This document shows, piece by piece, positions 1 through 64,000 of a stretch of DNA of 64,000 nt. The stretch comes from Promethearchaeota archaeon (GTDB taxonomy: Archaea > Asgardarchaeota > Lokiarchaeia > Sigyniarchaeales > SOKP01), in assembly GCA_048941015.1 (NCBI GenBank), contig JBHLNZ010000003.1, positions 60,797 to 124,796 of the forward strand. The letters run 5' to 3'. The position numbers were made by a program, and so were the translations under genes. Below the pieces are notes generated by a model. That model searched no databases, was not told the DNA's origin, and worked only from the letters and a program-made list of their open reading frames with translations. Positions within the stretch are counted from its first letter, which is position 1, and every line of letters starts with the position of its first letter.

Positions 1-44
1 CATCAAAAATTTCAAATTTCATACTTATTTACTTTTTAGAAAAA

Positions 45-656
45 TTATTTAAAAAATTCAGTTAATCGATTCTCATTAAAAAGTTTTTCTAACCAATCAA
101 TTTTACCAGCTCGATAACTTTCGATATGTTTCTTTTCAAGAATTATTTCGATAATAATATCAGTTATAGTTTTAATATCTAAATCTGTCGTATCAATTTC
201 TAATAAGGGAATTTTAATTCTTTTTTTCATAAAATAGTTAATAGAGTTACCTAAGATTTCAGATTGTATGTTTTCTAATATTTTTTCTTTTCTATAGCCT
301 CTCTTCTCTAATCTTTCAAGTAAAACATCAGGATGACATCTTAAAACAATTGCTAAGTCAATATACTTATCGGGGACGATATCTGAGAAATGGCTTTCAA
401 CTATAAGAATTTCTAAACCTTCTTTATTCAGGATTTTTATCTGCTTCTCTAAGTAAGAAATTATCTTTTTTTCATCTATTATTGAAGTTTCTCTTTGTTG
501 ATCATAGCTTAATATAAAATTTTTTGATACAGCTAATTCATTTAATGTGATTACCTTAGCTTTAATTAATTTAGCGATTCTATTTGAAATAGTTGTTTTA
601 CCAGTTCCAGGTGTTCCTGATAATACAATTACATTCATTATTGATTCATAGATCAT
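45..656 (-). CDS. Adenylate kinase, AK6/Fap7 family
   Basis: Walker A SGTPGTGKTT, hhhESH motif, VLRCHP..L..RL..RGY..KI.ENI.SEI typical of AK6/Fap7. Confidence 0.9.
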   Translation of the reverse strand: MIYESIMNVIVLSGTPGTGKTTISNRIAKLIKAKVITLNELAVSKNFILSYDQQRETSIIDEKKIISYLEKQIKILNKEGLEILIVESHFSDIVPDKYIDLAIVLRCHPDVLLERLEKRGYRKEKILENIQSEILGNSINYFMKKRIKIPLLEIDTTDLDIKTITDIIIEIILEKKHIESYRAGKIDWLEKLFNENRLTEFFK

Positions 657-691
657 ACATTATTTGAAAGAAAATAGATAAATTGCTATAG

Positions 692-795
692 TGGGAAAGG
701 GGGGCTTCGAACCCCCGACCTCACGGTTATCAGCCGTGCGCTATACCAGGCTAAGCCAATGGAGAGAAGCCTTAAAAAAAGGTTTCTACTCTCCC
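692..795 (-). tRNA. tRNA-Ile(GAU) with 30-nt intron (759-788) at position 7/8
   Basis: Spliced product GGGAGAG TG GCTT AGCCTGGTA TAGC G CACGG CT-GAT-AA CCGTG AGGTC GGGGG TTCGAAG CCCCC CTTTCCC A folds as a cloverleaf. Anticodon at 731-729. Intron bounded by 4-bp helix GGAG/CTCC and 3-nt bulges AGT and ATT. Confidence 0.88.
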
Positions 796-830
796 TAGCC
801 ACATTCCCGTTTCAGAGCTTGATATTTAAT

Positions 831-838
831 TTAATAAA
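831..838 (-). promoter_or_regulatory. Putative TATA box for the tRNA-Ile precursor
   Basis: TTTATTAA on the minus strand about 23 nt upstream of the leader at 808. The AT-rich context lowers specificity. Confidence 0.4.
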
Positions 839-1026
839 TCTACTATTTAACAACTAATCGATTTATTTAAATTTTAAATAATTAAAAAATTTTTTGTATT
901 AAAGAAGAGATAAGACTAATTTTCAAGAAAATATCAATTTTAGCATAGAAAAAAATTAATTACTTCTCGATTAAATTTTAATAGTACAATAATCAAAGTT
1001 TTAATTAAGAATTATCATAGATCCCG

Positions 1027-1458
1027 ATGCCTCAAATTTTAAATTTTTCTATAACTGGACTAGAAGATTACACAATTAGCTTTGAGACTTACTGTTCTAC
1101 ATGTGATATTCAAAAGTACTGTAAGTATGGTAAAGAAACCCCTTTCAGTATATCAATAAATTGTGGGGATTTAAACCGAGCTAAAGAAAAGATTAAATTT
1201 GATCAACTTCAAAAATTACAAAAAAAAGAAGATGTGTCAGTCACATATGAAGAACTAGTAAAGAAGGTAAAAATTAATCTTCAAAATATTTTTAGTCAGA
1301 TTTGGAAAGATAAAATTAAAGCTCAAAAAGAAGAACTTAGGTGTCTGGATTCTAGAAAAACAGATTCTATGCTTGTAGCTCAGCAAGGTCAGGATTGGTG
1401 GCAAGATTTCAATATAACTATGAAAGAAATTAATAATGAATGTGAAAAAATTGTCTAA
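1027..1458 (+). CDS. Hypothetical protein, possibly Zn-binding
   Basis: 143-aa ORF with CxxC-x5-C and further Cys; no family recognised. Confidence 0.65.
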   Translation: MPQILNFSITGLEDYTISFETYCSTCDIQKYCKYGKETPFSISINCGDLNRAKEKIKFDQLQKLQKKEDVSVTYEELVKKVKINLQNIFSQIWKDKIKAQKEELRCLDSRKTDSMLVAQQGQDWWQDFNITMKEINNECEKIV

Positions 1459-1474
1459 AAAGGTTAAATAAAAA

Positions 1475-2059
1475 TTATTTTCCACGACCTTTATTAGCTC
1501 TTATACTAGGTCGCGTTTTTTCAGATCCCCATCCTCTCTTTCGTAATCCTCTAGCACGTTTCCCAGCAGAAGTTAAACCACGGGTAACTCTCTTGTTATG
1601 GGGGTTTTTAGATATCCAATTTATTTTAGGATCTGCTTTAATAACAGGATGATGAGGATCGACCATAATTACTTCGTAATACCAATTTTTTCCATCTGAA
1701 TAAACTTTATAGCTGTTTAAAACTTGCATATTAGGATATTTTCTTTGCACTCGTTCTTCAGCAATCCATTGTAAATTTTTTCCAGTAGTATATTTAGAAA
1801 CACCCATAGCACGAGGCTTTCTTCCTCCTTTGGGTCTAACTTTATGCATTCCACCTTTTCTAACTCTCGCTCTAACAACTATATACCCTTGCTTAGCTTT
1901 ATAACCTAAAGATCTCGCGCGATGGAGTTTAGTGGGTCTCTCTACTCTCTCAACTGACTTTCCCTTTCTAAATTCAATTCCTCTTTTCCAATGAGGTGTT
2001 TGATACCCAGTATCATGTTTTTCAAAAGTTTCTTTTAAGTAATTATATCCAGACTTCAT
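1475..2059 (-). CDS. rpl15e: 50S ribosomal protein L15e
   Basis: [55 protein letters not shown]. Confidence 0.97.
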
Positions 2060-2261
2060 TTTTTGAGGATTATTATTTAGTATTAAATACTGAAATTATC
2101 AAAAATTAATTAATTTTATTATTTTATTTACTGAATTGATTCTAATTTATTTTTGAAATTATAAAGATCTTAGGGATTTCTATATTCAATAACAAATAAC
2201 TATATAATTTCAATTAAACTTATTTATTTTAAGTTGAAACATAGATATCATCAAATTTATT

Positions 2262-2726
2262 ATGCAAAATGATCAAGATAAAAAGAAGAAACCTTTTGAT
2301 AAACTTAAAATAACTAACAATGATGGATTAAATATTTCTTATGATCAAAAGCAACTTGAAGATCTTTATCCTAATTTAATGTCAGAAATTTCGAATAAAA
2401 AGAAAGCCTTAAAAATAAATTCAATAAGTTCTGTTCCTCAGGAGAATAAAAAAAAAGAAAATCATTTTAATAATTATAACGAAGATCTGAGTAATCCAGG
2501 TGCGATAGACTTTATCCGACGATGTGAGAATGAAGAACAAGCGATCGAAATATTGAATTATCTTTTAAAAAGAAATGAAATTACAAATGATAAGTTTAAC
2601 TTATTAATGAATCAAATTGTTAAAAAAGACGGATTAAAAAGGCTTATAATCGAAAGTGGTGGTAAAAAAACTCCAGGTTATTATGAGAGAAACTATTATA
2701 AGAACAAAAAATATAATCAATCATAA
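2262..2726 (+). CDS. DUF2095-like conserved archaeal protein
   Basis: P.AIDFIRRC..EEQAIEI.NY..KR.EI and K.PGYY motifs. Confidence 0.75.
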   Translation: MQNDQDKKKKPFDKLKITNNDGLNISYDQKQLEDLYPNLMSEISNKKKALKINSISSVPQENKKKENHFNNYNEDLSNPGAIDFIRRCENEEQAIEILNYLLKRNEITNDKFNLLMNQIVKKDGLKRLIIESGGKKTPGYYERNYYKNKKYNQS

Positions 2727-2740
2727 ACCACTGTAATTAA

Positions 2741-2829
2741 TGATTTAGATTAATGATGAACTTATGACAAGTGTTTAGAGCTACTGCTCGTAGCAATGAC
2801 GTTGTCGCCCCAATCTGAAATTTAAATTA
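2741..2829 (+). ncRNA. Double-guide C/D-box sRNA
   Basis: Box C ATGATGA (2753-2759), D' TAGA (2776-2779), internal hairpin GCTAC/GTAGC, C' ATGACGT (2796-2802), box D CTGA (2815-2818), 11-bp terminal stem 2741-2751/2819-2829. The D guide is complementary to the LSU rRNA P-loop consensus. Confidence 0.85.
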
Positions 2830-3079
2830 AAGAAGCATTATTAATTTTTTTTATAAAATCAAAACCTTTTTGGGTTAAATTATACCCGTTTTCATTTTTA
2901 AATATTAAATTCAGATCTAATAGCACTGGTATTCTACCCTTTATGCATTCTAAAGGAACTCCTGAGAAGATCTTTATCGTTTCAAAATCTCTAGCACCTT
3001 GACTAATAGCAATAAAAATTTCAACTCCCATATTTCCGAGTAAGTACTTAAGATTCGCGTAGTTATCTTCTTTAATCAA
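2822..3079 (-). CDS. Small winged-helix HTH protein
   Basis: 85 aa; L.DLNLI.K...GYNLTQKG wing motif. Confidence 0.7.
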   Translation of the reverse strand: MIKEDNYANLKYLLGNMGVEIFIAISQGARDFETIKIFSGVPLECIKGRIPVLLDLNLIFKNENGYNLTQKGFDFIKKINNASLI

Positions 3080-3121
3080 TTTATCATACCTAATTTTAAT
3101 TTTATTTTAAAATATTTGAAA

Positions 3122-4282
3122 TTAAATCTTTTTAGGTTCATATTTCTTCGCAACTACGGGTTTCGATTCTTTTGGTAATAATTTCCTTAAATACTCTGGA
3201 AAAGAAGTTGTTATTTGAATATTTGTTTTTAAAACAATATATCTTTCACTTTTATATTTTAATTCTTCAATAACATCATATTTTTTAAGAAAATCTAGAG
3301 AAGAATTTAAATATTCTAATGTTCTTTTTGAAACTAAATTAGGTAATTTATCTCTAGGAATTAATCCATTTCTTAATTCGGATAAGACATTATATTTTTT
3401 AGGATCTGATACTATTTGAAATAAAGTAAACGTATCTTCCTCCAACTTTTCTTTACCCATATTTTCATATTGACTAAAATATTCTTGAACCTTTGGAAGT
3501 AAAATATCTATTAAATCTCTCTCAACTTGCTCTGAAGCTTCTTCCAGATATTCAATCACACTATCAGGAGGTATTCTTTCAGCATTTACTTCTTTTAATA
3601 ATAAAACGTATTTTTCAACAATCCCAATTTGATTAATAAAAATGAACTGTTTTTCAACCAAAATATCAATTAATTCATTAAAGCTCAATTTAGGGAAATT
3701 TTCAATAAACCATTCTCTCAGACCTTCTGATGTGATAGGACCCTTAGACAATTTTTTTAGGGTTAAAAAAATATGTTTTTTATTCAATAATGCTGCAATT
3801 TTTTCTTCTTCACTTTTTTCTCTAGTTTCTTCAACAGCACCCCAGTACAACTCTTTTACCCATAATTTGACCAATGAATTATTCGTATGAATAATTTCTT
3901 TATCTTTTTCTTCAAAATTATTTATATCATTAATATAAAAAGCGGTAAATATCTCCTCATTAGATTTAAGCCTTTCGGAAAATTCTTCGAGCAAACCTAA
4001 AATGCTTTGTTCGATTTCTGGATTTGTTTGTTGGTTGAAAATTAATGATACCATTAACATGTCTTGATTTCCTCTTGCCCAATCAGAATGAATTTCGAAA
4101 TAATAATTCATTGAATTTTTGCTTTCGAAAGAATGAGTAAAAAAACCTTCACTAACAGTCTGATCCATAATGTTTGCTATTCTAAGTGATAATGCATCAT
4201 CTAGCATTGATTCAGGATATGAATAAAATACGATAGGTCCAATTTTTCGATGAAAGTATGAAAGAGCGGCAATGGTTTTCAA
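3122..4282 (-). CDS. Longin/uDENN-like domain protein with C-terminal winged-helix-like repeats
   Basis: N-terminal LSYFHRKIGPIVFYSYP and ARG...MVSLI resemble uDENN/NPRL2/folliculin longin motifs; two helix-plus-beta-wing segments follow. Confidence 0.6.
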   Translation of the reverse strand: MKTIAALSYFHRKIGPIVFYSYPESMLDDALSLRIANIMDQTVSEGFFTHSFESKNSMNYYFEIHSDWARGNQDMLMVSLIFNQQTNPEIEQSILGLLEEFSERLKSNEEIFTAFYINDINNFEEKDKEIIHTNNSLVKLWVKELYWGAVEETREKSEEEKIAALLNKKHIFLTLKKLSKGPITSEGLREWFIENFPKLSFNELIDILVEKQFIFINQIGIVEKYVLLLKEVNAERIPPDSVIEYLEEASEQVERDLIDILLPKVQEYFSQYENMGKEKLEEDTFTLFQIVSDPKKYNVLSELRNGLIPRDKLPNLVSKRTLEYLNSSLDFLKKYDVIEELKYKSERYIVLKTNIQITTSFPEYLRKLLPKESKPVVAKKYEPKKI

Positions 4283-4497
4283 TTAAGAGATCTCCACCAA
4301 AAATTTGTATTTTTTTCCAAATAAATATGTTAATTTTTTATAATAAGACCCAAATTAAATTAATATTAAAGATTATATATTCTTAAAGATAAATAAATTT
4401 ATCTTGACCAAATCCCTGTTAACAATAGAAAAGGATTTAAGTTAATAATAGAATTCAATAATTTATAATTAGAAATTAATCAATTTTGTAAATAGGA

Positions 4498-5241
4498 ATG
4501 AGTTCAATAAAACTGGTAGCATTCGATCTTGATGATTGCCTTTTTGACTCAACTGGCTTATCTGAGCGCGCAAGAGTTAAAGGAATAGATGCTATGATTA
4601 ATCTGGGATTAAATGTTGAACGTGAGAAGGCAATAGATATGATTCAAGAAATAGTTCAAGAATATGGATCCAACTCTTCTAAACACTACAATTATTTTAT
4701 AAAAAGGCTTAATGAACTTGAAAATATGGAGGTTTCTTTTAATAATCAAGTAAAATACATAGCTGTAGCAGTCATGGCCTATCATCAAGAAAAAATTGAT
4801 TCTATAAAACTTTTTGATGATGTAAGACCATGTTTAAACAAATTAAAATTATTGGGATTAAAATCAGCAATAATTACCGACTCACCCTTACCAATAAAAC
4901 AATATGAAAAAATATTAAGATTAAATATTGATAATCTTATTGATTCAGTAATAATATCTGATGAAATAGGAATAAGAAAGCCAAATCCAAAGTTATTCTC
5001 TTTTTGTTTAAAAAAGTTTAATGTAAAAGGTTCTGAAACACTTTATATAGGGGATAACTTAAATAATGATATTACTCCTGCGAAAATCAATTCTATTCAT
5101 AGCATTTATATTCATCGTGGAGGAAAATATGATTTTGATAAAACAAGTGAAGAACCTAATCAAAAAAATAAACCAGATTATGAGATTTATAACCTTGATG
5201 AAATTTTTAAAATAATTGAGCAAATAAATAAAAAATCATAA
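4498..5241 (+). CDS. HAD-superfamily hydrolase
   Basis: FDLDDCL (motif I), RKPNP, YIGD..NDI. Confidence 0.9.
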   Translation: MSSIKLVAFDLDDCLFDSTGLSERARVKGIDAMINLGLNVEREKAIDMIQEIVQEYGSNSSKHYNYFIKRLNELENMEVSFNNQVKYIAVAVMAYHQEKIDSIKLFDDVRPCLNKLKLLGLKSAIITDSPLPIKQYEKILRLNIDNLIDSVIISDEIGIRKPNPKLFSFCLKKFNVKGSETLYIGDNLNNDITPAKINSIHSIYIHRGGKYDFDKTSEEPNQKNKPDYEIYNLDEIFKIIEQINKKS

Positions 5242-5253
5242 TTTTAATAAAAA

Positions 5254-6069
5254 ATGCTAAAAATTGCTTGTATACAACCTAAAGTATATAATACTAAGAA
5301 GGAATGCTATAAAGAAATCGAACTTCTATTAAAAAATTTATTAGAAGAATTTCATAGCTGTGAAATTATTTGCCTACCTGAAAGATGGGTTCCGATTAAT
5401 GATAGTTTAGCAAAAAATATTCAGGAAGAAAAGGGAGAAGATTACAATTTTATCAAAAATTTAGCTAAGGAATACAATATTAGTATTATTTCTGGAGGAA
5501 TCTGGGAAAAAAGAAAAAAGAATAATAAATCAAAAATAACAAGTTACTTTTTCAATGAGCATGGTGAAGAGATAGGAAGACAGGATAAAATTCATCTCTA
5601 CTCATATGAAAAAGAGCAATTTGAACCCGGAAATGAATTAATAATATTCAAATATAATCATTTTAATTTTGCTATATTAATTTGTTTTGATATGGCATTT
5701 TTCGAAACGCCAAGATTAGCTATTGAAAACGGCGCCGATTTTCTAATTTCCCCTACTCAAATCAGAAAAGAGGGCATGGAAAATTGGGACATTTATTTAA
5801 GAGCACGAGCTCTTGAGAATAGAGTACCTATTATAGGGTGTAATACTTTTGGGAACTTTTTTAAAAGAACTTTCACAGGAAATAGCAAGATAATTTCTTT
5901 TATTGAAGGCTATATTTCCCCATCTAAATTGAGAATAATTCAGGCACCAAAAAATAAAAGTGGAATAATTTATGATAAAATAGATCTAAATTTTCCGAGG
6001 AAATTAAGAAAACTAAGACTAGTTGAAACTATTGAAAAGAATATAATAAAAGTGAGAAAAATTTTTTAA
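5254..6069 (+). CDS. Carbon-nitrogen hydrolase (nitrilase family)
   Basis: Catalytic triad contexts LPE, KIHL and ICFD; RALEN. Confidence 0.9.
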   Translation: MLKIACIQPKVYNTKKECYKEIELLLKNLLEEFHSCEIICLPERWVPINDSLAKNIQEEKGEDYNFIKNLAKEYNISIISGGIWEKRKKNNKSKITSYFFNEHGEEIGRQDKIHLYSYEKEQFEPGNELIIFKYNHFNFAILICFDMAFFETPRLAIENGADFLISPTQIRKEGMENWDIYLRARALENRVPIIGCNTFGNFFKRTFTGNSKIISFIEGYISPSKLRIIQAPKNKSGIIYDKIDLNFPRKLRKLRLVETIEKNIIKVRKIF

Positions 6070-6198
6070 AAATTTATTAATTTGAAATTATTCATTCGAT
6101 TTTTTAATAATTTTATATTCAATCATTTTTAATTTTACTTCCAATGACCTCTCTCTGTGGGGGGGTTTAAATACTTCTATCTAAATTAAAATTAAAAA

Positions 6199-7368
6199 TT
6201 GAAAATTAATATGATTGTAGAACCAAATCATTCTAAAAGCTATATTGGTCCTAAAGCCATTTTTGATCCTAATTATGTCCCTAAACAAATTCTCTTCAGA
6301 AGTCAAGAAGTTCACTCTTTATACTCTATTCTAAATGATTCCTTTTCGGATAATTTTTGTTTAAATATTTTATACCAGGGAATTCAAGGGATTGGAAAAA
6401 AAGTAATTGTTAATAGGGTACTCAAAGATCTTTCAATTCAAAATAGTAATGATTTAAGTCTTAAACAAATTACAGTTGACTGTAAACAAAAGAGTTTTGA
6501 AGAAATACTCGTTGCAATATTAACTGAGATTAATGGAATCTGTAATTTTAGTTTAAATTTCAATTGTTTAATAAATTCAAATATTTCCAATCTATGGAAT
6601 TTATTTAAATTAGCATGTACAAAGATTAATTCAAATTTACTCTTTGTATTCAATAATATAGAAACCTTGTCTCCAGAACTTTTGAAAAAGCTTTTGCAAT
6701 ATGGAAAAGAGAAGAAAATAAGTTTTATTTCAACTATTAATAAAGTTTTAAAACCATCAAGTTTAGATCTTCTGAATAATTTTGATTTAACTAAAAAATT
6801 AGGATATTATTCTTATCAACAATTATTTGAAATCCTAAAGCAAAGAGCATCAATAACTTTTTTAAATCAAATTGATAAAGAAATCATTGAAATTATAACA
6901 GATTTAATCTTTGAGCACTATGTACCAGTTCCTGGAAAGGGTATAGAGATTTTAAAAGAGATATACCCCGTTTTAAATGAAAAAAGTAAGTATAATAATC
7001 TTGAAATCCTTGAAATTATAAAAAACCAATTTGATTCTATCCAGTTATCAGATGAATTTAATTTACTCACCTATATTTCAGACGAAGAATTATTAACTAT
7101 TCTCTTTTTAGATAATATTTCGAGTTATTTTTTAAAGAATAGTCATTATTATATAACTTCAAAGAAATTAAAAGAGCTTTATTATATTTCATGTGAAACT
7201 ATAGAATACGACAAAATTTTAGAACATTTTTATGATATTGTAAAAAAGTTTCAAAATATTGGTATACTTAGTTTATCTAAAAGAAATTTTAGCGGTAAAT
7301 TATTTTTCTTGGTAATAAACCCTAAAAGATTAAAAACAATTGTTGACACAATCTTCAAGAATTTTTAA
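6199..7368 (+). CDS. Divergent Cdc6/Orc1-like protein
   Basis: FDPNYVP..I.FR..E N-terminus, degenerate Walker A GIQGIGKK, YS..QL..IL.QRA, C-terminal winged helix. The start may be the ATG at 6211. Confidence 0.75.
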   Translation: MKINMIVEPNHSKSYIGPKAIFDPNYVPKQILFRSQEVHSLYSILNDSFSDNFCLNILYQGIQGIGKKVIVNRVLKDLSIQNSNDLSLKQITVDCKQKSFEEILVAILTEINGICNFSLNFNCLINSNISNLWNLFKLACTKINSNLLFVFNNIETLSPELLKKLLQYGKEKKISFISTINKVLKPSSLDLLNNFDLTKKLGYYSYQQLFEILKQRASITFLNQIDKEIIEIITDLIFEHYVPVPGKGIEILKEIYPVLNEKSKYNNLEILEIIKNQFDSIQLSDEFNLLTYISDEELLTILFLDNISSYFLKNSHYYITSKKLKELYYISCETIEYDKILEHFYDIVKKFQNIGILSLSKRNFSGKLFFLVINPKRLKTIVDTIFKNF

Positions 7369-7581
7369 TAATTTGATTCCAACAATTAGAGATCAGAATC
7401 GAAACTTTGACGCTTCAAAAACCATTACAACTATTAATAAGTAAAAACGTTGTGATTCTTTTTTTAGAAATGAAATCTATTATTGAAGGTAAAACCTTAT
7501 CTTTTCAATTACTCACTACATATATATAGACGTAATAACTCTTTATTTTTAAATAAAACATCAATAAATGGAGATTAAAAT

Positions 7582-10500
7582 TTGACACACATAAAGAAAA
7601 TTTCTATGACGGGATTTAAATCATTTGGAGATCGGACAGTTACAATTAGACTTTCAAGCGGATTTACTTGTATTGTAGGACCAAATGGAGCTGGAAAGTC
7701 TAACATCATTGATGCCTTAACTTTTGCTTTAGGAAGATTAAGTAAAAAAACCATGCGAGCGAAATCATTAGAGGATCTTATTTTTGCAGGATCAAGAGGA
7801 AAGAATCCTTCCAATAGAGCTACTGTAACCTTGTATTTCGATAATTCTGATAAAGAATTTCCAGGGGATTCTGACACTTTTGAAATATCACGAACAATTA
7901 AAAGAGGGGGAGGCGGAGGATATAAAATGAACGGGGAAAAAACAACTAGACAGCAAATTCTAAATGCTTTGGCTGCAGCAAATATAGATCCTGATGGTAG
8001 TAATCAATTTGTACTTCAAGGAAAAATAGTTGAATTAACCCACATGAATCAAGAAGAAAGAAGAACTTTTATTGAGGATCTTATCGGGTTACAGAAGTAT
8101 GATGAAATGAAGGATGCAACAATGAAAGAATTAGAAAAAGCAGAACGCGATTTGGGACAGTTTGAAGCGATTTTCAAGGAGGTCTCATCACAATTGAAAA
8201 AAGTTGAAAAAGAGAAAAATGATGCTATTGCTTGGAAAGAACTTGATGAAAAAATTAAACATTATAACGCCCAATTAATCGCACTAAAAATATCTAAATT
8301 AAGAAACGAAGAACAAGAAATAGAGGTTAAGATAGAAGAGTCAAATAAAGTAATCGAAGAATTAGAAGAAAGAATAACAAGACAAGAAGACGTATTAAAA
8401 CAAGAATCACTTATCATGGAAAATATTCAAAAGACTATTACGGAAAAGGAAAAAGAGAGAGAAATCATAAATGAAAATATAACGCAATATAAAACTCAAC
8501 TCTCTTCAAACCAGACAACCTTAAAATTAGCTCAAAAATCAATTGACAAATTAAGTCTAGAAATTAAGAACTTAGAAACTATGCTAATGGAGCTTGAGGA
8601 CGGTCAGACATTTGAATTATTAATCGATGAAAAAAAAAGTGAAATCTCAAAGACCGAAAGTCTTATAGAAGATTCTAAAAAGGAAATAGAATTAAGACAA
8701 CAAAATCAATCTGAACTCGATCTTAAAATTAAAAATAATGAGGATATGAAATCCTCTCATAAGGCAGAAATTTCGAATATTAAACAAAATATCTCTTCAA
8801 ATAAAGCCCAAATAAAATTACTAAGGGATTCAATAAAGAAAAATGAAGAAAAAAGGAAAAAGTTAGAAATAGATTTAAATAAATTAAAGGGTGAAGCAGA
8901 AAGCATTGATGACGCAATTGTCAATACGAAGAAGGAAGAGAACGAAGCTAGAAGTAAAATTGACGATTTAAAATCTAAAATTTCCGAAGAGAACAAGAAA
9001 CAAAAGGATTTAGAAAATAAAATTAAAGATTTTCAAGATCAAAAATATCAATTGAATACCAAACTTGTTGATTTACAATCTTCTTTATCTTCCTTAAATA
9101 CTGAAATTAAAATGAATAGGGATAGAATTGATAAGCTAAATTCTAAGAAAGGATTAATAGAAAATAAAATTAAAGAATTGAGTAAAGGAAAAGATACTGA
9201 AGAAGTCATTAAAGACCTATTGAAAGAGAAAGACAAGATAATTAAAGATCTGAATGAGTTAAAGAAAGAATCCAAAGAAGAAGATTCAAAATACAGGCAA
9301 AATGAACAAAATTTAGATCTATTAATCATGAAACAAGATTCTATTCAATCAGAAATAATTGACAATAAATCTAAAATTGAAAATATAAAGACTAAATTAA
9401 AATTATCTAAAAGAGAACTAACAAACTTAGAAAGAGAAAAACGAGATTTGGAATTAAAAGTTAATACTTTAAAATCTAATATTAAGAAAGATGAAAATGA
9501 AATCCAGAATTTAGATAGTAAAAAAGATAATATTTTAAGACGTTTAGATGATCTCTCTTCAGAAAAAGATAATTTAATATCGAAGATTGAAAATACTGAG
9601 AAGGAATATGAAAGGAATACTGAAGATGTTACTGGAATCCTCCAAATTTTAAACATGCTAACTCAAAATATTAATATCTCTGTTGAATCGATTAAAAGTA
9701 ATATTCAGCAATCAAATGCAGAAGCAATTGAAACTTCTGCTGAAGATTTTAGAAAATTTGTGTTAGATATAGTAGATATAATGAAATCTGTAGAAGATGT
9801 AAGTGAAGAAGGAGAAAAATCATCAGAAATGTCCGAAATGCTAAATTCAATATTACAAACATTAAAACTTTTTACCGAAAATGTTGATTCAACAATCGGT
9901 CAACTAATAGGTAAGGTAAAAGAATCTGCTGATGTTGAGATACAACAATCAACCGCAACTTTTGATAGTTTTGTTCAAGATTTAATGGAAATACTGGAAA
10001 ATGTATATCTTTCTCTAAGAAAGTTAACCATGTCTAAAAGTCAAGAATTATATCAACAATTAGAAGAAATTTCGGATAATATTGGTTCTCAAACAAATGA
10101 TTTAAATAATCTTGAGAAAAGTCTTACGAAACTGGACACTGAAAAAAAGCATAACACCGAAAGTCTTAATTTAAATTCAAAAAGGCTTGAAATAGTTAAT
10201 ACAAGAGTTATTGAATTAAAAAATAATATTGAAAAATTTGATAAAGAAATCGATCAAAGAAATAAAATTATTGATGAAAAGCTAAAACAAAATTTTGAGA
10301 AGGAGATTCTAGACTTAAAAAGGAATAAAGAGCTATATTGGGAAAATGTATCTAAAATCCAAGAAGAGATAGATCTTAAACAAAAGAATCTCGATGAATT
10401 ACAAGAAAAACATCAAGAATTAAGAGGTATTCAAAATTTATTTGAAAATGTATTAGAGATTGAAAATAATATCCAAGATTTAAATAGCTCGATAGAAGAG

Positions 10501-12030
10501 AAGAAAAATTCAATATTATCTGCAGAAGAAATTATAAAAAATCATCATATAGAGCAAAATGCATTAGATTCTAAAATTGAAAAGTTAATATCTGAAAAGG
10601 ATAATTTCTGGGAAAGTACCGAAAAAATTCAAGCTGAAATTGATGACTACAATAAAAATTTAGAAGAGATTATGGATCGAATGAGAGCACTTGAAAATAT
10701 TATGATGATTATTAATTCTATTGAAGATTTAGTCAAAGAAAATGAGGATGCCAATAATAATATTGATTTATGTGACAAAAATATACAAACTTACAACTCC
10801 CAAGTAGAAGAAATCCAAAAGAAAGTTGATGAAGTTCAACAAATCATTGATGCACTAAGAGAAGAAAAAAATAATGAAATTGAAGAACAAAAGAAATCAC
10901 AAAAAGATTTAAATAAATTAAACAAAGACTTACAAAAGATTCAAGGAAAATTAAATGAACTTAACCAAAATAAAGAAAGGCAACAAAAGATTCTTTCATT
11001 AAATGAAGATATTAAAGATACAGAAAAACAAATTGAATCGATTTTAGCAGATATAGAAAAAATAGAAAAAGCATTATCTACGGAAAACGATAAGAAACAA
11101 CTAAAACAAGATGAAATAGATAAGTTTATCCAAGAAAAAGATGAATCATGGAAAAAACAGAAAACTTATCAAAAACAACTAAACGATTTAAAATCTGATC
11201 TCTCTATGGAAAATTCAAAATTGAATAATTATGAGTCTAAAAAAATTATTACTACAGACCAGATTGAAACCTTATATCAAAGATCAAAAGATTATGGGGC
11301 TTTACCCCCTGTTACAGATGAATTATCTGAATCAGGATTACAATCTGATATCAATGAAGCTTCTAAAAAGAAAGTTGCTCTTGAACCCGTAAACCTAAAA
11401 GCAATAGAACAATATGACAATGTTAAAGAAAGATTCGATGAAATAGATATGAGAAGACAGACAATTCAGAGAGAAAGGAAGTCTATATTGGATGCTATTG
11501 ATAAAATTGAGTTAGAAAAAACTAGAACTTTTATGAAAGCGTATCATGAAATAAACAGAGAATTTAGCAGAATCTTCCAAAAATTAAGTCCTGGAGGATC
11601 AGCAAAAATGATTCTTGACAGACCAGACAAACCATTTGAGGGGGGTGTTAGTATTGAAGCAAGACCGAGAGGAAAGAAGATTTCAAGTTTAGAGATTTTA
11701 AGTGGTGGAGAAAAAACATTAGTAGCGTTATCTTTTATTTTTGCAGTTCAAGAGTTTTATCCTGCACCTTTTTATATTATGGATGAAATAGATGCAGCCC
11801 TTGACGGTCCAAATGTTCATCGAACATCAATGGTTATAAAAGAATTCGCAGAACAGGCTCAATTCTTAGTTATTAGTCATCGAGAGGAGAATATTGTTAA
11901 TGCCGATCGTATATATGGGGTTTCAATGCAACAAAGCGGTATTACTGATATATTTAGTGTAGATTTAGAAGAAGAGGCTAAGAGACTTCTTGAACTGCCA
12001 GATGTACCAACAAATATAGAAGAAAGCTAA
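7582..12030 (+). CDS. smc: Chromosome segregation ATPase SMC, long and without canonical hinge
   Basis: GFKSF, GPNGAGKSN, Q-loop VLQG, PVNLKAI, LSGGEK, MDEIDAALD, ISH; long coiled coils. Confidence 0.95.
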   Translation: MTHIKKISMTGFKSFGDRTVTIRLSSGFTCIVGPNGAGKSNIIDALTFALGRLSKKTMRAKSLEDLIFAGSRGKNPSNRATVTLYFDNSDKEFPGDSDTFEISRTIKRGGGGGYKMNGEKTTRQQILNALAAANIDPDGSNQFVLQGKIVELTHMNQEERRTFIEDLIGLQKYDEMKDATMKELEKAERDLGQFEAIFKEVSSQLKKVEKEKNDAIAWKELDEKIKHYNAQLIALKISKLRNEEQEIEVKIEESNKVIEELEERITRQEDVLKQESLIMENIQKTITEKEKEREIINENITQYKTQLSSNQTTLKLAQKSIDKLSLEIKNLETMLMELEDGQTFELLIDEKKSEISKTESLIEDSKKEIELRQQNQSELDLKIKNNEDMKSSHKAEISNIKQNISSNKAQIKLLRDSIKKNEEKRKKLEIDLNKLKGEAESIDDAIVNTKKEENEARSKIDDLKSKISEENKKQKDLENKIKDFQDQKYQLNTKLVDLQSSLSSLNTEIKMNRDRIDKLNSKKGLIENKIKELSKGKDTEEVIKDLLKEKDKIIKDLNELKKESKEEDSKYRQNEQNLDLLIMKQDSIQSEIIDNKSKIENIKTKLKLSKRELTNLEREKRDLELKVNTLKSNIKKDENEIQNLDSKKDNILRRLDDLSSEKDNLISKIENTEKEYERNTEDVTGILQILNMLTQNINISVESIKSNIQQSNAEAIETSAEDFRKFVLDIVDIMKSVEDVSEEGEKSSEMSEMLNSILQTLKLFTENVDSTIGQLIGKVKESADVEIQQSTATFDSFVQDLMEILENVYLSLRKLTMSKSQELYQQLEEISDNIGSQTNDLNNLEKSLTKLDTEKKHNTESLNLNSKRLEIVNTRVIELKNNIEKFDKEIDQRNKIIDEKLKQNFEKEILDLKRNKELYWENVSKIQEEIDLKQKNLDELQEKHQELRGIQNLFENVLEIENNIQDLNSSIEEKKNSILSAEEIIKNHHIEQNALDSKIEKLISEKDNFWESTEKIQAEIDDYNKNLEEIMDRMRALENIMMIINSIEDLVKENEDANNNIDLCDKNIQTYNSQVEEIQKKVDEVQQIIDALREEKNNEIEEQKKSQKDLNKLNKDLQKIQGKLNELNQNKERQQKILSLNEDIKDTEKQIESILADIEKIEKALSTENDKKQLKQDEIDKFIQEKDESWKKQKTYQKQLNDLKSDLSMENSKLNNYESKKIITTDQIETLYQRSKDYGALPPVTDELSESGLQSDINEASKKKVALEPVNLKAIEQYDNVKERFDEIDMRRQTIQRERKSILDAIDKIELEKTRTFMKAYHEINREFSRIFQKLSPGGSAKMILDRPDKPFEGGVSIEARPRGKKISSLEILSGGEKTLVALSFIFAVQEFYPAPFYIMDEIDAALDGPNVHRTSMVIKEFAEQAQFLVISHREENIVNADRIYGVSMQQSGITDIFSVDLEEEAKRLLELPDVPTNIEES

Positions 12031-12057
12031 ATTATTAGTAAGAGAAGGTGTTTAATA

Positions 12058-13068
12058 ATCCCTGAAAATGAAGAAAATAAAATAAAGTATAATTTTAAAG
12101 AGTGGACTGTTAAACAATTAAGAGAGTTTGCTGGAAAGAATAATATAACTATCCCCTCTAAATCTAAAAAAGTAGAAATAATAAAATTATTAAAGGAAAT
12201 AACTTCTCACCCCGAATTTGTTGATAGAACTAAATCTGAAGATAAAGAAGATGAACAGGAAGAAGAACTTGAAATTGAACTGATTGCTGGAGAAGAAGAA
12301 CCAGAGCTTATCAAAAGAGAAAAAATAGAATTAAAGTTTTGGCAAAAACCACCTTATTCTAGTTTATTAGATTCTGAATTAGCCAAACAATCAAATGTCG
12401 CATTTTATGATTTAGCTTCATTAGTTGATAAATTTTTTGATAATATGCTTCATGAAGATATCATTAATTACAAAATTTCTGGTATTGCGCTTAAAACTTC
12501 GGCATCATTACACCATTATAAAATCTCAAGTATTATTAAAGAAGAAGAAGAAATACAAAAAAAACAAGAACTTGAGGAATTTAGAAGAAAACATGGCCGT
12601 ACAATTCCAAAAACTTTACCTCAACCAATTTCTCCTAAAATGATGATATCTACAAAAGAAGAATTATTTGAAGCAATGAGATCAGCAATAATCGAAACAA
12701 TGCAACAAAAAGAAAAATTAAGAAGGCGACGTTTACGTAGAGAGCAATTAAAGCAAGAAAGAATTCAAATGCAGTCAAAAGCACAATTACCTAAAGAACT
12801 TTTAAAACATATTAGTGGAAAAGAACAAACGATTGAAGAATTGCTTGAATCATGGTATAATCGCATCAAAGCAAGTATTAACCTTGATAATGAAGATACT
12901 AGCCTTTTTAGTATGGTCAATGTCATAAAAACCGAAGAAGAAAGCGATATTGGCAGAAAATTTGCGTTTGTAAGATTGTTTTTAGCATTAATGTTTTTGT
13001 CAACGGGGAATAAATTAGTCTTATCTCAAGATGAGGATTTCAAAGATTTAATGATTAGTGTAAAATAA
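12058..13068 (+). CDS. scpA: Kleisin ScpA with N-terminal SAP/HeH-like module; non-canonical start inferred
   Basis: Frame open from 12031 to 13068. Kleisin N-domain (YDLASLVDKFF..M....INYKISG.AL..SA.L...K) begins upstream of ATG 12445. C-terminal FLALMFL.....L.L.Q.E.F. Lies between smc and scpB. Confidence 0.85.
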   Translation: MPENEENKIKYNFKEWTVKQLREFAGKNNITIPSKSKKVEIIKLLKEITSHPEFVDRTKSEDKEDEQEEELEIELIAGEEEPELIKREKIELKFWQKPPYSSLLDSELAKQSNVAFYDLASLVDKFFDNMLHEDIINYKISGIALKTSASLHHYKISSIIKEEEEIQKKQELEEFRRKHGRTIPKTLPQPISPKMMISTKEELFEAMRSAIIETMQQKEKLRRRRLRREQLKQERIQMQSKAQLPKELLKHISGKEQTIEELLESWYNRIKASINLDNEDTSLFSMVNVIKTEEESDIGRKFAFVRLFLALMFLSTGNKLVLSQDEDFKDLMISVK

Positions 13069-13099
13069 TAATAATAATTTATAAATTTGAGTTGATTAA

Positions 13100-13864
13100 A
13101 TGAGTGAAGAGCATGAAAGTTTGAACGAAAATGAAAATTCAAATTCTGAGGGAGATTCGAATGAGAAACTTGAAATAATATCTAAAGAGAAATTGAATAT
13201 AAACAACCAATCTCATGATAACCTTCAAATCGACAATGAACAACAAGTTGATGAAACAATACGAGAACAGGAGAATATTTCTTTAGATGAAATTATAAAA
13301 GAAGGTGAAATTTCTCAAAAGGATGATGAAGAAGCTGTAGATGTACAATTAAAAGATTTACAAAAAAATTTAATAGAAGGAGCTCTTTATGCTGCTGGTA
13401 GACCTTTAGATATTGAAGAGTTATCAATAAAATTAGAGATTTCTAAAAAAATAGTAGAAGAGTTAGTCATGGAAGTAGCTTATGATTATTTGGAACGATC
13501 TAGTGCTTTAATTATAGCACAAATCGGAGATAAGTTCCAAATGCAAATTAGACCGGAATATACTGAAAAAGTATCAAAATTTGCAAAAGGAGGTGCGATT
13601 GCAGAACGATATTTACGAACTTTAACAATAATCGCTTTAAAGCAACCTATATTAAAATCTACTGTAATTAAATTAAGAGGAACCGGTGCTTATGAACATA
13701 TTAAATATTTATTAGATAATGATCTAATCTCTGCAGTAAAAAAAGGTAGGACTCATGAATTATCAACAACAGATAAATATGCAGAGATGTTTGGATTGCC
13801 AAAAAATAAGGAAGAATTACGAAAGGCAATGATACTACAGCTAGGATTAGAAAGTCAAGAATAA
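13100..13864 (+). CDS. scpB: SMC-Scp complex subunit ScpB
   Basis: IEGALYAAG.PL, LRTL.IIA.KQP....IKLRG..AYEHIK.L, TT.K.AE.FGL; acidic N-terminal extension. Confidence 0.92.
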   Translation: MSEEHESLNENENSNSEGDSNEKLEIISKEKLNINNQSHDNLQIDNEQQVDETIREQENISLDEIIKEGEISQKDDEEAVDVQLKDLQKNLIEGALYAAGRPLDIEELSIKLEISKKIVEELVMEVAYDYLERSSALIIAQIGDKFQMQIRPEYTEKVSKFAKGGAIAERYLRTLTIIALKQPILKSTVIKLRGTGAYEHIKYLLDNDLISAVKKGRTHELSTTDKYAEMFGLPKNKEELRKAMILQLGLESQE

Positions 13865-13875
13865 ATCTATTTTCT

Positions 13876-14604
13876 TTAACAATTTTTTAATATAAATTTC
13901 ATTTTAAAATAAGTTCTAAAACTAATTCCTAAAATTCTAAATATATGAATTAATGGATTTCTTATCAATCTTGATCTTCCATTGTTTCTTCTATAACAAT
14001 CGACAGGAATTTCCTTCACGTTAAATCCAAATAATTTAACTAATATAAACATTTCTTGAGCATAGTTATATTTACCAAAAAGCAATTTACTGAGAATTTT
14101 GCAGAGTTTTCTATTAAATGCTCTAAATGAACATTGTATATCATAAGTTTTATCAAGGCTTAATAAAATCTTGGAGATAAATATCGATAAAATCTTATTT
14201 CCTAATTTTTTCATAAAATTTGTTTCATTTATCGTTCTATATTTGAATCTATTTCCAATCACTAAATCTGCTTTATTATTTAGTATTGGTAAAATTAAAC
14301 ATTCTATCTTTTTTGGATTATATTGTCCATCTGCGTCTAATATAGCTATAACATCTGCTTTATGTTTTAAACAATAGTTTAAACCAGTTTTTATAGCCTC
14401 ACCTAAACCTAGATTTCTTTGGTGAGTAATTACCTTTGCTCCTGCATTTTTAGCTATTAAAGAAGTATTGTCTAAACTTCCATCATTAATTACAATGATT
14501 TCTTGTTTTATATTATGTATTTGAGGGATATTTTTGATTAAATTGGCAATATAGTTCTTCTCATTAAAAGCAGGAATCATTATAATTAAGGTTTTATTAA
14601 ACAT
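13876..14604 (-). CDS. Glycosyltransferase family 2 (DPM1-like)
   Basis: IPAFNE, INDGS.D.T, LDADGQY.P, D.VIG.RF. Confidence 0.9.
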   Translation of the reverse strand: MFNKTLIIMIPAFNEKNYIANLIKNIPQIHNIKQEIIVINDGSLDNTSLIAKNAGAKVITHQRNLGLGEAIKTGLNYCLKHKADVIAILDADGQYNPKKIECLILPILNNKADLVIGNRFKYRTINETNFMKKLGNKILSIFISKILLSLDKTYDIQCSFRAFNRKLCKILSKLLFGKYNYAQEMFILVKLFGFNVKEIPVDCYRRNNGRSRLIRNPLIHIFRILGISFRTYFKMKFILKNC

Positions 14605-14630
14605 AACTATAATTAAATGAAGGATAGATT

Positions 14631-17231
14631 TTACTTAAAAAAGAAGATTTTTAAATTTAAATCTTCCATCTCTTCTATTAGGTCTGGCTTCTCTTTAATT
14701 GACTCTTGTTTTGATCTTTCCAATATCTCTAAAGTTTTTATTCTTAAAGTTTGTTTAATATCTTCTTTTAAATCCCCAATTTCATTAACATGATCCCTGG
14801 GTACTAATATAGTAATTCTTTTTATTTCTTGATTTAAGGGAATTTGAAGTTTAGATTTAAAGTTTCTTACATTCTTGATTAGTTCAATTCCTAATTTACC
14901 TTTATCAGCAAGATCTTGAGGGATTTTATCATAAATCGTTGCCCACTTTTCTAAATGGACTGATTTTAATTTGGTATATTTTTTAAATAAAATCGAATAA
15001 ATCTCTTCACTAATAAAGGGCATTATGAATGAAAATATGATGATGAGCTTATAAAATAGGTTTAATGCATTTTTTAAAGAAATTTGCTGGATTTTTTCGT
15101 CTTCCGAATAAAATTTATACTTAATTGCTTCAATATAGTTATCACATATCTCATTCCAAAAAAAAATCCTTGATTGCATGAATCCTTCATGCCAATTATA
15201 CTCATTATAATATTTCGTAATCTGTTCTAAATTTTTATTAAATTCAGTGAAAAAGTAACAATCTATAGGTGAGAGTTTATTAATATCAATTTCAAGATCC
15301 GGGATTTGGATTTTTTTAGAATTAAGATATAAAAATCTGTAAGCATTCCACATCTTTGTTAAGAATCGGGACGAACCAATTAATTGTTCAAACCTTCTAC
15401 TGTACTTTTTATTAAATTTAACTTCTGAAAGAACTGTTTTCTCCTTTATTATTTTTTCATTATCAACTGGTTGTTTTGTCTGATTATTTATCCAAGTAAA
15501 TTCAAAAGGATAATCATCACCTAGTGAACCTAAGGCTGCCCATTGTCTAATAGAGTCCGCTCCAAAATCAGGCATAACTTCATCTGGAGAAACAATATTG
15601 CCATAACTTTTTGACATGTGTCTTCCATCCGGACCAGCCACCATTCCATTTATCATGGCTTCTGAAAAAGGAGCTTTTCCGGTTAATAATTTGCATCGAA
15701 AAAGAGTATAGAATAGCCAGGTACGTATAATTTCATACCCTTGAGGACGATGAACTTCAGCCTCTAAATATGTTCTTTTAAAAAAATATTCATCATCTAA
15801 CCACTTAGAAATAACTAATGGAGTAATACTGGAGTCAATCCAGCAATCACAGACATCTTTTTCACCAACAATCTGCTTACTTTTACATTTTGGGCAGGAG
15901 GTGACTGGTGGCGCAATCTTGACAGGATCTATTGGTAAATCTTCTTTTTTCGGACTAATTATCTCTCCACATTCTTTACAATACCAAAATGGTATAGGGG
16001 TTCCAAAAACACGCTGACGTGAAATAACCCAATTCCAATCCAACCCATTAGCCCAATCTAGCAATCTTTGTTTATGTTTTTTGGGATACCAATTCATAAC
16101 TTCAGCAGATTGGATTATATCTTCTGTAAAATCTTTTACATTAATAAACCATTGATAAACAGGTAAAAATTCAATTGGCCTTCGGCAAGAAGAACGTTCT
16201 GAATGAATAATAATACTATGTTCATAATCTTCAATTTTCTCAATTAATCCCATTTTATCAAGATCTTTAACAATTTGTTCTCGAGCTTCTAAAATAGTAA
16301 GTCCTTTATATTTAGAGTTTTCATTCATAACTCCGCTTTCTGTGAAGATCTGAATTTCATCGAGATCATAATCGATTTTCCATTTTATATCCATTTCATC
16401 CCCATATGTGCATACATAAACTACTCCCGTGCCAAAATTCATATCAACATTAGAATCCATATAAATACGGACAATTCGGTCAGCAATGGGAAGCTTGACT
16501 TCAGCGGCGGAAAGCTCATAATATCTTTGATCATTTGGATTAATTAAAACAGCAACACAAGCTTCCATGTATTCTGGTCGAGTGGTAGCAATGGTAATGT
16601 ACTCATTATCTCTTTCTACTAACGGGAGTTTAATATACCATAACTTTCCCAATTCTTCTTGATACCCTACTTCTGCTTTTGCAACAGATGTTTCACAATT
16701 TACGCAAAAATGAGTAGGAAACTTATCTCTATACAATAAGCCTTTTTCATAAAATTCTAAAAGAGAATATTGTACTTTTCGTTTATAATCATCATTCATA
16801 GTTCTATATGTATAATTCCAGTCAGTAGAATATCCTAACTCATCCAATTGTTCAGTCATATTATCTATATTATTTTTTACCCACTCAATACATTTTGCCA
16901 GAAATGCATCTCTGTTATCTTTAGAAACCCCATAATTTTTTTCAACAGCTAACTCTACTGGAAGTCCATGACAGTCAAATCCTTGTGGGAAATACACGAA
17001 ATCGCCCCTCAATTTATGATAACGAGCTACGAAATCAATCCAAGAATGATTTAAAATATGTCCCATATGAAGAGTACCACTTACGAATGGTGGTGGGGTA
17101 TCAATCGAAAATATTTTACCCTTTTGAGTAAAATCAAACTCATAAAGTTTCTCCTCTCGCCAAAATTTTATCCATTTCTGTTGGACTTCGTTGAATTTAA
17201 ACCGCTTCGGATAAGTGCTTTCTTGTGCCAT
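14631..17231 (-). CDS. valS: Valine--tRNA ligase (archaeal type)
   Basis: IDTPPPFVSG.LHMGH, ATTRPE, WVISRQRVFGTPIP, RPQGYEIIRTW, HMSKS. Confidence 0.95.
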   Translation of the reverse strand: MAQESTYPKRFKFNEVQQKWIKFWREEKLYEFDFTQKGKIFSIDTPPPFVSGTLHMGHILNHSWIDFVARYHKLRGDFVYFPQGFDCHGLPVELAVEKNYGVSKDNRDAFLAKCIEWVKNNIDNMTEQLDELGYSTDWNYTYRTMNDDYKRKVQYSLLEFYEKGLLYRDKFPTHFCVNCETSVAKAEVGYQEELGKLWYIKLPLVERDNEYITIATTRPEYMEACVAVLINPNDQRYYELSAAEVKLPIADRIVRIYMDSNVDMNFGTGVVYVCTYGDEMDIKWKIDYDLDEIQIFTESGVMNENSKYKGLTILEAREQIVKDLDKMGLIEKIEDYEHSIIIHSERSSCRRPIEFLPVYQWFINVKDFTEDIIQSAEVMNWYPKKHKQRLLDWANGLDWNWVISRQRVFGTPIPFWYCKECGEIISPKKEDLPIDPVKIAPPVTSCPKCKSKQIVGEKDVCDCWIDSSITPLVISKWLDDEYFFKRTYLEAEVHRPQGYEIIRTWLFYTLFRCKLLTGKAPFSEAMINGMVAGPDGRHMSKSYGNIVSPDEVMPDFGADSIRQWAALGSLGDDYPFEFTWINNQTKQPVDNEKIIKEKTVLSEVKFNKKYSRRFEQLIGSSRFLTKMWNAYRFLYLNSKKIQIPDLEIDINKLSPIDCYFFTEFNKNLEQITKYYNEYNWHEGFMQSRIFFWNEICDNYIEAIKYKFYSEDEKIQQISLKNALNLFYKLIIIFSFIMPFISEEIYSILFKKYTKLKSVHLEKWATIYDKIPQDLADKGKLGIELIKNVRNFKSKLQIPLNQEIKRITILVPRDHVNEIGDLKEDIKQTLRIKTLEILERSKQESIKEKPDLIEEMEDLNLKIFFFK

Positions 17232-17352
17232 GTTATTTCTAATTCAAATATTAAATTAATATAAAAGTGTATAATTAACCATAAAATTTTAAATTTTTTA
17301 ATAAAAATAATGCAATTTAAGATTATAGAGGTAAATTCAAGTAAAATCTTAG

Positions 17353-17485
17353 TGGACCTGGCGGGAATTGAACCCGCGGCCTCGTGAATGCGAATCTCGC
17401 GTTGTATTATTCTTATATATACAATCACGCGTAGCAGTAGAGGTCAGATTTTGAATCCTAACATCTGCGACTAATCTACAGGCCC
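17353..17485 (-). tRNA. tRNA-Ala(CGC) with two introns: 24/25 (17432-17462) and 30/31 (17396-17425)
   Basis: Acceptor GGGCCTG/CAGGTCC with G3:U70 and A73; T-arm GCGGG TTCAATT CCCGC. After splicing the anticodon arm reads CGTGA TT-CGC-AT TCACG. Both introns have a 4-bp central helix and 3-nt bulges. Confidence 0.9.
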
Positions 17486-17590
17486 ATTAATCTTGACTAA
17501 AATAACATATTATAAAAAATTGTATAACTAAAAATTTTTTCTTTTTCAAGGTGTTAAAAAATCAATTTTAAGCCTAAGAATTTAAAATTA

Positions 17591-19969
17591 CTAATATTGT
17601 GTTCGAGCGATTATATCATTTTGTGCAATTTCAGATAATTCAGTAAAATAGACAGCATATCCAGCAATTCTTACAACTAAACCACGATAATTATTTGGAT
17701 TTTTTTGAGCATCACATAAAGTTTCTTTACCAACAACGTTAAATTGAATATGGAAACCTCCGTTCTTTTTGAAAAATGATCTTATAAGCGGTACAAATGT
17801 TTCTATTTTAAAGTTTTTAGGATGAAAATCTATTATTATAGAGGTTCCATTAGTAATTAATTTATTTTCTAGTTTCATAATAGAATTTAAGATGGCCGTT
17901 GGACCCTTTTTATCAAAATTGTGAGTAGGACCAATTCCATTTGAAAGTGGTTCTTTAGATTTTCTTCCATTGGCAGATGCTGCTGTAAAAAAACCAAATA
18001 CTAAATGAAATGAAGTAGAATATATTCCGGGATTATATTTACCACCTCGGTAATTATTATGTTTTAAAATCTCTTCGCAAAATAATTTTGCTACATCATG
18101 AGCAATCAAATCAACATAATCATCATCATTTCCAAATTTTGGCACTTTATTAATAAAAATCTGACGCCACTCTTCTCCTTTTTTACCATTATAGGATCCC
18201 TTATAATTTTTTGAAAGCATTTGAACTAATTGGTCATATGTAAGAAGTTTTTCTTCAAAAACTATTTTTTTAATAACAGCCAGACTATCTGCTACAGTTG
18301 CTAATCCAATCAATTGAGTAGTTGTAAAATCATAAAAAGCACCTCCATTTGTAATATCAAAACCTCTATTAATACAGTCATCGATAGTTGATGATAAAAA
18401 TGGTTGGGGGTTTAGTTCAGCAATTGCTCTTTCAAGATTATTCATTGTTTCAACCATCTTTTTAATAAAATATCTTAATTGTAAAGTAAACTCCTCCCAT
18501 AGATCTTTAAATGAAGCGATTTTCTTTGAGTTTTCAATGCCATATTTTCTTTTTATAAACATATCTGTTCCGTTATTTAGTGTTAATTCTAACAACTTTA
18601 CGACGTTTATTTGAGTTGCATTAGTACATCCGAAAGTTTTATGAGGATGTGCAGGTTCAACACAACCGATTGGAGCATATTCTCTAGCATCTTCGAGGGA
18701 ATATCCAAGATTTTTCAAACCAGGTATAATGACTAAATCATTAAATAAAGCAATGCTTGCGCCTGATTTAATTGCTTCCCCTGTCTTTAATATCAAATTA
18801 TCTGGAGTTTTATCATGTATACGAACAGAAAATGCTGGTTGAATAGTCTTTAAATGGTTATAGGAATCTAGAAACAAGTATGATAATTCATTTGTTACAT
18901 TCTTTCCAAATCGATCAATCCCACCGATTGTCAAATTTTCAGCAATTGGCGGACCTTCTCCAGCAACAATTCCCTTATGCATAACATAATTCCATAATGT
19001 ACTTAATTTTATATAAAAACATTCAATAAGGAATTGAACTTCTTCATTAGTAATTCTATCATTTTTTATATCTTTTTTATAATATGGATAAAGAATTTGA
19101 TCCAAGCGTCCAATACTTATCGCAAAACCCCCATCTTCTAATCCTGATATAACATGAGTAAAATAAATTAATTGTAAAGCTTCTTTAAAAGATTCTGGGG
19201 GATTTTCTGAAACATTTAAACATATTTTCGAAATTTCAATCAGTTCATTTCTGCGATCGGTGTTATTTTCTTGTTCTGCTAAATTTTTTGCGAGCTTTGA
19301 AAATCTTTTTATATATTTTTTTACACCTTCTAAAATAATAATAACTGAACGTATAAAATTTAATTTTTCTGGCTCATTTGGGAAATATTTTAACTTTTTT
19401 TCTGCTTTTTGAATTAAATCATTAAAACCTCCTTTTAAAACGTTTTCATGTCCTGGAAAAAAATGTCCGACTCCATTTGTGATATTAACGTCGACAGTAT
19501 AAGGTAACAGTACCATTAGTTCTGTTAATTCAGAGTTAAGATAATTATTGAATCGAGATTTCACAGTATCTTCTTCATTTTTCCAATAAGGTATGATCTC
19601 TTCTTTTATAATCCGTTTTTCAGTTTCAGTTAATAAAAATTTCTGAATCTCTCGACTACTGTACAGATCCAAATCAAGTTCAATTGTATCTACCCGAACT
19701 TCGGGATATAAAGGGGTACCAACAAATTTTGTAGTACGATTTCCAACTATGAACTCGTCGGTCCTAATCTGGATTGTCATGTTTGTTAATAAATGGTACA
19801 TCGCTTTTGCAAATCGAAGTATTTGTGGTTCTCCTTTTGTTTTTTTATAGGACTCAGTAAATAGTTTAGCTCTCTCTATACAAATTTCGTGTGGTTGAGA
19901 TAAAATCTTCTTTTTCATTTCTAAAGTCCTTTCTTTATAATTTAGAATAAACGATTGTTCTAGTTGCAT
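17591..19969 (-). CDS. Glycyl radical enzyme (PFL2/PflD-like)
   Basis: SIGRLDQ.LYPYY, GCVEP Cys loop, PKFGNDDD.VD, C-terminal LVVRIAGY. Confidence 0.92.
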   Translation of the reverse strand: MQLEQSFILNYKERTLEMKKKILSQPHEICIERAKLFTESYKKTKGEPQILRFAKAMYHLLTNMTIQIRTDEFIVGNRTTKFVGTPLYPEVRVDTIELDLDLYSSREIQKFLLTETEKRIIKEEIIPYWKNEEDTVKSRFNNYLNSELTELMVLLPYTVDVNITNGVGHFFPGHENVLKGGFNDLIQKAEKKLKYFPNEPEKLNFIRSVIIILEGVKKYIKRFSKLAKNLAEQENNTDRRNELIEISKICLNVSENPPESFKEALQLIYFTHVISGLEDGGFAISIGRLDQILYPYYKKDIKNDRITNEEVQFLIECFYIKLSTLWNYVMHKGIVAGEGPPIAENLTIGGIDRFGKNVTNELSYLFLDSYNHLKTIQPAFSVRIHDKTPDNLILKTGEAIKSGASIALFNDLVIIPGLKNLGYSLEDAREYAPIGCVEPAHPHKTFGCTNATQINVVKLLELTLNNGTDMFIKRKYGIENSKKIASFKDLWEEFTLQLRYFIKKMVETMNNLERAIAELNPQPFLSSTIDDCINRGFDITNGGAFYDFTTTQLIGLATVADSLAVIKKIVFEEKLLTYDQLVQMLSKNYKGSYNGKKGEEWRQIFINKVPKFGNDDDYVDLIAHDVAKLFCEEILKHNNYRGGKYNPGIYSTSFHLVFGFFTAASANGRKSKEPLSNGIGPTHNFDKKGPTAILNSIMKLENKLITNGTSIIIDFHPKNFKIETFVPLIRSFFKKNGGFHIQFNVVGKETLCDAQKNPNNYRGLVVRIAGYAVYFTELSEIAQNDIIARTQY

Positions 19970-20084
19970 TTTTTATCCCAAAATCATTCAATTTTTCTTT
20001 TTATAAAGTTTTAAATAAACTAATAATACATTTTTTAATAAATATATCGATTAAAATATTCAATTCTAAAAGGTTTAAAATTTC

Positions 20085-20921
20085 CTAAAGATAAGAAGTA
20101 ATTCGATTACTATCTTTTGGATAAAATAAAAGGCTTTCTTTATCTTTATCTTTATATCTTTTTATAGCTAAATCTAAATATTCCTTACTTATATCAATAC
20201 CAATGAATTTTCTTTTTAAAATACTACACACTATTCCTGTTGAACCTGATCCAACAAAAGGATCTAAAATAGTATCTCCTACATTAGAAGATGAAATAAT
20301 AATTCTGTTTAACAATTCCAAAGGTTTTTGAGTAGGATGTTTCCCAAATTTTTTTTCTGTTTTTGGTATTAGAGGTATAGACCAAACACTTCTCATTTGT
20401 TTATCTTTATTTTTTAATTTATCTTTTTGGTTATCCCATATTTTCATTTTTTCATAATTAAAAGTGTGTTGAGAATTTGTATCTTTACGAGCCCATAATA
20501 AGATTTCATGACTATGGGTGAAATACTTACAAGATAGATTAGGTGGCGCATTTGGTTTATACCAAATAATATCATTAATGATATCAAAATTGTTTTTTTC
20601 TAGTAAATATCCTACCTTAAAAATCACATGAAAAGTCCCTGAAATCCAAATTGTACCATTCTCTTTTAAGACTCGCCTGCAACATTTTAACCAGTTATCA
20701 ATAAATTTTATATCATCTTCAAATCCTTTTGACTTATCCCAATCACCTTTATTGACAGAAACCATTTTTCCCGATGAACATGTAATTCCATCATTTGAAA
20801 GGAGGTATGGAGGATCTGCAAAAATCAAATTAAATTTCTCAGGTTCAATTTGTTCGAGGATTTCTAATGTATCTCCATGGTATAAAATGAAATCTTTTTC
20901 TTCAAAGTATGGTTCAATCAT
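20085..20921 (-). CDS. Beta-class N6-adenine DNA methyltransferase (DpnB/M.MboIB-like)
   Basis: FADPPY.LSN.GITC.SG.MVSVNKG.WD, HPTQKP, LDPFVGSGST. Confidence 0.88.
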   Translation of the reverse strand: MIEPYFEEKDFILYHGDTLEILEQIEPEKFNLIFADPPYLLSNDGITCSSGKMVSVNKGDWDKSKGFEDDIKFIDNWLKCCRRVLKENGTIWISGTFHVIFKVGYLLEKNNFDIINDIIWYKPNAPPNLSCKYFTHSHEILLWARKDTNSQHTFNYEKMKIWDNQKDKLKNKDKQMRSVWSIPLIPKTEKKFGKHPTQKPLELLNRIIISSSNVGDTILDPFVGSGSTGIVCSILKRKFIGIDISKEYLDLAIKRYKDKDKESLLFYPKDSNRITSYL

Positions 20922-21048
20922 GAAAGAATTTTTAAAATTTATATATTTTATTCTTATTCTAAAGGATATAAATCCCCTTTAAATTATTAACTTTAAAGTT
21001 AATAATTATCAAACCTTTATTATTCACAAAATATAATAAAATTTAATA

Positions 21049-21990
21049 ATGATTAATAAAGAAAGATTTGAAGAACTATTTAACCGACATTTAATAAAAG
21101 ATATTTCTGAAGAAAAAATAGATATTGTATTATCTGGGCAATATGGAAAAGCTTTAGAATTATTAAGGGATGCTGAAGCGACTGGTTTATTTCCTGCTTT
21201 AGTGGGCCCTCCTGGGGTTGGTAAAACAATTTTATGTAGATATTTTGCGAGTTTAAGAGCTAAAGAAAATAAAAATAAGAGTTTTTATTGGTTAACAATG
21301 GATGAATCAATAAAACCATCTCATTTTATAGGTAGTTTTGATCCCGCAATAACTTTGAAAAATGGTTTTGTCATAGAAGCATTCAATCCTGGACCTTTAT
21401 TAAGTGCTATGCTGGAAGGAGGAACCTTTCTGGCAAATGAAATAAATAGAGCAACAGAGTATTCACAGAATACACTTTTAGAGCCATTAGAAGAGGCTTC
21501 AATAGGAATTCCTCATTTAGGACGTATTAAAGCGGATAAAGATTTCTTCTTTATTTCAGCGATGAATCCTGAAGAACTTTCTGGGACACACCGTCTCTCA
21601 GAAGCTTTAAAAGATAGGATTAAGGTTTGGATTAAACTTACATATCCTGATAAAGCAACAGAATTAGATATTATAAGAATTAATTTACCTGAGCATTTTG
21701 TTATAGAAGAATCTGAATTGGAATTGATATATTCAATAATCAATGAAACTCGAAAAAATAAAATAGATATTGAAGTACCTGCTTCAATTAGAGCAGGAAT
21801 CGCTATAGCAAAATTATTAGGAAGACGTCAATTTCTAGAGGAAAAAGGAAAAATCAAGGAAAAAATTTCAGTTTATGAATATCTTTCTGAAATAACTAAG
21901 CATGTTTTGCTTGGAAGTATTAAGCCTAAACCTGGAATAAAAGTTGAAAATGTCATTGAAAACATTATACATAAAACTCTAGGAGCATAG
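21049..21990 (+). CDS. MoxR-family AAA+ ATPase
   Basis: GPPGVGKT, NEINRA, AMNP....GT..LSEAL.DR. Confidence 0.88.
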   Translation: MINKERFEELFNRHLIKDISEEKIDIVLSGQYGKALELLRDAEATGLFPALVGPPGVGKTILCRYFASLRAKENKNKSFYWLTMDESIKPSHFIGSFDPAITLKNGFVIEAFNPGPLLSAMLEGGTFLANEINRATEYSQNTLLEPLEEASIGIPHLGRIKADKDFFFISAMNPEELSGTHRLSEALKDRIKVWIKLTYPDKATELDIIRINLPEHFVIEESELELIYSIINETRKNKIDIEVPASIRAGIAIAKLLGRRQFLEEKGKIKEKISVYEYLSEITKHVLLGSIKPKPGIKVENVIENIIHKTLGA

Positions 21991-22008
21991 GAGGTTATTA
22001 AATAGTAG

Positions 22009-24510
22009 ATGGGAATATTTCCAGAAAATCCATGTGAATTTGCAGTTGATTTTATTCGGAAAATGAGAGCTCACCCCGATATAGTTCAAATTCCATCTTC
22101 ACGTCAAGTTTTATCTATCCCAAGATTAATTCTATCTAGATATTATAGGAAGGGGATCGTCACTCCAAATGATTATATCGAAATTAGTGAGGTCACTTCT
22201 TTTCCAGATAATCAAAATTTAGCTAAAGATATAGCATTCCAAATACTTTTTCCTAATTATAAAAAAGATATGGTTGATTCTTTTTTTCAAGATGAAATTG
22301 GATTAGAAAAGGATTCTAAAAATGATCTACTAGATCAGGAAATTAAAACTGAATTAGACAAACTTCAAGAGATTTTTGATGAAATTGAAATGTCTAAATC
22401 TATTGATACAGACTCTATTGAAGAGCTAGAAGATTTTTTGGAAGAATTAAATAGAAAACGAGAAGAAGAACCTTATAAATCAGCATTAGAATTTTTTAAT
22501 GAAGATTCGGAGCTGTTTAAAGAAGAGATCTCATCCTTAGAACAATTACTTAAAGAAGCTCAGAAAAGATTAGAACAGCGGATTAATACATTAGAACCTA
22601 ATGAAATCAAAGCAGCAGCCAATTTAGGATTAAATGATTTAATCCAACAAAAATCATTGAGAGAATGGGAGAAATTGACAAGTAAGGCACTTGATAATCA
22701 AGATATTTCAAAAGATTTAGAAAATCTCCTCCAGTCTGGTAAGTTAGATGATTTATTAAATACTATGAAATTTTTAAATGATGCATCTGAGCAACCTCAC
22801 ATTAAAGATCAAATACAAAATCTTAAAAATCAATTGCAAAATCATCTCAATAATTTAGATGAATTATTTAATGCCGCTAAAACATTAGGAGAGACTCCCC
22901 GATTCAATCAGGAAGAGCTGATTAAAAATTCATTAACACAATCTTCATTTGAACACAACTTTAACTTAGCTAATTCATTAGACCAATATTTTGGAACAAA
23001 TCTTAGAGAAAAGTTACTAAATGAATTCCATCAACAACATAAAAATTCTCAAATGAACTTATCGCTAGAAACCCTCACAAAAAGTGCATTTGCGAATAAA
23101 GCATGGAATACTCTTTTCAATCAAGCTCTTGAAAATGCAAAAAAAGACGCTATAAATCAAAATATTAAATTTGAAGCCTTTAAATCTCTAACTCACCAAT
23201 TACAACAGTTAATGAATAGCTGTGCTAATATGCATTGTAGTCAAAAAATGTCTCAAAAACTTCCTGAACTCGTTTCTCAAACACTAAATAATTGTGAAAA
23301 TTCTGACCAATTAAGAAATGCAACTGAGTTTTTAAGAAAAATAGGACTAAATCCTCAATCTGAGGATATACAGAAAGTCGGAAAGAAATTAAATATGCCT
23401 GATGAGGAGATTTATGAATTAATAGAACCTAATTATCAAATATTAAAAAAGATGATTGAAGAAAACACTGCTGATTTTCAGCGAATTAGTAATTTAATGA
23501 ACCAAATTCAGGATCAATTAAACAAAGATAGACTTAAAGAATTGATTAGTAGCGCCTTAGCTAACGAAAATAGAGATGCCTTAGGTGCTCTTGGTCATTT
23601 TGATTTAACTGAAGCTTTAAAAACAGCACAACAAATTGGAGGCAAAGAAGGCCAAGATAAAATGATTGCTTGCTTATCTGCAGGAAGTGGTGAAAATCTT
23701 TTGAAGCAATGGTTCATGCATCGCAAAAATTTGCCCGATGATGCAAAACAAAAAGTAAAAGAATTAGCAAAAAAAATGTTGATTGAACTTGGGATCTATT
23801 ATTCTAGAGCAAGATTAGGTAGTTCTACAACCGGACCTATTCCTATAAATATAGTAAGACCATATACTATAGGAGATGATTTTGAAAATATAGATTTAGA
23901 AGAAACTATATTTAATTTGTTAGAAAAGGGAAAAGAATTAGACCATATTGATTATGATGATTTTTATGTATATGAAACAGCAAAAGGCTTACGTTCGGCC
24001 TGTTTTGAACTAGATGTTAGCGGGTCAATGTCAGGTGATAAACTTGCATACATGAGTATCTGCGTAACAATGTTATGCTATGGGATGCGTAAAGATGAGC
24101 TTGGGATTGCTTTTTTTGAATCAAACACGCATGTGTTAAAGGAATTAGATAAAAAAGTAGATATGGAAAAGCTAGCAGATGATTTACTTTCTGTTACAGC
24201 AAGAGGCGGTACAAGATTACAAAGTGCAATAGAATGGGCTAATAAGCAATTTAAAGAAAACTCATCTTCACGTGAAAAGTTAAATGTCCTATTTACTGAT
24301 GCAGAAATTTTTGATATACAACAAAGTATGCAAGAACTTAGAATAATGCGTTCTCTCGGAGTAGATTTTATTTTAGTTTGTCCAGAAACATCATATAGCT
24401 TGAAAGAAGCTGAAAAAATGGTTAAGATTGCAGGGGGGCAACTACTTACTATAAAGGATTGGAATGAATTTCCTAAGTTGATCTCTGATATTATTAAATC
24501 GAGATTTTAA
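22009..24510 (+). CDS. VWA-domain protein, probable MoxR partner
   Basis: C-terminal MIDAS DVSGS...GGT...FTD preceded by IDLEET motif; long helical middle region. Confidence 0.85.
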   Translation: MGIFPENPCEFAVDFIRKMRAHPDIVQIPSSRQVLSIPRLILSRYYRKGIVTPNDYIEISEVTSFPDNQNLAKDIAFQILFPNYKKDMVDSFFQDEIGLEKDSKNDLLDQEIKTELDKLQEIFDEIEMSKSIDTDSIEELEDFLEELNRKREEEPYKSALEFFNEDSELFKEEISSLEQLLKEAQKRLEQRINTLEPNEIKAAANLGLNDLIQQKSLREWEKLTSKALDNQDISKDLENLLQSGKLDDLLNTMKFLNDASEQPHIKDQIQNLKNQLQNHLNNLDELFNAAKTLGETPRFNQEELIKNSLTQSSFEHNFNLANSLDQYFGTNLREKLLNEFHQQHKNSQMNLSLETLTKSAFANKAWNTLFNQALENAKKDAINQNIKFEAFKSLTHQLQQLMNSCANMHCSQKMSQKLPELVSQTLNNCENSDQLRNATEFLRKIGLNPQSEDIQKVGKKLNMPDEEIYELIEPNYQILKKMIEENTADFQRISNLMNQIQDQLNKDRLKELISSALANENRDALGALGHFDLTEALKTAQQIGGKEGQDKMIACLSAGSGENLLKQWFMHRKNLPDDAKQKVKELAKKMLIELGIYYSRARLGSSTTGPIPINIVRPYTIGDDFENIDLEETIFNLLEKGKELDHIDYDDFYVYETAKGLRSACFELDVSGSMSGDKLAYMSICVTMLCYGMRKDELGIAFFESNTHVLKELDKKVDMEKLADDLLSVTARGGTRLQSAIEWANKQFKENSSSREKLNVLFTDAEIFDIQQSMQELRIMRSLGVDFILVCPETSYSLKEAEKMVKIAGGQLLTIKDWNEFPKLISDIIKSRF

Positions 24511-24515
24511 TTAAT

Positions 24516-26882
24516 ATGACAAAAAAAGAATTAGTAGATAAAATTATTGAAAATTTTGGCATTGAATTATATAAAAAAGCAAAAGAATTTCCTAATAATA
24601 AAATAAATCTTATTTCTTTTAGAAAAACTCCCATAAAAGTAAGGGCACTTATTTTAGATAATGAACGTGAATTCCATCTTATAATAGATGAATATAAAAA
24701 TGAAATTTTTCATGATTGTCCTTCTTTCTTAATTCATAGTAATTTAGATGATAAAATATGTATACATATCATTAAGTTACTTTTATCAATAGACACCTAT
24801 CTTTCTTTAAAGATCCTTACAAATCTAAGTAGATATAGTCTAACTTCAGAAGATTTTGGTTCCAAAAAAAAAAGTAAAAATTTTATTAAATTAGCAAACA
24901 TATGTTTCGAGAATAATAACTGTGTTGAGGGACTTAATTATCTAAATAAAGCAATTATCAATCAATATGACTGTGAGCCAATAATCGAACGTTATTTTCA
25001 AAACGCAATAAAAAATGATTTATTTATTGAATTTTTTGAATTTTTAAAAATTGGATTTGAAAATGAGCTTAATAGCTATTTTCTAAAATTCAATGATTAT
25101 ATTGAAAGAGGATTCAAATTATTTTTAAATTCAGTCTCTCTTTATTCCTTTTTTGATATATTAAGAATTATTGAATATATTGATTATGTATTAGAAAAAT
25201 ACCAATTCCAAAGTAATTCCTTTATTTCTTCTATACTTAACAAATTATCAAAAATGGTTAAATCGAATAATTTTAATGAGAGATACTTCTCAATATATTT
25301 TATTAAGAAAAATTTACCAAAATTGATTAACTTTGACTCTAAATTTGAAAATCTAATCACTCAAAACGATTATCAATTATTTAAAGAAGAAATAATTAAT
25401 TATTTTTTAAACGAGATTGAAAATTTTTGTATTATTGATAAATTAAAACTAATGAAAAAACATTTTGAAGTATTTGAGATTCCAAAAATTGAATATCAGG
25501 AACAATATAAGAATTATAAAGAAGAAATAAGAGAATTAGAGAGAAAAGTCTACTTAAAAAAATTTGCTTTTCTTAAACTTCTTATAGAACAATATAATAT
25601 AAAAAAAAGTAAAGTAAATTTTAGAAAAAAAAGAAACACTTATGTTGTCAATCATGATAAAGAGAATTTAGAAAATCCTGCTTATAATTATGTTATTAAG
25701 CATGTTGGATTCTTTGGAATAAGTGAATCTACGATAAAATCATCAGAAATTGGAATAAATTATCTAATTATAAAAGAATTGTTCTTAGATGACTTTACAA
25801 TTTTTCCTGATATTTTTTACTATAAAAAGCAATTCTGGGGGGAAAATGATAATTATAAAATAAGTTTAATAGAAGGATTTTCTGTTTTAAGCTCTCAAGT
25901 TAATTATAACTATGAAATAGATCAAAATTATTCGAATATGAATGAGATTTTAATCGTTGAATGGGATCTAGCAAGCAAACCACGACAAGCTAGTTTAGTG
26001 AATGCATATGGTTCTCAAATAATAATTCCAGATCAAAATAATCCCTTATTTCATGACTTAAAACCATTTGACTTATGTTATTGTAAAAAAACCCCTATAA
26101 AAATGGAAGGTAATATTAAAACCATTAATGTCCTTACCAAATGCTCGTTTAAAGAAGCTATTAATAGTATTTCAAAGGGAATGTTATATATTGAAGGATA
26201 CTATCCTTTATCATTAGTAAATGATGTCTTAAAAAGAAGAATAAGCCCATTTAAAGCAAATGAGCTAGTCATTAATAATCCAAACAAATTATTTGTGCCA
26301 AATTATAAGCAGTTCATAAAAGCATTTAGAGAATTTTTATTTGAATTTATAAACAAAGAAAAAGATTATATTTACAATGAATTAGTTAAAGATCCTCAAG
26401 AAAATATTAATCAACTCCTCATTCTACTAAATCTGACAACCGAATTAGCTGGTATAGACCTTCCGTATACTGAAATCATAAAAAAAGCGTTAATTCAAGA
26501 TATTCAATTAAAAGAATTAAGAGAAAAGTTGATTAATGAAATTCATTTAAGTATAAGGCAATTACTAAATAAGAAAGAACTTGGATCAACAAAAATATTT
26601 AATCTTAAGAAGATGCGGCATACACCTTTTATCCAATATTCTCAAGAAATAATAAAATTAAGAAAAGAAGAGCTTGAAAAAGCAAGTATCATTAAAAAAA
26701 TTGAAGATGATACTATCTGTTATGACTTCTCTGAAGTAAATAATACTTATTATGGAATAAAATTTGCCAAAGCATTGAATATAGGGAGTAGATCAAAAAT
26801 AAGCCAAGAAATCTTGAATAAATTTTCTAAATTTTTGTCAAAATTAAATATTGAATTAAATATCATTGATCAAACATCTTAA
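24516..26882 (+). CDS. SWIM zinc-finger protein
   Basis: N-terminal H-D-C-P...C-I-H SWIM-like motif; remainder unassigned. Confidence 0.6.
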   Translation: MTKKELVDKIIENFGIELYKKAKEFPNNKINLISFRKTPIKVRALILDNEREFHLIIDEYKNEIFHDCPSFLIHSNLDDKICIHIIKLLLSIDTYLSLKILTNLSRYSLTSEDFGSKKKSKNFIKLANICFENNNCVEGLNYLNKAIINQYDCEPIIERYFQNAIKNDLFIEFFEFLKIGFENELNSYFLKFNDYIERGFKLFLNSVSLYSFFDILRIIEYIDYVLEKYQFQSNSFISSILNKLSKMVKSNNFNERYFSIYFIKKNLPKLINFDSKFENLITQNDYQLFKEEIINYFLNEIENFCIIDKLKLMKKHFEVFEIPKIEYQEQYKNYKEEIRELERKVYLKKFAFLKLLIEQYNIKKSKVNFRKKRNTYVVNHDKENLENPAYNYVIKHVGFFGISESTIKSSEIGINYLIIKELFLDDFTIFPDIFYYKKQFWGENDNYKISLIEGFSVLSSQVNYNYEIDQNYSNMNEILIVEWDLASKPRQASLVNAYGSQIIIPDQNNPLFHDLKPFDLCYCKKTPIKMEGNIKTINVLTKCSFKEAINSISKGMLYIEGYYPLSLVNDVLKRRISPFKANELVINNPNKLFVPNYKQFIKAFREFLFEFINKEKDYIYNELVKDPQENINQLLILLNLTTELAGIDLPYTEIIKKALIQDIQLKELREKLINEIHLSIRQLLNKKELGSTKIFNLKKMRHTPFIQYSQEIIKLRKEELEKASIIKKIEDDTICYDFSEVNNTYYGIKFAKALNIGSRSKISQEILNKFSKFLSKLNIELNIIDQTS

Positions 26883-26995
26883 ATATATTAGAAAACCCTC
26901 TAATTATGTTTTCATTTTGATAATTTACATTATTTTTATATTTTACATGATCTTCTATTAATTAAGTTCAATTAAAAAATCAAGATTTTAATGAA

Positions 26996-28279
26996 ATGAT
27001 AAACAAAAAATTTCACCATCCTTCAAAAGATATAATAGAAACTAAAGGGACTATTTTAAGAGGAAAAACTATATGTATGTGCTTAACTGGTTCAGTAGCT
27101 ATAATCACTGCTCCAATTATTGCACGAGAATTAATGCGTTTAGGTGCAGAAGTAATTGCTGTAATGTCAAAGGCTGCTACAGAATTAATGAACCCTTCAT
27201 TGATGCACTGGGCTACAGGTAATCCCGTAATTACTAAATTAACAGGAGCAGTAGAACATGTCTTTTTAGCTGGAGATAGACCTAATGAAGTTGGTAAAGC
27301 AGACCTAATTTTATTATGTCCTGCAACTGCAAACACTATTTCAAAAATTGCAAATGGAATAGATGATACACCAGTAACTACAGTAGTTTCTACAGCGTTT
27401 GGTTCTTCTATTCCTATAGTAATTGTACCGGCAATGCATGAAAGCATGTTCCATCCAATTCTCGAAAAAAATATCCTTTTTTTAAAAAAATATGGTATTG
27501 ATATTTTAGGTCCACGGATCTCAGAGGGGAAGGCAAAAATCGCAAAAGTAGATGATATTATAGATAGGGTTATTGATTTATTAGTTGCAAAGAAAGATCT
27601 CGAAGGCAAAACTATTTTAATTACTACAGGCCCAACTCGAGAATATATTGACGAGATTAGGTTTGTTTCAAATAATTCTTCTGGAAGAATGGGAATTGAA
27701 ATTGCTAAAGAAGCTGCTGCTAGAGGCGCCGATGTGTTATTAATTGCTGGTAAATGTATGGTAAAAATTCCTGAGTATATAAAAACTATTAATGTTATCT
27801 CAACTGATGATTTTATCAAGACGGTGAAAGATGAATTATCATATAAAGACTATGATTTTTTTATCTGTGCTGCTGCAATCAGTGATTATAAACCAGTTGA
27901 ATATATTCAAGGGAAAATTTCTTCTGATAATGTTAAAGAGTTACAAATTAATATGAGATTAACTCCTAAAATCATAAATGAAGCAAGAAAAAAGAACTAT
28001 AAGACATTTATTGTTGGTTTTAAAGCAGAAATAGATGTTTCAAGAAGTGAATTAATTGAACGTGCTTATAGCAGACTAAAAGCATCAGAAATTGATTTGA
28101 TTGTAGCAAACGATGTAGGCAGAGAAGATATTGGATTTGGCAGCAAAGATAATGAAGTTTATATAATAAGTAAAGACAAACACATTACACATGTAGAGAA
28201 ATCTACAAAGAGATATGTAGCTTCAAAAATTTTAGACGCTGCACTGGAAAATTATCGTATAAGAGAGTTTAAATCTTAA
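26996..28279 (+). CDS. coaBC: Phosphopantothenoylcysteine decarboxylase / phosphopantothenate-cysteine ligase
   Basis: TGSVA, PATANTISK.A.GI.D, PAMHESM, GPTREYID.IRF.SN.SSG.MG, VGFKAE, IVANDV. Confidence 0.95.
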   Translation: MINKKFHHPSKDIIETKGTILRGKTICMCLTGSVAIITAPIIARELMRLGAEVIAVMSKAATELMNPSLMHWATGNPVITKLTGAVEHVFLAGDRPNEVGKADLILLCPATANTISKIANGIDDTPVTTVVSTAFGSSIPIVIVPAMHESMFHPILEKNILFLKKYGIDILGPRISEGKAKIAKVDDIIDRVIDLLVAKKDLEGKTILITTGPTREYIDEIRFVSNNSSGRMGIEIAKEAAARGADVLLIAGKCMVKIPEYIKTINVISTDDFIKTVKDELSYKDYDFFICAAAISDYKPVEYIQGKISSDNVKELQINMRLTPKIINEARKKNYKTFIVGFKAEIDVSRSELIERAYSRLKASEIDLIVANDVGREDIGFGSKDNEVYIISKDKHITHVEKSTKRYVASKILDAALENYRIREFKS

Positions 28280-28512
28280 ATTGCAATATTATATTGATTT
28301 TTATTACTTTTAGAAAACATTTAAATAACAAATCAATTTCTTTTCAAAATGAAGGAATATTTACATTTTAAGATGTTGAGATGATTGAATAAATATTGGG
28401 ATATAAATCCTATATCTTTACCATATCTAATAGCTTAACCCATAAATATACATGTATTTATTTATAAATTTGTAATTAAAATATTGAACAAATGTGAAAG
28501 TGAGAAGTAAAA

Positions 28513-31500
28513 ATGACCTCTGAAGATGATGAAGGAAGGATAACCCAAGGTACAATTGCTCAATTCATGCGAAAAAGAACACAGTTAGTTGGATTTGAAT
28601 TTGGGTATTGGAAGCACGTACAATATTGTGCCGAGTTCTTAGATAACGCTTTAGATGCTATAGAGTCTTTTCAATGGAACGAAATAGTAAAGGATGATTC
28701 AAGTATAAAATTTTCTCTAGATCAAGATCTAGCTTTAGAACATTTATCTATTCTTCAAGAAGCAAGAGAAGATGAGGAAATACAACCATTAAATCACGAA
28801 GCGAAATTAACATTAATGAAGGAACTTCATCTAAAATCTGGTGAATCTATAGCTGAAGAAGCAGAAAAATTTGAAGATAAAGAAGAAGAATCGGGAGAAG
28901 TAATAGACAAAAGTGAATTAGAAGTTGAAGAGGAAGTTAGACTAATTATCGAAGATATGAATGAAATTATCAAACCTGTTGAGGTAATTATTGATATTGA
29001 GCCAATTGTAATAATTAGATTAAGAGAATCTGAAGCTTCTTCGTTTTTAACTTCTGATATCTCTCAAAAAAATGTAATGAGTTATACTTTCGAAATATTT
29101 GATAATGGTCTTGGCATGGGAAAAGGAGATTTGCGTAAATTTGGTAAGTACTTAGCATCTTCAAAAAGTGTCGAATTAAAACAAACTCGAGGAAGTCAAG
29201 GATTTGGAGCTCCAAGTGCATTCAGTGATGCTCAAAATACTACAGGAAAACCCATTGTTGCAGTTTCAAAGTCTGCAGAAAGTATTTATGCTACTGTCTC
29301 TGAATTTTTTACCACATCTAAAAATGAAAAAAGATACCTTGTTCACCCCTCTGAGGTTGATTGCCCATTTATACATGGAACATATATCAAATTACACTAT
29401 TTAAATGTAAAATACATTCGAGGATATTTAGAAACCTATATTAAAGAGACCGCTTTAATGAATCCGCATATTACTATTATTTATATTGATCCTTCCGGTG
29501 AGGAATGGATTTATCGAAGATTAGTGTCATCTTTCCCTAAAGAACCGAAATATGCTAAACCTCACCCATCTTCCACAAATATAGGAGATTTACAAGATCT
29601 TTTAACGAAATCAAATAACTTAACAGTTTCAGCTTTTCTGCAAGACAATTTTGTAAGAGTTAGCTCTAAAACAGCAAAAGAAATAATAAATATCGCGGAA
29701 AGAGATTTACAAGATGAATTAAATCTTCTAATTTTAAAAAACGGATATATCACCAAAATTGATAATAAATCAGATTCAATTTATTATTTAAATTATGAAA
29801 AACGGATTTTTGGACGTTCTGAAAAAGAAAGAGATAAATTAGTTATATATGAATTAACATCTGAAGATATAAAACAGAAATATTTAGAGTTGATATCTAA
29901 TTATAAGAATCTTGACAAAGAGCTGGAAAAAATCAATAAGGAAATAAAAAAACAAAATAATTTAATTGAAAAAGCTGACACGAAGAAGGACACACACAAA
30001 ATAGAAAAAAATATTGAAAAGCTATTAAAAGATTTTGAAGTTATTGTAAGAAAAAAAGAAAAAATTAAAGGTGATCTTGATAAAATTATCCAAACTTCTA
30101 AAGCAAGTTTGCAAGAACTTAAAAAGTTTAAAGAAAGGAATGAATTTGAAGATTTAATTAATCAGGTGCAATTATCCAAAGCTAAACCAAAAGAATTATC
30201 AAATTTACAGTTTAATTCGCTTTTTAATGCATTTAAATCAATAAAATATATGGCCCCTCCAACAGATACGGCGATTCCCGTAGGTGATAGTGTATTAGAA
30301 AACACATTAATTAAGGAAATAGGCTTAAAAGTTTCAGAAAATTTGGATGAATTTGATGCTCCAATCGAAAGATTAAAAAATTTATCTAATGAATTGGAAA
30401 AATTAAAGAAAAAAGACCTTATTAAAGAAGACCCTTCTATAAAAGAAATTGATATTAAAAAAGAAGATATTATTGATTATAGTAAAAAGATTTTAGTAGG
30501 CATAAATTTTGAAGAGGAAAATACATCGCCTGATGATTTTAAACAATCTATAAAAGATATTGTCCAAACTTCTAAAGAAATATTAAAAGAAAGTTATCAA
30601 GATGTATTCGATTTTTTTTTAGAAACTTATACTAAAGAGGATGATTTTGTTGCCGCTGAGACAAGACCTCCAACAAGCGGGAAAGGGCTTGCCTATATTG
30701 TTGAAGCGGCTTTAGCTTATTGTAATGATCCTAAAAAACTAGAAACTCCAAAACGCTCAAGAGATGTCTTATCAAGGTTTGTGAACAGAACTCCTAAATT
30801 GAGAGATAGTGCAGATTGCGCTATCACAAAAGCTGCTCAATCAGTAAATTGGAAGAATTATAAACTTGATACCTATGATAATAATCTTCCAAAAGGACCT
30901 ATTAAATTATTAGTAAATGTTTCAGGTCCATATGTCCATTTAATGTTTAAATCGCAATCTAAAAATGCATTAGCAGATGATGAGGAATTAATTAAGGAGA
31001 TTAAATATTGTCTTGAGGCTATAGGAAGAAGATTAAGAGTATATCTTAATAGAAAAGCCACTATTCATAAAAGCCAGAAAAGAGCTAGTTTAATTGAACA
31101 ATATATCCCTATTTTTGTAGAAAGTGTATATAATATTGCTTCAAAAGGAAAAACTAAATACAAAGAAAAAATCTCAAAAGAAGATTTAGAAATTTTAATG
31201 AAAGATGCGATTGGAAAAAAAGCTGTTAAAGTTTCCCCACAAAAAGTTGAAATAACTAAACCAGAAATAAAAAGGAAGGAAATTGAAAAAATAACACCAA
31301 AAAAAGTTGCGATTGAATGGGAAAAAGCGCCTCTTGAACAAACTCCTCTTATTAAATCTACTAAAGTAGAAGAACAAGCATTATCTGTAAAAACGCTTAA
31401 TAATTGGACTATTAAAGAATTAAGAGAGTACTGTGTTGATAACCATATCGATATCCCTTCAAAAATCAAAAAACCTGAAATCATTAAAACCATACAAGAA

Positions 31501-31815
31501 TATTATACTAAGAAAAAGGAAATTAAAATCCCTATTAAACCTATTAAACAAAGAGAAGAACCACCTAAAATTAAACCAGAAATCGCTCCAGTGACCCCCA
31601 CATTAACTCAAACAACCCTTCCAGTTATAACAACAGAAAAAATTCTAGCAGTACTATCTCAAGATTGGCAAAATATAACCCATTTAATTTTTAAATTAAA
31701 AATAAAGGATATGATGGATGCAAGATACCTTCAGAATAAATTAAAAGATCTTGTTAGAAAAGAAAAAATCTTAGTAGAAATAAAAAAAGGTAAAAAACAT
31801 TGGAAATTAAGGTGA
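28513..31815 (+). CDS. top6B: DNA topoisomerase VI subunit B, with large insertions and C-terminal extension
   Basis: E..DNALDA, DNG.GM, SSK....QTRG.QG.G, NPH, KPHP, RFVNR.P, KSQSK. Confidence 0.92.
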   Translation: MTSEDDEGRITQGTIAQFMRKRTQLVGFEFGYWKHVQYCAEFLDNALDAIESFQWNEIVKDDSSIKFSLDQDLALEHLSILQEAREDEEIQPLNHEAKLTLMKELHLKSGESIAEEAEKFEDKEEESGEVIDKSELEVEEEVRLIIEDMNEIIKPVEVIIDIEPIVIIRLRESEASSFLTSDISQKNVMSYTFEIFDNGLGMGKGDLRKFGKYLASSKSVELKQTRGSQGFGAPSAFSDAQNTTGKPIVAVSKSAESIYATVSEFFTTSKNEKRYLVHPSEVDCPFIHGTYIKLHYLNVKYIRGYLETYIKETALMNPHITIIYIDPSGEEWIYRRLVSSFPKEPKYAKPHPSSTNIGDLQDLLTKSNNLTVSAFLQDNFVRVSSKTAKEIINIAERDLQDELNLLILKNGYITKIDNKSDSIYYLNYEKRIFGRSEKERDKLVIYELTSEDIKQKYLELISNYKNLDKELEKINKEIKKQNNLIEKADTKKDTHKIEKNIEKLLKDFEVIVRKKEKIKGDLDKIIQTSKASLQELKKFKERNEFEDLINQVQLSKAKPKELSNLQFNSLFNAFKSIKYMAPPTDTAIPVGDSVLENTLIKEIGLKVSENLDEFDAPIERLKNLSNELEKLKKKDLIKEDPSIKEIDIKKEDIIDYSKKILVGINFEEENTSPDDFKQSIKDIVQTSKEILKESYQDVFDFFLETYTKEDDFVAAETRPPTSGKGLAYIVEAALAYCNDPKKLETPKRSRDVLSRFVNRTPKLRDSADCAITKAAQSVNWKNYKLDTYDNNLPKGPIKLLVNVSGPYVHLMFKSQSKNALADDEELIKEIKYCLEAIGRRLRVYLNRKATIHKSQKRASLIEQYIPIFVESVYNIASKGKTKYKEKISKEDLEILMKDAIGKKAVKVSPQKVEITKPEIKRKEIEKITPKKVAIEWEKAPLEQTPLIKSTKVEEQALSVKTLNNWTIKELREYCVDNHIDIPSKIKKPEIIKTIQEYYTKKKEIKIPIKPIKQREEPPKIKPEIAPVTPTLTQTTLPVITTEKILAVLSQDWQNITHLIFKLKIKDMMDARYLQNKLKDLVRKEKILVEIKKGKKHWKLR

Positions 31816-31820
31816 AAAAT

Positions 31821-33008
31821 ATGCCTAATCAAGGAAATAAAAAATTATATGATTTAAAAGCTGCCCGAAATTTATTTGAAAATTATTTAAATGAAGGTCA
31901 GAAATCTCATAGATTTAAACAAGTTGAAGATACCGTAAAAATAGATGATTTGAATAGAAAACAAGCTTTAAATAGGATTTATACGTTGATAGATAATATT
32001 ATCGAACAAATTTATCAAACGGGAAGACCGTCCATTCAACTGCCCTCAAGAGCTTCTTCGAATATTATATGGGATGAGGAAAATGATCTTTTATTATTAG
32101 GAAAACAAATTATGGAAAAGCAATTTCATACTCTTACTAGTGTCGCAGATATTACAAGATTAATGAGAGTACTTGAAGTAGTATCTGAATTATTATCAGA
32201 AGATTTACATGCTACAAAAAGAGAAATATTTTATACTGACGTTAATTTATTTGGAGAGCAAAAGAATAGTGATAAAAGTATTGAAGATATTGCCACTATG
32301 CTCTATACTTCAAGGAATTCCACCCATATAGTTGCTGCACCAAGAGGTTCTTGTGTTGGAAGACTAAGAATAAGAGATAGAACTGATATTATCGATCTTG
32401 AAGCCCAAGGAAGTGGAGGATGGACAATATCTCCATTTTTAGATCAAATTGAAATACTTGAGTCAGATGCAGAATTTATTTTGGTTATTGAAAAAAATGC
32501 TGCAATGATGAGGCTTGCTGAAGATAGATTTTGGCGTAAGTATCCTTGTATTTTAATAACTGCTCAGGGTGTTGGAAATGTAGCGACTCGGATGTTCTTA
32601 AAACGCTTAAATAAAGAATTGAATCTGCCAACTTTTACTTTAGTAGATAGTGACCCATATGGTCATTATATACATTCTGTCTATTTGAGGGGTTCTAAAA
32701 GATTGAGTTATGAATCTCCTTTTCTTGCCACTCCCAACATAAAACTTCTAGGAGTTTTAACTAGAGACTTAGATAAATATAAGATACCAAAAGTAGCTAG
32801 AATCAGGATGAATAAACAAGATGAAAAACGAACCAAAGATCTACTGAATGAAGATTTTGTCAAAAAAAATAAAGAATGGGAGAAAGACTTAGCATTAGCT
32901 TTGAAATTGAAGGAGAAGGCTGAAATCCAAGCATTTGCTACTCATGGTTTTAAGTTTCTAACTGATGAATATTTACCAGAAAAACTAACTACAGGTGATT
33001 GGATATAA
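31821..33008 (+). CDS. top6A: DNA topoisomerase VI subunit A (Spo11 family)
   Basis: TKREIFY (catalytic Tyr), VIEK.A, D.DPYG, KAEIQA. Start placed at ATG 31821, after GGTG. Confidence 0.95.
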   Translation: MPNQGNKKLYDLKAARNLFENYLNEGQKSHRFKQVEDTVKIDDLNRKQALNRIYTLIDNIIEQIYQTGRPSIQLPSRASSNIIWDEENDLLLLGKQIMEKQFHTLTSVADITRLMRVLEVVSELLSEDLHATKREIFYTDVNLFGEQKNSDKSIEDIATMLYTSRNSTHIVAAPRGSCVGRLRIRDRTDIIDLEAQGSGGWTISPFLDQIEILESDAEFILVIEKNAAMMRLAEDRFWRKYPCILITAQGVGNVATRMFLKRLNKELNLPTFTLVDSDPYGHYIHSVYLRGSKRLSYESPFLATPNIKLLGVLTRDLDKYKIPKVARIRMNKQDEKRTKDLLNEDFVKKNKEWEKDLALALKLKEKAEIQAFATHGFKFLTDEYLPEKLTTGDWI

Positions 33009-33523
33009 AACTATTTTATAAAAAAGATGGTAAAGTAATTCAACTAATTGATAAAGAAAAAATGAATGACTGGCCAGTTGAATTACCATTTTTATTTGTG
33101 GAATATATTAGAGAGAAAAAATTAGATAGTTATGAAGAAGCAACAGTTAAGAGGGAAATAGAAAATTATCTTGATGATATTATGAAAGAAATTGCTATAC
33201 CACGATTAATTAAGCTATTAGAAAGTGAAGATGATGAAGAAATATTATTATCACTAACTAGAATTGAAGAAATTGCTAAGAAAAATATTGATATGGCAAA
33301 ACCCATCCAAAAATATCTAAAGGATCTAGAATCCAAAAAAAATTCTAAAATTGTTGAACTAGCAACCAAAATTTCCAATATTTTTATTAAAGCAGAAAGA
33401 AAAAAAGAGTTAGCAAATAAAAGAAAAATCATGCAGCAAAAAGAAAAAGACTTCTTAGCTGGAAAAATTAATTCTGAAGAGTATGCAAAAATTAGAAAAG
33501 AATATCTTCTCTTAAAGGAATAA
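32999..33523 (+). CDS. Hypothetical helical protein with HEAT/ARM-like motif
   Basis: IPRLIKLLESEDDE...L..I..IA; overlaps the top6A stop codon. Confidence 0.65.
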   Translation: MDIKLFYKKDGKVIQLIDKEKMNDWPVELPFLFVEYIREKKLDSYEEATVKREIENYLDDIMKEIAIPRLIKLLESEDDEEILLSLTRIEEIAKKNIDMAKPIQKYLKDLESKKNSKIVELATKISNIFIKAERKKELANKRKIMQQKEKDFLAGKINSEEYAKIRKEYLLLKE

Positions 33524-33525
33524 AT

Positions 33526-34200
33526 ATGAAATGGAAGACTATTAAGAAATCTTTTAATGATTTCATTATAGAGAATAATATTATTGGAATTTTTGAAGAA
33601 CCTATTATTTTGAAATCAGGTAGGGAATCTTATTGGTATGTTAATTGGAGAAATATCGCCGAAGATGTATATTTAATTGATATCTTGACGGATTATATTA
33701 TCTCATTTGTCAAATATTTAGAATTAAACCCTGATTGTTTTTATGGAGTTCCTGAAGGAGCTACTAAATTAGGAGTCATAACTCAATATAAGTGGGCAAA
33801 ACAACACAAAAATTATGGAAAAGGTATATTTCCTCTACCAATGGGTCGTGCATTACCAAAAAGACATGGAGATCCAAAAGATAAGTTTTTTGTAGGAGCT
33901 CCAAAAGGTAAAGTCATAATTCTCGAAGATACAACAACAACTGGGGGATCATTAATCGAGTGTATAGAGAACCTCCAAATTTTGAATTTAAATATAATAG
34001 CTGCAATAGTTTTAACTGATAGAAATGAAAAAAGAAATGATGGAAAAACCGTAAAGCAAGTAATAAATGAAAGAGGAATAAAATACTTTCCAATGAGTAA
34101 CGCAATCGAAATTTTACCTTATTTGAAACCAAAGAGAATATTAGCTAATCATATTGAAGATTATTTTAAAATGTACGGAAGTTCTAATTTAAGATTTTAA
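33526..34200 (+). CDS. pyrE: Orotate phosphoribosyltransferase-like
   Basis: LKSGRES..Y, K.HG, PRPP-binding VIILEDTTTTGGS. Confidence 0.8.
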   Translation: MKWKTIKKSFNDFIIENNIIGIFEEPIILKSGRESYWYVNWRNIAEDVYLIDILTDYIISFVKYLELNPDCFYGVPEGATKLGVITQYKWAKQHKNYGKGIFPLPMGRALPKRHGDPKDKFFVGAPKGKVIILEDTTTTGGSLIECIENLQILNLNIIAAIVLTDRNEKRNDGKTVKQVINERGIKYFPMSNAIEILPYLKPKRILANHIEDYFKMYGSSNLRF

Positions 34201-34202
34201 AA

Positions 34203-34781
34203 TTATTCATTATCACCAAGAAAGAAATTTCTCCATACCTTTATAATATTAAATAAGCGTGCATAAAGAACTTTTTCAGATTTCGTTAATTTCCGTTCAT
34301 CATCTAAAGTTAAGTCTGATTTTGCTAACTTCAAAACTTTCAACAATCGACTGTCGATAATGTTTGTTGTAAAAGAATTAAATCTATCCAAATCAATTTT
34401 TGGTTTGATTTTACTCTTTACTTCTTTTTGCATCAACATTTTTGATTCTTTTATTTTATTTAAGAAATATCTCTCTTCTCTTAGAATTAGCTTTTGATCA
34501 TCTCTTTCACTAATTGCATACCTCTGAACATCTACATTATCACATTTTTCAGTAGCACTTAATTTTAAAATATCATTTTGAATAAATGGAATGGCTTCAA
34601 AATATTTTAATTTATACTTCTTGCCTTTTTCAAAAGGTCCAAACTTTTCTCCTAAAATTGAAAATCCTGCATAGTTTTTTATGCACTCTGTTATTGTTTC
34701 TTCATTTTTAAAAATAAAATTTTGTCGAATTAAAGAATTTAAAAAAGTTTCTTCAATAGTCATCATGCCTTCTCTTGTCAT
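34203..34781 (-). CDS. GINS subunit (Gins23/Psf2-like)
   Basis: N-terminal B-domain motif K.GPF..G....L...A..., C-terminal R..K.LKLA and LT..E..LY; near mcm. Confidence 0.75.
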   Translation of the reverse strand: MTREGMMTIEETFLNSLIRQNFIFKNEETITECIKNYAGFSILGEKFGPFEKGKKYKLKYFEAIPFIQNDILKLSATEKCDNVDVQRYAISERDDQKLILREERYFLNKIKESKMLMQKEVKSKIKPKIDLDRFNSFTTNIIDSRLLKVLKLAKSDLTLDDERKLTKSEKVLYARLFNIIKVWRNFFLGDNE

Positions 34782-34869
34782 ATTTAATAAATTAATATAC
34801 TTTTATATACTATCTAATGTAAATCAACAGAAATAAACTCATATTAGAATATTAATAATTAATTATATC

Positions 34870-37800
34870 GTGGATTATTTGATAGCAGAACTCATTTTAT
34901 TGATATTTTTCTTTATCTTCTTTCTATTTGGCTTTTGGATAATTTATAGACAAGTAGCTCTTGTCAAGAAGGGGGAATTTAATATCAAGGATCGGCTTCA
35001 ATGTCTTATCTATGGATTCATTTTTAGTTCTGCTGTTATGATTGTTATTGCAATGGGTTTTATCTTTACTGTTAAAACACCGGAGTTTTGGGAAAACAGT
35101 TCTATAATACCTCAAGATATTAATCCTCTTGCGATCCTTCTACCATTTTTTATTTGTATACTGTATATTTCTTTTTATCCGTTAATTGATTTCTTATTTA
35201 TTGCATTTTCTGCAGAACAAAATGAAGGGCTCACACCTTTTCATATCTTTTTGAGTAAAAATCTCATAAATGTCTCACATAATAAATTAATATCAATCCT
35301 AATAGCAATCTGTCTTTATTTACTATTTATTATACCACCTTTTATTTTTTCTATTTTAGGTTTACCCTTTATAATGATATGGATTACTTGGATGCTTTTT
35401 TATCCCTTAATGATCTTAACCTTTTATGGTTCAAAAGGATATATAGCAGGAATTACTAATATATATTATCATATTCCTGATATTACTAGATCTTCGTTTT
35501 TAAACTTCGAAGACAGTAAAAGAGGAATGAAACAATTCTTTTCAAATCCCACTCCTTACATTCTTTTTGGATTAATGTTATTTGTATTTGTCTGGGCTTG
35601 GATCTCCTTGTTTCAAACAATTGGATTTTATTTTACAGGATCATTAGCAATATCAACTATGTCTTCTGTATTTGTATTTGTCACTTTATTTTTTGGAGTA
35701 ATTGGTTATTTCACTCGCTTTTGGGGAAGGAAAATTAAATATCGTGGAATAGATATATATTTTGCCGCATATTTAATGGCAGCAATTGGTATAAATGTTT
35801 TGGTAAATTTCTTAATTGTCAATTCTGATAAATTATTTGATACCTTTGATGCTTGGATAATTACTAAAGATATTGTACCAAATTCTATCCTATATTCTTG
35901 GGCTGCTGTGATTGAAGAAATTGTCATGATTATTTTTACCTCTTACTTTTTTTTATCTAAAAAGAATAATTTCACTCAAAATCTTAAATATTCACTAATT
36001 ACGCAAAGTGGTCAGACTTTTGATCCCGTCCCTTTATTCAACCTAATTAAAAATCGCAATTTTGAATTAAGAAAGCAAGCTGAAGAGTCTTTAAATTTAA
36101 TGTTTGAAAGAATCCCGCTGAAATCAGAACTATCAATTAATGATTGGAGATTTAAAAACCTATTAATTGATGGACTTAGTGATCCTGATCCAAATTCAAG
36201 AAGGATTTGTTTAAAAATATTAAATCGATTAGAAAGTGATAATCAAGAAAAAATTTTGCCTTGGATAAAAGAAACACTAGAATCTCCTAATTATGATAAA
36301 GTAATTCCAGTAGCAACATCCTTATTAACAGCAAAAAAATCTTTTATTGAAAAGATACCAAAAGATTTAATATTTAATCTTTTATATGATTCTGAATGGA
36401 GGTTAAAGTTGATAGGTTTTAAACTATTTTCTTATTTAGTTAAAAACGATAAAAACCTGATTGATAAACTTAAAGTTAATAATTTAATTAATGATCCTAA
36501 TTACAAGATTCAAGTAGGGTTATTAAATCTTTTTTCGGAATGCTCAATTCCAATTCCTATTAACATCTTAATTAATAAATTATATCATTCGAATAAAGAT
36601 GTTAGAGCAGCAGCAATTAAAAACATAAAAAACGTACATTCTCAAGATATTAATGAAGAGTTTATCAAAAAAATTATTTCTTTCATTGAAGATCCAAACA
36701 GTAGTGTTAGAGCTTCAGTTTTTGAAGTATTTGCTAAAATTGGAAATTTTAAAAAATTTTCAATACCCATCTCTCCAATATTAGACGGGTTAATTGATTC
36801 AGATGAAAATGTAAGAAATTCTTCAATTTTAGCATTAGAGAAATTTTATGAGGAAGAGCCAAAAGCTTTAAATATAGATGATATTATTAATAGGGTTGAT
36901 ACAAATAATGCTGATCTTTTAAATAGCATTTTAACTCTTTTGGGTAAAATTTGGAAAAAAAATCCTGAAAAGATCCTTACTGTTTTATTAATTTTCATAA
37001 AATTTGAAAATACAGAATTAAAACAAAAAATTTCGAGCATTTTAATTGAAAAATTTAAAACATATCCAGATTTGATCTTTAAAAATCTCATAAAGGTAAA
37101 GGATGAATCCAGAATTATTTCAAAAGGAGTTATTTCTAATACAATTATTAAAATTGCTGATGAATATCCAGAATTAACTATTCCAAAATTAATGGAAAGC
37201 TTAAACTCCGATAATGAAGAAATAATATTAAATGCTTTAAATTCCTTGGAGAACCTTATTGAAAGAATAGCTGATAAAATTGATATTAAAATACTCCTAT
37301 CACTCCTTTCTAAGGATTTCGATTTAAATATAAAAAAACAAAATTCACAATTAATTTCTAAAATCGCTAAAAATAAGCCTCTAATGCTAGAACCAGTTTT
37401 GGAGGAATTAATAAAATTAATTGATGATCAAGAATTATCTGTTAAGATAATTTTAGTAAAATCCTTACTTGAAATATCAATGCACTATCCTAACCTTCTG
37501 CCAATAAACTATATTATGGAAAAATTATCAGATGAAGATTCCTTTATACGTGAAGCAAGTACAAAAATATTAGGAAATATAGGAGGTAAATCTCCGTCAG
37601 AAATAATTGATGCATTAATAAATAAATCACTAATTGATAAAGAATGGATTGTAAGGGATGCAGCGGTTTCTAGTTTGGGCAAAGTTATTGAAAATGCCGC
37701 TAATAAACAGAATATAATAGAAAAATTAATTTTACTTTTAGATGATCAGAAAAGCTGGGTTCGAAGATCCTCAATGAAACTCCTCTCTTCTATTAAAGGA

Positions 37801-38226
37801 ATAAATCAATCTCTTATTCCCTTTGAAAAATTATTAAAAAATCTAAATAGTGAGGATCCAAAAATTAGAGAAGGATCAGCTAATCTCTTAAAAATTTATG
37901 ATTTTGAGACTATTGATAGTAATTTTAATTATATTAATTCTCTTTTAGGAGATGACTCTGAAGACGTTAGAGTTGCAATAGTTGATGCTATGGTTGAGAT
38001 TATTCAAAAAATTGGTCTATCAAAAATTCTTTCTAGATTATTAAAAAATTTAAGTGATGAGGGATCATTAATTACTCAACAATCAATCGCATTGATTTTG
38101 GGAAGGACTGCGAGATATGAAGAAGAAAATATTAAAAAACGAGTTATTGCTTTATTAAAAGTACGATGTGAAATGTCTCAGGACCCAATTATTTGTAAAA
38201 CTCTAACAAAATTAAAAGAGAGTTAA
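34870..38226 (+). CDS. Multi-pass membrane protein with C-terminal HEAT-repeat solenoid
   Basis: About 9 hydrophobic helices in the first ~360 aa, then repeated L.D....VR..A...L motifs. Confidence 0.8.
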   Translation: MDYLIAELILLIFFFIFFLFGFWIIYRQVALVKKGEFNIKDRLQCLIYGFIFSSAVMIVIAMGFIFTVKTPEFWENSSIIPQDINPLAILLPFFICILYISFYPLIDFLFIAFSAEQNEGLTPFHIFLSKNLINVSHNKLISILIAICLYLLFIIPPFIFSILGLPFIMIWITWMLFYPLMILTFYGSKGYIAGITNIYYHIPDITRSSFLNFEDSKRGMKQFFSNPTPYILFGLMLFVFVWAWISLFQTIGFYFTGSLAISTMSSVFVFVTLFFGVIGYFTRFWGRKIKYRGIDIYFAAYLMAAIGINVLVNFLIVNSDKLFDTFDAWIITKDIVPNSILYSWAAVIEEIVMIIFTSYFFLSKKNNFTQNLKYSLITQSGQTFDPVPLFNLIKNRNFELRKQAEESLNLMFERIPLKSELSINDWRFKNLLIDGLSDPDPNSRRICLKILNRLESDNQEKILPWIKETLESPNYDKVIPVATSLLTAKKSFIEKIPKDLIFNLLYDSEWRLKLIGFKLFSYLVKNDKNLIDKLKVNNLINDPNYKIQVGLLNLFSECSIPIPINILINKLYHSNKDVRAAAIKNIKNVHSQDINEEFIKKIISFIEDPNSSVRASVFEVFAKIGNFKKFSIPISPILDGLIDSDENVRNSSILALEKFYEEEPKALNIDDIINRVDTNNADLLNSILTLLGKIWKKNPEKILTVLLIFIKFENTELKQKISSILIEKFKTYPDLIFKNLIKVKDESRIISKGVISNTIIKIADEYPELTIPKLMESLNSDNEEIILNALNSLENLIERIADKIDIKILLSLLSKDFDLNIKKQNSQLISKIAKNKPLMLEPVLEELIKLIDDQELSVKIILVKSLLEISMHYPNLLPINYIMEKLSDEDSFIREASTKILGNIGGKSPSEIIDALINKSLIDKEWIVRDAAVSSLGKVIENAANKQNIIEKLILLLDDQKSWVRRSSMKLLSSIKGINQSLIPFEKLLKNLNSEDPKIREGSANLLKIYDFETIDSNFNYINSLLGDDSEDVRVAIVDAMVEIIQKIGLSKILSRLLKNLSDEGSLITQQSIALILGRTARYEEENIKKRVIALLKVRCEMSQDPIICKTLTKLKES

Positions 38227-38406
38227 TTATAATTACTTTATCACCTAAAAATCAGAGAGACATATCACTAAACCATTTCTCTCTTCTTATTTTTTTCATT
38301 ATTTACTTTATTTACACTTTAATAAATTTAAACCATTAATATAACAATTTAAAATATCATAAAAATTAATTTTGGTATATTAAAGAAATTTTCAAGGTTA
38401 TAATAC

Positions 38407-40533
38407 TTGACAACCCCCTTTTCTAGTCCAACTGTTCCAATACATAAAGTTCAAAGATTTGAAGATTTTTATAGGCTATTTGAAGATAAACCAGGAATAT
38501 ATAAATATCAAGATCAAATAAATGATATTTTTTCTAAAGGTGGAAATACCTTAATAATATTTTATGAAGATTTATTAGCCTTTGATTCGCAAATAGCCGA
38601 AATGTTAAAAAAAGACCCTGAATCTCTCATAGAAGATGCAATTGAAGCCTTTAAAAATGTTCTTAAATTTCAGGCAGGAAAATTATCTGATCAACAATAT
38701 TTTGTAAGAATAACAACTAAAGATGAGAAGAGCCCATTAGGTATCCCATTAAGAAGATTAAGAGCAAAAAACATTGATAATTTAGTTTGGACTAAAGGGA
38801 TATTAGTAAGAAGTTCAGCAATTAGACCAAAACTAATCAAAGCTACTTTCGAATGTAGTGTATGTGGTGCTCAATTTGAAATTATCCAACTTACATCAAA
38901 AATAAAGTGGCCAAAGTTTTGTAGTAATAAACGGTGCAAAGCAAAAACCCAATCTGATTTTAGACTTATTTCAAGAAGTTCCGAATTTATAGACTGGCAA
39001 AGTGTAATGATTCAAGAAATACCGGAAGATTTACCACCAGGTAGAATACCGAGATCAATTCAAGCTATTTTAACTTATGATTTAGTAGATTCTGTAAAAC
39101 CCGGTGATAGAATAAAAGTAATGGGGATTTTTCGATCAGTTTTAGCTCAATCTACTAAAAGTATTAATAGTACCCTTTTTAAAACCTTTATAGATGTTAA
39201 TTTTATAGATCCAGAGGATAAAGGAGAAGATTTAATAGATCTTTCAAAAGAAGAGAGGAAATTGATTGAAGATTTATCAAAAGAACCGTTGATTCAAAGA
39301 AAAATAGCAAGATCAATTGCCCCCACTATTTATGGAAGAGAAGACCTTAAGTTAGCTTGCGCTTTAACTCTATTCGCAGGTACTAGAAAAAAGAAACCCG
39401 GAGGAGGGTATAAAAGAGGAGATATTCACATTTTATTTGTGGGAGACCCCGGAACAGGAAAATCAGAGATTTTAAAAAGTGCCATAGATGTATCTCCAAG
39501 AGGTTTATATACCTCTGGTAAGGGATCTACTGCAGTTGGTCTAACAGCTGCAGTTATTAAAGATAGTGATACAGGACAAATGAACCTTGAAGCTGGTGCT
39601 GTTGTATTAGCTAATGGAGGCGTTGCTGCAATTGATGAATTTGACAAGATGGACCCCGCTGATAGGTCTGCTTTGCATGAAGCGATGGAGCAACAGACTG
39701 TAAGTATAGCTAAAGCAGGTATCGTAGCTACATTAAAAGCACAAACTGCTATTATTGCTGCTGCCAATCCAAAATCTGGAAGATATGATCGCTATAAGAC
39801 TCCTACCCAAAATATTAATCTACCTCCTTCACTTCTTTCTAGATTTGATCTGATTTTTGTTGTTGTAGATAGACCAGATCCTGCAGATGATGCTCAAATG
39901 GCAGAATTTATTTTAAAAAATTCTATGATTGAAAGTGAAGAAGAATTAGAAGGAGTTTCTGATGAAATAGCGCCAATTTCAGGAGATCTCTTAAAAAAAT
40001 ATATAAAACATGCTCGAAGAACTTGTAATCCTATCTTGAGTGAAGAAGCTAAAGAAAGAATCAAGGAATTTTATTTAGAATTAAGGGGACAATATGAAAG
40101 TGAAGATGCCATAATTTCAATTTTAGCACGAAACCTTGATGCTCTAGTTCGATTAAGTGAAGCATATGCTAAAATGGCTTTAAGAGATAAAGTAAATAAA
40201 AAAGATGTTGAAAATATTATAAAACTGTTTAGAAGATATCTTAAAGATACTGGTTATGATGAAACCACTGGGAAAATAGATATGGATAGGATTCTGGTAG
40301 GGCAATCAAGGAGCACTATTAGTAAATTAGATAAATTATTAAATAGATTAAAAGAAATATTTGAACAAAACAATTGGAAGGCCTTAGAAAAGAAAAATTT
40401 AATTCAAATTCTCGAATTAGAAGAGGAATTAGATGAAAAATGGATCAAAGATGCACTTCAGGAATTAATAAAAGAAGGCACATTATATGAGCCAAAACAT
40501 AATTTAATAAAGTTTACTAATAGGGAAGACTAA
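38407..40533 (+). CDS. mcm: Replicative helicase MCM
   Basis: Zn finger, GDPGTGKS, LEAGAVVLA..G.AAIDEFDKM, LHEAMEQQTVSIAKAG, LLSRFD. Confidence 0.97.
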   Translation: MTTPFSSPTVPIHKVQRFEDFYRLFEDKPGIYKYQDQINDIFSKGGNTLIIFYEDLLAFDSQIAEMLKKDPESLIEDAIEAFKNVLKFQAGKLSDQQYFVRITTKDEKSPLGIPLRRLRAKNIDNLVWTKGILVRSSAIRPKLIKATFECSVCGAQFEIIQLTSKIKWPKFCSNKRCKAKTQSDFRLISRSSEFIDWQSVMIQEIPEDLPPGRIPRSIQAILTYDLVDSVKPGDRIKVMGIFRSVLAQSTKSINSTLFKTFIDVNFIDPEDKGEDLIDLSKEERKLIEDLSKEPLIQRKIARSIAPTIYGREDLKLACALTLFAGTRKKKPGGGYKRGDIHILFVGDPGTGKSEILKSAIDVSPRGLYTSGKGSTAVGLTAAVIKDSDTGQMNLEAGAVVLANGGVAAIDEFDKMDPADRSALHEAMEQQTVSIAKAGIVATLKAQTAIIAAANPKSGRYDRYKTPTQNINLPPSLLSRFDLIFVVVDRPDPADDAQMAEFILKNSMIESEEELEGVSDEIAPISGDLLKKYIKHARRTCNPILSEEAKERIKEFYLELRGQYESEDAIISILARNLDALVRLSEAYAKMALRDKVNKKDVENIIKLFRRYLKDTGYDETTGKIDMDRILVGQSRSTISKLDKLLNRLKEIFEQNNWKALEKKNLIQILELEEELDEKWIKDALQELIKEGTLYEPKHNLIKFTNRED

Positions 40534-40584
40534 TTTTCTAAATTATTTATTTCCTATAAAATAAAAATGAATTAAATCAAGCTA

Positions 40585-40990
40585 TTAGTCTTTATAATAA
40601 TTAATAGTAATTTTAGGCTTTTCTGCTTTCCCTTTAATAACTATTCCATCATAACCAGCTTTTTTTTAATTCTGGACCAAAAAAACCTCCTGCATTAGCT
40701 TCCCCCCATAAACCAGTATATGGTGATTTAGAACAAATAACCAACCTTGAAGATGAAGGAGCACCAGTTAAGCATAGTGGATCAGTCATTATAAACAATA
40801 CATTTTCAGAGCTAAGAGGATTAGTATACTTATTAATATAATCAATTAGATATCTGCAAGCATAACCAACTCCACCGAGAAAAAGATTTCCAACATCTGG
40901 TGCCACTTTTTCTATGGATATAGAACTATGTGTTAAATCAATCTTAAGTAGCTTGCCTATAAATCCGAAATAGGAATCATCACTATCCAT
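40585..40990 (-). pseudogene. Truncated, frameshifted aldehyde:ferredoxin oxidoreductase
   Basis: GK.L.IDL, KSP.TG..GEANAGG.FGPELKK; after a one-base shift in the A8 run (40660-40667) it reads AGYDGIVIKGKAEKP, then stops. Only about 135 of roughly 600 aa remain. Confidence 0.85.
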
Positions 40991-41121
40991 AATTCTTTAA
41001 TAATTTCCTAATTAAATTTAATTATTATTTAGAAAAAATTGAAAGGTTCAAAAAATTTTATTATTTTTGAAAATACAACAGAAATCAATCAAATTGAATA
41101 AAACTGCGAGATGGATCGATA

Positions 41122-42102
41122 ATTAAAGCAGCTGTATTTGTGGATATAAAGAAAATTGTTTATAAAGAAGATTATCCAAAACCAATACCTGGTCCTGATG
41201 ACGTTATTGTTAAAACAGAATATTGTGGTATATGTGGAAGTGATATCACTAACTTTAAATTTAAAATGTACCAAGTTCCTTTAATAATGGGCCATGAATT
41301 TACGGGTGAGGTTGTTCAAATAGGAAAAGAGGTCACAGGGGTAAAAATTGGAGAAAAAGTCTGCGGTATTAATGTTTCACTCGATTTAAGTCAAGGTGAA
41401 TTAAGTGGATTAGGAATCTTTGAAGACGGGGGATTTGCAGAGTATGTTAAAGTCCCTACAAAATATCTCTTTCGTATCCCTCAAGGAACTACAACGAAAG
41501 AAGCAGTAATGATTGAATCATTTGCTAATGCTGCGAGAGGTACACGGTTATCTAACATTGGAAATAACCAAAAAATAGTAATCATAGGTGCGGGAAATAT
41601 TGGTTTATGTTTTTTAAAATACCTTTTAAGTGAAAGAAAGCCAAAATATATAGCTATTATAGAGCCACATTCTTTTTTAAGAGATAAAGCAAAAGAATTT
41701 GGAGCATCTGAAGCTTTTCCTCCAATTATGTCAAGAATGAAAAAATTCTTTAAAGAAAATGGAACACCAGATTATGTTTTTGATTGTGCAGGTAATGAAA
41801 AAACCCTAAAAATGGCTTTGGATCTAGTAAAAAAAGGAGGGACGATACTTCTGGAAGGAGTATATAAGGGGAACGTTACGATTCCAATGTTCCTCATCAA
41901 TTCCAAAGAAGTCTGCATAAAGGGTGTTCTTGGACATGATCGTGAAGATATTTTTAATTCTATAAACTTCTTTGCTCAAAAGAAAGTTGATGCTGGTGAA
42001 TTTATAACTAAGATTGTTCAGTTGGAAAAAACCCAAGAAGCATTTGAAAAGTTTACGAATCAAGAGGACAGAAATTTTATTAAAATGGTAATTAAATTTT
42101 AA
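41122..42102 (+). CDS. Zn-dependent alcohol/threonine dehydrogenase (MDR family)
   Basis: CGICGSD, GHEFTG, IIGAGNIG. The family N-terminus (M)KAAVF begins at ATT 41122; the ORF track uses GTG 41140. Confidence 0.88.
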   Translation: MKAAVFVDIKKIVYKEDYPKPIPGPDDVIVKTEYCGICGSDITNFKFKMYQVPLIMGHEFTGEVVQIGKEVTGVKIGEKVCGINVSLDLSQGELSGLGIFEDGGFAEYVKVPTKYLFRIPQGTTTKEAVMIESFANAARGTRLSNIGNNQKIVIIGAGNIGLCFLKYLLSERKPKYIAIIEPHSFLRDKAKEFGASEAFPPIMSRMKKFFKENGTPDYVFDCAGNEKTLKMALDLVKKGGTILLEGVYKGNVTIPMFLINSKEVCIKGVLGHDREDIFNSINFFAQKKVDAGEFITKIVQLEKTQEAFEKFTNQEDRNFIKMVIKF

Positions 42103-42124
42103 TGTTAATAAAAAATTGAAAATT

Positions 42125-42637
42125 TTAACCATAATCTTTTAAAGCATAATTAGAGATTAACTCAAAAGATTTTTCGACATTTTCACCATTCTTAGCTGAG
42201 GTAAATAATGTCTTTTTTACTTCTAAACCTTTACCGATCTCCTTAATCTCCGATTCATGGATTTCGTAATTCAAATCGTTCTTATTAGCAATTAAAATTT
42301 TTGGTATATTTGTACAATGGCTTAATAAATCAGGATTCCAAAATTTTTGTATCTGATCAAAAGTGTTTCTTCTAGTTAAATCTCCTACAATAAGCACTCC
42401 ATGAGCGCCTCTGTAATATAGACGCCTCATATTTATCCATCGTTCTTGACCTGCTATATCCCATATATAAACTACAACTGATTTATCTTTATTTAAATTT
42501 AATTTTTTAATAAATATATTTGTTCCAATAGATGCCCTATAATCCTTTGAAAACTGTCCTGAAACGAAATTTTTAACTAAACTGGTCTTACCAACCCCTG
42601 GTTCACCAAGTATTATAATTTTTAATCGGAAAACCAT
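42125..42637 (-). CDS. Rab-like small GTPase
   Basis: GEPGVGKTS, WDIAGQE, YYRGA, NKND, TSAK; no C-terminal prenylation Cys. Confidence 0.93.
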   Translation of the reverse strand: MVFRLKIIILGEPGVGKTSLVKNFVSGQFSKDYRASIGTNIFIKKLNLNKDKSVVVYIWDIAGQERWINMRRLYYRGAHGVLIVGDLTRRNTFDQIQKFWNPDLLSHCTNIPKILIANKNDLNYEIHESEIKEIGKGLEVKKTLFTSAKNGENVEKSFELISNYALKDYG

Positions 42638-42770
42638 AAAAAACCAATCTCTATCAAAGCATCAATATTTTGTTATTTAACTTAATTACATAATAAAAAT
42701 ATATAAATATTATAAGAATTAAAACCTAAAATTAATCAAAAGAACATCTAATTTTTAAGAGGATTTTTTA

Positions 42771-43859
42771 ATGACAACAGGTATTGTTTATGATGAAATT
42801 TATCTCCAGCATAAAATAGGAACTCATGTAGAGTCTCATGAGAGATTAATTGCGATCATGGATTTCTTAAAATCTAGAAAATTATTCGAGAATCCAGATT
42901 TCAAATTAGTCCAACCAAGGAAAGCAACAACTGATCAAATAAAATATGTTCATGAAGAAAGTTTAATTAATGAAGTTAAAGAAGTAAGTGAATTAGCAAA
43001 AGCAACTGGTTATATCCAACATCTTGATATGGATACTGCAGTATCAGCAAAAACTTTTGAGGCGTCTTTATTTAGTGTTGGAGGTAATTTAACTGGGATT
43101 GATGAAATTTTAGAAGGAAAAATCAAAAACGTATTTGCTGCAGTCCGACCACCAGGACATCACTCTAATTCTTATAAATGTGCAGGTTTCTGTATATTTA
43201 ATAATATTGCCATTGCAACAGAGTATCTATTTAGAGAAAAAAATCTAAAGAGAGTTGCTATTATAGATTGGGATTGTCATCATGGAAATGGTACCCAAGA
43301 TATTTTTTATAATGGTTCTGATAATGGAGAAGTTGTTATTTTTAACTCACATCAAGATGGTAGAACACTTTATCCAGGAAGCGGTTATATTGATGAAATC
43401 GGTTCAGGTAAAGGTGAAGGAAAAATAATTAATTTTCCAATGCCTCCTAGAGCCGCAGAAGATATTGTTTTAAAATATTTTGATGAAATTATCTTTCCCA
43501 TTTGTCAAGAACTTAAACCTGAATTTATTCTTATTTCTGCTGGTTTTGACACTCACTGGTCAGACAGATTAACAAATATGGGATGGACATTTCAGGGACC
43601 GGCAACATATTTAAAAAGAATTAAAACTATTGCTGAAAATTACGCCAATAATAGAATTTTGATTACTCTCGAAGGAGGATATGAAATTGATAAACAAGCT
43701 ATAGCAGTATTTAATTGTTTAAAAGTTCTGAATGATGAGTATAATGATTTAATAGAAGAAAAACCAAAAAATTCCGAGAAAGAATTAATTAATTACGTGG
43801 ATGATGTTTTAATCCCAAAATTAAAGAATAACTTAACTTCCTATTGGAATTGCTTTTAG
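42771..43859 (+). CDS. Histone deacetylase-family protein
   Basis: RPPGHH, GFCIFNN, DWDCHHGNGTQ, SAGFD.H, LEGGY. Confidence 0.93.
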   Translation: MTTGIVYDEIYLQHKIGTHVESHERLIAIMDFLKSRKLFENPDFKLVQPRKATTDQIKYVHEESLINEVKEVSELAKATGYIQHLDMDTAVSAKTFEASLFSVGGNLTGIDEILEGKIKNVFAAVRPPGHHSNSYKCAGFCIFNNIAIATEYLFREKNLKRVAIIDWDCHHGNGTQDIFYNGSDNGEVVIFNSHQDGRTLYPGSGYIDEIGSGKGEGKIINFPMPPRAAEDIVLKYFDEIIFPICQELKPEFILISAGFDTHWSDRLTNMGWTFQGPATYLKRIKTIAENYANNRILITLEGGYEIDKQAIAVFNCLKVLNDEYNDLIEEKPKNSEKELINYVDDVLIPKLKNNLTSYWNCF

Positions 43860-43979
43860 AATATAAAACCACATTTAACCGGTTTATCTGCAATTATCCC
43901 ATAGTTTATAAACTTAGTCCACTATTAAAGTTACAAATCAAGACAATTTTTTTATCAAAAAACAAGAGGAATAATAATA

Positions 43980-44792
43980 ATGTCGTATGATTATGAAAGG
44001 GATGACGAAGAAGAGGAAAAACCACCACTTAGACCCCCATCAATGCCTCCGCCCTCAATTCCTCCACGAACACCACCCTTAATGGAAGGAACTCCTATCT
44101 CACAATTCCCAAGTCCTGCTCCAAGCCCCACATATCAACAAGAACCTTCGCAATCAGATTATGATATGATCATGTCCCAGGTTCAAGAAAGAGAAATGAC
44201 TATAAGCCAATTACAAAATCAATACAATCAAGTGAGTGCCCAATTAATTGAAAAAGATAATTACATAAATCAATTAAATGGAAAGATACAAAGTCTTCAG
44301 GGAACATTAGAAAGTTATCAAAATCAGATAAATCAATTAAATAATGAAAAAGCTCAACTGCAAGCTCAGATACCTCAATTACAGGGACAACTTCAACAAA
44401 TCCAACAAGAGAACATGTCCCTTCAAACACAAATTGGACCTCTACAAGCGCAAGTAAACAAATTGCAGGAAGAAATAGTTTATAAGGAACGGCGAATCCA
44501 AGAATTAAAAGAACCTAAAGCTGTCATGCCTTCGAGTTTAGCACAAGGAATTACTTCACAAGTCTCAAACATCAGTAGCACTCCTACATATGGGCCTTCT
44601 ACAGAAATTCGTTCAGGTCCTACTCCAGATCTGGGACCATCGCTCGGATCTGGGAGAAGAATATGTCCAAATTGTGGAGCAACTGGATTTGCGATAAAGG
44701 AAGTTGAAGATAAAACCAAGATTATCAGCTACATTCCAAAACCTCAATATGCAAAAAAAAATGTCTGTACTAAGTGTGGTTTCGAATTTTAA
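43980..44792 (+). CDS. Proline-rich / Gln-rich coiled-coil / Zn-ribbon protein
   Basis: Poly-Pro N-terminus, heptad Q/L region, C-terminal CPNCG...CTKCG. Confidence 0.8.
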   Translation: MSYDYERDDEEEEKPPLRPPSMPPPSIPPRTPPLMEGTPISQFPSPAPSPTYQQEPSQSDYDMIMSQVQEREMTISQLQNQYNQVSAQLIEKDNYINQLNGKIQSLQGTLESYQNQINQLNNEKAQLQAQIPQLQGQLQQIQQENMSLQTQIGPLQAQVNKLQEEIVYKERRIQELKEPKAVMPSSLAQGITSQVSNISSTPTYGPSTEIRSGPTPDLGPSLGSGRRICPNCGATGFAIKEVEDKTKIISYIPKPQYAKKNVCTKCGFEF

Positions 44793-44976
44793 AATAAAAT
44801 TTTATTTTTCAAATTTTTAACCTTATTTATTTGAAGCTAGTATTTCAATATTCAAATATAATTTATTTTAGAATATTTGATATTGTTAGAAATTAATAGG
44901 AAAATTATATATATCATAATTTTAATTAATATTGCAAATTTATTGAGGTATGATTAAGCAGAAATACTGATCTAAT

Positions 44977-47900
44977 ATGCCAGATTTTCGAGAAGATCTA
45001 CTTGTTTCGACTATTAATAAAAAGAGAGTAATCGGAGTTATACTTATAGGAATTATTTTAATTTCCGTATTCGCTTTTTCTAGCTTTTTATTTAGTTTAA
45101 TTTGGGGAAGTCAAAGGCCAAACCCTAGTGATAGATTAAGTGAAGCGGAAGAAGAAACTGTTATTTTAGATTTACCTCCTTTTCCTTATAATTTATCAGA
45201 CTTTCAAACTCAATTTCCTAATCTTACTCTAGATCAACTGCAAGATCTTTTCGATATGTTTGATGGCGATATTGATGATCTAAATTTAACTAGTTTTTCA
45301 CAAGATATTTTAGCTTTATTAGGTTCTGAAATCGAAGTTTTTAGAATCTATGATTATTATGATTTTAATGATCTTTCTGATAATTTATGGAGATATGAAT
45401 GTTTTGATGAATATGTTGGTGATGGTTGGCAATCAACAGCTGTTACCCAAGATTATAATTTTTACCCTTATTCTGATTATTTTACTTATTATTGGTGGCT
45501 TCAAAAAGTAAGAATTCAAATGCCACTTACACCTTCTTTTGGATTAAATTCAATGGTTATTCCTACTCTCTTTCCTATTCCTTTTATAATGGAAGGAAGT
45601 GTCAATGCGAATAATTTGGACTATAATTCAATAAAAATATTTAAAGATTCATATAATTGTACCACATTAAATCTAAATTTTACTAGTAGTGATGCTGTAA
45701 ATATGTCCTATGAATTATTTGGATTGAATCTACCTTCTGATCAAGAGGTTAATGATTCTGCTTTAGATGAAAATTTAACACCTGATCCAATTAAGAATAA
45801 ATTTTTACAATTTCCTTCATCTAAGCAAATTTACTTAAATTCACATCCCTTTTTTCAAGATCATTATAATATTCTAAATAGTATAATTAATCAAGGAGAT
45901 AATGCTTTTGAAGTAGCAATTAAAATTAAAAATTATCTCCAAGCTAATTTTACAATAGCTATTGATGCATTACAGAATGACCCCCCTGCTAATGGAGAGG
46001 ATGTTGTAGAATGGTTCTGTGAACATAGAGAAGGATTATGGTCTGAATTTGCATCTGCTTTTACTATGTTTTGTAGAGCATTCAATGTTTCAAGTAGATT
46101 TGTTGATGGATTCAACAGTAGAGGGGCAATCGAAGAGTTTGATTCTTTTGGGAGTTATGTAGCTATTAAATACAAAAATATTTATAATTGGGCGGAAATC
46201 TACGTACCTACTGATATTTCGGGTCAAGGAATGTGGGTTCAAATGGATATTACTCCGATATTAGATTTTAATTTGACAGTTTATTCAGATTATCCTTTTT
46301 ATAATAGACCCAGCACTGCCAATTTAACAGCTATCTTAGGTTCTAATGACACCTCCGTAGAAAATCGGAGGATCACCTTCTATGATGAAACAACTCAGAC
46401 ATTTTTAGGAGAAGCACTTACAGACATAAATGGAGTTGCTTCTATTTTAGTAAATATTAACAATTCTCAAGTTGTCGGGCCACATCTTATTACTGCTTCA
46501 TATTTAACAGTTGTCAATGCTACAATGTATACTATTTTAGGAAATGCTGCGTTAAATCTTACTAATCTAATTTCTGCTGGACCTATAGCAAATGAAATTA
46601 ATATTTCACTAAATGATCCATATCCTGATGAAGTATTTGTTCAAGGTTATGTTTATGACCCCCTTAATAATGAAAGAATCACAAATGCAGAAGTTAATTT
46701 CAAATTATTTTTAGATGGAACTAATAATGAAATACTTAATGCATTTTCTCCTCCAAATACATATACTGATAATAATGGCGATTTTAGAGCAAATTTATAT
46801 CTAGATCCCTCTGTTACTAAAGGAAATTATGAAGTAAGAGTTGATTTTAATGGAACTTGGGATATATATGGATTTCCTTTTACATATCCTAATATAAATG
46901 GGTCTAGTAACCGAATGGAATTAGATATAGTTGATGAAACAACTTTCTATTTACTATTTTATATTGATGATATTGAAGCATGGAACTATGAGGCCCCAAG
47001 TATTTCAAGATATTCAACAGTCGAATTGAAAGCAATTGTTCTTAATGAAACTGGAGATCCTGTTCAAGGTCAAGTTGTAGATTTTTATGATCATTCTCAA
47101 AACCTTTACCTTGGTAGTGATGTTACTGATGGGAGTGGAATTGCTAATTATTCTTACTATATAGATAATATAGCAGCAGGTCCGAATTTGGTTTATGCTC
47201 AGTTAGGTAATTTAATAAATTATTCATATTTCATATTAGACGCACCAGTGTCATTTTATATGGATATTTGGCCACAAAATCTTAATATTAGCAGAACAGG
47301 ATCTACAGATAGAACATTTGTAGTTCATGGATTCCTAAATGATATAGAAAACCTTGAAACAGTAAGATTTGCTTACTTCAATATAAATATGTTTGATGGT
47401 CCTATAGATGTTGCACCATCCTATTTAATTTTAGATACTGGTTCCTATCGCACTTCACGTTATGGTGAAATATATGCTGTATTTAGAGTTTCTAGCTCAA
47501 CACCAACTAAAAATTACACTCTCCGAATTACATTTAATGGATATTTTGATTATCCAACTCCTGTTCCTTACTTCTTTAACTTGAGTACATATGTAAATTT
47601 CACAACTACTTCTAATGCGAACTATGAACTAAAAGTATACGATCCTGAGCAAATAGATATAATTTTTAAAATTGAAGGTCAACATTCATTACCATGGTAT
47701 GATAATGGAAATCCTCCAGCTACTTACAATTGGCCAGATATTGCAAATTTTGAAGTTAGGATAAACCAGAGTGGAACTTATGCTCCAGCCGGTTCAATTG
47801 TCTATTTAAGAGATGTTTATACCAATATATTATTAGATTCTTATACTTTTCAAGCTTCTGATAACGGTATTCATTTGTTCACTATTCCCACATCCAGTCT

Positions 47901-48705
47901 TCATGCGGGATTACATCAAATTAGGGTTCGATATGAATATAATTCTATCCTCTATAATACATTCAATTCTACTTATATTGTAATCAATGAAACAATAAAT
48001 ATCGATGTTGACCAAAATAATCTTAGAATTGTTCGAGATCAGCAGAATTTTATGATTACAGGAACAGTTCATGAAGGTGGTGTGAACTTGAGAGGTTTAA
48101 TCGTAAGAATTATGCTATTAAACAGTTCGCTTGATGATAATTCAAATTATCTGAATATTGCTGGTTCACAATCAATAGTTATATTTAATGATGGCACATT
48201 TCAATACGACATAAATTTTGTAGATTTAGATTGTATGCAAGGTAACTATTATATCAGAATTGATTTTGAAGGAAGTATTAATGCTCCTGGGATTGATTTA
48301 TTTAATTATATGACTACAACAAATAGTTCACTAAGGAACATTGATGTAATCGCGGGTACTTATCTCACGCAAAATACATTTTACACAGAATATGAAAGTC
48401 AATATCCTGATTTATGGGTTGATGGAGATACTTTATATGTTATTGGTAATTTGTATTGGGATAATGGAACCGCTTTATCTGGAGTGATTGTAAATGTTAC
48501 AGTTAAATTATTTGATGGAACTATTATAGCTTACAATGATACTGTATTAACTGACGGTTCGGGGCAATTTAATGCATCTATCTATATTGATCCAAGCAAT
48601 CCTCTCTGGCCAACTTATCGTGATCAGACAGAAATCTGGGTGTATTTTGATCCTATTGTAAATGGCATGAATTATGTAGAAGCATCAGAAATAGAATTTA
48701 TATAA
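44977..48705 (+). CDS. Membrane-anchored transglutaminase-like protein with Ig-like beta repeats
   Basis: N-terminal TM; G.xSEFASA...CRA...SRFV.GF...WAEIY...W..MD.TP; repeated TD..G.A/F beta modules; many N-x-S/T sequons. Confidence 0.8.
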   Translation: MPDFREDLLVSTINKKRVIGVILIGIILISVFAFSSFLFSLIWGSQRPNPSDRLSEAEEETVILDLPPFPYNLSDFQTQFPNLTLDQLQDLFDMFDGDIDDLNLTSFSQDILALLGSEIEVFRIYDYYDFNDLSDNLWRYECFDEYVGDGWQSTAVTQDYNFYPYSDYFTYYWWLQKVRIQMPLTPSFGLNSMVIPTLFPIPFIMEGSVNANNLDYNSIKIFKDSYNCTTLNLNFTSSDAVNMSYELFGLNLPSDQEVNDSALDENLTPDPIKNKFLQFPSSKQIYLNSHPFFQDHYNILNSIINQGDNAFEVAIKIKNYLQANFTIAIDALQNDPPANGEDVVEWFCEHREGLWSEFASAFTMFCRAFNVSSRFVDGFNSRGAIEEFDSFGSYVAIKYKNIYNWAEIYVPTDISGQGMWVQMDITPILDFNLTVYSDYPFYNRPSTANLTAILGSNDTSVENRRITFYDETTQTFLGEALTDINGVASILVNINNSQVVGPHLITASYLTVVNATMYTILGNAALNLTNLISAGPIANEINISLNDPYPDEVFVQGYVYDPLNNERITNAEVNFKLFLDGTNNEILNAFSPPNTYTDNNGDFRANLYLDPSVTKGNYEVRVDFNGTWDIYGFPFTYPNINGSSNRMELDIVDETTFYLLFYIDDIEAWNYEAPSISRYSTVELKAIVLNETGDPVQGQVVDFYDHSQNLYLGSDVTDGSGIANYSYYIDNIAAGPNLVYAQLGNLINYSYFILDAPVSFYMDIWPQNLNISRTGSTDRTFVVHGFLNDIENLETVRFAYFNINMFDGPIDVAPSYLILDTGSYRTSRYGEIYAVFRVSSSTPTKNYTLRITFNGYFDYPTPVPYFFNLSTYVNFTTTSNANYELKVYDPEQIDIIFKIEGQHSLPWYDNGNPPATYNWPDIANFEVRINQSGTYAPAGSIVYLRDVYTNILLDSYTFQASDNGIHLFTIPTSSLHAGLHQIRVRYEYNSILYNTFNSTYIVINETINIDVDQNNLRIVRDQQNFMITGTVHEGGVNLRGLIVRIMLLNSSLDDNSNYLNIAGSQSIVIFNDGTFQYDINFVDLDCMQGNYYIRIDFEGSINAPGIDLFNYMTTTNSSLRNIDVIAGTYLTQNTFYTEYESQYPDLWVDGDTLYVIGNLYWDNGTALSGVIVNVTVKLFDGTIIAYNDTVLTDGSGQFNASIYIDPSNPLWPTYRDQTEIWVYFDPIVNGMNYVEASEIEFI

Positions 48706-48725
48706 ACAAAAAGTAATTATAAAGT

Positions 48726-50348
48726 ATGATACAAATGAAGAGATTATATACTAACAGAAAAAATTTAAATAAGTTTTTAATAATTTCTCTGTTAATTTTA
48801 TCTTTTTTCACACCCTGTATAATTTTCTTTAATTTTATTCAAAAAGAACATTATAGATCTGGGATAAATCAACAATTAGAGGAAATACCCAAAACATCAA
48901 AACTTATAGGAGTTATCAATTTAACGAATTATGAAATAAATCTTACAAGCCACTATCATAACTCAATTATACCAATCAGAGGAAAAATATATAAGCCTGT
49001 GCCACCCCCTCCACCCTACGATAATTTAACAAATATCAATGTTACATTAGTGGTGGATGGGATAGAAGACCGTAATTTTATTGCGACTTCTGATCAATTT
49101 GGAGAGTTTCAAATTGATTATCAAATTCCTTCTTCCTTAGACGTCTATTCGAGTCATAAAATCGAGGTAAAAACTACTGATGATTTAGGGAATGATGATA
49201 TTCTCCCTGAAAACTTTTTTATAATTTTTGTTAATGCTACCTCGTACTTAGATATTAATTATATAGATTCTCCTTATATTCCTGGAGAATTATTCAATTT
49301 AAATGGAATTTTAAAATTAGATGATATTAATGGAGATGGGATTCCAAATGCACAATTAGATTATTATTGGTATAATGCGACTGATAATTGGCCATTAAAC
49401 AATTTCTTTACAAATCCAGTTGATGGCTCAATTTCTGAAAATATTCAAATCCCATTTGATGCTTATTCTGATATCATAAATTTAAATTTATCCTATATTG
49501 GAGATCCTATAAATGGAATAGATGAGTCATCAATAGAAATAACCCAAATAAAATTATTCAATGATATGAATTGTAATTGGAATATAATCTCAAATGCAAC
49601 AGTAGGAGATCAAATTAATATAGCCGGACAATTAACTTCCAGAAAAAGTGCTTCATTAAAATTATATAATAGATCTATACGAATCTTTTATGATAATAAT
49701 TTAATTAATTCAGTAGATACAGACACTAATGGTAATTTCCAATATACATATACAATTCCTCCTGGACCGGGAAATAATTCTATACGGATTGAACTAATTA
49801 CTACTGGAGGACCCTATATCTTTAACTCTACTAACATTACCATCGCTGCAGCTACTACACAATTACCATCTGGACCAGACACACCAGTCCCATTTTTAGG
49901 ATTTGCTCTAATATTTTTTCCAATATTAATTGGGATTATCGTAGGTTTAGCTGTTTATGGATTTTACTACTATAAAAAACAAAATAAAGAGTCAAAGGTC
50001 ATTAATTTACCACTTGAATCAAAAATAATAAATTTAAAAATTTTGAAAGAAACAGGTAGATTGGAAGAATCTTTATCTTATCTTTTTAATGCCATCTATA
50101 TGGATTTAATAAGTGCTAAATATGGGAGAATCAGAAAAATAAATGAAACCATAAGAGATTTTGCTATAGTTTCTGTTAAACAATTGAATTTAAAACCTTC
50201 AAACGTTTACCCATTTATTCAAAAAGTTGAGGAAATAATCTATGCTAAACCATATCAGATAACAGAAAAAGAATTTTATTCTGCAATAGAATTATTTTCA
50301 CCAGTTTATTATGAATTAACAGGATATCATTTTATTTTAAATTTTTAA
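48726..50348 (+). CDS. Ig-like surface protein with TM and C-terminal DUF4129-like domain
   Basis: Signal/TM, beta-rich repeats, TM near aa 390-415, ET.RDF...EE..Y domain. Confidence 0.7.
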   Translation: MIQMKRLYTNRKNLNKFLIISLLILSFFTPCIIFFNFIQKEHYRSGINQQLEEIPKTSKLIGVINLTNYEINLTSHYHNSIIPIRGKIYKPVPPPPPYDNLTNINVTLVVDGIEDRNFIATSDQFGEFQIDYQIPSSLDVYSSHKIEVKTTDDLGNDDILPENFFIIFVNATSYLDINYIDSPYIPGELFNLNGILKLDDINGDGIPNAQLDYYWYNATDNWPLNNFFTNPVDGSISENIQIPFDAYSDIINLNLSYIGDPINGIDESSIEITQIKLFNDMNCNWNIISNATVGDQINIAGQLTSRKSASLKLYNRSIRIFYDNNLINSVDTDTNGNFQYTYTIPPGPGNNSIRIELITTGGPYIFNSTNITIAAATTQLPSGPDTPVPFLGFALIFFPILIGIIVGLAVYGFYYYKKQNKESKVINLPLESKIINLKILKETGRLEESLSYLFNAIYMDLISAKYGRIRKINETIRDFAIVSVKQLNLKPSNVYPFIQKVEEIIYAKPYQITEKEFYSAIELFSPVYYELTGYHFILNF

Positions 50349-50464
50349 AGAAATTATTTAATCAAAATTAATAATATGTAGGAAAAAAAGAAAATCTAGG
50401 AAAAAATATAAATTTAGAAAAAATCATTATTTAAAAAAATTGAAGGAAAAAAAAGGGTAATAAT

Positions 50465-50845
50465 ATGGTAAAAGTAAAGAAAAGTAAAAAACAGGAAGAA
50501 CCAGAATTAGATATTTCACAGAGTTTTGAGAATGTAAAAGTCTTAGTTCAAACCAATAGAGCAAAAGAGGCAATTGCTTACATTTATCTCGTGTATAATG
50601 ATTTGATAAGGAGGAAATATAAAAAGCCAAGGTTAGCTTTTCAGACGATCAGAGAATATGCCATAATTTGTGTAAATGAATTAGATCAGAAACCAGAATC
50701 AGTATATCCTTTCATTAAAAAAATAGAAGATATTATTTATGGAGGAATAGAACCGACGAGTAAAGAATTGAATTTTACGATCCAATTGTTTTCTAACTTA
50801 TACAACGAAATTACAGGAAAATCACTACACAGAATTAGTTTTTAA
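50465..50845 (+). CDS. Stand-alone DUF4129-like protein
   Basis: Aligns by eye with the C-terminal domain of 48726-50348 (TIR.A, KP..VYPFI.K.E.IIY). Confidence 0.7.
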   Translation: MVKVKKSKKQEEPELDISQSFENVKVLVQTNRAKEAIAYIYLVYNDLIRRKYKKPRLAFQTIREYAIICVNELDQKPESVYPFIKKIEDIIYGGIEPTSKELNFTIQLFSNLYNEITGKSLHRISF

Positions 50846-50902
50846 ATGGTTCTTAAAATTTGAGCAAATAGTAATAAACACAATAAGGTAGAATAAATTA
50901 AG

Positions 50903-52615
50903 ATGTCTAGTGTTGGTAAAAGTTCAGAGAAAAATATTAATTTTTCAAAAGGAATTCTATTAGTATTTTTTAGCATTTTTCTAATAGTCTATGGTTTTTT
51001 TATTTCAGATTTCTATAACCAAGTAGATTTACCAAGTTTCATCAGTTATATTCCTCTAGTATGCTTCACTGGAGCTGCTTTTTTGGCGATTGCATTCTTA
51101 ATTTTTATTCGGAATATTACAGTTCAAAAATCAAGAGAAATTCAGTCTCGAAAACAACTTAAAACCGGGTCAATTTATAAACAAGCATTATTTCTAGTAC
51201 TTTTCATAATTGTTTTTATCCCATTACTCAGTCCTATAATCGATCAGGGTACAAATCATCAATATAATTCAATCTATAACGATGATTGGAATGGTGCTTC
51301 TAACTTTGCTAGTACTATAGAAGAACAAGGATACGATGTTATGTCAGTACAATCAAGTTTAAGTGCAACTGAACGTTTAAATCAATCAATTCTATTGATT
51401 TTACTTGGACCAAATCAATTTTATAATCCTGTTTTTGAGATACCATATTTTATTAATTTTTTTGATAATGAATCAAGAAATTCTCTTTTAATATGTCATG
51501 ATCATGGTAGTACAAGCACTTTATTGTGGGAAATTTTTCTTGCGAGTGCTATTGATCCAGATATTCAAGGAACAATCCCTGTTACCATATTTCCTGACGG
51601 TATTCTTAGAGATAATGCTTCTTTTGATACGGCACCAGATTTTCCTATAATAACATCCTTTAATGCACATGAAACAACTATAGGAATAACTGATGTAATT
51701 CTTTCAGAAGCTTCTTCAGTAGTTGGAGGTCCTTTTATATCTTATTTTGGCTGGGAACTTATTGGAAGTTCAACTGATTACGGATATATAGATAAGGATA
51801 ACAACCATTATTATAATTTTGATGAAGATAATATAGATTTAAGTCTTATGGCTCCTCTTGGTTTTCCTTCTAAATGGCCATTAGGAGGTTACCCACAAGG
51901 GGTATTTATGGCTAAAGATACTGGAAATGGAAGGGTGTTTGTCACTGCGGATGCTAGTATGTTTAATAATGAATTAATTAATGATCCAAACTATGATAAT
52001 CGCCAATTTGGACTTAATATTATAAATTGGTTAACATATGGAGGCGTTAATAAAGAAGATTGGGTTATAGTATTCGATGAAGCTCATCTAAGACCAGAAT
52101 ATACACGGGATCTCTCCTCCGCAGGAATTTATGGATTGGTTCTGCAATATATTGTACATCTCTCAACTAATCCAATAACAGCTTGGATTTATCCCATTTT
52201 GGCTATTTATTCTTTAAAGAAATATTTACCTAAAAAAGATCAAAAGGCTGAAAAGAAAAAAGCTAAAGAACAAGAAAAAAAGGAAGAGAAAGAAAAATTC
52301 AGAACTTCTTCATTTTTTGCACAAAAAATCGAATGGTTCCGAAATAGAGGGGAATATGGAAAAGCACTTTCATTACTCTACAGACGTTTAGAACGTAAAT
52401 TGAATACCTTGTTAAGAGGAAAAAAAATGACATCTAAAAATGTAATAGATATGGTTATTGATAAAGAACCTAATATTACCAAACTTAAGATTAGAAGAAT
52501 TTCTAGATTCATGGATAGAATTTTAGCCATTAAATTAGGTAAATCAAAAATTAAAAATGAACAAGATTTTGAGAACCTATTCTTCGAGATGGAATGGGTT
52601 GCTAACAATTTATAA
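50903..52615 (+). CDS. DUF4350-like membrane protein
   Basis: SIYN..WNGAS.F, G.GRV...AD.S.F.N, DN..F..N, IVFDEAH. Confidence 0.75.
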   Translation: MSSVGKSSEKNINFSKGILLVFFSIFLIVYGFFISDFYNQVDLPSFISYIPLVCFTGAAFLAIAFLIFIRNITVQKSREIQSRKQLKTGSIYKQALFLVLFIIVFIPLLSPIIDQGTNHQYNSIYNDDWNGASNFASTIEEQGYDVMSVQSSLSATERLNQSILLILLGPNQFYNPVFEIPYFINFFDNESRNSLLICHDHGSTSTLLWEIFLASAIDPDIQGTIPVTIFPDGILRDNASFDTAPDFPIITSFNAHETTIGITDVILSEASSVVGGPFISYFGWELIGSSTDYGYIDKDNNHYYNFDEDNIDLSLMAPLGFPSKWPLGGYPQGVFMAKDTGNGRVFVTADASMFNNELINDPNYDNRQFGLNIINWLTYGGVNKEDWVIVFDEAHLRPEYTRDLSSAGIYGLVLQYIVHLSTNPITAWIYPILAIYSLKKYLPKKDQKAEKKKAKEQEKKEEKEKFRTSSFFAQKIEWFRNRGEYGKALSLLYRRLERKLNTLLRGKKMTSKNVIDMVIDKEPNITKLKIRRISRFMDRILAIKLGKSKIKNEQDFENLFFEMEWVANNL

Positions 52616-52670
52616 GAATTAAATAAAAAGTTAAAAATAAAAAAAATAAAAAGAAAAAATGTGAAATGTA

Positions 52671-53651
52671 ATGGAAACCCCAGATAAAGCAAAATATTAT
52701 GAACGTGAAGAATTGGATGTTTCACCTATTAGAGAAATTGCACAAGAAGTGTTAAGCGAAGTTTCAAGAGTTATTGTTGGGTATGGAGAAATTTTGCAGG
52801 AATTATTTATTGCATTACTAGTTAATGGTCATGTTCTATTAGAAGGTGTTCCAGGCTTGGGAAAAACTGTAATGGCAAAAACTTTCGCTAAAACATTAGG
52901 AATTGGTTTCCGGCGAGTTCAGTTCACTCCTGATCTACTTCCTGCTGATATTACGGGTACTAAGATTTTTGATCAGAATGAAGGTGCGTTCGTACTTCAA
53001 AAAGGTCCCATTTTTGCAAACGTGGTTTTAGCGGATGAGATCAATAGAAGTGCTCCAAAGACCCAAGCAGCATTATTAGAAGCAATGGCTGAAAGGCAAG
53101 TCACCATTGAAGGACAAACATTATCACTTGAAAAGCCATTTATTGTAATAGCAACAGAAAATCCCGTTGAAATGGAAGGAACTTATCCCTTACCCGAGGC
53201 ACAAGTAGACCGTTTCCTATTTAAGCTATGGTTAGATTATCCAGAAGAAGATGAAGAAGTAGATATTATGAGAAGACAATTAACTGGAGAATTGCCTTCA
53301 ATAGAATCAATAACAACTGGAGAGGAACTTTTAGCAGCTCAAAAAGTAATGAATCTAGTATATATTGATGATAGAATTTTGAAATATATTAGAGATATTA
53401 TAATAAAGACGCGAAATCACCCACAAATTGCTTTAGGTTGTGGTCCACGAGCAGGTTTAACTTTAATGAAATGCGCAAAGGCACGAGCAGCAATCTTAGG
53501 AAGAGTTTATGTTACTCCAGATGATGTAAGAGCTCTAATAATTGCGGCTTTAAATCATAGAATTTTGTTAAAACCAGAAGCAGAATTAGAAGGTTTAGAT
53601 GTAAAAAGTGTGATTAAAAATATAATAGAAGAAATTCCAGTTCCCATTTAA
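52671..53651 (+). CDS. moxR: MoxR proper (MRP) AAA+ ATPase
   Basis: HVLLEGVPGLGKT, RVQFTPDLLPADITG, LADEINR..PKTQAALLEAM.E, GTYPLPEAQ.DRF. Confidence 0.95.
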   Translation: METPDKAKYYEREELDVSPIREIAQEVLSEVSRVIVGYGEILQELFIALLVNGHVLLEGVPGLGKTVMAKTFAKTLGIGFRRVQFTPDLLPADITGTKIFDQNEGAFVLQKGPIFANVVLADEINRSAPKTQAALLEAMAERQVTIEGQTLSLEKPFIVIATENPVEMEGTYPLPEAQVDRFLFKLWLDYPEEDEEVDIMRRQLTGELPSIESITTGEELLAAQKVMNLVYIDDRILKYIRDIIIKTRNHPQIALGCGPRAGLTLMKCAKARAAILGRVYVTPDDVRALIIAALNHRILLKPEAELEGLDVKSVIKNIIEEIPVPI

Positions 53652-53733
53652 AAAATATTTTTTTATTTTAAATGGATTTGGAGTATAGATCTAATAGATC
53701 ATTAGATAATATAATTTAGGAAGGTGAGATTAA

Positions 53734-55062
53734 GTGTTAGGAGGTAAAGGAAGAATATTAATATTATTTTCAGTTTTTTTTCTAACTGCAGGATTTGCCT
53801 TTGTTAATTACTTCTTAATATTTTTCGCCATTATCCTAATATTTAGTACCGTAATCAGTTTACCTATTTTCTATTGGCAAATGAATGTTGAGGAGTTAAA
53901 AGTACATAGAGAACTCGAAAAAGAAAAAGTATTCAAAGATGATTTTGTACATGTTAAAGTAGTAATTGAAAACACCGGAAGAAATAGTTTTGACTTTCTT
54001 GAAATTAGAGATTATTATAATCCTGAACTTTTTAGACTGATCTTAGGTGAAAATTTCATATCTACACGAATTGCCCCAAAAGCTATTATAAAGTTCTCAT
54101 ATGTTTTAGAACCAAAAGTAAGGGGAGAATATCCTCTTGGTCCTCTTTCAATCACAGTAAAGGATAGGTTAGGATTTAATTCAGTTGAAAGAATTGTGCC
54201 CAATAGTGTTTCTGAGATCCTTGTATACCCTCCATACGAGGATATTAAAAGAATTGAAATCTTAGGTTCTAAACGTTCACTTCAATTAAATTATGGATTG
54301 CAGAGATCAAAGCAAAAGGGCTTGGGATCTGAATTTTATGGCATGAGAAAATATGTATTTGGAGATCAATTCAGATTAATAGATTGGAAAGCAAGTGCGA
54401 GAACTCAACAACTAATAGTTAAAGAATTTGAGAGCGAAAGAGATGTTACAGTTATGATAATAGTTGATTCCTCCAATTCTATGGCAGGAGGTGCTATAGA
54501 GAATACAAAATTTGAATATGCTATAAGAGCTTGCATGTTATTAACTAAGGTTGCTTTAACACGAAGAGATAATGTTGGAGTCTTTACTTTTTCAGATAAA
54601 AAAAATTTCAATTTCCTACAGCCTGGAAGTGGAGAAGATCATTTTTATCAAGTTTTGGATTTTGTAGCAAAAGTAAAACCTCAGGGTAGAAGTAGAATGG
54701 TAGAAGCTATAGACTATTTGTGCAGAAGATTTCAAAAACGCAGTTTAATATTCTTAATATCTGATTTAGAAGGAGATGTTAAAGAAATCGGTCAAGCAAT
54801 TAGGAAGTTAGTTCCCTTTAATCATACAATTATAATTATCAACCCATTCAGTCCATGGTTTGAAATTCACGAGATTGATTTATCTTCAACAGATAAAGCT
54901 CTTGCCGAGGCTATTAGTGAAGAAATGATGGAATACGTTTTAAAAATTAAACAAGATTTACGTAATCTAGGAGTAAATATTATTACAGTTGGTCCTGACG
55001 ATATCTTAAATCAAGTATTAAGTACTTATATGGAAGCAAAGAAAAAAGGAAGTGCATTTTAA
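53734..55062 (+). CDS. DUF58 (VWA-like) protein
   Basis: G.EF..MR.Y..GD..R.IDWKASAR...L.VKEFE.E, D.S.SM, ISD. Confidence 0.9.
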   Translation: MLGGKGRILILFSVFFLTAGFAFVNYFLIFFAIILIFSTVISLPIFYWQMNVEELKVHRELEKEKVFKDDFVHVKVVIENTGRNSFDFLEIRDYYNPELFRLILGENFISTRIAPKAIIKFSYVLEPKVRGEYPLGPLSITVKDRLGFNSVERIVPNSVSEILVYPPYEDIKRIEILGSKRSLQLNYGLQRSKQKGLGSEFYGMRKYVFGDQFRLIDWKASARTQQLIVKEFESERDVTVMIIVDSSNSMAGGAIENTKFEYAIRACMLLTKVALTRRDNVGVFTFSDKKNFNFLQPGSGEDHFYQVLDFVAKVKPQGRSRMVEAIDYLCRRFQKRSLIFLISDLEGDVKEIGQAIRKLVPFNHTIIIINPFSPWFEIHEIDLSSTDKALAEAISEEMMEYVLKIKQDLRNLGVNIITVGPDDILNQVLSTYMEAKKKGSAF

Positions 55063-55064
55063 AG

Positions 55065-56486
55065 ATGGTAAGATACTATTTAATTGGCTTAAAAGTAGTG
55101 AAGATATTGATTTTTTTATGGATTTTGACCACGTTTCTTTCTATCTTTCATTTAGATCAAGTATTAACTACTGATAGTGGAGAACCTGTTCTAGCTGCTT
55201 TTATTGGAAGTATTCGTAATATATTTACTTATCTCATCTATTCTTGTGCTTATTTAGTCGCGTTAGGTACTGCTATTGTAGCTTCATTTGGTATTAGAGA
55301 GTTTTTATTCAATTTTATTGAAACATTTTTTAGAAATTACCTCAGTTTATGGTTTAAATTTCCAAATGGTTATGCTCCAAATTTGAATGAAATCCCCGAT
55401 CTTCTTTTAGGTGAATTATCAGGTTTCCTTGAAAACTTATACTTAATCGCTTTTCAAATACTATTAATTCTTTCCATTTTATATTTAATCAGAGCATTTA
55501 TACAAACAAATCCTAAATATGATTTAATTGCTATTGGGGCATTAGTTTCAATGATAGTAATTCCATTGATGGTATTTGGATTTAAGGACATGCTTGAATT
55601 ATTTAATATTACATTTGAATATTTTGAAAGTTTAGCATATCCATTAGACTCTCAATTTAATGAAATTCCATTAGATAATATATTTAGCTTTTTATCAAGT
55701 CCTGTAATACTACTCGCAATTTTATCATATGTTTATCTTGAGATTGCTTTTCAAATAAATTATACAAACACAGTCACAAAACCTTCTTTAGAAAGAAGTG
55801 ATAGATTAGAAGCTCAATTAGATATTTTAAGGAGCGAGTCGCATTTTGTTATTGCTGATGTTGATAAAGTTAAAGAAGAAGCTAAAAAAAGGAAGGAAGA
55901 ACTTGAAGTAGGGGAAAAAGAAACGATAAGCACATTTTTTGCTAAAACGGGCGAGAGATTTTCCTATGTTAAAGAGATGATAACAAAAAAGAAATTGGAA
56001 GAGGAAGAGAAAAAATTAATTACTGCTGCTTCTAAAACAAGACGGCTTGGTAGATATATAGATAGACTATATAAAGAAGATCCAGAAGCACATGATACTT
56101 TAACCGCAAAATCATCGGCTCCAAGTTCGCAGAGTTTGGCACTTTCTACAGGAATAAATTTTACTTATCGTGTTGCCCTAATTATAATTATAAGTTACGT
56201 AATAATTCATCCAAAATGGTTTTTTACTAATGTGTTTAATTTACCACCCGCAATTACTGATAGTGTAGGTATTTTCTCGCCTGAAGTTATCATAATTCTA
56301 TTAATTCCCATAATTCTAATATTTCCAGTAATATCAAAATTAATTTCGTTTATCAAACATAGGAATTTAATAATTCGACTACAACAAGAAGGTAGAATTA
56401 AAGAGATTCTTGCTTCAGTGGGAGATTACGTTAAAAAAATTGAATTAGACGAAAAAGAAGAAGAATTAGCTTCTGAAGCACTTTGA
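55065..56486 (+). CDS. Multi-pass membrane protein with a charged loop
   Basis: About 7 hydrophobic segments; starts 2 nt after the DUF58 stop. Confidence 0.7.
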   Translation: MVRYYLIGLKVVKILIFLWILTTFLSIFHLDQVLTTDSGEPVLAAFIGSIRNIFTYLIYSCAYLVALGTAIVASFGIREFLFNFIETFFRNYLSLWFKFPNGYAPNLNEIPDLLLGELSGFLENLYLIAFQILLILSILYLIRAFIQTNPKYDLIAIGALVSMIVIPLMVFGFKDMLELFNITFEYFESLAYPLDSQFNEIPLDNIFSFLSSPVILLAILSYVYLEIAFQINYTNTVTKPSLERSDRLEAQLDILRSESHFVIADVDKVKEEAKKRKEELEVGEKETISTFFAKTGERFSYVKEMITKKKLEEEEKKLITAASKTRRLGRYIDRLYKEDPEAHDTLTAKSSAPSSQSLALSTGINFTYRVALIIIISYVIIHPKWFFTNVFNLPPAITDSVGIFSPEVIIILLIPIILIFPVISKLISFIKHRNLIIRLQQEGRIKEILASVGDYVKKIELDEKEEELASEAL

Positions 56487-56498
56487 GTTAAATTTTTT

Positions 56499-57428
56499 TT
56501 ATAAATTAACAATAAACTTTGCTAATTCTCTCTTTTTATTTTCATTACTCATAATTGTGTCAAAACAATATGATTTTATCCCTAAATCTTCTACTTCTGC
56601 TTTCAATCTCGAATCTTTATTATCAATTATAAAATGTCCTAAGAAATCTTCATAATATTTTGCTACTCCTACACAAGATACATTTAGACCAAGAGATCTC
56701 ATTAATTTATCTGCTGGACCTTTAAGTGGTGATCCTTGGATAATTGGAGAGATACCAAAAACTTTATCTCTTACTCTTTTTAAACCAGATCGTATTCCAG
56801 GAACATTAAGGATTGTTCCGATTGAAACTATAGGATTTGAAGGACATATAAATATTTTTTTACTTTCCTTTATGAATTCCAATACACCATCTATTGGTTT
56901 TGCATTTTCTATTCCCCTAAATTCAATATCAAGAATTTCTGGTCTGCATTGGTATTTTATAAAATATTCCTCAAAATGCATTGTCTTTGAAGGAGTTTTA
57001 ATAAATGTTTGAACAATCTCATTACACATAGGAATAAGAGTTGATTGAATTCCTAATTTCTTACAAATGATATCAGTAATTTCAGCTTTAGTAAATCCTT
57101 TATTAAATAAATCTGTACGATAAATATGAGTCGCTAAGTCTTTATCTCCAGCATTAAACCAACCATAATCATAGTATTTTCTTAAAATGTTTAAACAATT
57201 AAATGTTTCCTTACTGAAACCCCATCCTTTCTCGTTATCTACAAAATCTCCTAAAGTATAAGTAATAATATCAATATCTGGACAAATTTTTAAACCAAAT
57301 AATTCTATATCATCTCCCGTATTTATAATTATTTTTAGTAATTCCGGGTTGACTATTTTTCTTAAACCATCTATAAATTTTGCGGCACCAACTCCTCCCG
57401 CTAAAATAACATAGTAATCTTCCCCCAT
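56499..57428 (-). CDS. cofD: 2-phospho-L-lactate transferase
   Basis: LAGGVGAAKF, NTGDD...GL.ICPD.D, GDKDLATH, HFEEYF, PSNP.VSI, GPADKLM. Confidence 0.95.
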   Translation of the reverse strand: MGEDYYVILAGGVGAAKFIDGLRKIVNPELLKIIINTGDDIELFGLKICPDIDIITYTLGDFVDNEKGWGFSKETFNCLNILRKYYDYGWFNAGDKDLATHIYRTDLFNKGFTKAEITDIICKKLGIQSTLIPMCNEIVQTFIKTPSKTMHFEEYFIKYQCRPEILDIEFRGIENAKPIDGVLEFIKESKKIFICPSNPIVSIGTILNVPGIRSGLKRVRDKVFGISPIIQGSPLKGPADKLMRSLGLNVSCVGVAKYYEDFLGHFIIDNKDSRLKAEVEDLGIKSYCFDTIMSNENKKRELAKFIVNL

Positions 57429-57437
57429 TTTTTATAA

Positions 57438-58853
57438 TCACGTAGAATTTTTAAGTTGGTATATTATTTCTTCTACACTCTTTCTAGATGGAGCTTTTAC
57501 ATCTTCAATTGGATACCCTACAGTAAAAAAAGCCATAGGAATATAACTTTTTGGAAGATTTAAAATCCTTTTTACGATTTCTTTGGCAAACAAAGGAGCA
57601 CAATACCAACAAGAAGCTAAGTTTTCTAATTCAAGAGCGAGAAGTAGATAAGTTGCTGAGCTACTAATACTTTGAACACCCATTATAAATTCATTTTGAT
57701 TCTGTTCATCATTTGTATATCTTTCCAATTCATTTGTATCCATACATAAAACTATAAGAATTGGAGCCTTTAAAAAACGATTTCTTGATTTTTTTATTTT
57801 TGAATCAATAAATCTTTCTGATTTACCATCTTTTTCTAAATCACTTCTCAACTTATTGTTCATTTCATTTATTAAATCTTCACGTTGCTGCCCTTGTTCC
57901 ATAATAATATAACGCCAAAACTGACCATTATGAGCACTTGGAGCCCATCTGGCAATTTCAATACATCTTTTGATGATTTCAACATCTACAATATTAGAGT
58001 CGAACTTTAATTTATAACTTCTTCTCGATTTAAGAAAATTAACAAATTCAGACTTTTTTTCACTTCTAAATAAATCAACACTCTTTTCTCTTAGAATGGG
58101 TTTTATAGTTGCATTATTGCTAAAATTAAAGTCATATCCTCTAATTAAAGCAATTGGTATACCCTCATTTGCTTCTCCCATGATTAACTGAGCCGCAGAG
58201 GCTAAAGCATCAGCTTGTCCAATAATTGTGGTCTTAAGTTCATGTCCAAAAAGGTCTAATGTACCCCGTTTATCGAGTAAAGGTTCTATCCCAGAGACTC
58301 CGAGTGCAACGCCAACTGATCCTGTTCTAAAAGGTCTTCCAAACGAATCAGAAATTATAACTGCTACATCATTTCCAGTCAATAAATTCAAAGATTTTCT
58401 GATTTTTTCAGCATCTTCATCTGAATTTTCTGGAAGCAATGAGAAATTTTCTTCACCCTCTACATTGGATTTATCTATTCCCGCGTTAGCACAAATATAA
58501 CCATGTTTAGTTTCAGTAATTAAAACATGTTCAATTTTAATTAATTCTTTAGATTCATCAATAATCAATTGGATTAATCTTGGATCTTTCATAGGAAGAT
58601 CAAATTTTTCCATCTTTGGTTTAATATTCTCGAAAATTTCCATTGCTTCTTGACTAGGTTTAATTTCTCTCAGATTTTTTACATTTCCATTACTTTTTGA
58701 GATAATTGTTTGAGCAATAACAAGAATATCTCCATTATTTAAAATAATCCTATTTTTTCTTAGTGAGTCTGTTATAATATCTGCTATCATATCTCCTTCT
58801 TTAATTAAGGGGATACCTTTTAAACCAATAATTTGAATTTTATTTTTATTCAT
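57438..58853 (-). CDS. cofE: F420-0:gamma-glutamyl ligase fused to a nitroreductase domain (FbiB-like)
   Basis: ICANAGID.SN, DSFGRPFR.G, MGEA.EG.P; then RRS..., WAPSAHN.Q.WR. Confidence 0.9.
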   Translation of the reverse strand: MNKNKIQIIGLKGIPLIKEGDMIADIITDSLRKNRIILNNGDILVIAQTIISKSNGNVKNLREIKPSQEAMEIFENIKPKMEKFDLPMKDPRLIQLIIDESKELIKIEHVLITETKHGYICANAGIDKSNVEGEENFSLLPENSDEDAEKIRKSLNLLTGNDVAVIISDSFGRPFRTGSVGVALGVSGIEPLLDKRGTLDLFGHELKTTIIGQADALASAAQLIMGEANEGIPIALIRGYDFNFSNNATIKPILREKSVDLFRSEKKSEFVNFLKSRRSYKLKFDSNIVDVEIIKRCIEIARWAPSAHNGQFWRYIIMEQGQQREDLINEMNNKLRSDLEKDGKSERFIDSKIKKSRNRFLKAPILIVLCMDTNELERYTNDEQNQNEFIMGVQSISSSATYLLLALELENLASCWYCAPLFAKEIVKRILNLPKSYIPMAFFTVGYPIEDVKAPSRKSVEEIIYQLKNST

Positions 58854-59919
58854 TTCCTTTCCCTAATAATTTCAAATATCTTTTAATTTCTGAATTATTA
58901 CTCACAGCAAATTTTTCAAACTTTTCTGGAATTGCACAACAAGCGGAATAAAAATCAAACTTAATATCAGGATTACGATTTTTTAACCAGCTTAAAGTTT
59001 TTGACGAAGGTATCTCTATTCTTGTTATTCCTGATTTTATCGCTAACTTTTCAATCTCCACTTTAATTTCTCCCCGTGGTCTCATACATCCTAACGAAAT
59101 CTCTGTTTTTGGAAAAACATATCTTATTAATGCAATCACCTTAGCTATATCAACTGGTTTTGGTATTAGAAATTTGTTATTCGATTGTTTAGGTGGTATC
59201 AGAGCAATTATAACAATCAAAGAGGGATCAATACCGGAGTCTTTAATAAATTTAATCGATTGAAGTTCTTTATGAATTTTACCATAATATAATCCAACAC
59301 AAATATGAGGAACGATATTTAAATTATACTTTTTTAAAATTTTAACTGCATCTTTATAATCACTTAAGCTTTTTCTTAAATGGTAAATCTCGCTAAGAAT
59401 TTCTTCATCCATGTTGATATCAAACGAAATTATATCTATGTTTGCTTCAGCTAATTTCTTTGCTGTCAGTTCATTTAACAAGCCAGTATGAGTGTTTATA
59501 ATCAAATTTGTCTGAGCTTTTACTTTCTTTATCGAATCCAAAAAATTAAGTAATGGAACCGAACCATTAGATTCACAACCACCTGATATTAAAGCGCCAG
59601 TACCGCCTTGATGGTATAAATTTATTAAATATTTCTCTAAACTTATCTTATCTAAAATTGGTTTCATACTTTTTAAATACTTCTCATTACAATGTTCACA
59701 TTTTAAAGCACACTTATCACCGGTAATACTTATTGTTGGAAACCTTTTATTAGGGGTGTATATTTTAAGTTTGTTCCCAAAATAATGAGATTTAATTTTT
59801 TGAGCAAGTTTGAAAAAGGGCTCCAATTCTTCAGAATTCAAATCTAAAAAATCTGAATAATCCTTCCAACTAGCGTCCTCTGCTTTAATTTTGTTATAAA
59901 TTTCAGTGATTCGTCTCAT
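58846..59919 (-). CDS. lipS1: Radical SAM lipoyl synthase subunit LipS1
   Basis: CxxxCxxC, LISGG, GCMR and CC motifs; adjacent to a lipoate ligase. Confidence 0.8.
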   Translation of the reverse strand: MRRITEIYNKIKAEDASWKDYSDFLDLNSEELEPFFKLAQKIKSHYFGNKLKIYTPNKRFPTISITGDKCALKCEHCNEKYLKSMKPILDKISLEKYLINLYHQGGTGALISGGCESNGSVPLLNFLDSIKKVKAQTNLIINTHTGLLNELTAKKLAEANIDIISFDINMDEEILSEIYHLRKSLSDYKDAVKILKKYNLNIVPHICVGLYYGKIHKELQSIKFIKDSGIDPSLIVIIALIPPKQSNNKFLIPKPVDIAKVIALIRYVFPKTEISLGCMRPRGEIKVEIEKLAIKSGITRIEIPSSKTLSWLKNRNPDIKFDFYSACCAIPEKFEKFAVSNNSEIKRYLKLLGKGNE

Positions 59920-59928
59920 ATTAATATA

Positions 59929-60708
59929 TTATTCGTATTTCTTTAACCATTTAATGTCCGCATATTTTTCTTTTACTAAATTTTCTGCTAATTCTAATTC
60001 AAATGGAGAATATACTCCTCGGATGAGTTTTATGTTTAAGTTACTTTCAAATCCTTCTTTTAAAGCTGAAATAAAATTCTTTTCGTTAAAATTTTTTATA
60101 AAACTCTTTAATCCAATCACTTTAGAATAAACTGATTTAACCATCTTTGATTTACTAACATTATTTGGTGCTTTTAACACAGAATACATAAGATCGGGAT
60201 CAATATCAATTAAAATTGTTCCATGTTGGAGCAAATGTCCCTTTTTTCTAACTTGCGCATTACCAGAAAATTTTTTTCCATCTAAGAATATTGCTGGACA
60301 ATGAATAATTCCCTTCTCCGGATTTAATCCATAAATAGCTAAACCTTTTACTATACCATTTTCTACAATCTCAAATTGTTCTATTACTTTATAGGAGTTA
60401 GTTTGTTCCAGAAATTTTAATGGGCAAACAATTGAATAAGTAATTTCTCTAAATTCATCATGAAATACAGCTCCACCACCAGTAATTCTCCTAACTATAT
60501 TAAAACCTTTTTCTTTGGCAATTTTAATATTAACTTCATCAGATAAACTCTGATTCCTGCCAAGAGATACTGTTGAAGGTCTCCATTTATAAAAACGGAT
60601 TGTATTAGGAGATTTTTTTTCTATAACGGCTCTTAATATGGCTTCATCTAATGCCATATTCCAATAGCCATTTCTGATTTCTAAATCTATTAATCTCCAA
60701 ACATTCAT
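59929..60708 (-). CDS. Lipoate/octanoate-protein ligase (LplA/LipM family)
   Basis: NMALDEA, RR.TGGGAVFH, GKK.SG.AQ.R....LQHGT. Confidence 0.92.
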   Translation of the reverse strand: MNVWRLIDLEIRNGYWNMALDEAILRAVIEKKSPNTIRFYKWRPSTVSLGRNQSLSDEVNIKIAKEKGFNIVRRITGGGAVFHDEFREITYSIVCPLKFLEQTNSYKVIEQFEIVENGIVKGLAIYGLNPEKGIIHCPAIFLDGKKFSGNAQVRKKGHLLQHGTILIDIDPDLMYSVLKAPNNVSKSKMVKSVYSKVIGLKSFIKNFNEKNFISALKEGFESNLNIKLIRGVYSPFELELAENLVKEKYADIKWLKKYE

Positions 60709-60725
60709 TTTTATTTAGGATATTT

Positions 60726-61730
60726 TCAATAAACAAATGCTAATAATGATTGAAAAATACTTTCTTTCTCATTTTTATTTAGATTTCTTGGATAGTTATA
60801 AATTGGACCTGAAGGTCTTGATGTATAATATGGACGGTTACAACCTGGGCAGCCAGACGTCATAAAAGCAGAACTCTCATCTACTATGTGCCGTAAATCA
60901 ATTTTATTTAATCTAATTTTAATAAGATCACCTTTCATATTAAATGTAAAATCATTAATACTAAAATTTTTCTCTAAAATAAGAAATCGTGCTAATTGGA
61001 TTTTCCTAAAATTTAAAATAGAAGGTTTATGTATATTTTCTAGCCTCGTTCCTTTAATAGGAGTGAATGCAAATAAACTAATCCTAATTTTCAACTTGTT
61101 TAGTTGATCTACTAACTCTATTATATCTTTTAACGTCTCTCCTAAACCTACTATTACATGTGTGGTTACTTGGCCTTCACCAAAAATATCCAATGCTTCC
61201 TTTAGAGTTTGAAAGTGTGATTCCCACTTATAAGGACCACCAATATTCTTTCCTTTAATTTTTTCAAATAATTCTGGAGTTGATGCATCTAATGCAATTC
61301 CAACCCTATCAACACCGAATACTTTTAAGTCATTTAACCTTTCTTTCGACATTGGTGGTATAGCAACTGATAAAGGAATATTTGTAATTTTCTTAATATT
61401 AACAACAATTTCAGTAAGATCTTGAAAATTTTGAGAATAATTTAAGGTTTGGATGCAAATCCTTTTAAATCTTCTCGTAGGTGGCATATAACTTAATTTA
61501 GTTAAAAATTCTTTGAAATAAAAAACCGGCCAGGTTACACGAGATAATTTCTCTGTTGAACTTATAGAGTCTCTAGCCTGAGGGCAAAATCCACAATTTG
61601 CTAAACAACGCCCTTCTAGAAATGTCATGAGATAACAAGTAGTGGGTAAATCTTTAAAATCTTTAATTTCATATAAGCCAAGTACCGAGGCACTTCCAAT
61701 AGAGATTCTAATTTTCTCAACAGTCATCAT
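60726..61730 (-). CDS. lipS2: Radical SAM lipoyl synthase subunit LipS2
   Basis: CLANCGFC, LSRVTWP, C-terminal TSGCPGCNRP. Confidence 0.82.
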   Translation of the reverse strand: MMTVEKIRISIGSASVLGLYEIKDFKDLPTTCYLMTFLEGRCLANCGFCPQARDSISSTEKLSRVTWPVFYFKEFLTKLSYMPPTRRFKRICIQTLNYSQNFQDLTEIVVNIKKITNIPLSVAIPPMSKERLNDLKVFGVDRVGIALDASTPELFEKIKGKNIGGPYKWESHFQTLKEALDIFGEGQVTTHVIVGLGETLKDIIELVDQLNKLKIRISLFAFTPIKGTRLENIHKPSILNFRKIQLARFLILEKNFSINDFTFNMKGDLIKIRLNKIDLRHIVDESSAFMTSGCPGCNRPYYTSRPSGPIYNYPRNLNKNEKESIFQSLLAFVY

Positions 61731-61853
61731 TTTTCCTTAATTATTTTATGAAGTTAAGTTTTTTCCCTCAAAATAATAACATTACTCGAAAAAAATTTAT
61801 TCAATAAATAATTCAAAATTATATTTAATAGAGCTTATTTAAAATAATTTAGT

Positions 61854-64000
61854 GTGATTATATTGAAAGAGTATGATCCTCAAAAGATTGAAAATAAATG
61901 GCAAAAAATTTGGGAAGATAAAAACATCTTTGAAGTTAAAGAGGATCTAGCGAATAAGAAAAATAAGTATTACGTTTTAGAGATGTATCCTTATCCTTCA
62001 TCTGAATTGCATATAGGACATTTGAGAAATTATTCAATAGGAGATGCCTTTGCCAGATTCAAAAGAATGCGTGGTTATAATGTTCTTTATCCAATGGGAT
62101 ATGATTCATTTGGACTACCTGCTGAAAATGCTGCTATTGATCAAGGTGTAAATCCTGAAGAGTGGACAAATTCAAATATTAAAGCAATCAAAAAACAACA
62201 AAAACGAATAGGTCTATCATATGACTGGACACGCCTAATTTTCAGTCATGATCCTAACTTTTATAAATGGGATCAATGGTTTTTTTTGAAAATGTATGAA
62301 AAAGGGCTTGCTTATAGACAGAAATCTTATGTAAATTGGTGCCCACATTGTGCCACTGTTTTAGCGAATGAACAAGTACAAGGCGGGAAATGTTGGCGTT
62401 GTAACTCTGAAGTAGATCAAAAATTTCTTACCCAATGGTTTTTGAAAATTAGGGCTTATTCTGAAGAACTCTTGGATGGATTGAATATAGTTGATTGGCC
62501 TGAAAAAGTAAAAACAATGCAAAGAAATTGGATCGGGCGATCTGAGGGATCAATAATTAAATTTCCTATTATAGGAGAGGAGAGAACAATTGATATCTTT
62601 ACAACTAGAGCAGATACTTTATTTGGTGTTACCTTTATGGTTTTTGCTCCAGAGCATCCATGGGTTAGAGAATGGGTTAACGGTACAGAATATGAAAAAT
62701 CATTTAACAATTTTTATAAAGAAATTGTTAAACAAAATAAATTTGAACGGACCGACCTTCAAGTAGAAAAAATAGGGATGTATATCGGAAAAAAAGCCAT
62801 AAATCCCATTACTAAAGAAGAAGTTCCGATTTTTATTGGAAATTTTGTAGTATATGAATATGGTGCTGGAGCAGTAATGGCTGTTCCTGGTCATGATCAA
62901 AGAGATTTCGAGTTTGCCAAGAAATATGATATACCTATTAAAATAGTAATACAACCATATAATTACGAATTAAAATCAGATAAAATGAATCGTGCATATG
63001 AGGGAGACGGAATCTTAGTAAATTCTGAGGAATTTAATGGAATTGAAAATAGATCTGCTATCGATGCAATAACTAAAAAATTAGAAAAAATGGGAATGGG
63101 AAAATCGACGATTAATTACAAACTAAGAGATTGGTTGATATCTCGTCAAAGATACTGGGGATGTCCTATTCCTATTATTTATTGCAATGATTGTGGAACA
63201 GTTCCTGTACCATATTCAGATCTTCCAGTTAAGTTGCCTGAGGATGTTGATTTTACTGCTAAAGGCAATCCTTTAAGAACTAGTTTGAAATTTGTTAAAA
63301 TTAAATGCCCAAAATGTGGTAAACAAGCAAAAAGGGAGACTGATACAATGGATACTTTTGTAGATAGTTCATGGTATTTCTTTCGATATTGTGATCCAAA
63401 ATATGAAAAACTTCCATACAGAAAGGAAATTATTAATTATTGGGGAAATATTGACCAATACATAGGAGGCGTTGAACATGCGGTAATGCATTTACTGTAT
63501 GCTCGTTTTTTCACTAAAGTAGCTCGAGATCTTGGTTTACACTCAATCGATGAACCATTTCAGAAATTACTCACACAAGGTATGATAAATAAGGCGCATC
63601 CTTATTGTCCCAATTGCGATGCATTTGCAATGAAAACAGAAATGAATAACAAGAAATGTAAAAGATGTGGAACGAATTATATAATGAAGAGTGTGAAGAT
63701 GAGTAAAAGTTTAGGTAATACTGTAGATCCTATTGGAATTATGAATAAATTTGGTGCTGATGCAGCAAGATTTTTTATTCTTTTTGGCGCAAGTCCTAAA
63801 TCTGGATTAGAGTGGTCTGATGAGGGCGTAGATTTTGCTTTTAAATTTATTAAAAACACTTTTCAATTACTTTCCGAACCAGTAAAAGATATTAGGCCCG
63901 ATAAAAACATTATAGATACATTAATGAAATATAATTTAAATAATACCATAAAGCGTATAACTGAAAGCTTTGAAAAAATTGAAATTAGAGACGCTGTTAA
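61854..64000 (+). CDS. leuS: Leucine--tRNA ligase, bacterial type (partial, runs off the window; absent from the ORF track)
   Basis: Translated by hand: YDPQKIENKWQ, EMYPYPS..LHIGH, FGLPAENAA, TVLANEQV, LRDWLISRQRYWG, RETDTMDTF, YIGGVEHA..HLLYARF, KMSKS. Start is GTG 61854 or TTG 61863. Confidence 0.93.
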   Translation, partial: MIILKEYDPQKIENKWQKIWEDKNIFEVKEDLANKKNKYYVLEMYPYPSSELHIGHLRNYSIGDAFARFKRMRGYNVLYPMGYDSFGLPAENAAIDQGVNPEEWTNSNIKAIKKQQKRIGLSYDWTRLIFSHDPNFYKWDQWFFLKMYEKGLAYRQKSYVNWCPHCATVLANEQVQGGKCWRCNSEVDQKFLTQWFLKIRAYSEELLDGLNIVDWPEKVKTMQRNWIGRSEGSIIKFPIIGEERTIDIFTTRADTLFGVTFMVFAPEHPWVREWVNGTEYEKSFNNFYKEIVKQNKFERTDLQVEKIGMYIGKKAINPITKEEVPIFIGNFVVYEYGAGAVMAVPGHDQRDFEFAKKYDIPIKIVIQPYNYELKSDKMNRAYEGDGILVNSEEFNGIENRSAIDAITKKLEKMGMGKSTINYKLRDWLISRQRYWGCPIPIIYCNDCGTVPVPYSDLPVKLPEDVDFTAKGNPLRTSLKFVKIKCPKCGKQAKRETDTMDTFVDSSWYFFRYCDPKYEKLPYRKEIINYWGNIDQYIGGVEHAVMHLLYARFFTKVARDLGLHSIDEPFQKLLTQGMINKAHPYCPNCDAFAMKTEMNNKKCKRCGTNYIMKSVKMSKSLGNTVDPIGIMNKFGADAARFFILFGASPKSGLEWSDEGVDFAFKFIKNTFQLLSEPVKDIRPDKNIIDTLMKYNLNNTIKRITESFEKIEIRDAV

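Follow-up and report, generated by a model that had tools for sequence, protein, structure and literature searches.

The window analysed here is the whole stretch of 64,000 nt spanning positions 60,797-124,796 of contig JBHLNZ010000003.1 (assembly GCA_048941015.1, forward strand), numbered from its first letter as position 1. The assembly, referred to below as G000, is a MAG of 3.59 Mb with a G+C content of 29.4%, distributed over 144 contigs, 95% complete and with an estimated contamination of 5%. Its MCM relatives place it in Promethearchaeota/Promethearchaeia (Lokiarchaeia), the group in which the initial annotation had suggested comparing the locus. On the minus strand, direct reading of the sequence gives the order GGGAAUG-UGGCUA-GGGAGAG-(30 nt)-UGGCUUAGCC..., corresponding to a spare heptamer, a linker, and a tRNA-Ile(GAU) gene interrupted by a 30-nt intron after its seventh nucleotide (Table 1). 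CCA is not encoded. An intron at 788-759, position 7/8 of tRNA-Ile(GAU), had been proposed in the initial annotation of this DNA, and the coordinates, bulges and helices given there all match the sequence at 795-692 (minus strand).

Table 1. Features discussed in the text, in window coordinates unless a contig handle is given.
Feature	Coordinates	Strand	Remarks
Spare heptamer GGGAAUG	808..802	-	leader; 6/7 pairs possible with the 3' acceptor strand CUUUCCC (699-693)
Linker UGGCUA	801..796	-	between spare heptamer and G1; similar to tRNA nt 8-13
5' exon GGGAGAG (tRNA nt 1-7)	795..789	-	invariant in 33/33 same-genus loci
Central-helix exon strand (G2-G5)	794-791	-	4 bp with CUCC
Intron (30 nt)	788..759	-	exactly 30 nt in 11 carriers; missing from ~22 orthologs
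Third base of 5' bulge	788	-	within intron
Inner stem	787-779 with 773-765	-	8/9 pairs, one A/C mismatch
Loop of inner hairpin	778-774	-	within intron
Central-helix intron strand CUCC	764-761	-	4 bp with G2-G5
First two bases of 3' bulge	760-759	-	within intron
3' exon (tRNA nt 8-73)	758..692	-	Rfam tRNA match 758-700; 3' acceptor strand 699-693
Anticodon GAU	731-729	-	within 3' exon of tRNA-Ile
Discriminator A	692	-	3' end of tRNA-Ile exon 2
Second interrupted tRNA gene	17353-17485	-	tRNA-Ala(CGC)
MCM gene	38407-40533	+	uninterrupted
RNase P protein Rpp30 gene	C64:37409-37981		
tRNA genes with T-loop intron	C32:34536-34590; C19:7576-7632; C119:70930-70986; C58:84251-84331; C64:57400-57481		the last lies ~3.3 kb before the window start
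tRNA-Ile(GAU) with second insert (L020)	G024:C20 ~1575-1610		genome G024
Extra tRNA-Ile(GAU)-like copy (L049)	G056:C67:769-1013		genome G056

The interrupted gene and its orthologs

Standard tools do not recognise this gene in its unspliced form. ARAGORN made no tRNA call on the unspliced locus with default settings and, with its intron search, miscalled the unspliced stretch as a 118-nt tRNA-Glu, while the Rfam tRNA model matched only at model positions 8-63 (758-700; 40.5 bits). Removal of 788-759 gave a 74-nt product that ARAGORN called as tRNA-Ile(gat). The resulting cloverleaf has a 7-bp acceptor stem including one G5/U68 pair, a D arm, an anticodon stem (CACGG/CCGUG) and a T stem (GGGGG/CCCCC), and it carries the conserved U8, A14, G18-G19, U33 and T-loop bases.

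Comparison within the genus gives the same junction. Of the 42 genomes of the genus, 30 share a 67-nt 3' exon that is 100% identical (31 if G020, at 99%, is counted). At about 22 of the same-genus loci the gene is uninterrupted, GGGAGAG being followed directly by UGGCUUAG. Eleven genomes (G000, G003, G007, G012, G015, G018, G020, G024, G042, G043 and G046) have exactly 30 nt between G7 and U8, with exons otherwise identical. Since the relatives read GGGAGAG|UGGCUUAG directly, the predicted spliced product is the sequence that they encode, and the junction foreseen in the initial annotation is thus present in some 22 intron-less genes.

No second copy of tRNA-Ile(GAU) was found in the 95% complete G000 assembly; another intact copy beside an untranscribed locus was one of the observations that the initial annotation had listed as telling against its proposal. 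Eight of the ten other intron-bearing genomes likewise have exactly one exon match. The exon match of G024 falls below threshold owing to a second intron, and the extra matches in G007 are short T-arm/acceptor fragments. Because this assembly holds no other tRNA-Ile(GAU) and most other carriers also have a single exon match, the interrupted gene, judged from these genomes, would have to work.

Two further loci depart from this pattern. The tRNA-Ile(GAU) of G024 combines the 7/8 intron with a second insert of ~30 nt, located on the 3' side of the anticodon stem. G056 has an extra, diverged tRNA-Ile(GAU)-like copy, 88% identical to the exon and with a 5' part unlike an acceptor/D arm, which may be a pseudogene or an element-borne tRNA.

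Interrupted tRNA genes are common in this genome. Many carry a T-loop intron of ~28-30 nt (at ~58/59), some with a D-arm intron in addition; they include genes for Asp, two for Gln, Thr(CGU) and Arg(UCU). T-loop and D-arm introns are so widespread that standard tools find only ~25 tRNAs in the genome. The second interrupted tRNA gene of the window has acceptor strands GGGCCUG/CAGGUCC and an anticodon loop UUCGCAU, which identifies it as tRNA-Ala(CGC). One insert of ~30 nt precedes its anticodon loop and a second lies in its D arm; the gene was missed by ARAGORN and scored only 18 bits with Rfam.

Splice motif and processing machinery

In this genome, G2-G5 and CUCC form the central helix, flanked by a 5' bulge A6 G7|U788 and a 3' bulge A760 U759|U758, and the inner stem closes the intron. 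We assessed this register in an ungapped 90-column alignment of the 11 intron-bearing precursors, in which the exons are invariant and the intron interior is highly variable. In it, G2-G5 pair with intron nt 25-28, A6-G7-N is the 3-nt bulge, and intron nt 2-10 form the inner stem together with nt 16-24. It pairs 90.2% of cells, as against 41-65% when the partners are slid by one to three columns. The central helix is paired in 95.5% of cells across the 11 genomes, with GC/GU variation on the intron side. The nine pairs of the inner stem are formed in 87.9% of cells, and seven of them show compensatory change on both sides; 22 doubly changed cells were observed in the 11 genomes, compared with 8.0 in shuffles. 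The bulges A6-G7|N and A-N|U8 are present in all 11. The splice sites of the initial annotation, after the second base of each bulge, thus lie in a register that covaries across 11 genomes.

Another register is not kept in the orthologs. In the minimum-energy fold of this genome, the central helix is longer and the stem is displaced by three, giving a continuous hairpin that lacks the 3-nt bulge; at slide -3, 53% of cells pair, and a hand-drawn rival structure reached 69%.

A canonical outer helix is absent from the 11 genomes: only 38% of its cells pair, G1/G9 and N-2/C11 never do, and sliding the register by one yields wobble pairs only. The 5' splice site is flanked by H and h', the 3' splice site by H and the junction toward the D stem. 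As the outer helix is missing, the predicted motif is H-B-h' at the 5' site, that is, the relaxed HBh'/BHL type, with a 3' site (A-N|U8) that would open into the acceptor/D-arm junction. The initial annotation had described an imperfect outer helix and a relaxed BHL, and its assignment of type agrees with the motif found here.

Without an outer helix, cleavage requires an EndA of broad specificity. Broad-specificity tRNA-splicing endonucleases are either (alpha-beta)2 enzymes with an L1 loop or epsilon2 enzymes. We found a single EndA gene in the genome; its 205-aa product has both Pfam endonuclease domains and, among solved structures, is closest in sequence to the homotetrameric alpha4 enzyme of M. 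jannaschii (1a79), which has strict specificity. It is the only alpha-type gene detected, and no second (beta) subunit was found in the genome. Asgard archaea have been assigned an (alpha-beta)2 EndA with an L1 loop that permits relaxed motifs (PMC5829648). Genes for the RtcB ligase and for the RNase P protein Rpp30 are also present. The Rfam RNase P RNA model RF00373 gave no match in the genome even at E = 10, and this RNA may be divergent or unassembled.

Given the orthologous junctions and the covarying register, we regard the intron itself as solid, and the locus very probably functions as a tRNA-Ile(GAU) gene, its protein-spliced intron being of archaeal type, lying between nucleotides 7 and 8, having a relaxed motif and being processed by EndA and RtcB. 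In the precursor, the acceptor-strand bases G2-G5 would pair with CUCC near the 3' end of the intron as a 4-bp central helix, A6-G7-U788 would form the 5' bulge, and a hairpin of 8-9 bp would close the intron. On the other side, A760-U759-U8 would form a 3' bulge that opens into the acceptor/D-arm junction instead of an outer helix. EndA would cut after the second base of each bulge, and RtcB would join G7 to U8.

A proposed spare acceptor strand in the leader

Such an intron borrows the 5' acceptor strand for its splice helix, and it is here that the upstream heptamer becomes of interest. A heptamer GGGRRNG lies 13 nt (once 14 nt) upstream of G1 in 11/11 intron-bearing loci, with 6-7 of 7 possible pairs to the 3' acceptor strand; none of the 21 assessable intron-less loci has it at that place. 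It occurs in five variants (GGGAAUG, GGGAAAG, GGGAAGG, GGGAGAG and GGGGAAG), and across the 11 loci 74 of 77 cells pair with CUUUCCC. Its substitutions are mostly A/G exchanges opposite U that keep the pairing, the exception being U6 in three genomes, where a U/U mismatch results at position 6 (3/11). Mean pairwise identity among the 11 genomes is 0.75 for the heptamer, compared with 0.45 for the linker, 0.44 for the 3 nt upstream and 0.37-0.56 for the intron interior.

The heptamer also changes together with the intron, 7 of 7 phylogenetically independent contrasts being concordant (p = 0.016). These contrasts show linkage and not function, because the two elements lie 13 nt apart; heptamer and intron would be gained, lost and exchanged jointly even without a functional link. 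Among the ~36 tRNA genes recognised in this genome, the tRNA-Ile gene is the only one whose 5' strand is displaced from U8, and no other 5'-proximal intron was seen among them, some tRNA genes being still unfound. No comparable leader heptamer was found at the ~35 other tRNA genes, apart from one weak GU-rich match (TGATTTG, 6/7) 31 nt upstream of tRNA-Arg(UCU).

Several neighbouring sequences were also inspected. Three closely related intron-less loci (L010, L033 and L043) have G(U/C)GGAAG 32 nt upstream of G1, with 6/7 pairs to the 3' acceptor strand, which is probably chance. The linker was considered as a surrogate D-stem strand, since its GCU (in 7-8 of 11) could pair with the 3' strand of the D stem, and was set aside for showing no excess over slid controls. 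A decayed heptamer was sought in the intron-less alleles closest to G042 (those of G009 and G017); these loci have only the tRNA and ~95 nt downstream in common with it. Promoter mapping gave no clear start: TATA-like boxes cluster 42-47 nt before the heptamer, and this at just 5-6 of the 11 loci.

In the minimum-energy fold of this genome's precursor, the heptamer is paired with the 3' acceptor strand. We folded ten precursors by partition function, either with the natural heptamer or with the heptamer replaced by AAUAAUA or deleted. The predicted probability of pairing between heptamer and 3' strand is 0.73 in this genome and 0.38-0.99 in the orthologs. The central helix is predicted at a mean probability of 0.58 when the heptamer is natural and at 0.11 when it is replaced or deleted (close to zero in 8/10); the true 5' strand then takes the 3' strand as its partner (mean 0.83). 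In 9 of 10 orthologs, the predicted fold changes to the acceptor stem, at the expense of the splice helix, once the heptamer is removed. Shuffled heptamers of matched composition, however, retain a mean central-helix probability of 0.40 as compared with 0.58, the natural heptamer outdoes all 20 shuffles in only 6 of 10 loci, and this genome's own precursor forms the central helix at 0.98 with and 0.90 without it. As the shuffles keep much of the effect and the central helix here forms regardless, these predictions lend modest support to the proposal that a purine-rich strand at this place frees G2-G5 for the splice helix.

We lean slightly towards the view that the heptamer substitutes for the 5' acceptor strand for as long as G2-G5 are engaged in the splice helix. 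With the true 5' strand so occupied, the leader heptamer would pair with the orphaned 3' acceptor strand, so that the tRNA body stays folded and the splice helix is spared competition from the acceptor stem. Once ligation has made the true strand contiguous with U8, that strand would replace the heptamer at the 3' strand, and RNase P would remove the 13-nt extension along with the remaining leader. What the sequences show is the gene structure, the junction, the covarying motif and the association between heptamer and intron; EndA cleavage, transcription of the heptamer, its helper role and this order of processing we infer. Whether the arrangement is general, such that archaeal tRNA genes with introns borrowing the 5' acceptor strand carry a selected stand-in strand in the leader, as a cis RNA chaperone, is in our judgement an evenly balanced question. 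As far as we can see, the helper strand is a testable and apparently unpublished idea.

A serious rival, which we rate as possible if somewhat doubtful, accepts the intron and sees in the heptamer a functionless relic of its origin that travels with it at a distance of 13 nt, for example after tandem duplication of tRNA nt 1-13 and insertion into the second copy. Heptamer and linker do resemble such a copy in this genome (GGGAAUG-UGGCUA versus GGGAGAG-UGGCUU), and tight linkage alone accounts for both the 11/11 versus 0/21 split and the seven concordant contrasts. The reproduction of much of the folding effect by G-rich shuffles, and the formation of the splice helix in this genome without the heptamer, likewise speak for a relic. 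A relic does not readily explain, however, why heptamer identity is so far above that of the linker, the 3 nt upstream and the intron interior, why nearly all heptamer changes are purine exchanges that keep pairs with an invariant 3' strand (74/77 cells), or why heptamer removal in 9/10 orthologs shifts the predicted fold to the acceptor stem.

It is far less probable that the heptamer is the true mature 5' end, with a 43-nt intron (linker, GGGAGAG and the 30 nt) removed at 7/8 or at positions up to 13/14, the latter register arising where the linker repeats UGGCUU. In its favour, GGGAAUG as 5' strand likewise yields an ARAGORN call of tRNA-Ile(gat), the minimum-energy fold contains the heptamer-3' strand pairing, and the GGGAAAG of G007 and G046 would form seven Watson-Crick pairs. 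Against this, GGGAGAG at the proximal site does not vary across 33 loci and serves as the 5' strand in all intron-less genes; the distal heptamer comes in five variants, and in three genomes it would leave a U6/U67 mismatch, although the remaining 67 nt of this tRNA are unchanging. At the distal site a helix-bulge-helix cannot be constructed, since the linker does not pair with what lies 5' to the strand of the central helix and A5 would face C, and the 13/14 register fails in G003, G018, G020 and G024, where the linker is not UGGCUU-like. A mature tRNA starting GGGAAUG, which the initial annotation had named as evidence against its own reading, is thus disfavoured by the invariance of GGGAGAG, the variability of the heptamer and the lack of a splice motif of its own. 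That we are dealing with a pseudogene in decay or an artefact of assembly, with AUU and AUC read by another tRNA, scarcely merits belief: default tRNA finders do miss the locus and the MAG is split over 144 contigs, with contamination estimated at 5%, but the same structure recurs in 11 independent assemblies within a conserved L15e/tRNA/kinase neighbourhood, the exons are 100% conserved, the intron stem covaries, and a second tRNA-Ile(GAU) was not found.

Evolution of the intron and comparison with known systems

The distribution of the intron was examined on an MCM tree of 29 genus members and two outgroups. Its presence requires at least seven changes on this tree, the earliest branches are intron carriers, and a single intron-bearing clade is rejected (p-AU ~3e-54). 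Sister genomes with near-identical MCM differ in intron state (G015/G014; G042 vs G009/G017; G000/G054), and other sister genomes have similar introns, such as G012 and G042 (identity 0.90). Overall, intron identity correlates weakly with MCM identity (rho 0.27). MCM, uninterrupted in G000, matches in two pieces (residues 1-432 and 429-708) inside open frames of 1,180-1,246 aa in G007, G011, G042, G043 and G057, an arrangement typical of an intein.

Both allele classes share a neighbourhood, with ribosomal protein L15e upstream and a P-loop kinase downstream, and between G018/G020 and G022 both flanks are orthologous. A separate case is that of G015 (L005) and G014 (L016), which are 93% identical over 1.57 kb downstream, beginning exactly at U8, and have zero homology over 1.5 kb upstream; G015 and G007 have another upstream flank in common. 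The homology break at U8 between G015 and G014 is a local rearrangement.

Two mobile origins were considered and rejected. Integration of a mobile element at the tRNA does not agree with the upstream neighbours, an unannotated ORF and L15e, or with L15e synteny in both allele classes, and for intron transposition there is no paralogue in the genome beyond chance AT-rich matches of 11-17 nt. We read the pattern as either one old intron with many losses, or alleles that would have been swapped by recombination.

The presence/absence polymorphism, with 11 versus ~22 genomes in one Lokiarchaeial genus, is a ready-made test system. Intron-bearing and intron-less alleles alternate at one syntenic locus, a rare natural experiment on the gain and loss of tRNA introns among the prokaryotes most closely related to eukaryotes. 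Where the acceptor stem is taken up by an intron, two folds, splice helix and acceptor stem, stand in opposition. If the leader strand resolves this conflict, it would represent a novel type of cis helper for tRNA maturation and a previously undescribed element of pre-tRNA processing, and it would bear on how introns persist at positions that disrupt the tRNA core. There is also a practical warning for the annotation of Asgard genomes: AUU and AUC are among the commonest codons in this 29% G+C genome, and their sole decoder here is invisible to default finders.

Many non-canonical positions of tRNA introns are established, the extreme case being 3/4, within the acceptor stem (PMC4090602, citing Sugahara 2008), and tRNAscan-SE 2.0 was built to seek introns near tRNA ends (PMC8450103). 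Our literature search found no paper naming position 7/8 and none on a leader copy of the acceptor strand; three position catalogues (Sugahara 2008; Marck and Grosjean 2003; Tocchini-Valentini 2011) lay outside it on both points. The suggestion in the initial annotation that a 7/8 intron is novel is upheld only in part: the papers found do not name the position, and non-canonical tRNA introns have already been published for Asgard archaea.

The intron most resembles the non-canonical BHB/HBh' introns of archaea (Thermoproteales and others), in being short and non-coding, with a 4-bp central helix, 3-nt bulges cut after the second base, an inner hairpin of free sequence, and exon bases within the motif. 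It differs from them in its position at 7/8, the acceptor/D-arm junction, which is unnamed in the literature found; in a 3' bulge that opens into a multi-helix junction, with the outer helix absent; and in the conserved spare acceptor strand of its leader.

With the published Asgard tRNA introns it shares the host group, the many non-canonical positions, the escape from standard finders and the repeated changes of presence and absence among relatives; this genome also resembles those cases in its many T-loop and D-arm introns. Those studies centre on Atabeyarchaeia, Freyarchaeia and Jordiarchaeia and on D-arm and T-arm positions, mention acceptor-stem or junction cases only as 'few', and do not describe a leader element.

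The trans-spliced split tRNAs of Nanoarchaeum equitans and Caldivirga maquilingensis offer the other parallel, in that sequence outside the mature tRNA shapes the precursor for EndA. There, the extra sequences of two separate transcripts pair with one another and build the BHB itself. In tRNA-Ile, by contrast, there would be a single transcript, in which the duplicate of one exon strand binds the opposite acceptor strand at a distance from the cuts.

Follow-up and report, generated by a model that had tools for sequence, protein, structure and literature searches.

A conserved leader strand complementary to the 3' acceptor strand accompanies acceptor-stem introns in tRNA-Ile(GAU) genes of a Promethearchaeota family

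The tRNA-Ile(GAU) gene of a Loki-type Asgard archaeon (Promethearchaeota) is interrupted in its acceptor stem by a 30-nt intron, and just upstream of its mature 5' end lies a surrogate 5' acceptor strand, GGGAAUG (positions 808–802, minus strand, of the window, the whole 64,000-nucleotide stretch that was analysed), whose partner is nt 66–72 of the tRNA. From comparison of related genes, this 7-mer is the conserved core of the finding, and the leader is a genuine helper element under selection, attached to an intron whose type is otherwise known. The splice motif uses tRNA nt 2–7, which otherwise pair with nt 66–72 as the acceptor stem, a conflict that the leader would solve. It would thereby explain how the acceptor stem can accommodate an intron although splice motif and mature fold need the same bases there. 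Sequence comparison and folding models together make it probable that, during splicing, the leader 7-mer acts in cis as a decoy for the 3' acceptor strand.

The tRNA-Ile(GAU) gene and its intron

The gene lies on the minus strand, as do all of its parts given below, and is the sole GAU gene found in the assembly. Exon 1 (nt 1–7, GGGAGAG, 795–789) is the same as the start of intronless alleles; its nt 2–5 enter the central helix of the splice motif and A6 and G7 the 5' bulge. The intron (788–759) is inserted at position 7/8, with bases 764–761 as the partners of nt 2–5 and A760 as the first base of the 3' bulge. Exon 2 (758–692) runs from U8 to the discriminator A73, ends in the 3' acceptor strand CUUUCCC (nt 66–72, 699–693) before that base, and matches Rfam RF00005, which covers model positions 8–63 only (758–700, 40.5 bits). 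CCA is not encoded. In relatives, 64 intronless alleles read G[GC]GAGAG-UGGCUUAG or close variants; the beginning of such alleles, GGGAGAG-UGGCUUAG, fixes 795 as the mature start and 7/8 as the insertion point. The spliced sequence equals that of the intronless alleles, so that intron removal restores a canonical tRNA. The gene is colinear at one locus, its exons neither on separate loci nor in reversed order. ARAGORN at default settings called no tRNA at this locus and none in the window, and with introns allowed it miscalled the gene as tRNA-Glu; an acceptor-stem intron with a helper leader shows why annotators miss such genes.

In 53 distinct alleles the intron is 30–32 nt long and its loop varies freely. 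The central helix, between nt 2–5 and intron positions −3 to −6, has all four pairs in 44/50 alleles, and the inner helix h' has all three in 43/50, with changes on both sides. A 3-nt 5' bulge is present, both bulges start with A, and the A at −2 is invariant. The first bulge adenine is the clamped base in EndA–RNA structures. An outer helix directly closing the 3' bulge, as in the strict hBHBh' form, was not found, the best one leaving a 2x3 internal loop; since G1 faces G9, the motif is of the relaxed bulge-helix-bulge type, HBh'.

Non-canonical bulge-helix-bulge (BHB), HBh' and BHL introns of tRNA genes have been catalogued (Asgard census, bioRxiv 10.64898/2026.10.13.758758; PMC11291895), and in Thermoproteales BHB introns occur down to position 3/4 (PMC4090602). 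The present intron resembles these archaeal introns in being short and ORF-less, in its 4-bp central helix, inner helix and 3-nt bulges starting from A, and in the presence of EndA and RtcB in the genome. It differs from them in its position, 7/8 not being among those quoted in PMC4090602, and in its dedicated helper strand, as far as those introns are described in the portions of the literature consulted. The Asgard census places acceptor-stem introns in a class 'other', and the word leader does not occur in it. A literature search covering other than subscription papers found no description of a duplicated or spare acceptor strand. A dozen tRNA-Ile loci from other families of the order and class carried no acceptor-stem intron.

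Several minor observations concern the same gene in relatives. Further introns lie in the anticodon arm and T-loop of tRNA-Ile at L030, L068, L141, L218, L063, L065 and L070, which brings the total to as many as two per gene. At L209 (G038:C147), in another family, the D arm of tRNA-Ile(GAU) holds an insert flanked by a short direct repeat (TTGGCAC-like). Five loci from two genera (L006, L019, L120, L128, L134) share near-identical sequence directly 3' of the tRNA, which suggests a shared insertion downstream of it.

Distribution and covariation of the leader

The preliminary description had seen in the 13 nt upstream of the tRNA a near-copy of its mature 5' end, able to pair with the 3' acceptor strand. 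Both statements hold: 808–796 (GGGAAUG-UG-GCUA) is identical to nt 1–13 (GGGAGAG-UG-GCUU) at 10 of 13 positions, and 808–802 forms six of seven pairs with nt 66–72, with one U·U mismatch. The remaining 6 nt, UGGCUA (801–796), form a spacer that measures 5–7 nt in relatives.

Conservation of the leader was assessed mainly from a search on exon 2 in 135 genomes of the family, in which the inner exon was not presupposed. It yielded 31 intron-bearing genomes in five genera and 64 intronless ones, and metagenome contigs added further alleles. A leader was present in 53/53 intron alleles, as the preliminary description required, versus 0/64 intronless ones; the intron alleles are related and were probably exchanged horizontally, so that these counts are not independent. 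The 7-mer ending 5–7 nt before +1 forms 7/7 pairs with nt 66–72 in 45 alleles, 6/7 in seven and 5/7 in one, whereas the best pairing at the same positions of intronless alleles is 5/7 (n=64). Of 6016 7-mer windows upstream of intronless alleles, only 7 form 6/7 pairs, which gives a chance of about 0.35% for the three allowed offsets. The match is thus beyond chance, all the more since a T-arm scan of the other tRNAs of this genome revealed no second acceptor-complementary 7-mer just upstream of a 5' end.

Covariation, proposed earlier as a check, is also seen. Where the acceptor stem has C2-G71, the leader changes from GGG to GCG, in all of five alleles at three places on the tree; the GCG leaders could stem from re-duplication instead of compensatory change. 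Leader positions G1, G3 and G7, which face C, are invariant in the 53 alleles, and positions 4–6, which face U, vary between A and G; nearly all of the variation preserves pairing. The commonest leader, GGGAAAG, is the full Watson-Crick complement of nt 66–72 and not the copy of exon 1, GGGAGAG. Neutral decay in an AT-rich genome (29% GC in the example genome of the family) would not spare the C-facing G residues, which argues against it.

A second, independent case of a spare acceptor strand is found, at the level of sequence, in tRNA-Ser(GCU), which carries an intron at position 6/7 in seven genomes of the family (loci L242, L248, L276, L262, L283, L285 and L286 in genomes G017, G028, G122, G096, G132, G140 and G141). 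In all seven, a leader GCUC[A/G]GG located 10–12 nt upstream pairs 7/7 with nt 66–72. Among 37 intronless tRNA-Ser(GCU) genes, nine of them with the same exon sequence, upstream pairing is at most 5/7 and none (0/37) has the 7-mer. The tRNA-Ser spacer is unlike the D arm, its last two bases pairing with U8 and C9 in 6/7 genomes. With no D-arm copy in this spacer, what the two cases share at their core is the 7-mer. The central helix is weak in the folding model for tRNA-Ser even with the leader (0.02–0.32 in 5/7 alleles).

The leader is likely included in the precursor transcript, since every candidate promoter lies upstream of 808. A TATA-like box had earlier been taken to place it there. The octamer, TTTATTAA, is present (838–831, minus strand) and would imply a start near 808, but it is no proof of that start, because the region is very AT-rich and the 8-mer is changed in the closest relative (L122). 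In roughly half of the intron alleles, TATA-like words cluster 40–49 nt ahead of position −13. An A-run/T-run element (896–883, minus strand) is conserved: it precedes 51/52 intron and 60/60 intronless alleles and remains next to the tRNA even where the upstream gene is a different one. It is a candidate BRE-TATA or a candidate terminator of the upstream gene.

As a side observation, most intronless tRNA-Ile alleles of genus g28 (e.g. L079, L081, L089) have TTCCC about 5 nt upstream of +1. Being complementary to the tRNA's own first bases, it possibly forms a leader hairpin.

Folding models and proposed processing

Across 50 alleles, the mean modelled probability of the central helix was 0.51 with the leader, 0.03 without it and 0.08 when the 7-mer was replaced by A7; the leader raised it in 49/50 and 50/50 alleles in the two comparisons, respectively. 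Without the leader, exon 1 was engaged in the acceptor stem with a probability of 0.93. For the allele of this genome the values were 0.98 with the leader, 0.09 without it and 0.91 with the 7-mer mutated, so that for this allele the model needs no more than the spacer. In the spliced molecule, the native cloverleaf was the best defined fold in 38/50 alleles, by a margin of 2.8 kcal/mol in this genome and less in most others; the unconstrained ensemble still kept the surrogate stem (0.80). Since the free ensemble keeps it, its displacement would probably need tertiary contacts and capture by RNase P.

The spacer has two possible pairings. Its RGCY core can pair with nt 23–25, as a mimic of the D-stem, or with nt 9–12, as an outer helix of the splice motif; the latter is possible because GGCU is nearly self-complementary. 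The GCUA/UAGC D-stem that had been proposed can form in this genome with 4/4 pairs. Three pairs of this mimic hold in 41/50 alleles and fail in spacers such as AAACCC or UAAUUC, and pairing with nt 9–12 is possible, position by position, in 51, 47, 44 and 50 of 53 alleles. The best defined precursor fold combined the surrogate acceptor, the splice motif and the nt 9–12 outer helix in 39/50 alleles; it was the one with the native D-stem in 8/50, the one with the native acceptor in 3/50, and the one with the D-stem mimic in none (0/50). Pairing with nt 9–12 is therefore favoured over the mimic in the models, as a preference and not a proof, since the nearest-neighbour model handles D-stems poorly and fails to recover even the native one.

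Consequently, the surrogate cloverleaf of the preliminary description stands in one half. Its stand-in acceptor strand agrees with the distribution over alleles, with the C2-G71 covariation and with the rise of the central helix from 0.03 to 0.51. The D-stem made by the leader, from which the intron would be presented in the D-loop, does not: it is missing in 9/50 alleles, is never part of the best fold and is absent in tRNA-Ser.

Consider a precursor in which the leader 7-mer takes nt 66–72 and stacks on the T arm. Exon 1 nt 2–5 would then be free to pair with the intron, and, from covariation and folding, a short outer helix between spacer and nt 9–12 is probable, which would leave the 3' splice site in the 2x3 loop. 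By analogy with known archaeal tRNA processing, EndA would cut at G7|N and N|U8, and the 20-nt 5' piece would remain held through the surrogate stem. Exon 1 would next retake nt 66–72 and be ligated by RtcB, and trimming of the leader at +1 by RNase P would make the native fold irreversible. This genome encodes EndA, RtcB and Rpp30. RNase P RNA was detected in 4/5 congeners, and a search of this 95%-complete assembly did not find it. The decoy reading thus predicts that tRNA maturation includes a short exchange of RNA strands.

Alternatively, the surrogate helix may be real and have its main job after or around cleavage, tethering the 7-nt exon for ligation or delaying the RNase P cut at +1, which, if made before splicing, would lock exon 1 in the acceptor stem. 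Such a role predicts the same conservation of the leader, a 7-nt exon would be difficult to keep once it is free, and the allele of this genome forms the splice motif in the model with its 7-mer mutated (0.91). Across alleles, however, the motif collapses without the 7-mer (mean 0.08, and higher with it in 50/50), and we consider it unlikely that this is the main job, although the decoy and tether roles are not exclusive.

In the decoy reading the leader recalls the split and permuted tRNA genes of Nanoarchaeum equitans, Caldivirga maquilingensis and Cyanidioschyzon merolae (PMC4090602, PMC4033280), in which flanking sequence absent from the mature tRNA likewise pairs, allows processing by EndA and holds the pieces together. 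In those genes the leader pairs with the trailer, which creates the splice motif itself. Here, in contrast, the leader stands in for one strand of the mature fold, pairing with nt 66–72 about 100 nt away within one continuous gene.

Origin and spread of intron and leader

On a 92-tip tree (FastTree, from two short flanking proteins, with weak deep branches), the presence of the intron and that of the leader switch jointly some 21 times, in places even between very close sister tips. The tRNA-Ile locus is syntenic across relatives. In this genome and some ten other alleles, the leader occupies the place at which most intronless genes begin, 74–78 nt from the conserved upstream element. Because the leader sits where intronless relatives start their tRNA, an origin by direct repeat is probable: a 43-nt insertion with a 13-nt direct repeat would have left the leader copy as a by-product, turning the old gene start into a helper, and selection would afterwards have kept only the 7-mer.

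Intron and leader most likely spread together, by co-conversion driven by a free-standing gene for a putative HTH / zinc-knuckle / Vsr-like nuclease (L156:5969–7438, homologs P0001–P0023). This gene ends 120–230 nt upstream of 20/56 intron alleles and of 0/66 intronless ones; for alleles with at least 600 nt of flank, the numbers are 19/51 and 0/59, respectively. It occurs in 8/135 genomes, always just upstream of an intron-bearing tRNA-Ile allele, a fixed site with a patchy distribution, and several copies are truncated or frameshifted. It is absent from this genome. Five more loci reached through the nuclease protein all had intron and leader, and a paralog adjoins tRNA-Ser(GCU) in 3/7 of the intron loci.

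The model of the C-terminal domain of the nuclease had a pLDDT of 89, the full-length model being of low confidence. The domain aligned with Vsr (1cw0; Z 8.5, rmsd 3.5, 122 aligned), with I-Bth0305I (Z 7.8, rmsd 3.1, 98 aligned) and with the RAP domain (Z 8.6), all modest Z scores. The residues of Vsr-like enzymes, a conserved D and E-x-D-x-x-x-H-D, were found as invariant D74, E97, D99 and H103. A Foldseek search with the nuclease model returned no significant match and a Pfam search with the upstream nuclease no family, and its Atlas neighbours were mostly phage proteins with DUF4379, CapR or NUMOD domains.

From these gene arrangements, the association of intron and nuclease looks like collaborative homing, in which free-standing endonucleases act in trans, as T4 mobE does with the nrdB intron and SegB in a tRNA region (PMC2988022); Vsr-like (EDxHD) homing endonucleases are known (PMC2677866; I-Bth0305I, PDB 3r3p). 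As in such systems, the free-standing gene of the relatives is often decayed and stands beside the intron allele, never beside an intronless one. The leader, located between nuclease gene and intron, would be carried along. Unlike in those systems, the partner would be a protein-spliced tRNA mini-intron with a helper leader on an archaeal chromosome. The 2026 Asgard preprint leaves the arrival of tRNA introns open and does not consider homing endonucleases; the nuclease link offers a possible route for the spread of these introns.

More generally, Asgard acceptor-stem introns may depend on a distinct class of RNA element, a placeholder strand that sets off an ordered series of steps, from the surrogate stem through cleavage, strand exchange and ligation to RNase P. 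In this tentative generalisation, to which we give slightly less than an even chance, the strand would be made by insertion, stay linked to the intron and be spread by tRNA-targeting Vsr-like homing endonucleases, the intron serving as an immunity mark.

The same distribution, patchy and linked to the nuclease, would be expected if the leader had no role in RNA and were a scar or homology arm at the level of DNA, a 13-nt duplication of the target that arises, and is renewed, on copying of the intron allele into an intronless gene. The distant alleles G125 and L141 carry exact copies of nt 1–13, for which the template can only have been intronless or spliced, and the distance of 74–78 nt to the upstream element, here and in several other genomes, is that of the usual intronless start. 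The decay of the leader is nevertheless selective: spacers drift (AAACCC, UAAUUC), no change occurs in the G residues that face C, and the one G commonly replaced by A faces U68, so that pairing improves as identity to the gene drops. Moreover, the tRNA-Ser leader copies nt 1–7 only. A mere scar thus appears quite improbable.

We dropped the notion that the leader is the true 5' exon, with a mature start at 808 and with a 43-nt intron, or a 30-nt and then a second 13-nt one, removed: in spite of a leader at the old gene start that often pairs better with nt 66–72 than exon 1 does, we give this scheme hardly any credence, as no splice motif fits (by inspection, there is no bulge-helix-bulge for a 43-nt intron at 7/8, 9/10, 10/11, 12/13 or 13/14), a 13-nt second intron would give G14, leader position 8 is often not U, the spacer varies over 5–7 nt, U·U mismatches occur in eight alleles, and the inner copy equals the mature sequence of intronless alleles in each of the 31 genomes retrieved by the search that did not presuppose it.

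An integrated virus with attP in the tRNA was also set aside; no integrase was seen, and an adenylate-kinase-like gene and ORF143 are syntenic around most intron alleles. In the window, a 143-aa ORF with a CxxC motif (1027–1458, plus strand), without a match in a Pfam search, shares 57–95% identity across the family and is usually divergent from tRNA-Ile. Intron-bearing tRNAs lie within about 2 kb of distant nuclease paralogs at 15/19 loci, a count that has no background control. These paralogs (L224/L247 (G148:C48), L236–L251) stand beside intron-containing tRNAs for His (three introns), Lys, Asp, Leu, Gly and Val.

Follow-up and report, generated by a model that had tools for sequence, protein, structure and literature searches.

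The P-loop guanosine of 23S rRNA that is Gm2251 in E. coli carries one of the few rRNA modifications common to all three domains of life. In bacteria it is made by RlmB, a stand-alone, protein-only methyltransferase that needs no guide RNA, and its product nucleotide is the same as the one predicted below for an RNA-guided system; eukaryotes place Gm2251 by means of a snoRNA, and the Loki-type Asgard archaea are close relatives of the eukaryotes. The yeast guide, snR67, directs Gm2619 (equivalent to E. coli G2251) and Um2724 (PMC11121408), and an earlier note on the DNA analysed here, made from the sequence alone, was right that it guides the P-loop nucleotide. Archaeal dual-guide box C/D sRNAs have C, D', C' and D boxes and a 12-nt D spacer, obey the +5 rule and have two guides that address sequence-distant sites within one rRNA domain, and for three of the seven archaea studied a C/D guide to G2251 (alignment position G2520) has been predicted (PMC4644070). 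The same work gives Sac-sR110 of Sulfolobus acidocaldarius without a predicted target (PMC4644070, additional file 1). When we paired it by hand, the D' guide CGCCGCUCCAGU matched the P-loop, taken without its Sac flanks, with +5 on the second G, and the D guide CAACGCGACGAG matched helix 89 on the Sac rRNA line (UCGUCGCG) with +5 on U2460. We found no description of Asgard C/D sRNAs in the literature searched.

Judged by its sequence and its relatives, the segment 2741–2829 (+) of the window (the whole stretch of 64,000 nucleotides that was analysed, on host contig C64) is a genuine box C/D guide RNA gene in a Loki-type (Asgard) archaeon. The earlier note had proposed such an RNA, with all four boxes, a terminal stem and a hairpin between D' and C', and the anatomy, conservation and covariation described here agree with it; even the ends it gave are exactly those of the 11-bp terminal stem. 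The features of the locus are as follows.

2706–2718 (+): promoter-like A-run (BRE-like) and TATA-like ATATAATC, centred some 27 nt before the terminal stem begins
2741–2751 (+): 5' strand of the 11-bp terminal stem, AUUUAGAUU, partner of 2819–2829
2753–2759 (+): C box AUGAUGA, without variation in 21 distinct genus sequences and present in all fetched orthologues
2760–2775 (+): D' spacer of 16 nt, ACUUAUGACAAGUGUU, comprising CUU (2761–2763), A (2764), UGACAA (2765–2770) and GUGUU (2771–2775)
2776–2779 (+): D' box variant UAGA, its GA invariant in the genus, directly abutting the hairpin stem
2780–2794 (+): internal hairpin GCUAC-UGCUC-GUAGC with a 5-bp stem that shows compensatory changes
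2796–2802 (+): C' box variant AUGACGU, its G and A invariant and its U nearly invariant in the genus
2803–2814 (+): D guide UGUCGCCCCAAU, 12 nt, of which positions 3–11 from box D pair with the P-loop
2815–2818 (+): D box CUGA, invariant in the genus and seen in inspected orthologues
2819–2829 (+): 3' strand of the terminal stem, AAUUUAAAU, partner of 2741–2751
2845–2852 (+): T8 run 16 nt beyond the stem, probably serving as an archaeal terminator

The distance from the C' box to box D is exactly 12 nt. The D' and C' boxes are off consensus, yet they keep the GA dinucleotides needed for a K-turn, which are invariant in the genus; the orthologues have NNGA as their D' box, and in genus g14 it is the canonical CUGA. 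A single-sequence fold recovers both the terminal stem and the hairpin (z = -2.7 against shuffles). A strict C/D pattern (C box, spacer, NNGA, C'-like box, 11–13-nt spacer, CUGA and a terminal stem score of at least 6) matches this locus alone on the two strands of the 3.59-Mb genome, and a looser scan (RUGAUGA...CUGA with a terminal stem score of at least 6.5) finds two loci in the same 3.59 Mb. As to how typical this architecture is, the genome-wide pattern scans thus found essentially this locus only; either this is a mesophile with few C/D sRNAs, or its remaining sRNAs have short stems or divergent boxes.

No Rfam family attains its gathering score at the locus. In a permissive scan of the locus strand the weak matches are almost all to C/D snoRNA families (those compared include snR67, RF01177; snoPyro_CD, RF00095; and snoR31, RF00353), the top sub-threshold match being snoR31 with 26.4 bits against a required 45. 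The snR67 model gives 15.8 bits where its gathering score is 55, in a match that lies out of register with the RNA; what the two share is the target, both being box C/D guides for the universally conserved P-loop guanosine, and the second target of snR67 is U2724 and not the helix 89 site described below. The sRNA family is absent from Rfam and belongs to a well-known RNA class. Compared with the described archaeal dual-guide sRNAs, it has an 11-bp AU-rich terminal stem, a hairpin-closed C'/D' motif (K-turn) in place of the short K-loop and a D' spacer of 16 nt, and its host is a mesophilic Asgard archaeon. The locus is otherwise an ordinary C/D guide RNA, and its feature of some interest is the lengthened D' spacer.

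BLAST finds DNA of the sRNA in 40 of the 42 genomes of the genus, and a covariance model made from the 21 distinct genus sequences finds it as a single copy in 82 of the 101 genomes of the order (Promethearchaeia). By family, there are matches in 71 of 81 genomes of f1, nine of 14 of f2 and the single genome of f3, and in none of the four of f4. In the order-wide alignment each of the 16 stem pairs shows changes in both strands, and paired cells make up 95.2%; these pairs include all 11 of the terminal stem and all five of the hairpin (98% of whose cells are paired), and within the genus the hairpin shows compensatory changes such as GCUAU/AUAGC versus GCUUU/AAAGC. The covariation score is 0.643, compared with 0.176 in shuffles (none of 500 attains it) and 0.06–0.11 with slid partners, the alignment being one of 39 matches (38 orthologues and one weak second match) fitted to the model structure, which favours that structure. 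Terminal stems of different lineages can be wholly different in sequence and still complementary: AUUUAGAUU/AAUUUAAAU here, GGGC/GCCC in f2 and GACA/UGUC in genus g13. The earlier note had thought the form of the RNA more snoRNA-like than that of compact archaeal sRNAs, and this holds in part; the stem-closed C'/D' motif is real and co-varies, whereas the long terminal stem is restricted to the AT-rich family (the G+C content of the host genome is 29%), and the sister-family orthologues are compact with 4-bp GC stems. A weak second match to the model (22.6 bits, E = 0.08) occurs in L023 at 3065–3124 (-), some 1.5 kb away from the orthologue in that genome; it may be another C/D-like RNA or may be due to chance.

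The host encodes the proteins of a C/D RNP: genes for fibrillarin (264 bits) and Nop (217 bits) are adjacent on contig C58, and the L7Ae gene (79 bits) is on C76. Its 23S gene is split between contig ends, C58 from about 127000 to 129963 (minus strand) and C10 from 1 to 1432. In the host genome the Rfam LSU model matched no more of 23S than its 5' third (C10, model positions 16–1377), and because of this the rRNA of relatives was used first; domain V was located by a DNA search at the end of C58, on the same contig as nop5 and fibrillarin. The host rRNA thus lies elsewhere in the genome, and the earlier statement that it is outside the window was correct.

The host P-loop region on C58 reads GGCUGGGGCGGCU. 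Positions 3–11 of the D guide pair with the P-loop sequence UGGGGCGGC in 9 bp (eight Watson-Crick and one G-U), which is the best site for this guide in host 16S and 23S, and position 5 (C2810) stands opposite the second G of UGGGGCG. With UGGGGCG at 2249–2255 of E. coli rrlH, the second G is G2251 in E. coli numbering, so the P-loop pairing and the +5 nucleotide that had been claimed from the guide are both found in the host's own 23S. At 9 bp the duplex is short, its first pair is at position 3, and by itself the complementarity lacks significance (an equal site in 16S plus 23S is available to 766 of 2000 shuffled guides, or 38%); for this reason the support for the D arm is drawn from the comparison of sRNA with rRNA. 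All 23 genomes in which both the sRNA and the rRNA region are present share one register, every tabulated matched orthologue has a 12-nt D spacer, and the stretch of the guide that is invariant in the genus, GUCGCCCCAA, coincides with the paired stretch. Outside the genus the variants of the guide (GUCGCUCCA, GUUGCCCCA and GCUGCUCCA) are mostly C-to-U changes opposite G. Guide position 2 co-varies with the rRNA: most of f1 has an unpaired A facing an rRNA C, genera g13 and g18 have a G that pairs with this C, and f2 has a C facing an rRNA G. One orthologue (G081) has a single mismatch within the duplex. The comparative evidence makes G2251 a well supported target, and the D arm most likely directs 2'-O-methylation of its equivalent in the host.

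The alignment of both guides to the host 23S, which the earlier note had called for in the expectation of neighbouring sites, gave the D guide its 9 bp at the P-loop and placed the D' guide at helix 89 (6 + 3 bp). The conserved part of the latter, CUU-A-UGACAA, pairs with UUGUCA-C-GAG of 23S (E. coli 2457–2466), a site that takes in the helix 89 junction and 5' strand and lies about 210 nt 3' of the P-loop. In the order as a whole the conserved part of the D' guide is UGACAA after CUU, CUC, CCU or CCC, and its variants go with those of the rRNA. Family f1 has rRNA UUGUCA-C-GAG and a guide with CUU or CUC plus UGACAA; in f2, genera g2 and g8 have UUGUCG-C-AGG with CCU-A-UGACAA, and genus g9 has UUGUCA-C-GGG with CCC-AAU-UGACAA; f3 has UCGUCG-C-GGG with CCCC-GU-CGACGA. 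Helix 1 is paired in all six positions in 23 of 23 matched genomes and helix 2 in all three in 21 of 23. Helix 2 tracks the rRNA (GAG with CUU or CUC, AGG with CCU, GGG with CCC), and in helix 1 the f3 genome shows a double compensatory change (rRNA UCGUCG against guide CGACGA).

Three other searches for targets were set aside. A weak D' candidate near E. coli 2593–2600 (GUCGUGAG, 8 bp with two G-U pairs) was dropped because of the helix 89 covariation; the 19 tRNAs called by ARAGORN gave only G-U-rich matches of 8–11 nt, which we judged to be chance; and a target search with the 10-mer core was abandoned, since such a core is too frequent in an AT-rich genome to be informative. The two guides are also complementary to each other over 5 bp (2765–2769 with 2803–2807, UGACA/UGUCG), and the helix appears in the RNAalifold prediction for the free RNA; its pairs are invariant, hence covariation is uninformative about it, and one pair is broken in two genus sequences.

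The position of box D' relative to this pairing varies. The common layout, UGACAA-N-NNGA, puts +5 on the A opposite U2460, and the D' spacer is 12–13 nt in the sister family and in several orthologues of the same family, compared with 16 nt here. In the host and most of the genus UGACAA is separated from the D' box by three or four extra nucleotides (here GUGU); this GUGU(U) insertion is variable, specific to the lineage and missing from the 12-nt orthologues. The guide core CUUAUGACAA is without substitution in the 21 distinct genus sequences (C22–A31 are invariant and the next 1–5 nt variable), and the insertion varies freely, which indicates that the D' pairing is still under selection. Because the 4-nt insertion shifts the duplex 5 nt from box D', the +5 nucleotide of the host is G2771 opposite rRNA G2456, a G-G mismatch outside the duplex. 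A 12-nt spacing is reportedly necessary for efficient archaeal methylation (Tran et al. 2005), so that the departure of the host spacer, at 16 nt, counts against methylation from D'. Accordingly, with +5 out of register, we take the D' arm in the host to be mainly a pairing arm; the D' arm is predicted to select U2460 ancestrally and in the orthologues with 12–13-nt spacers, and methylation from D' in the present copy is doubtful. In a subclade of genus g12 (L112, L113 and L143) the D' box is GUUA or GCUA and has no GA, and the CUUAUGACAA guide is kept; the pairing is thus separable from a working D' box. The g18 orthologue L096 has the UGACAA guide core in tandem duplicate.

From the anatomy, conservation, structural and guide/target covariation and protein genes described above, we infer expression, RNP assembly and the methylation itself. 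Very probably this is an independently transcribed box C/D sRNA whose D arm addresses G2251 and whose D' arm mainly pairs with helix 89. The RNA would fold with a terminal C/D K-turn under the 11-bp stem and an internal C'/D' K-turn under the 5-bp hairpin, and L7Ae, Nop5 and fibrillarin would bind it to form the RNP. With its canonical 12-nt spacer, the D arm would pair with the P-loop (helix 80) and bring fibrillarin to the second G, giving the Gm2251 equivalent, and the D' arm would pair with helix 89 in two segments (6 bp and 3 bp, with a small internal loop between them). One RNP would thereby join two parts of the peptidyl-transferase region, with the D' arm of the host serving chiefly as a tether or folding arm. 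Arms that only pair, for tethering or folding, have been proposed for some eukaryotic snoRNAs. For archaea, chaperone sRNAs were proposed by Dennis et al. (PMC4644070). A further step, which we put forward tentatively as a real possibility but something less than probable, is that in the host and most species of the genus the 3–4-nt insertion turned D' from a guide for U2460 into an arm that holds helix 89 independently of methylation; if true, this would be a natural archaeal C/D RNP arm kept solely for rRNA tethering or folding.

The alternative that survives best, possible but rather doubtful in our estimation, is that both arms methylate in the host, D at G2251 and D' at U2460 or a neighbour, with the four extra nucleotides looped out. 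Such a role would suit the invariance of the CUUAUGACAA core beside a varying insert, but a pairing-only role predicts a conserved guide equally well; it would suit the conserved GA of D' and the conserved C' box, but a symmetric RNP requires a conserved C'/D' motif anyway, and the g12 subclade has lost the D' GA and retains the guide. The +5 position over U2460 in the orthologues with 12–13-nt spacers also speaks for two methylated sites, although in the host itself G2771 faces G2456 as a mismatch beyond the duplex. There is in addition the precedent of Sac-sR110, which by our own pairing has guides to both G2251 and U2460. Its two target regions are the same as here with the arms swapped (P-loop on D', helix 89 on D); it is compact (about 56 nt) and without an internal hairpin, and unlike in Sac-sR110, U2460 is out of register in the host copy. 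A D arm for G2251 with a D' arm that mainly pairs is the reading we retain, and the presence of 12-nt as well as 15–16-nt D' spacers among close relatives offers a natural comparison bearing on whether spacer length controls methylation in vivo. With their conserved predicted guide for G2251, the Loki-type Asgard archaea would be a lineage to which the RNA-guided route to this modification extends.

The flanks of the gene bear on a very improbable alternative, in which the element would be either a motif due to chance or an L7Ae-binding K-turn within the 3' UTR of DUF2095, the gene upstream. Most of the inspected genus orthologues have, at a similar distance, an A-run and after it TTTAAY, TTTTATAA or ATATAAT, and a T run lies about 15–45 nt downstream in most genus orthologues; such placement of an A-run and TATA-like element is the usual geometry of archaeal promoters, and archaeal transcription is terminated by oligo-T. 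This recurrent promoter-like element of its own argues against a UTR, as does the BLAST identity, which in most genus genomes is limited to query 44–129, that is, to the RNA itself, and stops at its ends. The RNA does begin 15 nt past the stop codon of ORF 2262–2726, and L7Ae has been reported to bind some archaeal mRNAs (PMC5539422), but both guides are conserved order-wide and co-vary with the rRNA, which would be needless for a protein-binding UTR element. A chance motif is excluded by the conservation and covariation. The weakest proposal, that the D' guide UUAUGACAAGUGU binds immediately 3' of the P-loop so that both guides lie on one continuous rRNA stretch, is almost certainly wrong: it rested on likeness to a eukaryotic sequence, no support for it was found, what follows the P-loop in host and genus 23S is GGCUCUCUCUAGAAAA and not the predicted ACACUUGUCAUAA (which has no match at up to four mismatches on the sense strand of the relatives' rRNA, just as the predicted D' target AACACUUGUCAUAAG has no rRNA match at 2–4 mismatches in the host genome or the relatives' rRNA), the GUGU(U) part is variable and absent in 12-nt orthologues, and the target that co-varies with the guide is helix 89, some 210 nt downstream.

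The neighbours of the sRNA gene include, besides the adjoining DUF2095 gene (window 2262–2726, +), rpl15e (1475–2059, -; Pfam Ribosomal_L15e, 241 bits), which also adjoins it, and in genomes of several other genera (G071, G075, G080, G081, G096, G101, G102 and G107) the distance between the sRNA and rpl15e is between a few hundred and a few thousand bases. The close relatives of the host L15e protein come from metagenome-assembled genomes of Promethearchaeota/Promethearchaeia (Asgard, Loki-type), some of them entered under other Asgard phylum names. On the other side an ORF at 2822–3079 (-), of 85 amino acids with a TTG start and sub-threshold winged-helix matches, has an 8-nt overlap with the 3' strand of the terminal stem. 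Farther off, window 700–758 (-) gives an Rfam tRNA match of 40.5 bits (model positions 8–63) at a place where ARAGORN makes no call, perhaps a tRNA gene that is split, partial or interrupted by an intron.

Follow-up and report, generated by a model that had tools for sequence, protein, structure and literature searches.

A hinge-less Smc with a conserved, duplicated and predicted helical tip in a Lokiarchaeal Smc-ScpAB locus

Introduction

How might two SMC subunits be joined at the far end of their arms when the hinge is missing? The hinge is viewed as a universal and defining part of SMC proteins; dimerisation, DNA binding, DNA entry and obstacle bypass have all been assigned to it. Its domain (PF06470), alpha/beta in fold and rich in glycine, serves as the central dimerisation module. 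Elsewhere in the superfamily, Rad50/SbcC and the archaeal ASRP proteins (ClsN, Sph) have zinc hooks, and RecN has a helical coiled-coil dimer interface.

The question is raised by a 64,000-nucleotide stretch of DNA from a Promethearchaeota archaeon of the Lokiarchaeia (contig JBHLNZ010000003.1, positions 60,797 to 124,796 of the forward strand), hereafter the window, which encodes a long Smc followed by ScpA and ScpB. The initial annotation, made from the sequence letters, had singled out positions 9620-10070 of the window, aa 680-830 in the middle of the protein, as a novel all-helical duplicated domain in the hinge position, and had proposed that it is a different dimerisation module and the mark of a distinct class of Smc-ScpAB complex. 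Here we examine these proposals computationally.

Results

Canonical heads and ScpAB partners

The smc gene spans positions 7582-12030 (TTG start, TAA stop) and encodes 1482 residues; like every feature given below, it lies on the forward (+) strand. Its ABC ATPase head is bipartite, with PF02463 (SMC_N) matching across aa 3-1455 at 141 bits. The N-terminal half (about aa 1-170; 7582-8091), matched by SMC_N and AAA_23, carries the Walker A motif GPNGAGKS, while the C-terminal half (11452-12030, stop codon included) carries the signature motif LSGGEK, the Walker B motif MDEIDAALD and an H-loop. By sequence search of the PDB, Pyrococcus Smc head structures matched at E 1.6e-119 (5xei) to 3.5e-96, with 5xei and 1xew covering aa 2-250. 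Column identities in an alignment of Smc homologues were 0.74-0.97 for the N-terminal half and 0.86-0.98 for the C-terminal half. Against TIGR02168, Smc scored 593 bits, above the cut-off of 567, and against the archaeal-type equivalog TIGR02169 it scored 602 bits, under the cut-off of 729; both models aligned in five stretches. Asgard hinge-type Smc proteins gave 832-905 bits with TIGR02169 in a single stretch. The NCBIfam scores for Rad50 (105 bits, cut-off 1000), ASRP (137, cut-off 300) and RecN (26, cut-off 408) were all far below threshold.

Downstream, scpA (12055-13068) probably encodes a 337-residue kleisin from an ATA start, there being no ATG, GTG or TTG in its frame before 12445. 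From aa 102 of the open frame, the product shares 56% identity with ScpA from a relative, genome G147. It has an N-terminal HeH/SAP-like motif, and its Pfam matches are weak (HeH, Rho_N and the ScpA C-terminus, the last at E 0.027); the relative's ScpA reaches PF02616 only at E 0.0018, under the cut-off. The "shared module" of the initial annotation is this SAP/HeH motif on ScpA, a matter separate from the Smc apex. The kite gene scpB (13100-13864) encodes 254 residues with an acidic N-terminal extension and matches PF04079 (E 7.7e-32, 110 bits) and TIGR00281 (94 bits, above cut-off). The first reading of both head halves as canonical SMC, with scpA and scpB following, is upheld.

The gene order smc-scpA-scpB is common to the window and G147. 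In a second relative, G089, the open reading frame between smc and scpB gives no ScpA match. The other genes near the locus are housekeeping genes. In the window, smc and scpA share a frame, and read-through of the smc stop into scpA was considered; we rejected it because the frame relation of the two genes is 0, 1 or 2 among relatives.

No hinge or zinc hook at the midpoint

We looked for a hinge in three ways. A Pfam scan of Smc gave no match to PF06470 (SMC_hinge), even at E<=1. A phmmer search of aa 601-900 against all PDB chains returned only chance-level matches to chemoreceptor chains and EibD (E about 1-4). Lastly, a profile of the apex was compared by hhalign with a profile made from the hinges of 18 Asgard SMCs, giving a probability of 0.1% (E 0.59); as a positive control, the hinge of the genome's own SMC5/6-like protein, entered as a single sequence, reached 95% (E 2.5e-8) against the same profile. 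By these Pfam, PDB and profile-profile comparisons, all made at the level of sequence, the globular hinge is absent from Smc. A CxxC zinc hook is likewise missing, since C30 and C1064 are the only cysteines of the protein. The midpoint had been described at the outset as having neither hinge nor Rad50-type hook, and both statements hold; neither a hinge HMM match (Pfam, hhalign) nor a predicted hinge fold (the AlphaFold2, AF2, model described below is all-helical) was seen there.

A conserved direct repeat at the apex

In the hinge position, aa 685-808 form a direct repeat of 53-residue units that is hydrophobic-rich and net acidic. BLASTP between the halves aligns repeat 1 (aa 685-737; 9634-9792) with repeat 2 (aa 756-808; 9847-10005) over 58 aa at 28% identity (E 1e-7), and their sub-alignments match by hhalign with a probability of 94.6% (E 6.5e-8). 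As a control, repeat 1 was compared with 30 windows along the arms; E values were at least 0.07 for the 28 lying outside repeat 2. BLASTP of whole Smc against itself detected no repeats at E<=1e-3; the duplication is visible only by direct comparison of the halves or of profiles. An internal repeat had been noticed at the apex from the start, and the present comparison confirms it and extends its length.

Conservation sets the apex apart. Among 107 full-length homologues the arms have diverged, with column identities of 0.4-0.7, whereas aa 661-720 and 781-840 are conserved like the heads, at up to 0.96, a value also reached in the block aa 691-720; a variable stretch lies between them. That stretch includes the tip loop region (aa 738-755; 9793-9846), a linker with 39% acidic residues (D+E) and insertions and deletions among homologues. 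Repeat 2 is followed by a conserved segment (aa 809-840; 10006-10101) that bears the LRKLTMSKSQELY motif, invariant columns and identities of 0.82-0.88. This pattern points to strong purifying selection on the tip.

The composition of the repeats is also distinct from that of the arms. Charged residues make up 0.21-0.23 of the repeats against 0.39-0.44 of the arms, about half, and hydrophobic residues 0.42-0.45 against 0.29-0.31, about 1.5 times as much; repeat 1, for example, is 21% charged and 45% hydrophobic. Basic residues account for 6-8% of the repeats. Conserved hydrophobic doublets exceed the a/d pattern, and the repeats would therefore have more buried surface than a two-helix coil requires.

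Long arms and a predicted hairpin tip

The N-terminal arm strand (aa 171-684; 8092-9633) is 44% charged and free of proline, and no proline occurs anywhere in aa 170-1241; the C-terminal strand (aa 841-1290; 10102-11451) was delimited by conservation, composition and the AF2 model. Without the tip, the strands measure about 514 and 482 aa, compared with about 330-340 aa for a relative's hinge-type Smc of 1195 aa; they are thus about 1.5 times as long, or about 1.65 times with the tip included. Arm length including the tip comes to about 80 nm. Smc arms, whether natural or engineered, function at lengths that differ by steps of about 91-99 aa, and the natural variation proceeds in steps of about 100 aa (Burmann et al., PMC5344682). 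About two such steps would account for the roughly 150-185 extra residues in each strand.

To gain structural insights into the apex, we predicted aa 600-900 with AF2 from a shallow alignment of 38 sequences, all close relatives. The model (mean pLDDT 87) comprises two unbroken helices, fragment residues 2-142 and 148-300, connected by a turn at aa 742-747 (pLDDT 57). The ascending helix, aa 601-742, is continuous at pLDDT 90-95; values are about 95 in the arm parts of the model and 73-82 in the tip. The turn falls near the midpoint between the head halves, with 572 residues on one side and 543 on the other. The model thus supports a long intramolecular antiparallel coiled coil over aa 600-900, and the apex is predicted to be the tip of a single antiparallel helical hairpin, not a separate globular domain. 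Since this one hairpin turns at aa 742-747, repeat 1 would be the ascending and repeat 2 the descending strand of the tip. The proposed novel, all-helical, duplicated domain accordingly survives in part: the segment is conserved, duplicated and predicted to be all-helical, while the model gives a hairpin tip in place of a globular fold.

The best structural match to the model, ranked first both by Foldseek and by a Foldseek-independent search, was the Thermotoga maritima chemoreceptor 2ch7 (Foldseek E 1e-4, TM 0.46-0.49; VIA-align Z 14.7 over 298 residues). Further matches included coiled coils of cohesin, MukB, Rad50 and Smc, among them the Smc arm fragments 5xg2 and 5nnv, and dynein stalks. 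These matches describe shape only, because any long helical hairpin reaches such scores. The Foldseek check that had been suggested for the predicted tip thus places helical hairpins in the lead; no hinge chain was prominent among the matches, and the hinge-containing entry 4rsi (Smc2-Smc4 hinge with extended coiled coils) came at rank 20 of the Foldseek-independent search, amid coiled-coil matches. A search of the ESM Atlas with aa 660-850 gave unnamed fragments only, and complex prediction with two copies of aa 641-870 scored 0.00, which is uninformative either way.

A paralogue that marks one Asgard order

One protein search returned 171 homologues of 1464-1497 aa, and precomputed Pfam annotation shows no hinge in any of the 120 listed. 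At 50% identity clustering, 24 clusters were matched at E<1e-10, reaching 22-43% identity, one of them labelled Sigynarchaeota. Of 201 sampled genomes of the phylum, those with the tip comprise 38 of the 40 from the window's family, all three from the sister family and one other, with the same counts whether a single sequence or a profile was used. Counted over the whole order, 131 of 154 genomes carry the tip; the figures are 35 of 39 for high-quality genomes and 22 of 24 for genera. A species-level genome collection held 101 tip-type loci, nearly all titled Promethearchaeota or Promethearchaeia. Distribution across Asgard SMCs had been put forward as a check, and the tip proves not to be general to them; it marks this one order.

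Most other families encode an Smc of 1190-1220 aa with a strong hinge (E about 1e-33) together with an SMC5/6-like protein of 1120-1170 aa with a weak hinge, a pattern that fits the two archaeal SMC complexes already described (PMC8665677; bioRxiv 10.1101/2024.01.07.573240). Within the window's family, the only hinge-bearing protein seen in genera g1, g2, g3, g5 and g7 is the weak-hinge SMC, and genera g4, g6 and g8 have an additional strong-hinge Smc of 1196-1203 aa. In the sister family, a strong-hinge Smc is also present in G089 and in three closed genomes (4.4, 6.0 and 4.3 Mb).

Where both types occur, the partners differ as well. In G147 and G089, a long ScpB (about 118 bits) is encoded downstream of the long Smc, with ScpA between the two in G147, and the hinge-type Smc has a short downstream ScpB (63-76 bits) of its own; one genome with both Smc types has a second ScpA-like gene elsewhere. 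Because each Smc has its own adjacent ScpB, the tip-type and hinge-type proteins belong to two separate complexes, in keeping with the distinct Smc-ScpAB class first suggested. The tip-type Smc is therefore a paralogue, and not simply "the" Smc.

The window's genome itself yielded neither a hinge-type condensin Smc nor a second ScpB. A separate SMC5/6-like protein of 1168 aa, with a weak hinge match and divergent heads, is encoded on contig C32. With one ScpB, one ScpA and only this SMC5/6-like hinge found, the hinge-less complex is the only condensin-type complex detected here; as the genome is a 95% complete MAG, an unassembled part might still encode a hinge-type Smc. In a tree of Asgard head sequences, 13 tip-type SMCs split from 18 hinge-type SMCs (SH-aLRT 92), and the SMC5/6-like protein is a distant outgroup (branch length 6.7); the long hinge-less Smc falls outside the SMC5/6-related archaeal clade. 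A clade uniting the tip-type with the order's own hinge-type SMCs is nevertheless compatible with the data by the AU test (p 0.6), and given both results the tree alone cannot date the duplication. Judged by the taxon distribution, the most parsimonious account would be that the gene was duplicated at the base of the order and that several genera later lost the hinge-type copy.

Discussion

A helical tip as a candidate Smc-Smc junction

We propose that a condensin-type Smc paralogue has kept its work with the kleisin ScpA and the kite ScpB, and that the globular hinge may have been replaced by the tip of Smc's own coiled coil. The arm strands, about 540-570 aa each, would rise to the turn at aa 742-747, and two tips side by side could pack into a four-helix bundle in the manner of chemoreceptor hairpins. 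This bundle would provide the constitutive Smc-Smc junction that the hinge normally supplies. The complex would then take the form of an Smc2-ScpA-ScpB2 ring or rod whose arms measure about 80 nm, and DNA may be handled through the heads, arms and ScpAB, there being no basic hinge surface; as the tip is acidic, it could not take over the DNA-binding role ascribed to hinges. We put the probability that the tip is such a junction, built from two hairpins packed as a four-helix bundle, at somewhat above one half (roughly 0.55). In its favour are the head-like conservation of the tip, its composition and hydrophobic pattern, and the position of the turn near the midpoint; our searches turned up no other dimerisation domain in Smc and no further hinge-type Smc or ScpB in the genome, and the shape of chemoreceptor hairpins offers an analogy. 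A precedent also exists: B. subtilis Smc still supports growth when the unrelated Rad50 zinc hook takes the place of its hinge (PMC5344682; also PMC6969161). Of the different dimerisation module proposed at first, the missing hinge and hook and the conserved apex stand, and dimerisation through the apex is what we infer from them.

The tip might instead be a docking surface, either in an elbow fold-back on the heads or ScpAB or in a mixed bundle with another protein, with the Smc subunits then joined by heads, arms and kleisin. Hinges of cohesin, condensin and MukBEF do fold back at an elbow, and arms of about 80 nm leave space for one; an acidic surface could also meet basic partners. In the sister family, the same module, 176 aa long, recurs close to the N-terminus of unrelated proteins (925-1290 aa), as a tandem pair in most cases, and can thus function outside SMC. 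Two of these non-SMC proteins carry a lysine-rich, histone-H1-like tail. AF2 predicts the tandem-module region of such a protein (7 sequences) as all-helical (pLDDT 76); Foldseek gave only low-TM helical matches to this model, which does not reveal how the modules pack. The module-bearing proteins were, however, not found in the window's genome and gave marginal matches only in its family, where the tip is equally conserved. Moreover, we know of no working precedent for a kleisin-bound SMC that lacks a junction at the far end of its arms. On balance, we regard a docking role in place of a junction as unlikely.

We give still less credence to a compact globular helical domain in aa 680-840, such as a single-chain four-helix bundle in which each repeat is a helix-turn-helix. 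In its favour, the region is composed much like a globular domain, AF2 is less confident across the tip, and glycines 685, 744, 773 and 777 could break the helices. Yet the predicted helices run unbroken through both repeats, the hydrophobic 3-4 spacing is kept throughout, the region lies within the proline-free stretch, and in another protein the related module is likewise predicted to turn just once, at its centre. A hinge diverged beyond recognition, or a gene that is an assembly artefact or pseudogene, is highly improbable: midpoint position alone speaks for it, against a negative profile comparison with a working control, an all-helical prediction where hinges are alpha/beta, an architecture and length intact in more than 100 genomes, closed ones included, and the selection on the tip.

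Relation to known systems

The heads, the long antiparallel coiled coil, the smc-scpA-scpB order and the strong ScpB are those of canonical Smc-ScpAB in Pyrococcus and B. subtilis; the Lokiarchaeal Smc departs from these in having no hinge and longer arms, and its ScpA is divergent and bears the HeH/SAP-like motif. In the engineered B. subtilis Smc(Zh) chimera, a structurally unrelated coiled-coil tip junction stands in the hinge's place (PMC5344682; PMC6969161); the Lokiarchaeal protein is natural, with no CxxC or metal site, and its proposed junction would be purely helical. A hinge-less clade from marine Actinobacteria, known from sequence and predicted structure only, likewise combines SMC-like heads with a coiled coil that has neither hinge nor zinc hook (PMC12153180). 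As compared by description only, that clade is bacterial, with no partner genes or conserved tip module reported (PMC12153180). It is the nearest report in the literature searched, where we found no description of the archaeal tip-type Smc.

Rad50/SbcC, ASRP and RecN are also SMC-superfamily ATPases with a coiled-coil tip at the far end and no hinge; the Lokiarchaeal Smc differs in being kleisin- and kite-bound, and has no CxxC. The cytoplasmic signalling domain of chemoreceptors (MCPs; 2ch7), a long helical hairpin that forms a four-helix bundle as a dimer, shares 7-11% identity with the AF2 model in a match typical of long helical hairpins. No MCP family is among the Pfam matches of Smc at E<=1, and PDB chains of MCPs match by phmmer at E 3.8-4.3; we take the likeness as one of shape and not of family.

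Significance

These results describe a whole Asgard order with a conserved Smc-ScpAB that lacks the hinge and whose arms are lengthened by about two coiled-coil superhelical periods, and in most genera of the window's family the tip-type is the only condensin-type complex found. It is a natural counterpart to the engineered hinge swaps of B. subtilis, and offers a route to identifying which hinge functions are essential in loop extrusion and chromosome segregation. Because the sister family keeps both types, each with its own ScpB, hinge-type and tip-type complexes can be compared within one cell.

We speculate, with more doubt than confidence, that nature here runs a hinge-free, kleisin-bound SMC motor in which the helical acidic tip is a new and maybe reversible SMC junction, and that the tip could also recruit, or be capped by, chromatin proteins through the module on the proteins with histone-H1-like tails. 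If this were true, the archaeal lineage nearest to eukaryotes would either do without the hinge functions of DNA binding, gate and obstacle bypass or perform them in another way.

Arm length and the distribution of tip-type Smc proteins

The arms of the hinge-less Smc (window positions 8092-9633 and 10102-11451) exceed those of the ordinary, hinge-type Smc by ~150-185 aa per strand. Functional Smc arm lengths are reported to follow periods of ~91-99 aa (PMC5344682), and the excess is near two such periods.

Three further occurrences of the tip, the duplicated segment, predicted as a helical hairpin, that stands in place of the hinge, may be stray or broken. Within the distant family f22, a tip-type Smc occurs in one genome (G193, locus L033), and in the tree of SMC head domains it adjoins the tip-type Smc of genome G165, a very short branch apart. 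An 81%-identical tip lies on one contig titled 'Candidatus Nanopelagicaceae bacterium' (DATKTW010000114.1, locus L079). These two appear to be Lokiarchaeal contigs that were mis-binned or mislabelled. The window's own family includes a closed 3.3-Mb genome in which the tip (G242:C1:2199384-2199911) falls within an open frame of just 879 aa; this may be a frameshifted or broken copy.

The tip module in non-SMC proteins

We also found the 176-aa tip module, mostly as two tandem copies, near the N-terminus of a family of non-SMC proteins of 925-1290 aa. One member is encoded on the minus strand of locus L015 (L015:7178-10255) in G089, a sister-family genome with both tip-type and hinge-type Smc; further members are P0140, P0145, P0146 and P0148. 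The L015 protein and P0148 end in a lysine-rich, HC2/H1-like C-terminal tail, and P0140, P0145 and P0146 gave no Pfam matches. Such proteins occur in 9 of 14 sister-family genomes, the window's family yielded marginal matches only, and a search of the window's own genome found none.

The start of scpA

The first ~130 codons of the scpA open frame (window 12031-12445) contain no ATG, GTG or TTG, yet the ScpA proteins of relatives align by sequence homology from codon 102 of this frame onward. An SD-like AGAAGGTG lies 4 nt upstream of an ATA at 12055, and two relatives (G065 and G177) have ATA AT[CT] at the equivalent position; in three other relatives, GTG is the start codon of scpA. Within the window, smc and scpA lie in one frame, with a single TAA between them. 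Read-through from smc into scpA was rejected, since the frame relation between the two genes differs among relatives. The ScpA N-terminus (window ~12097-12204) bears a weak resemblance to HeH/LEM, Rho_N or SAP-like motifs, with E-values of 7e-4 to 1e-3 that fall under the cut-offs.

A second SMC in the same genome

On contig C32, the genome encodes a second SMC of 1168 aa, with a weak hinge and divergent heads (L010:5453-10132). It is followed by two small open reading frames of 216 and 169 aa; neither has a match in Pfam, and the pair may encode the Nse4-like kleisin and Nse1/3-like kite of the SMC5/6-related complex.

Follow-up and report, generated by a model that had tools for sequence, protein, structure and literature searches.

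Two short introns with overlapping splicing motifs in a tRNA-Ala(CGC) gene of a Loki-type Asgard archaeon

Results

Gene structure

Positions 17353-17485 of the window (the whole 64,000-nucleotide stretch of DNA analyzed here) were confirmed to hold a real tRNA-Ala gene, interrupted by two introns of about 30 bases each, from a Loki-type Asgard archaeon. The host is a Promethearchaeota MAG of 3.59 Mb (29.4% G+C, 95% complete), referred to below as G000. On the minus strand, the gene reads as tRNA-Ala(CGC) in the order exon (23 nt), intron (31 nt), exon (6 nt), intron (30 nt) and exon (43 nt). With a probability of roughly 0.8, we consider it a functional gene with two short BHB-type introns that would be cut by an (alpha-beta)2 EndA and joined by RtcB in no fixed order. 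Splicing itself is predicted; what was shown is the gene with its junctions and motifs, together with the genes for the enzymes. Gene-strand numbering in the following list takes window position 17485 as 1 and covers a precursor of 133 nt.

17353-17485, minus strand: whole tRNA-Ala(CGC) gene, G1 to discriminator A73, from the cloverleaf after in-silico splicing and from syntenic intronless orthologues
17463-17485, minus strand: exon 1, 23 nt (gene 1-23), with the acceptor 5' strand, U8 A9, D-stem 5' strand GAUU, D-loop AGUCGCA and G22-U24
17432-17462, minus strand: intron 1, 31 nt (gene 24-54), at site 24/25, with unambiguous boundaries taken from intronless orthologues
17434-17437 (CUGC) with exon 17465-17468 (GCAG), minus strand: intron 1 central helix, 4/4 pairs, with covariation in 10 orthologues
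17426-17431, minus strand: exon 2, 6 nt, CGCGUG (gene 55-60, tRNA positions 25-30), with C25 at 17431
17396-17425, minus strand: intron 2, 30 nt (gene 61-90), at site 30/31, from a shuffle test and the unambiguous boundary in the relative G003
17398-17401 (CGCG) with exon 17428-17431 (CGCG), minus strand: intron 2 central helix
17419-17424 with 17402-17407, minus strand: intron 2 inner stem, UUGUAU (gene 62-67) with AUACAA (gene 79-84)
17353-17395, minus strand: exon 3, 43 nt (gene 91-133), with A31, anticodon loop UUCGCAU, anticodon-stem 3' strand, variable loop, T-arm, acceptor 3' strand and A73
17509-17518, minus strand: TATA-like A/T box TTTTTATAAT (gene strand), 24-33 nt upstream of G1, read directly

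When both inserts were removed in silico, ARAGORN returned a 72-nt tRNA-Ala(cgc) cloverleaf with stems of 7, 4, 5 and 5 bp. The spliced tRNA carries the identity elements G3:U70 and discriminator A73 and has the T-loop UUCAAUU; CCA is not encoded in the gene. The sequence agreed base for base with the initial annotation, which had described a tRNA-Ala(CGC) with junctions at 24/25 and 30/31 and a middle exon of 6 nt. At the unspliced locus, ARAGORN called no tRNA in the window and the Rfam tRNA model reached only 18 bits; in a permissive Rfam scan, the tmRNA model matched the acceptor and T arms alone. The A/T box TTTTTATAAT is a putative archaeal promoter of the gene.

A different division of the exons, using a GG inside intron 1 to restore the GG of the D-loop, was tried and rejected. 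Such a division calls for three introns and leaves the D-stem mismatched, and the layout given above is fixed by the intronless orthologues.

Splicing motifs

The helices, bulges and inner stem that had been proposed for the two introns were each found in place. For intron 1, gene positions G18-G21 (GCAG) pair with C49-C52 (CUGC) in 4/4 Watson-Crick pairs, with bulges AU/G and UA/C (slash, cut). For intron 2, C55-G58 pair with C85-G88 (CGCG with CGCG), again in 4/4 Watson-Crick pairs, with bulges UG/A and AG/A and an inner stem of U62-U67 with A79-A84. Chance agreement was measured by shuffling the introns with fixed boundaries, under a strict register of a 4-bp helix, 3-nt bulges and an inner stem right after the bulge. 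The helix and inner stem of intron 2 were equalled in 0 of 5000 shuffles and those of intron 1 in 0.4%. In G003, the inner stem of intron 2 reaches 8 bp from unrelated sequence, compared with 6 bp in G000, and the central helix is 4/4 in both.

The inner stem of intron 1 in G000 has 1 bp in the strict register and 4 bp when the 5' bulge is allowed 4 nt; in most orthologues it has 3-6 bp. Its central helix is 4/4 in G000, G054, G003, G007 and two metagenomic copies and 3/4 elsewhere. In an alignment of ten intron 1 regions, 87.5% of the cells of the helix and inner stem pair, compared with 27-43% in a control in which the 3' partner was slid by 1-3 columns. Two pairs are changed on both sides, and the covariation score exceeded that of all 500 of 500 shuffles. 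Intron 2 is a clean HBh' motif, and intron 1 is weaker in this genome and is backed by covariation in ten orthologues.

The outer exon-exon helix h is 1 bp for both introns in G000, below the 2 bp or more of a strict hBHBh' motif. The outer helix of intron 2 in G003 has 2 bp and is formed solely with the last two bases of intron 1. Because the outer helix has at most 1-2 bp in each, neither intron is a strict hBHBh' motif; intron 2 is a relaxed HBh' motif, and intron 1 probably is one too. A published classifier needs a flanking helix of at least 2 bp and would not call intron 1 of G000 canonical (bioRxiv 10.64898/2026.10.13.758758).

A C/D-box-like reading of intron 1, suggested by GAUGA ... 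CUGA in some orthologues, was set aside. The inner stem and the pairing with exon GCAG already account for these bases, and 30 nt is too short.

Intron 2 of G000 begins with A, like exon 3, and ends with G, like exon 2, so that three placements give an identical product. A cut at 29/30 or 31/32, yielding the same mature sequence, is nevertheless very improbable, since 30/31 is the only site at which each cut follows the second base of a 3-nt bulge next to the CGCG helix, and the intron 2 boundary in G003 lies unambiguously at 30/31.

On the preferred reading, the acceptor and T arms of the precursor would form and its middle would fold into two adjacent hairpins, each a relaxed HBh' motif. Each hairpin would have a 4-bp central helix made by the exon bases just upstream with the 3' end of the intron, then a 3-nt bulge holding the 5' cut (4-nt for intron 1 in this genome), then the inner stem of the intron; the 3' cut would fall two bases beyond the central helix, and a true outer helix would be missing. 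The heterotetrameric (alpha-beta)2 EndA would cut each motif and RtcB would join the exons, after which CCA would be added and AlaRS would read G3:U70.

Splicing order

C55 of the precursor (tRNA C25) is both the third base of the 3' bulge of intron 1 and the first base of the central helix of intron 2, in G000, G054 and G003 alike. It must be bulged for intron 1 and paired for intron 2, and therefore the canonical motifs cannot coexist at one instant; the role of C25 would alternate between bulge base and helix base, and the motifs with it. The initial annotation had taken this conflict to imply ordered splicing. The sharing of C25 and the mutual exclusion of the motifs are real, but no order follows from them, and ordered splicing of the precursor is plausible without being implied by the sequence.

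Each motif draws only on its own intron and on the exon immediately before it, so that neither needs the prior removal of the other intron. When folding was constrained, either strict motif could be made to form in the full precursor and in both intermediates, for 2-5 kcal/mol above the ensemble. Both motifs are possible in every state, unlike a nested order, in which one motif would appear only once the other intron had gone. The probability of the intron 2 helix fell from 0.4 in the full precursor of G000 to 0.06 without intron 1, and from 0.12 to 0 in G003, because exon 1 then pairs through its 3' end with exon 3. The intron 1 helix probability was unaffected by the removal of intron 2. When all bulge bases were forced to be unpaired, the effect stayed in G000 (2.0 versus 4.8 kcal/mol) and was gone in G003 (3.96 versus 3.92). 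Within the folding model, the energies give a weak hint for intron 2 first, and not a robust one.

The strongest form of the ordered reading, in which the C25 conflict makes one intron always leave before the other, was judged unlikely. It would fit the one-base overlap kept in all three two-intron species though the introns of G003 differ in sequence, the helix-only probabilities, which favor intron 2 first in both species folded, and the 2-bp outer helix that the last two bases of intron 1 can give the intron 2 motif in G003; reports of ordered processing of multi-intron pre-tRNAs also exist, on nested archaeal introns and on C. merolae (PMC3728597). The conflict, however, is a single base pair between motifs that are not nested and are both possible in the unspliced transcript as well as in each of the intermediates. 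The strict-motif costs were similar in all states and equal in G003, and, as one enzyme acts on one motif at a time, mutual exclusion alone sets no direction.

No fixed order is required on the preferred reading, and any preference would probably be for intron 2 first. The chance that intron 2 is preferentially removed first was put just below even, that of no marked order somewhat below even, and removal of intron 1 first was considered quite improbable.

The overlap may bear on the 6-nt exon. If cut at both ends before ligation, this exon would be held by very few base pairs, and one complete cut-and-join cycle at a time would therefore be functionally desirable. The alternation of the motifs would favor such single cycles and spare the exon from release as a free hexamer. 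An extended version makes C25 a toggle, by which the motifs would never be cut in the same round, forcing a cut-join-cut-join sequence, probably with intron 2 first, that protects the 6-nt exon. On this version, as long as intron 2 is still present, intron 1 may also guard the 3' end of exon 1 against mispairing with exon 3. We regard the toggle as a rather unlikely elaboration.

Splicing enzymes of the host

Two EndA homologues and RtcB were found in the host genome. EndA beta is complete (205 aa) and has Ala in place of the catalytic His. EndA alpha is represented in G000 by its last 42 residues only (G000:C26:1-126), the N-terminal 158 residues being cut off by the contig start. The full EndA alpha of G054 is 97.6% identical to this 42-aa fragment. 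Its best match was the A. pernix catalytic subunit 3P1Z_B (1e-36), the Tyr/His/Lys triad is present, and in the alignment its GISKPR lies opposite VEKPR of 3P1Z_B, the segment with K44 and R46 of the specificity loop. The loop Lys and Arg (KPR) were seen in three relatives (G054, G018 and G008), the loop thus being read from relatives and not from the alpha of G000 itself, and both EndA paralogues are present in four relatives. By its sequence, the host EndA belongs to the (alpha-beta)2 type, with a catalytic alpha and a His-less beta.

In A. pernix, the Crenarchaea-specific loop (K44, R46) confers broad substrate specificity on EndA (PMC3241643), and Asgard archaea carry an (alpha-beta)2 EndA with the L1 loop (PMC5829648). 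The relaxed-specificity endonuclease that had been proposed from the introns therefore finds support, at the level of sequence, in the two EndA paralogues and in the loop seen in relatives.

The orthologous locus across the genus

Orthologues were sought in the 42 genomes of the genus with a pattern for the anticodon and T-arm region, and one tRNA-Ala(CGC) gene was found in 25 of them by this search. Of the 24 loci in relatives, 23 have one or more flanking genes in common with the locus described here, namely a PFL-like glycyl-radical enzyme gene and/or a class I aminoacyl-tRNA synthetase gene. The 25 genes fall into six intron layouts at one orthologous locus within a single genus, as follows.

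No intron (72 nt): 11 of 25 genes, with the same mature layout; four were run through ARAGORN and all four were called tRNA-Ala(cgc)
Intron at 24/25 only: 3 of 25 genes
Introns at 24/25 and 30/31: 3 of 25 genes, in G000, G054 and G003
Intron at 32/33: 1 of 25 genes
Intron at about 27/28: 3 of 25 genes
Intron at about 27/28 and a T-loop intron: 4 of 25 genes, in G001, G006, G023 and G016, the T-loop insert being 28 nt at about 58/59

Because the intronless orthologues display it, the mature layout is fixed independently of any splicing motif. Across the Ala(CGC) genes of the genus, the exons are conserved with compensatory changes in the anticodon stem and the introns diverge. A pattern search of the 154 genomes of the order found the two-intron layout in G000, G054 and G003; a fourth pattern match, in G029, is G+C-rich and looks unrelated. 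Five further orthologues with intron 1 only were found in JGI metagenome and metatranscriptome contigs. These contigs were also scanned for exon 2 joined to exon 3, with or without intron 2, and contained no spliced or half-spliced form of the tRNA; the same scan returned unrelated tRNAs and coding matches.

Many Ala(UGC) genes of the genus have an intron at the same 30/31 site, with the GCGAG 3' end seen in intron 2.

Between G000 and G054, the tRNA gene is identical at 132 of 133 positions and the synthetase flank at about 94%, and the PFL-like gene on the other side at only about 65-68% (stretch compared: window about 17486-19969). The PFL-like genes of these two genomes fall in different ones of two deep clades. 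This pattern points to a recombination or replacement breakpoint at or beside the tRNA-Ala(CGC) gene. The PFL-like flank had been tried as a species proxy for mapping intron gains and was discarded, as its identity of about 65% between G000 and G054, despite the 132 of 133 identity of the tRNA gene, indicates that it does not track the species tree.

Other tRNA genes and the D-loop

The third intron of the window, which the initial annotation had grouped with the other two as non-canonical and about 30 nt long, was verified in a tRNA-Ile(GAU) gene at site 7/8, with a length of 30 nt.

692-795, minus strand: tRNA-Ile(GAU) with a 30-nt intron at 7/8 (window 759-788), from a match of Rfam tRNA model positions 8-63 to window 700-758 and from a T-arm/acceptor scan

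Its intron has a GGAG/CUCC central helix and bulges AG/U and AU/U (slash between the second and third base). With introns allowed, ARAGORN miscalled this gene as tRNA-Glu(ttc) at window 691-808 on the minus strand. About 27 tRNA genes were detectable genome-wide by ARAGORN, Rfam or the T-arm/acceptor scan, roughly a dozen of them with extra sequence; introns or missing assembly probably conceal many others. Two tRNA genes in this dozen, also of 133 nt (G000:C35:13352-13484 and G000:C116:15914-16046), appear to carry a pair of inserts, each about 28-29 nt long and one lying in the D-loop.

In the mature D-loop AGUCGCA, the first G of the usual GG pair is C, and the conserved G18-G19 is thus absent. 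The C in place of G18 had been correctly recognized from the sequence, but it is genus-wide and extends to intronless genes. Of the 25 Ala(CGC) genes of the genus, intronless ones included, 13 have C here, 5 have A and 7 have G, and of the 12 Ala(UGC) genes read from the genus 10 have A or C. Since intronless genes have it too, the deviation is best read from these comparisons as a lineage trait of tRNA-Ala that is unrelated to the introns.

Functionality of the gene

A decaying or non-functional gene, whose inserts are poorly removed and whose GCG codons are read instead by tRNA-Ala(UGC), has in our judgment only a very small chance of being correct. The absence of an Ala(CGC) pattern match from 17 of the 42 genomes of the genus would agree with it, although many of these genomes are incomplete. 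GCG codons should also be rare in a genome of 29% G+C. The weak inner stem of intron 1 in this genome is set against central helices that are 4/4 in both introns, and the D-loop without G18 against the same D-loop variants in Ala(UGC) genes and intronless Ala(CGC) genes of the genus. G3:U70, A73 and the T-loop are intact, and the introns have diverged between exons that are strictly conserved and whose stem changes are compensatory. These observations favor a functional tRNA-Ala(CGC) gene.

Discussion

Implications

The layout of this gene extends published Asgard observations to a Loki-type genus and leaves the current understanding unchanged. What is specific to it are the 6-nt exon, the one-base overlap of the motifs and the series of six layouts at one locus. 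The gene is invisible to ARAGORN and to the Rfam tRNA model, so that such genomes seem to be without tRNAs that are actually present. Within the archaea most closely related to eukaryotes, the six layouts form a compact natural series for following tRNA intron gain and loss. An Asgard (alpha-beta)2 EndA could conveniently be assayed on the 133-nt precursor, which would also be informative on how very short exons survive splicing.

Comparison with known systems

Heavily interrupted Asgard tRNA genes with non-canonical and multiple introns were described in 2024 (Valentin-Alvarado et al., PMC11291895). A 2026 preprint reported that D-arm introns are systematically missed, that introns lie at BHB boundaries and have been acquired more than once, and that two EndA paralogues are present in most Asgard genomes (bioRxiv 10.64898/2026.10.13.758758). 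The tRNA-Ala(CGC) gene resembles the multi-intron genes of both studies in its non-canonical introns of only about 20-30 nt, which in this kind of gene frequently lie in the D-arm and frequently number several, in being missed by standard annotators, in its BHB-type boundaries and in repeated gain and loss at orthologous loci. Those studies center on Atabeyarchaeia, Freyarchaeia and Jordiarchaeaceae, whereas the gene described here belongs to a Loki-type genus. They score each intron in a fully spliced context, in which the interaction of neighboring motifs is not treated; in this gene, unlike the published Asgard cases, the introns lie 6 nt apart and have one base in common.

The enzyme genes are similar to those of the crenarchaeal-type (alpha-beta)2 EndA (PMC3241643, PMC5829648) in having two paralogues, an alpha with Y/H/K and a Lys-Pro-Arg loop and a beta without the catalytic His, with the difference that the alpha gene of the host is cut by a contig end. 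Relaxed HBh' and hBH motifs and multi-intron tRNAs have long been known from Thermoproteales (Marck & Grosjean 2003; Sugahara 2007/2008; review PMC4090602). The thermoproteal tRNAs share with this gene a 4-bp central helix of exon and intron, cuts in the bulges, the HBh' form without an outer helix, introns in the D-arm and anticodon stem and a co-occurring (alpha-beta)2 EndA. The present host differs in belonging to another phylum and in its mesophile-like genome of 29% G+C.

In nested archaeal pre-tRNAs, the motif of the last intron forms only once the others have been removed (Tocchini-Valentini et al. 2009, as described in PMC3728597). On that description, they are alike in carrying several BHB introns per pre-tRNA and in going through repeated cycles of two cuts and one ligation; the two motifs of tRNA-Ala(CGC), in contrast, are self-contained and clash at one base. 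The nuclear tRNAs of C. merolae have independent BHB introns whose order of removal is kinetic and correlates with motif free energy (Soma et al. 2013, PMC3728597). That system is a eukaryotic one with a different endonuclease, and its introns are far apart (D-arm, anticodon loop and T-arm). Its motifs nevertheless fold independently, as do those of the tRNA-Ala(CGC) precursor, for which a kinetic rather than a forced order would be expected.
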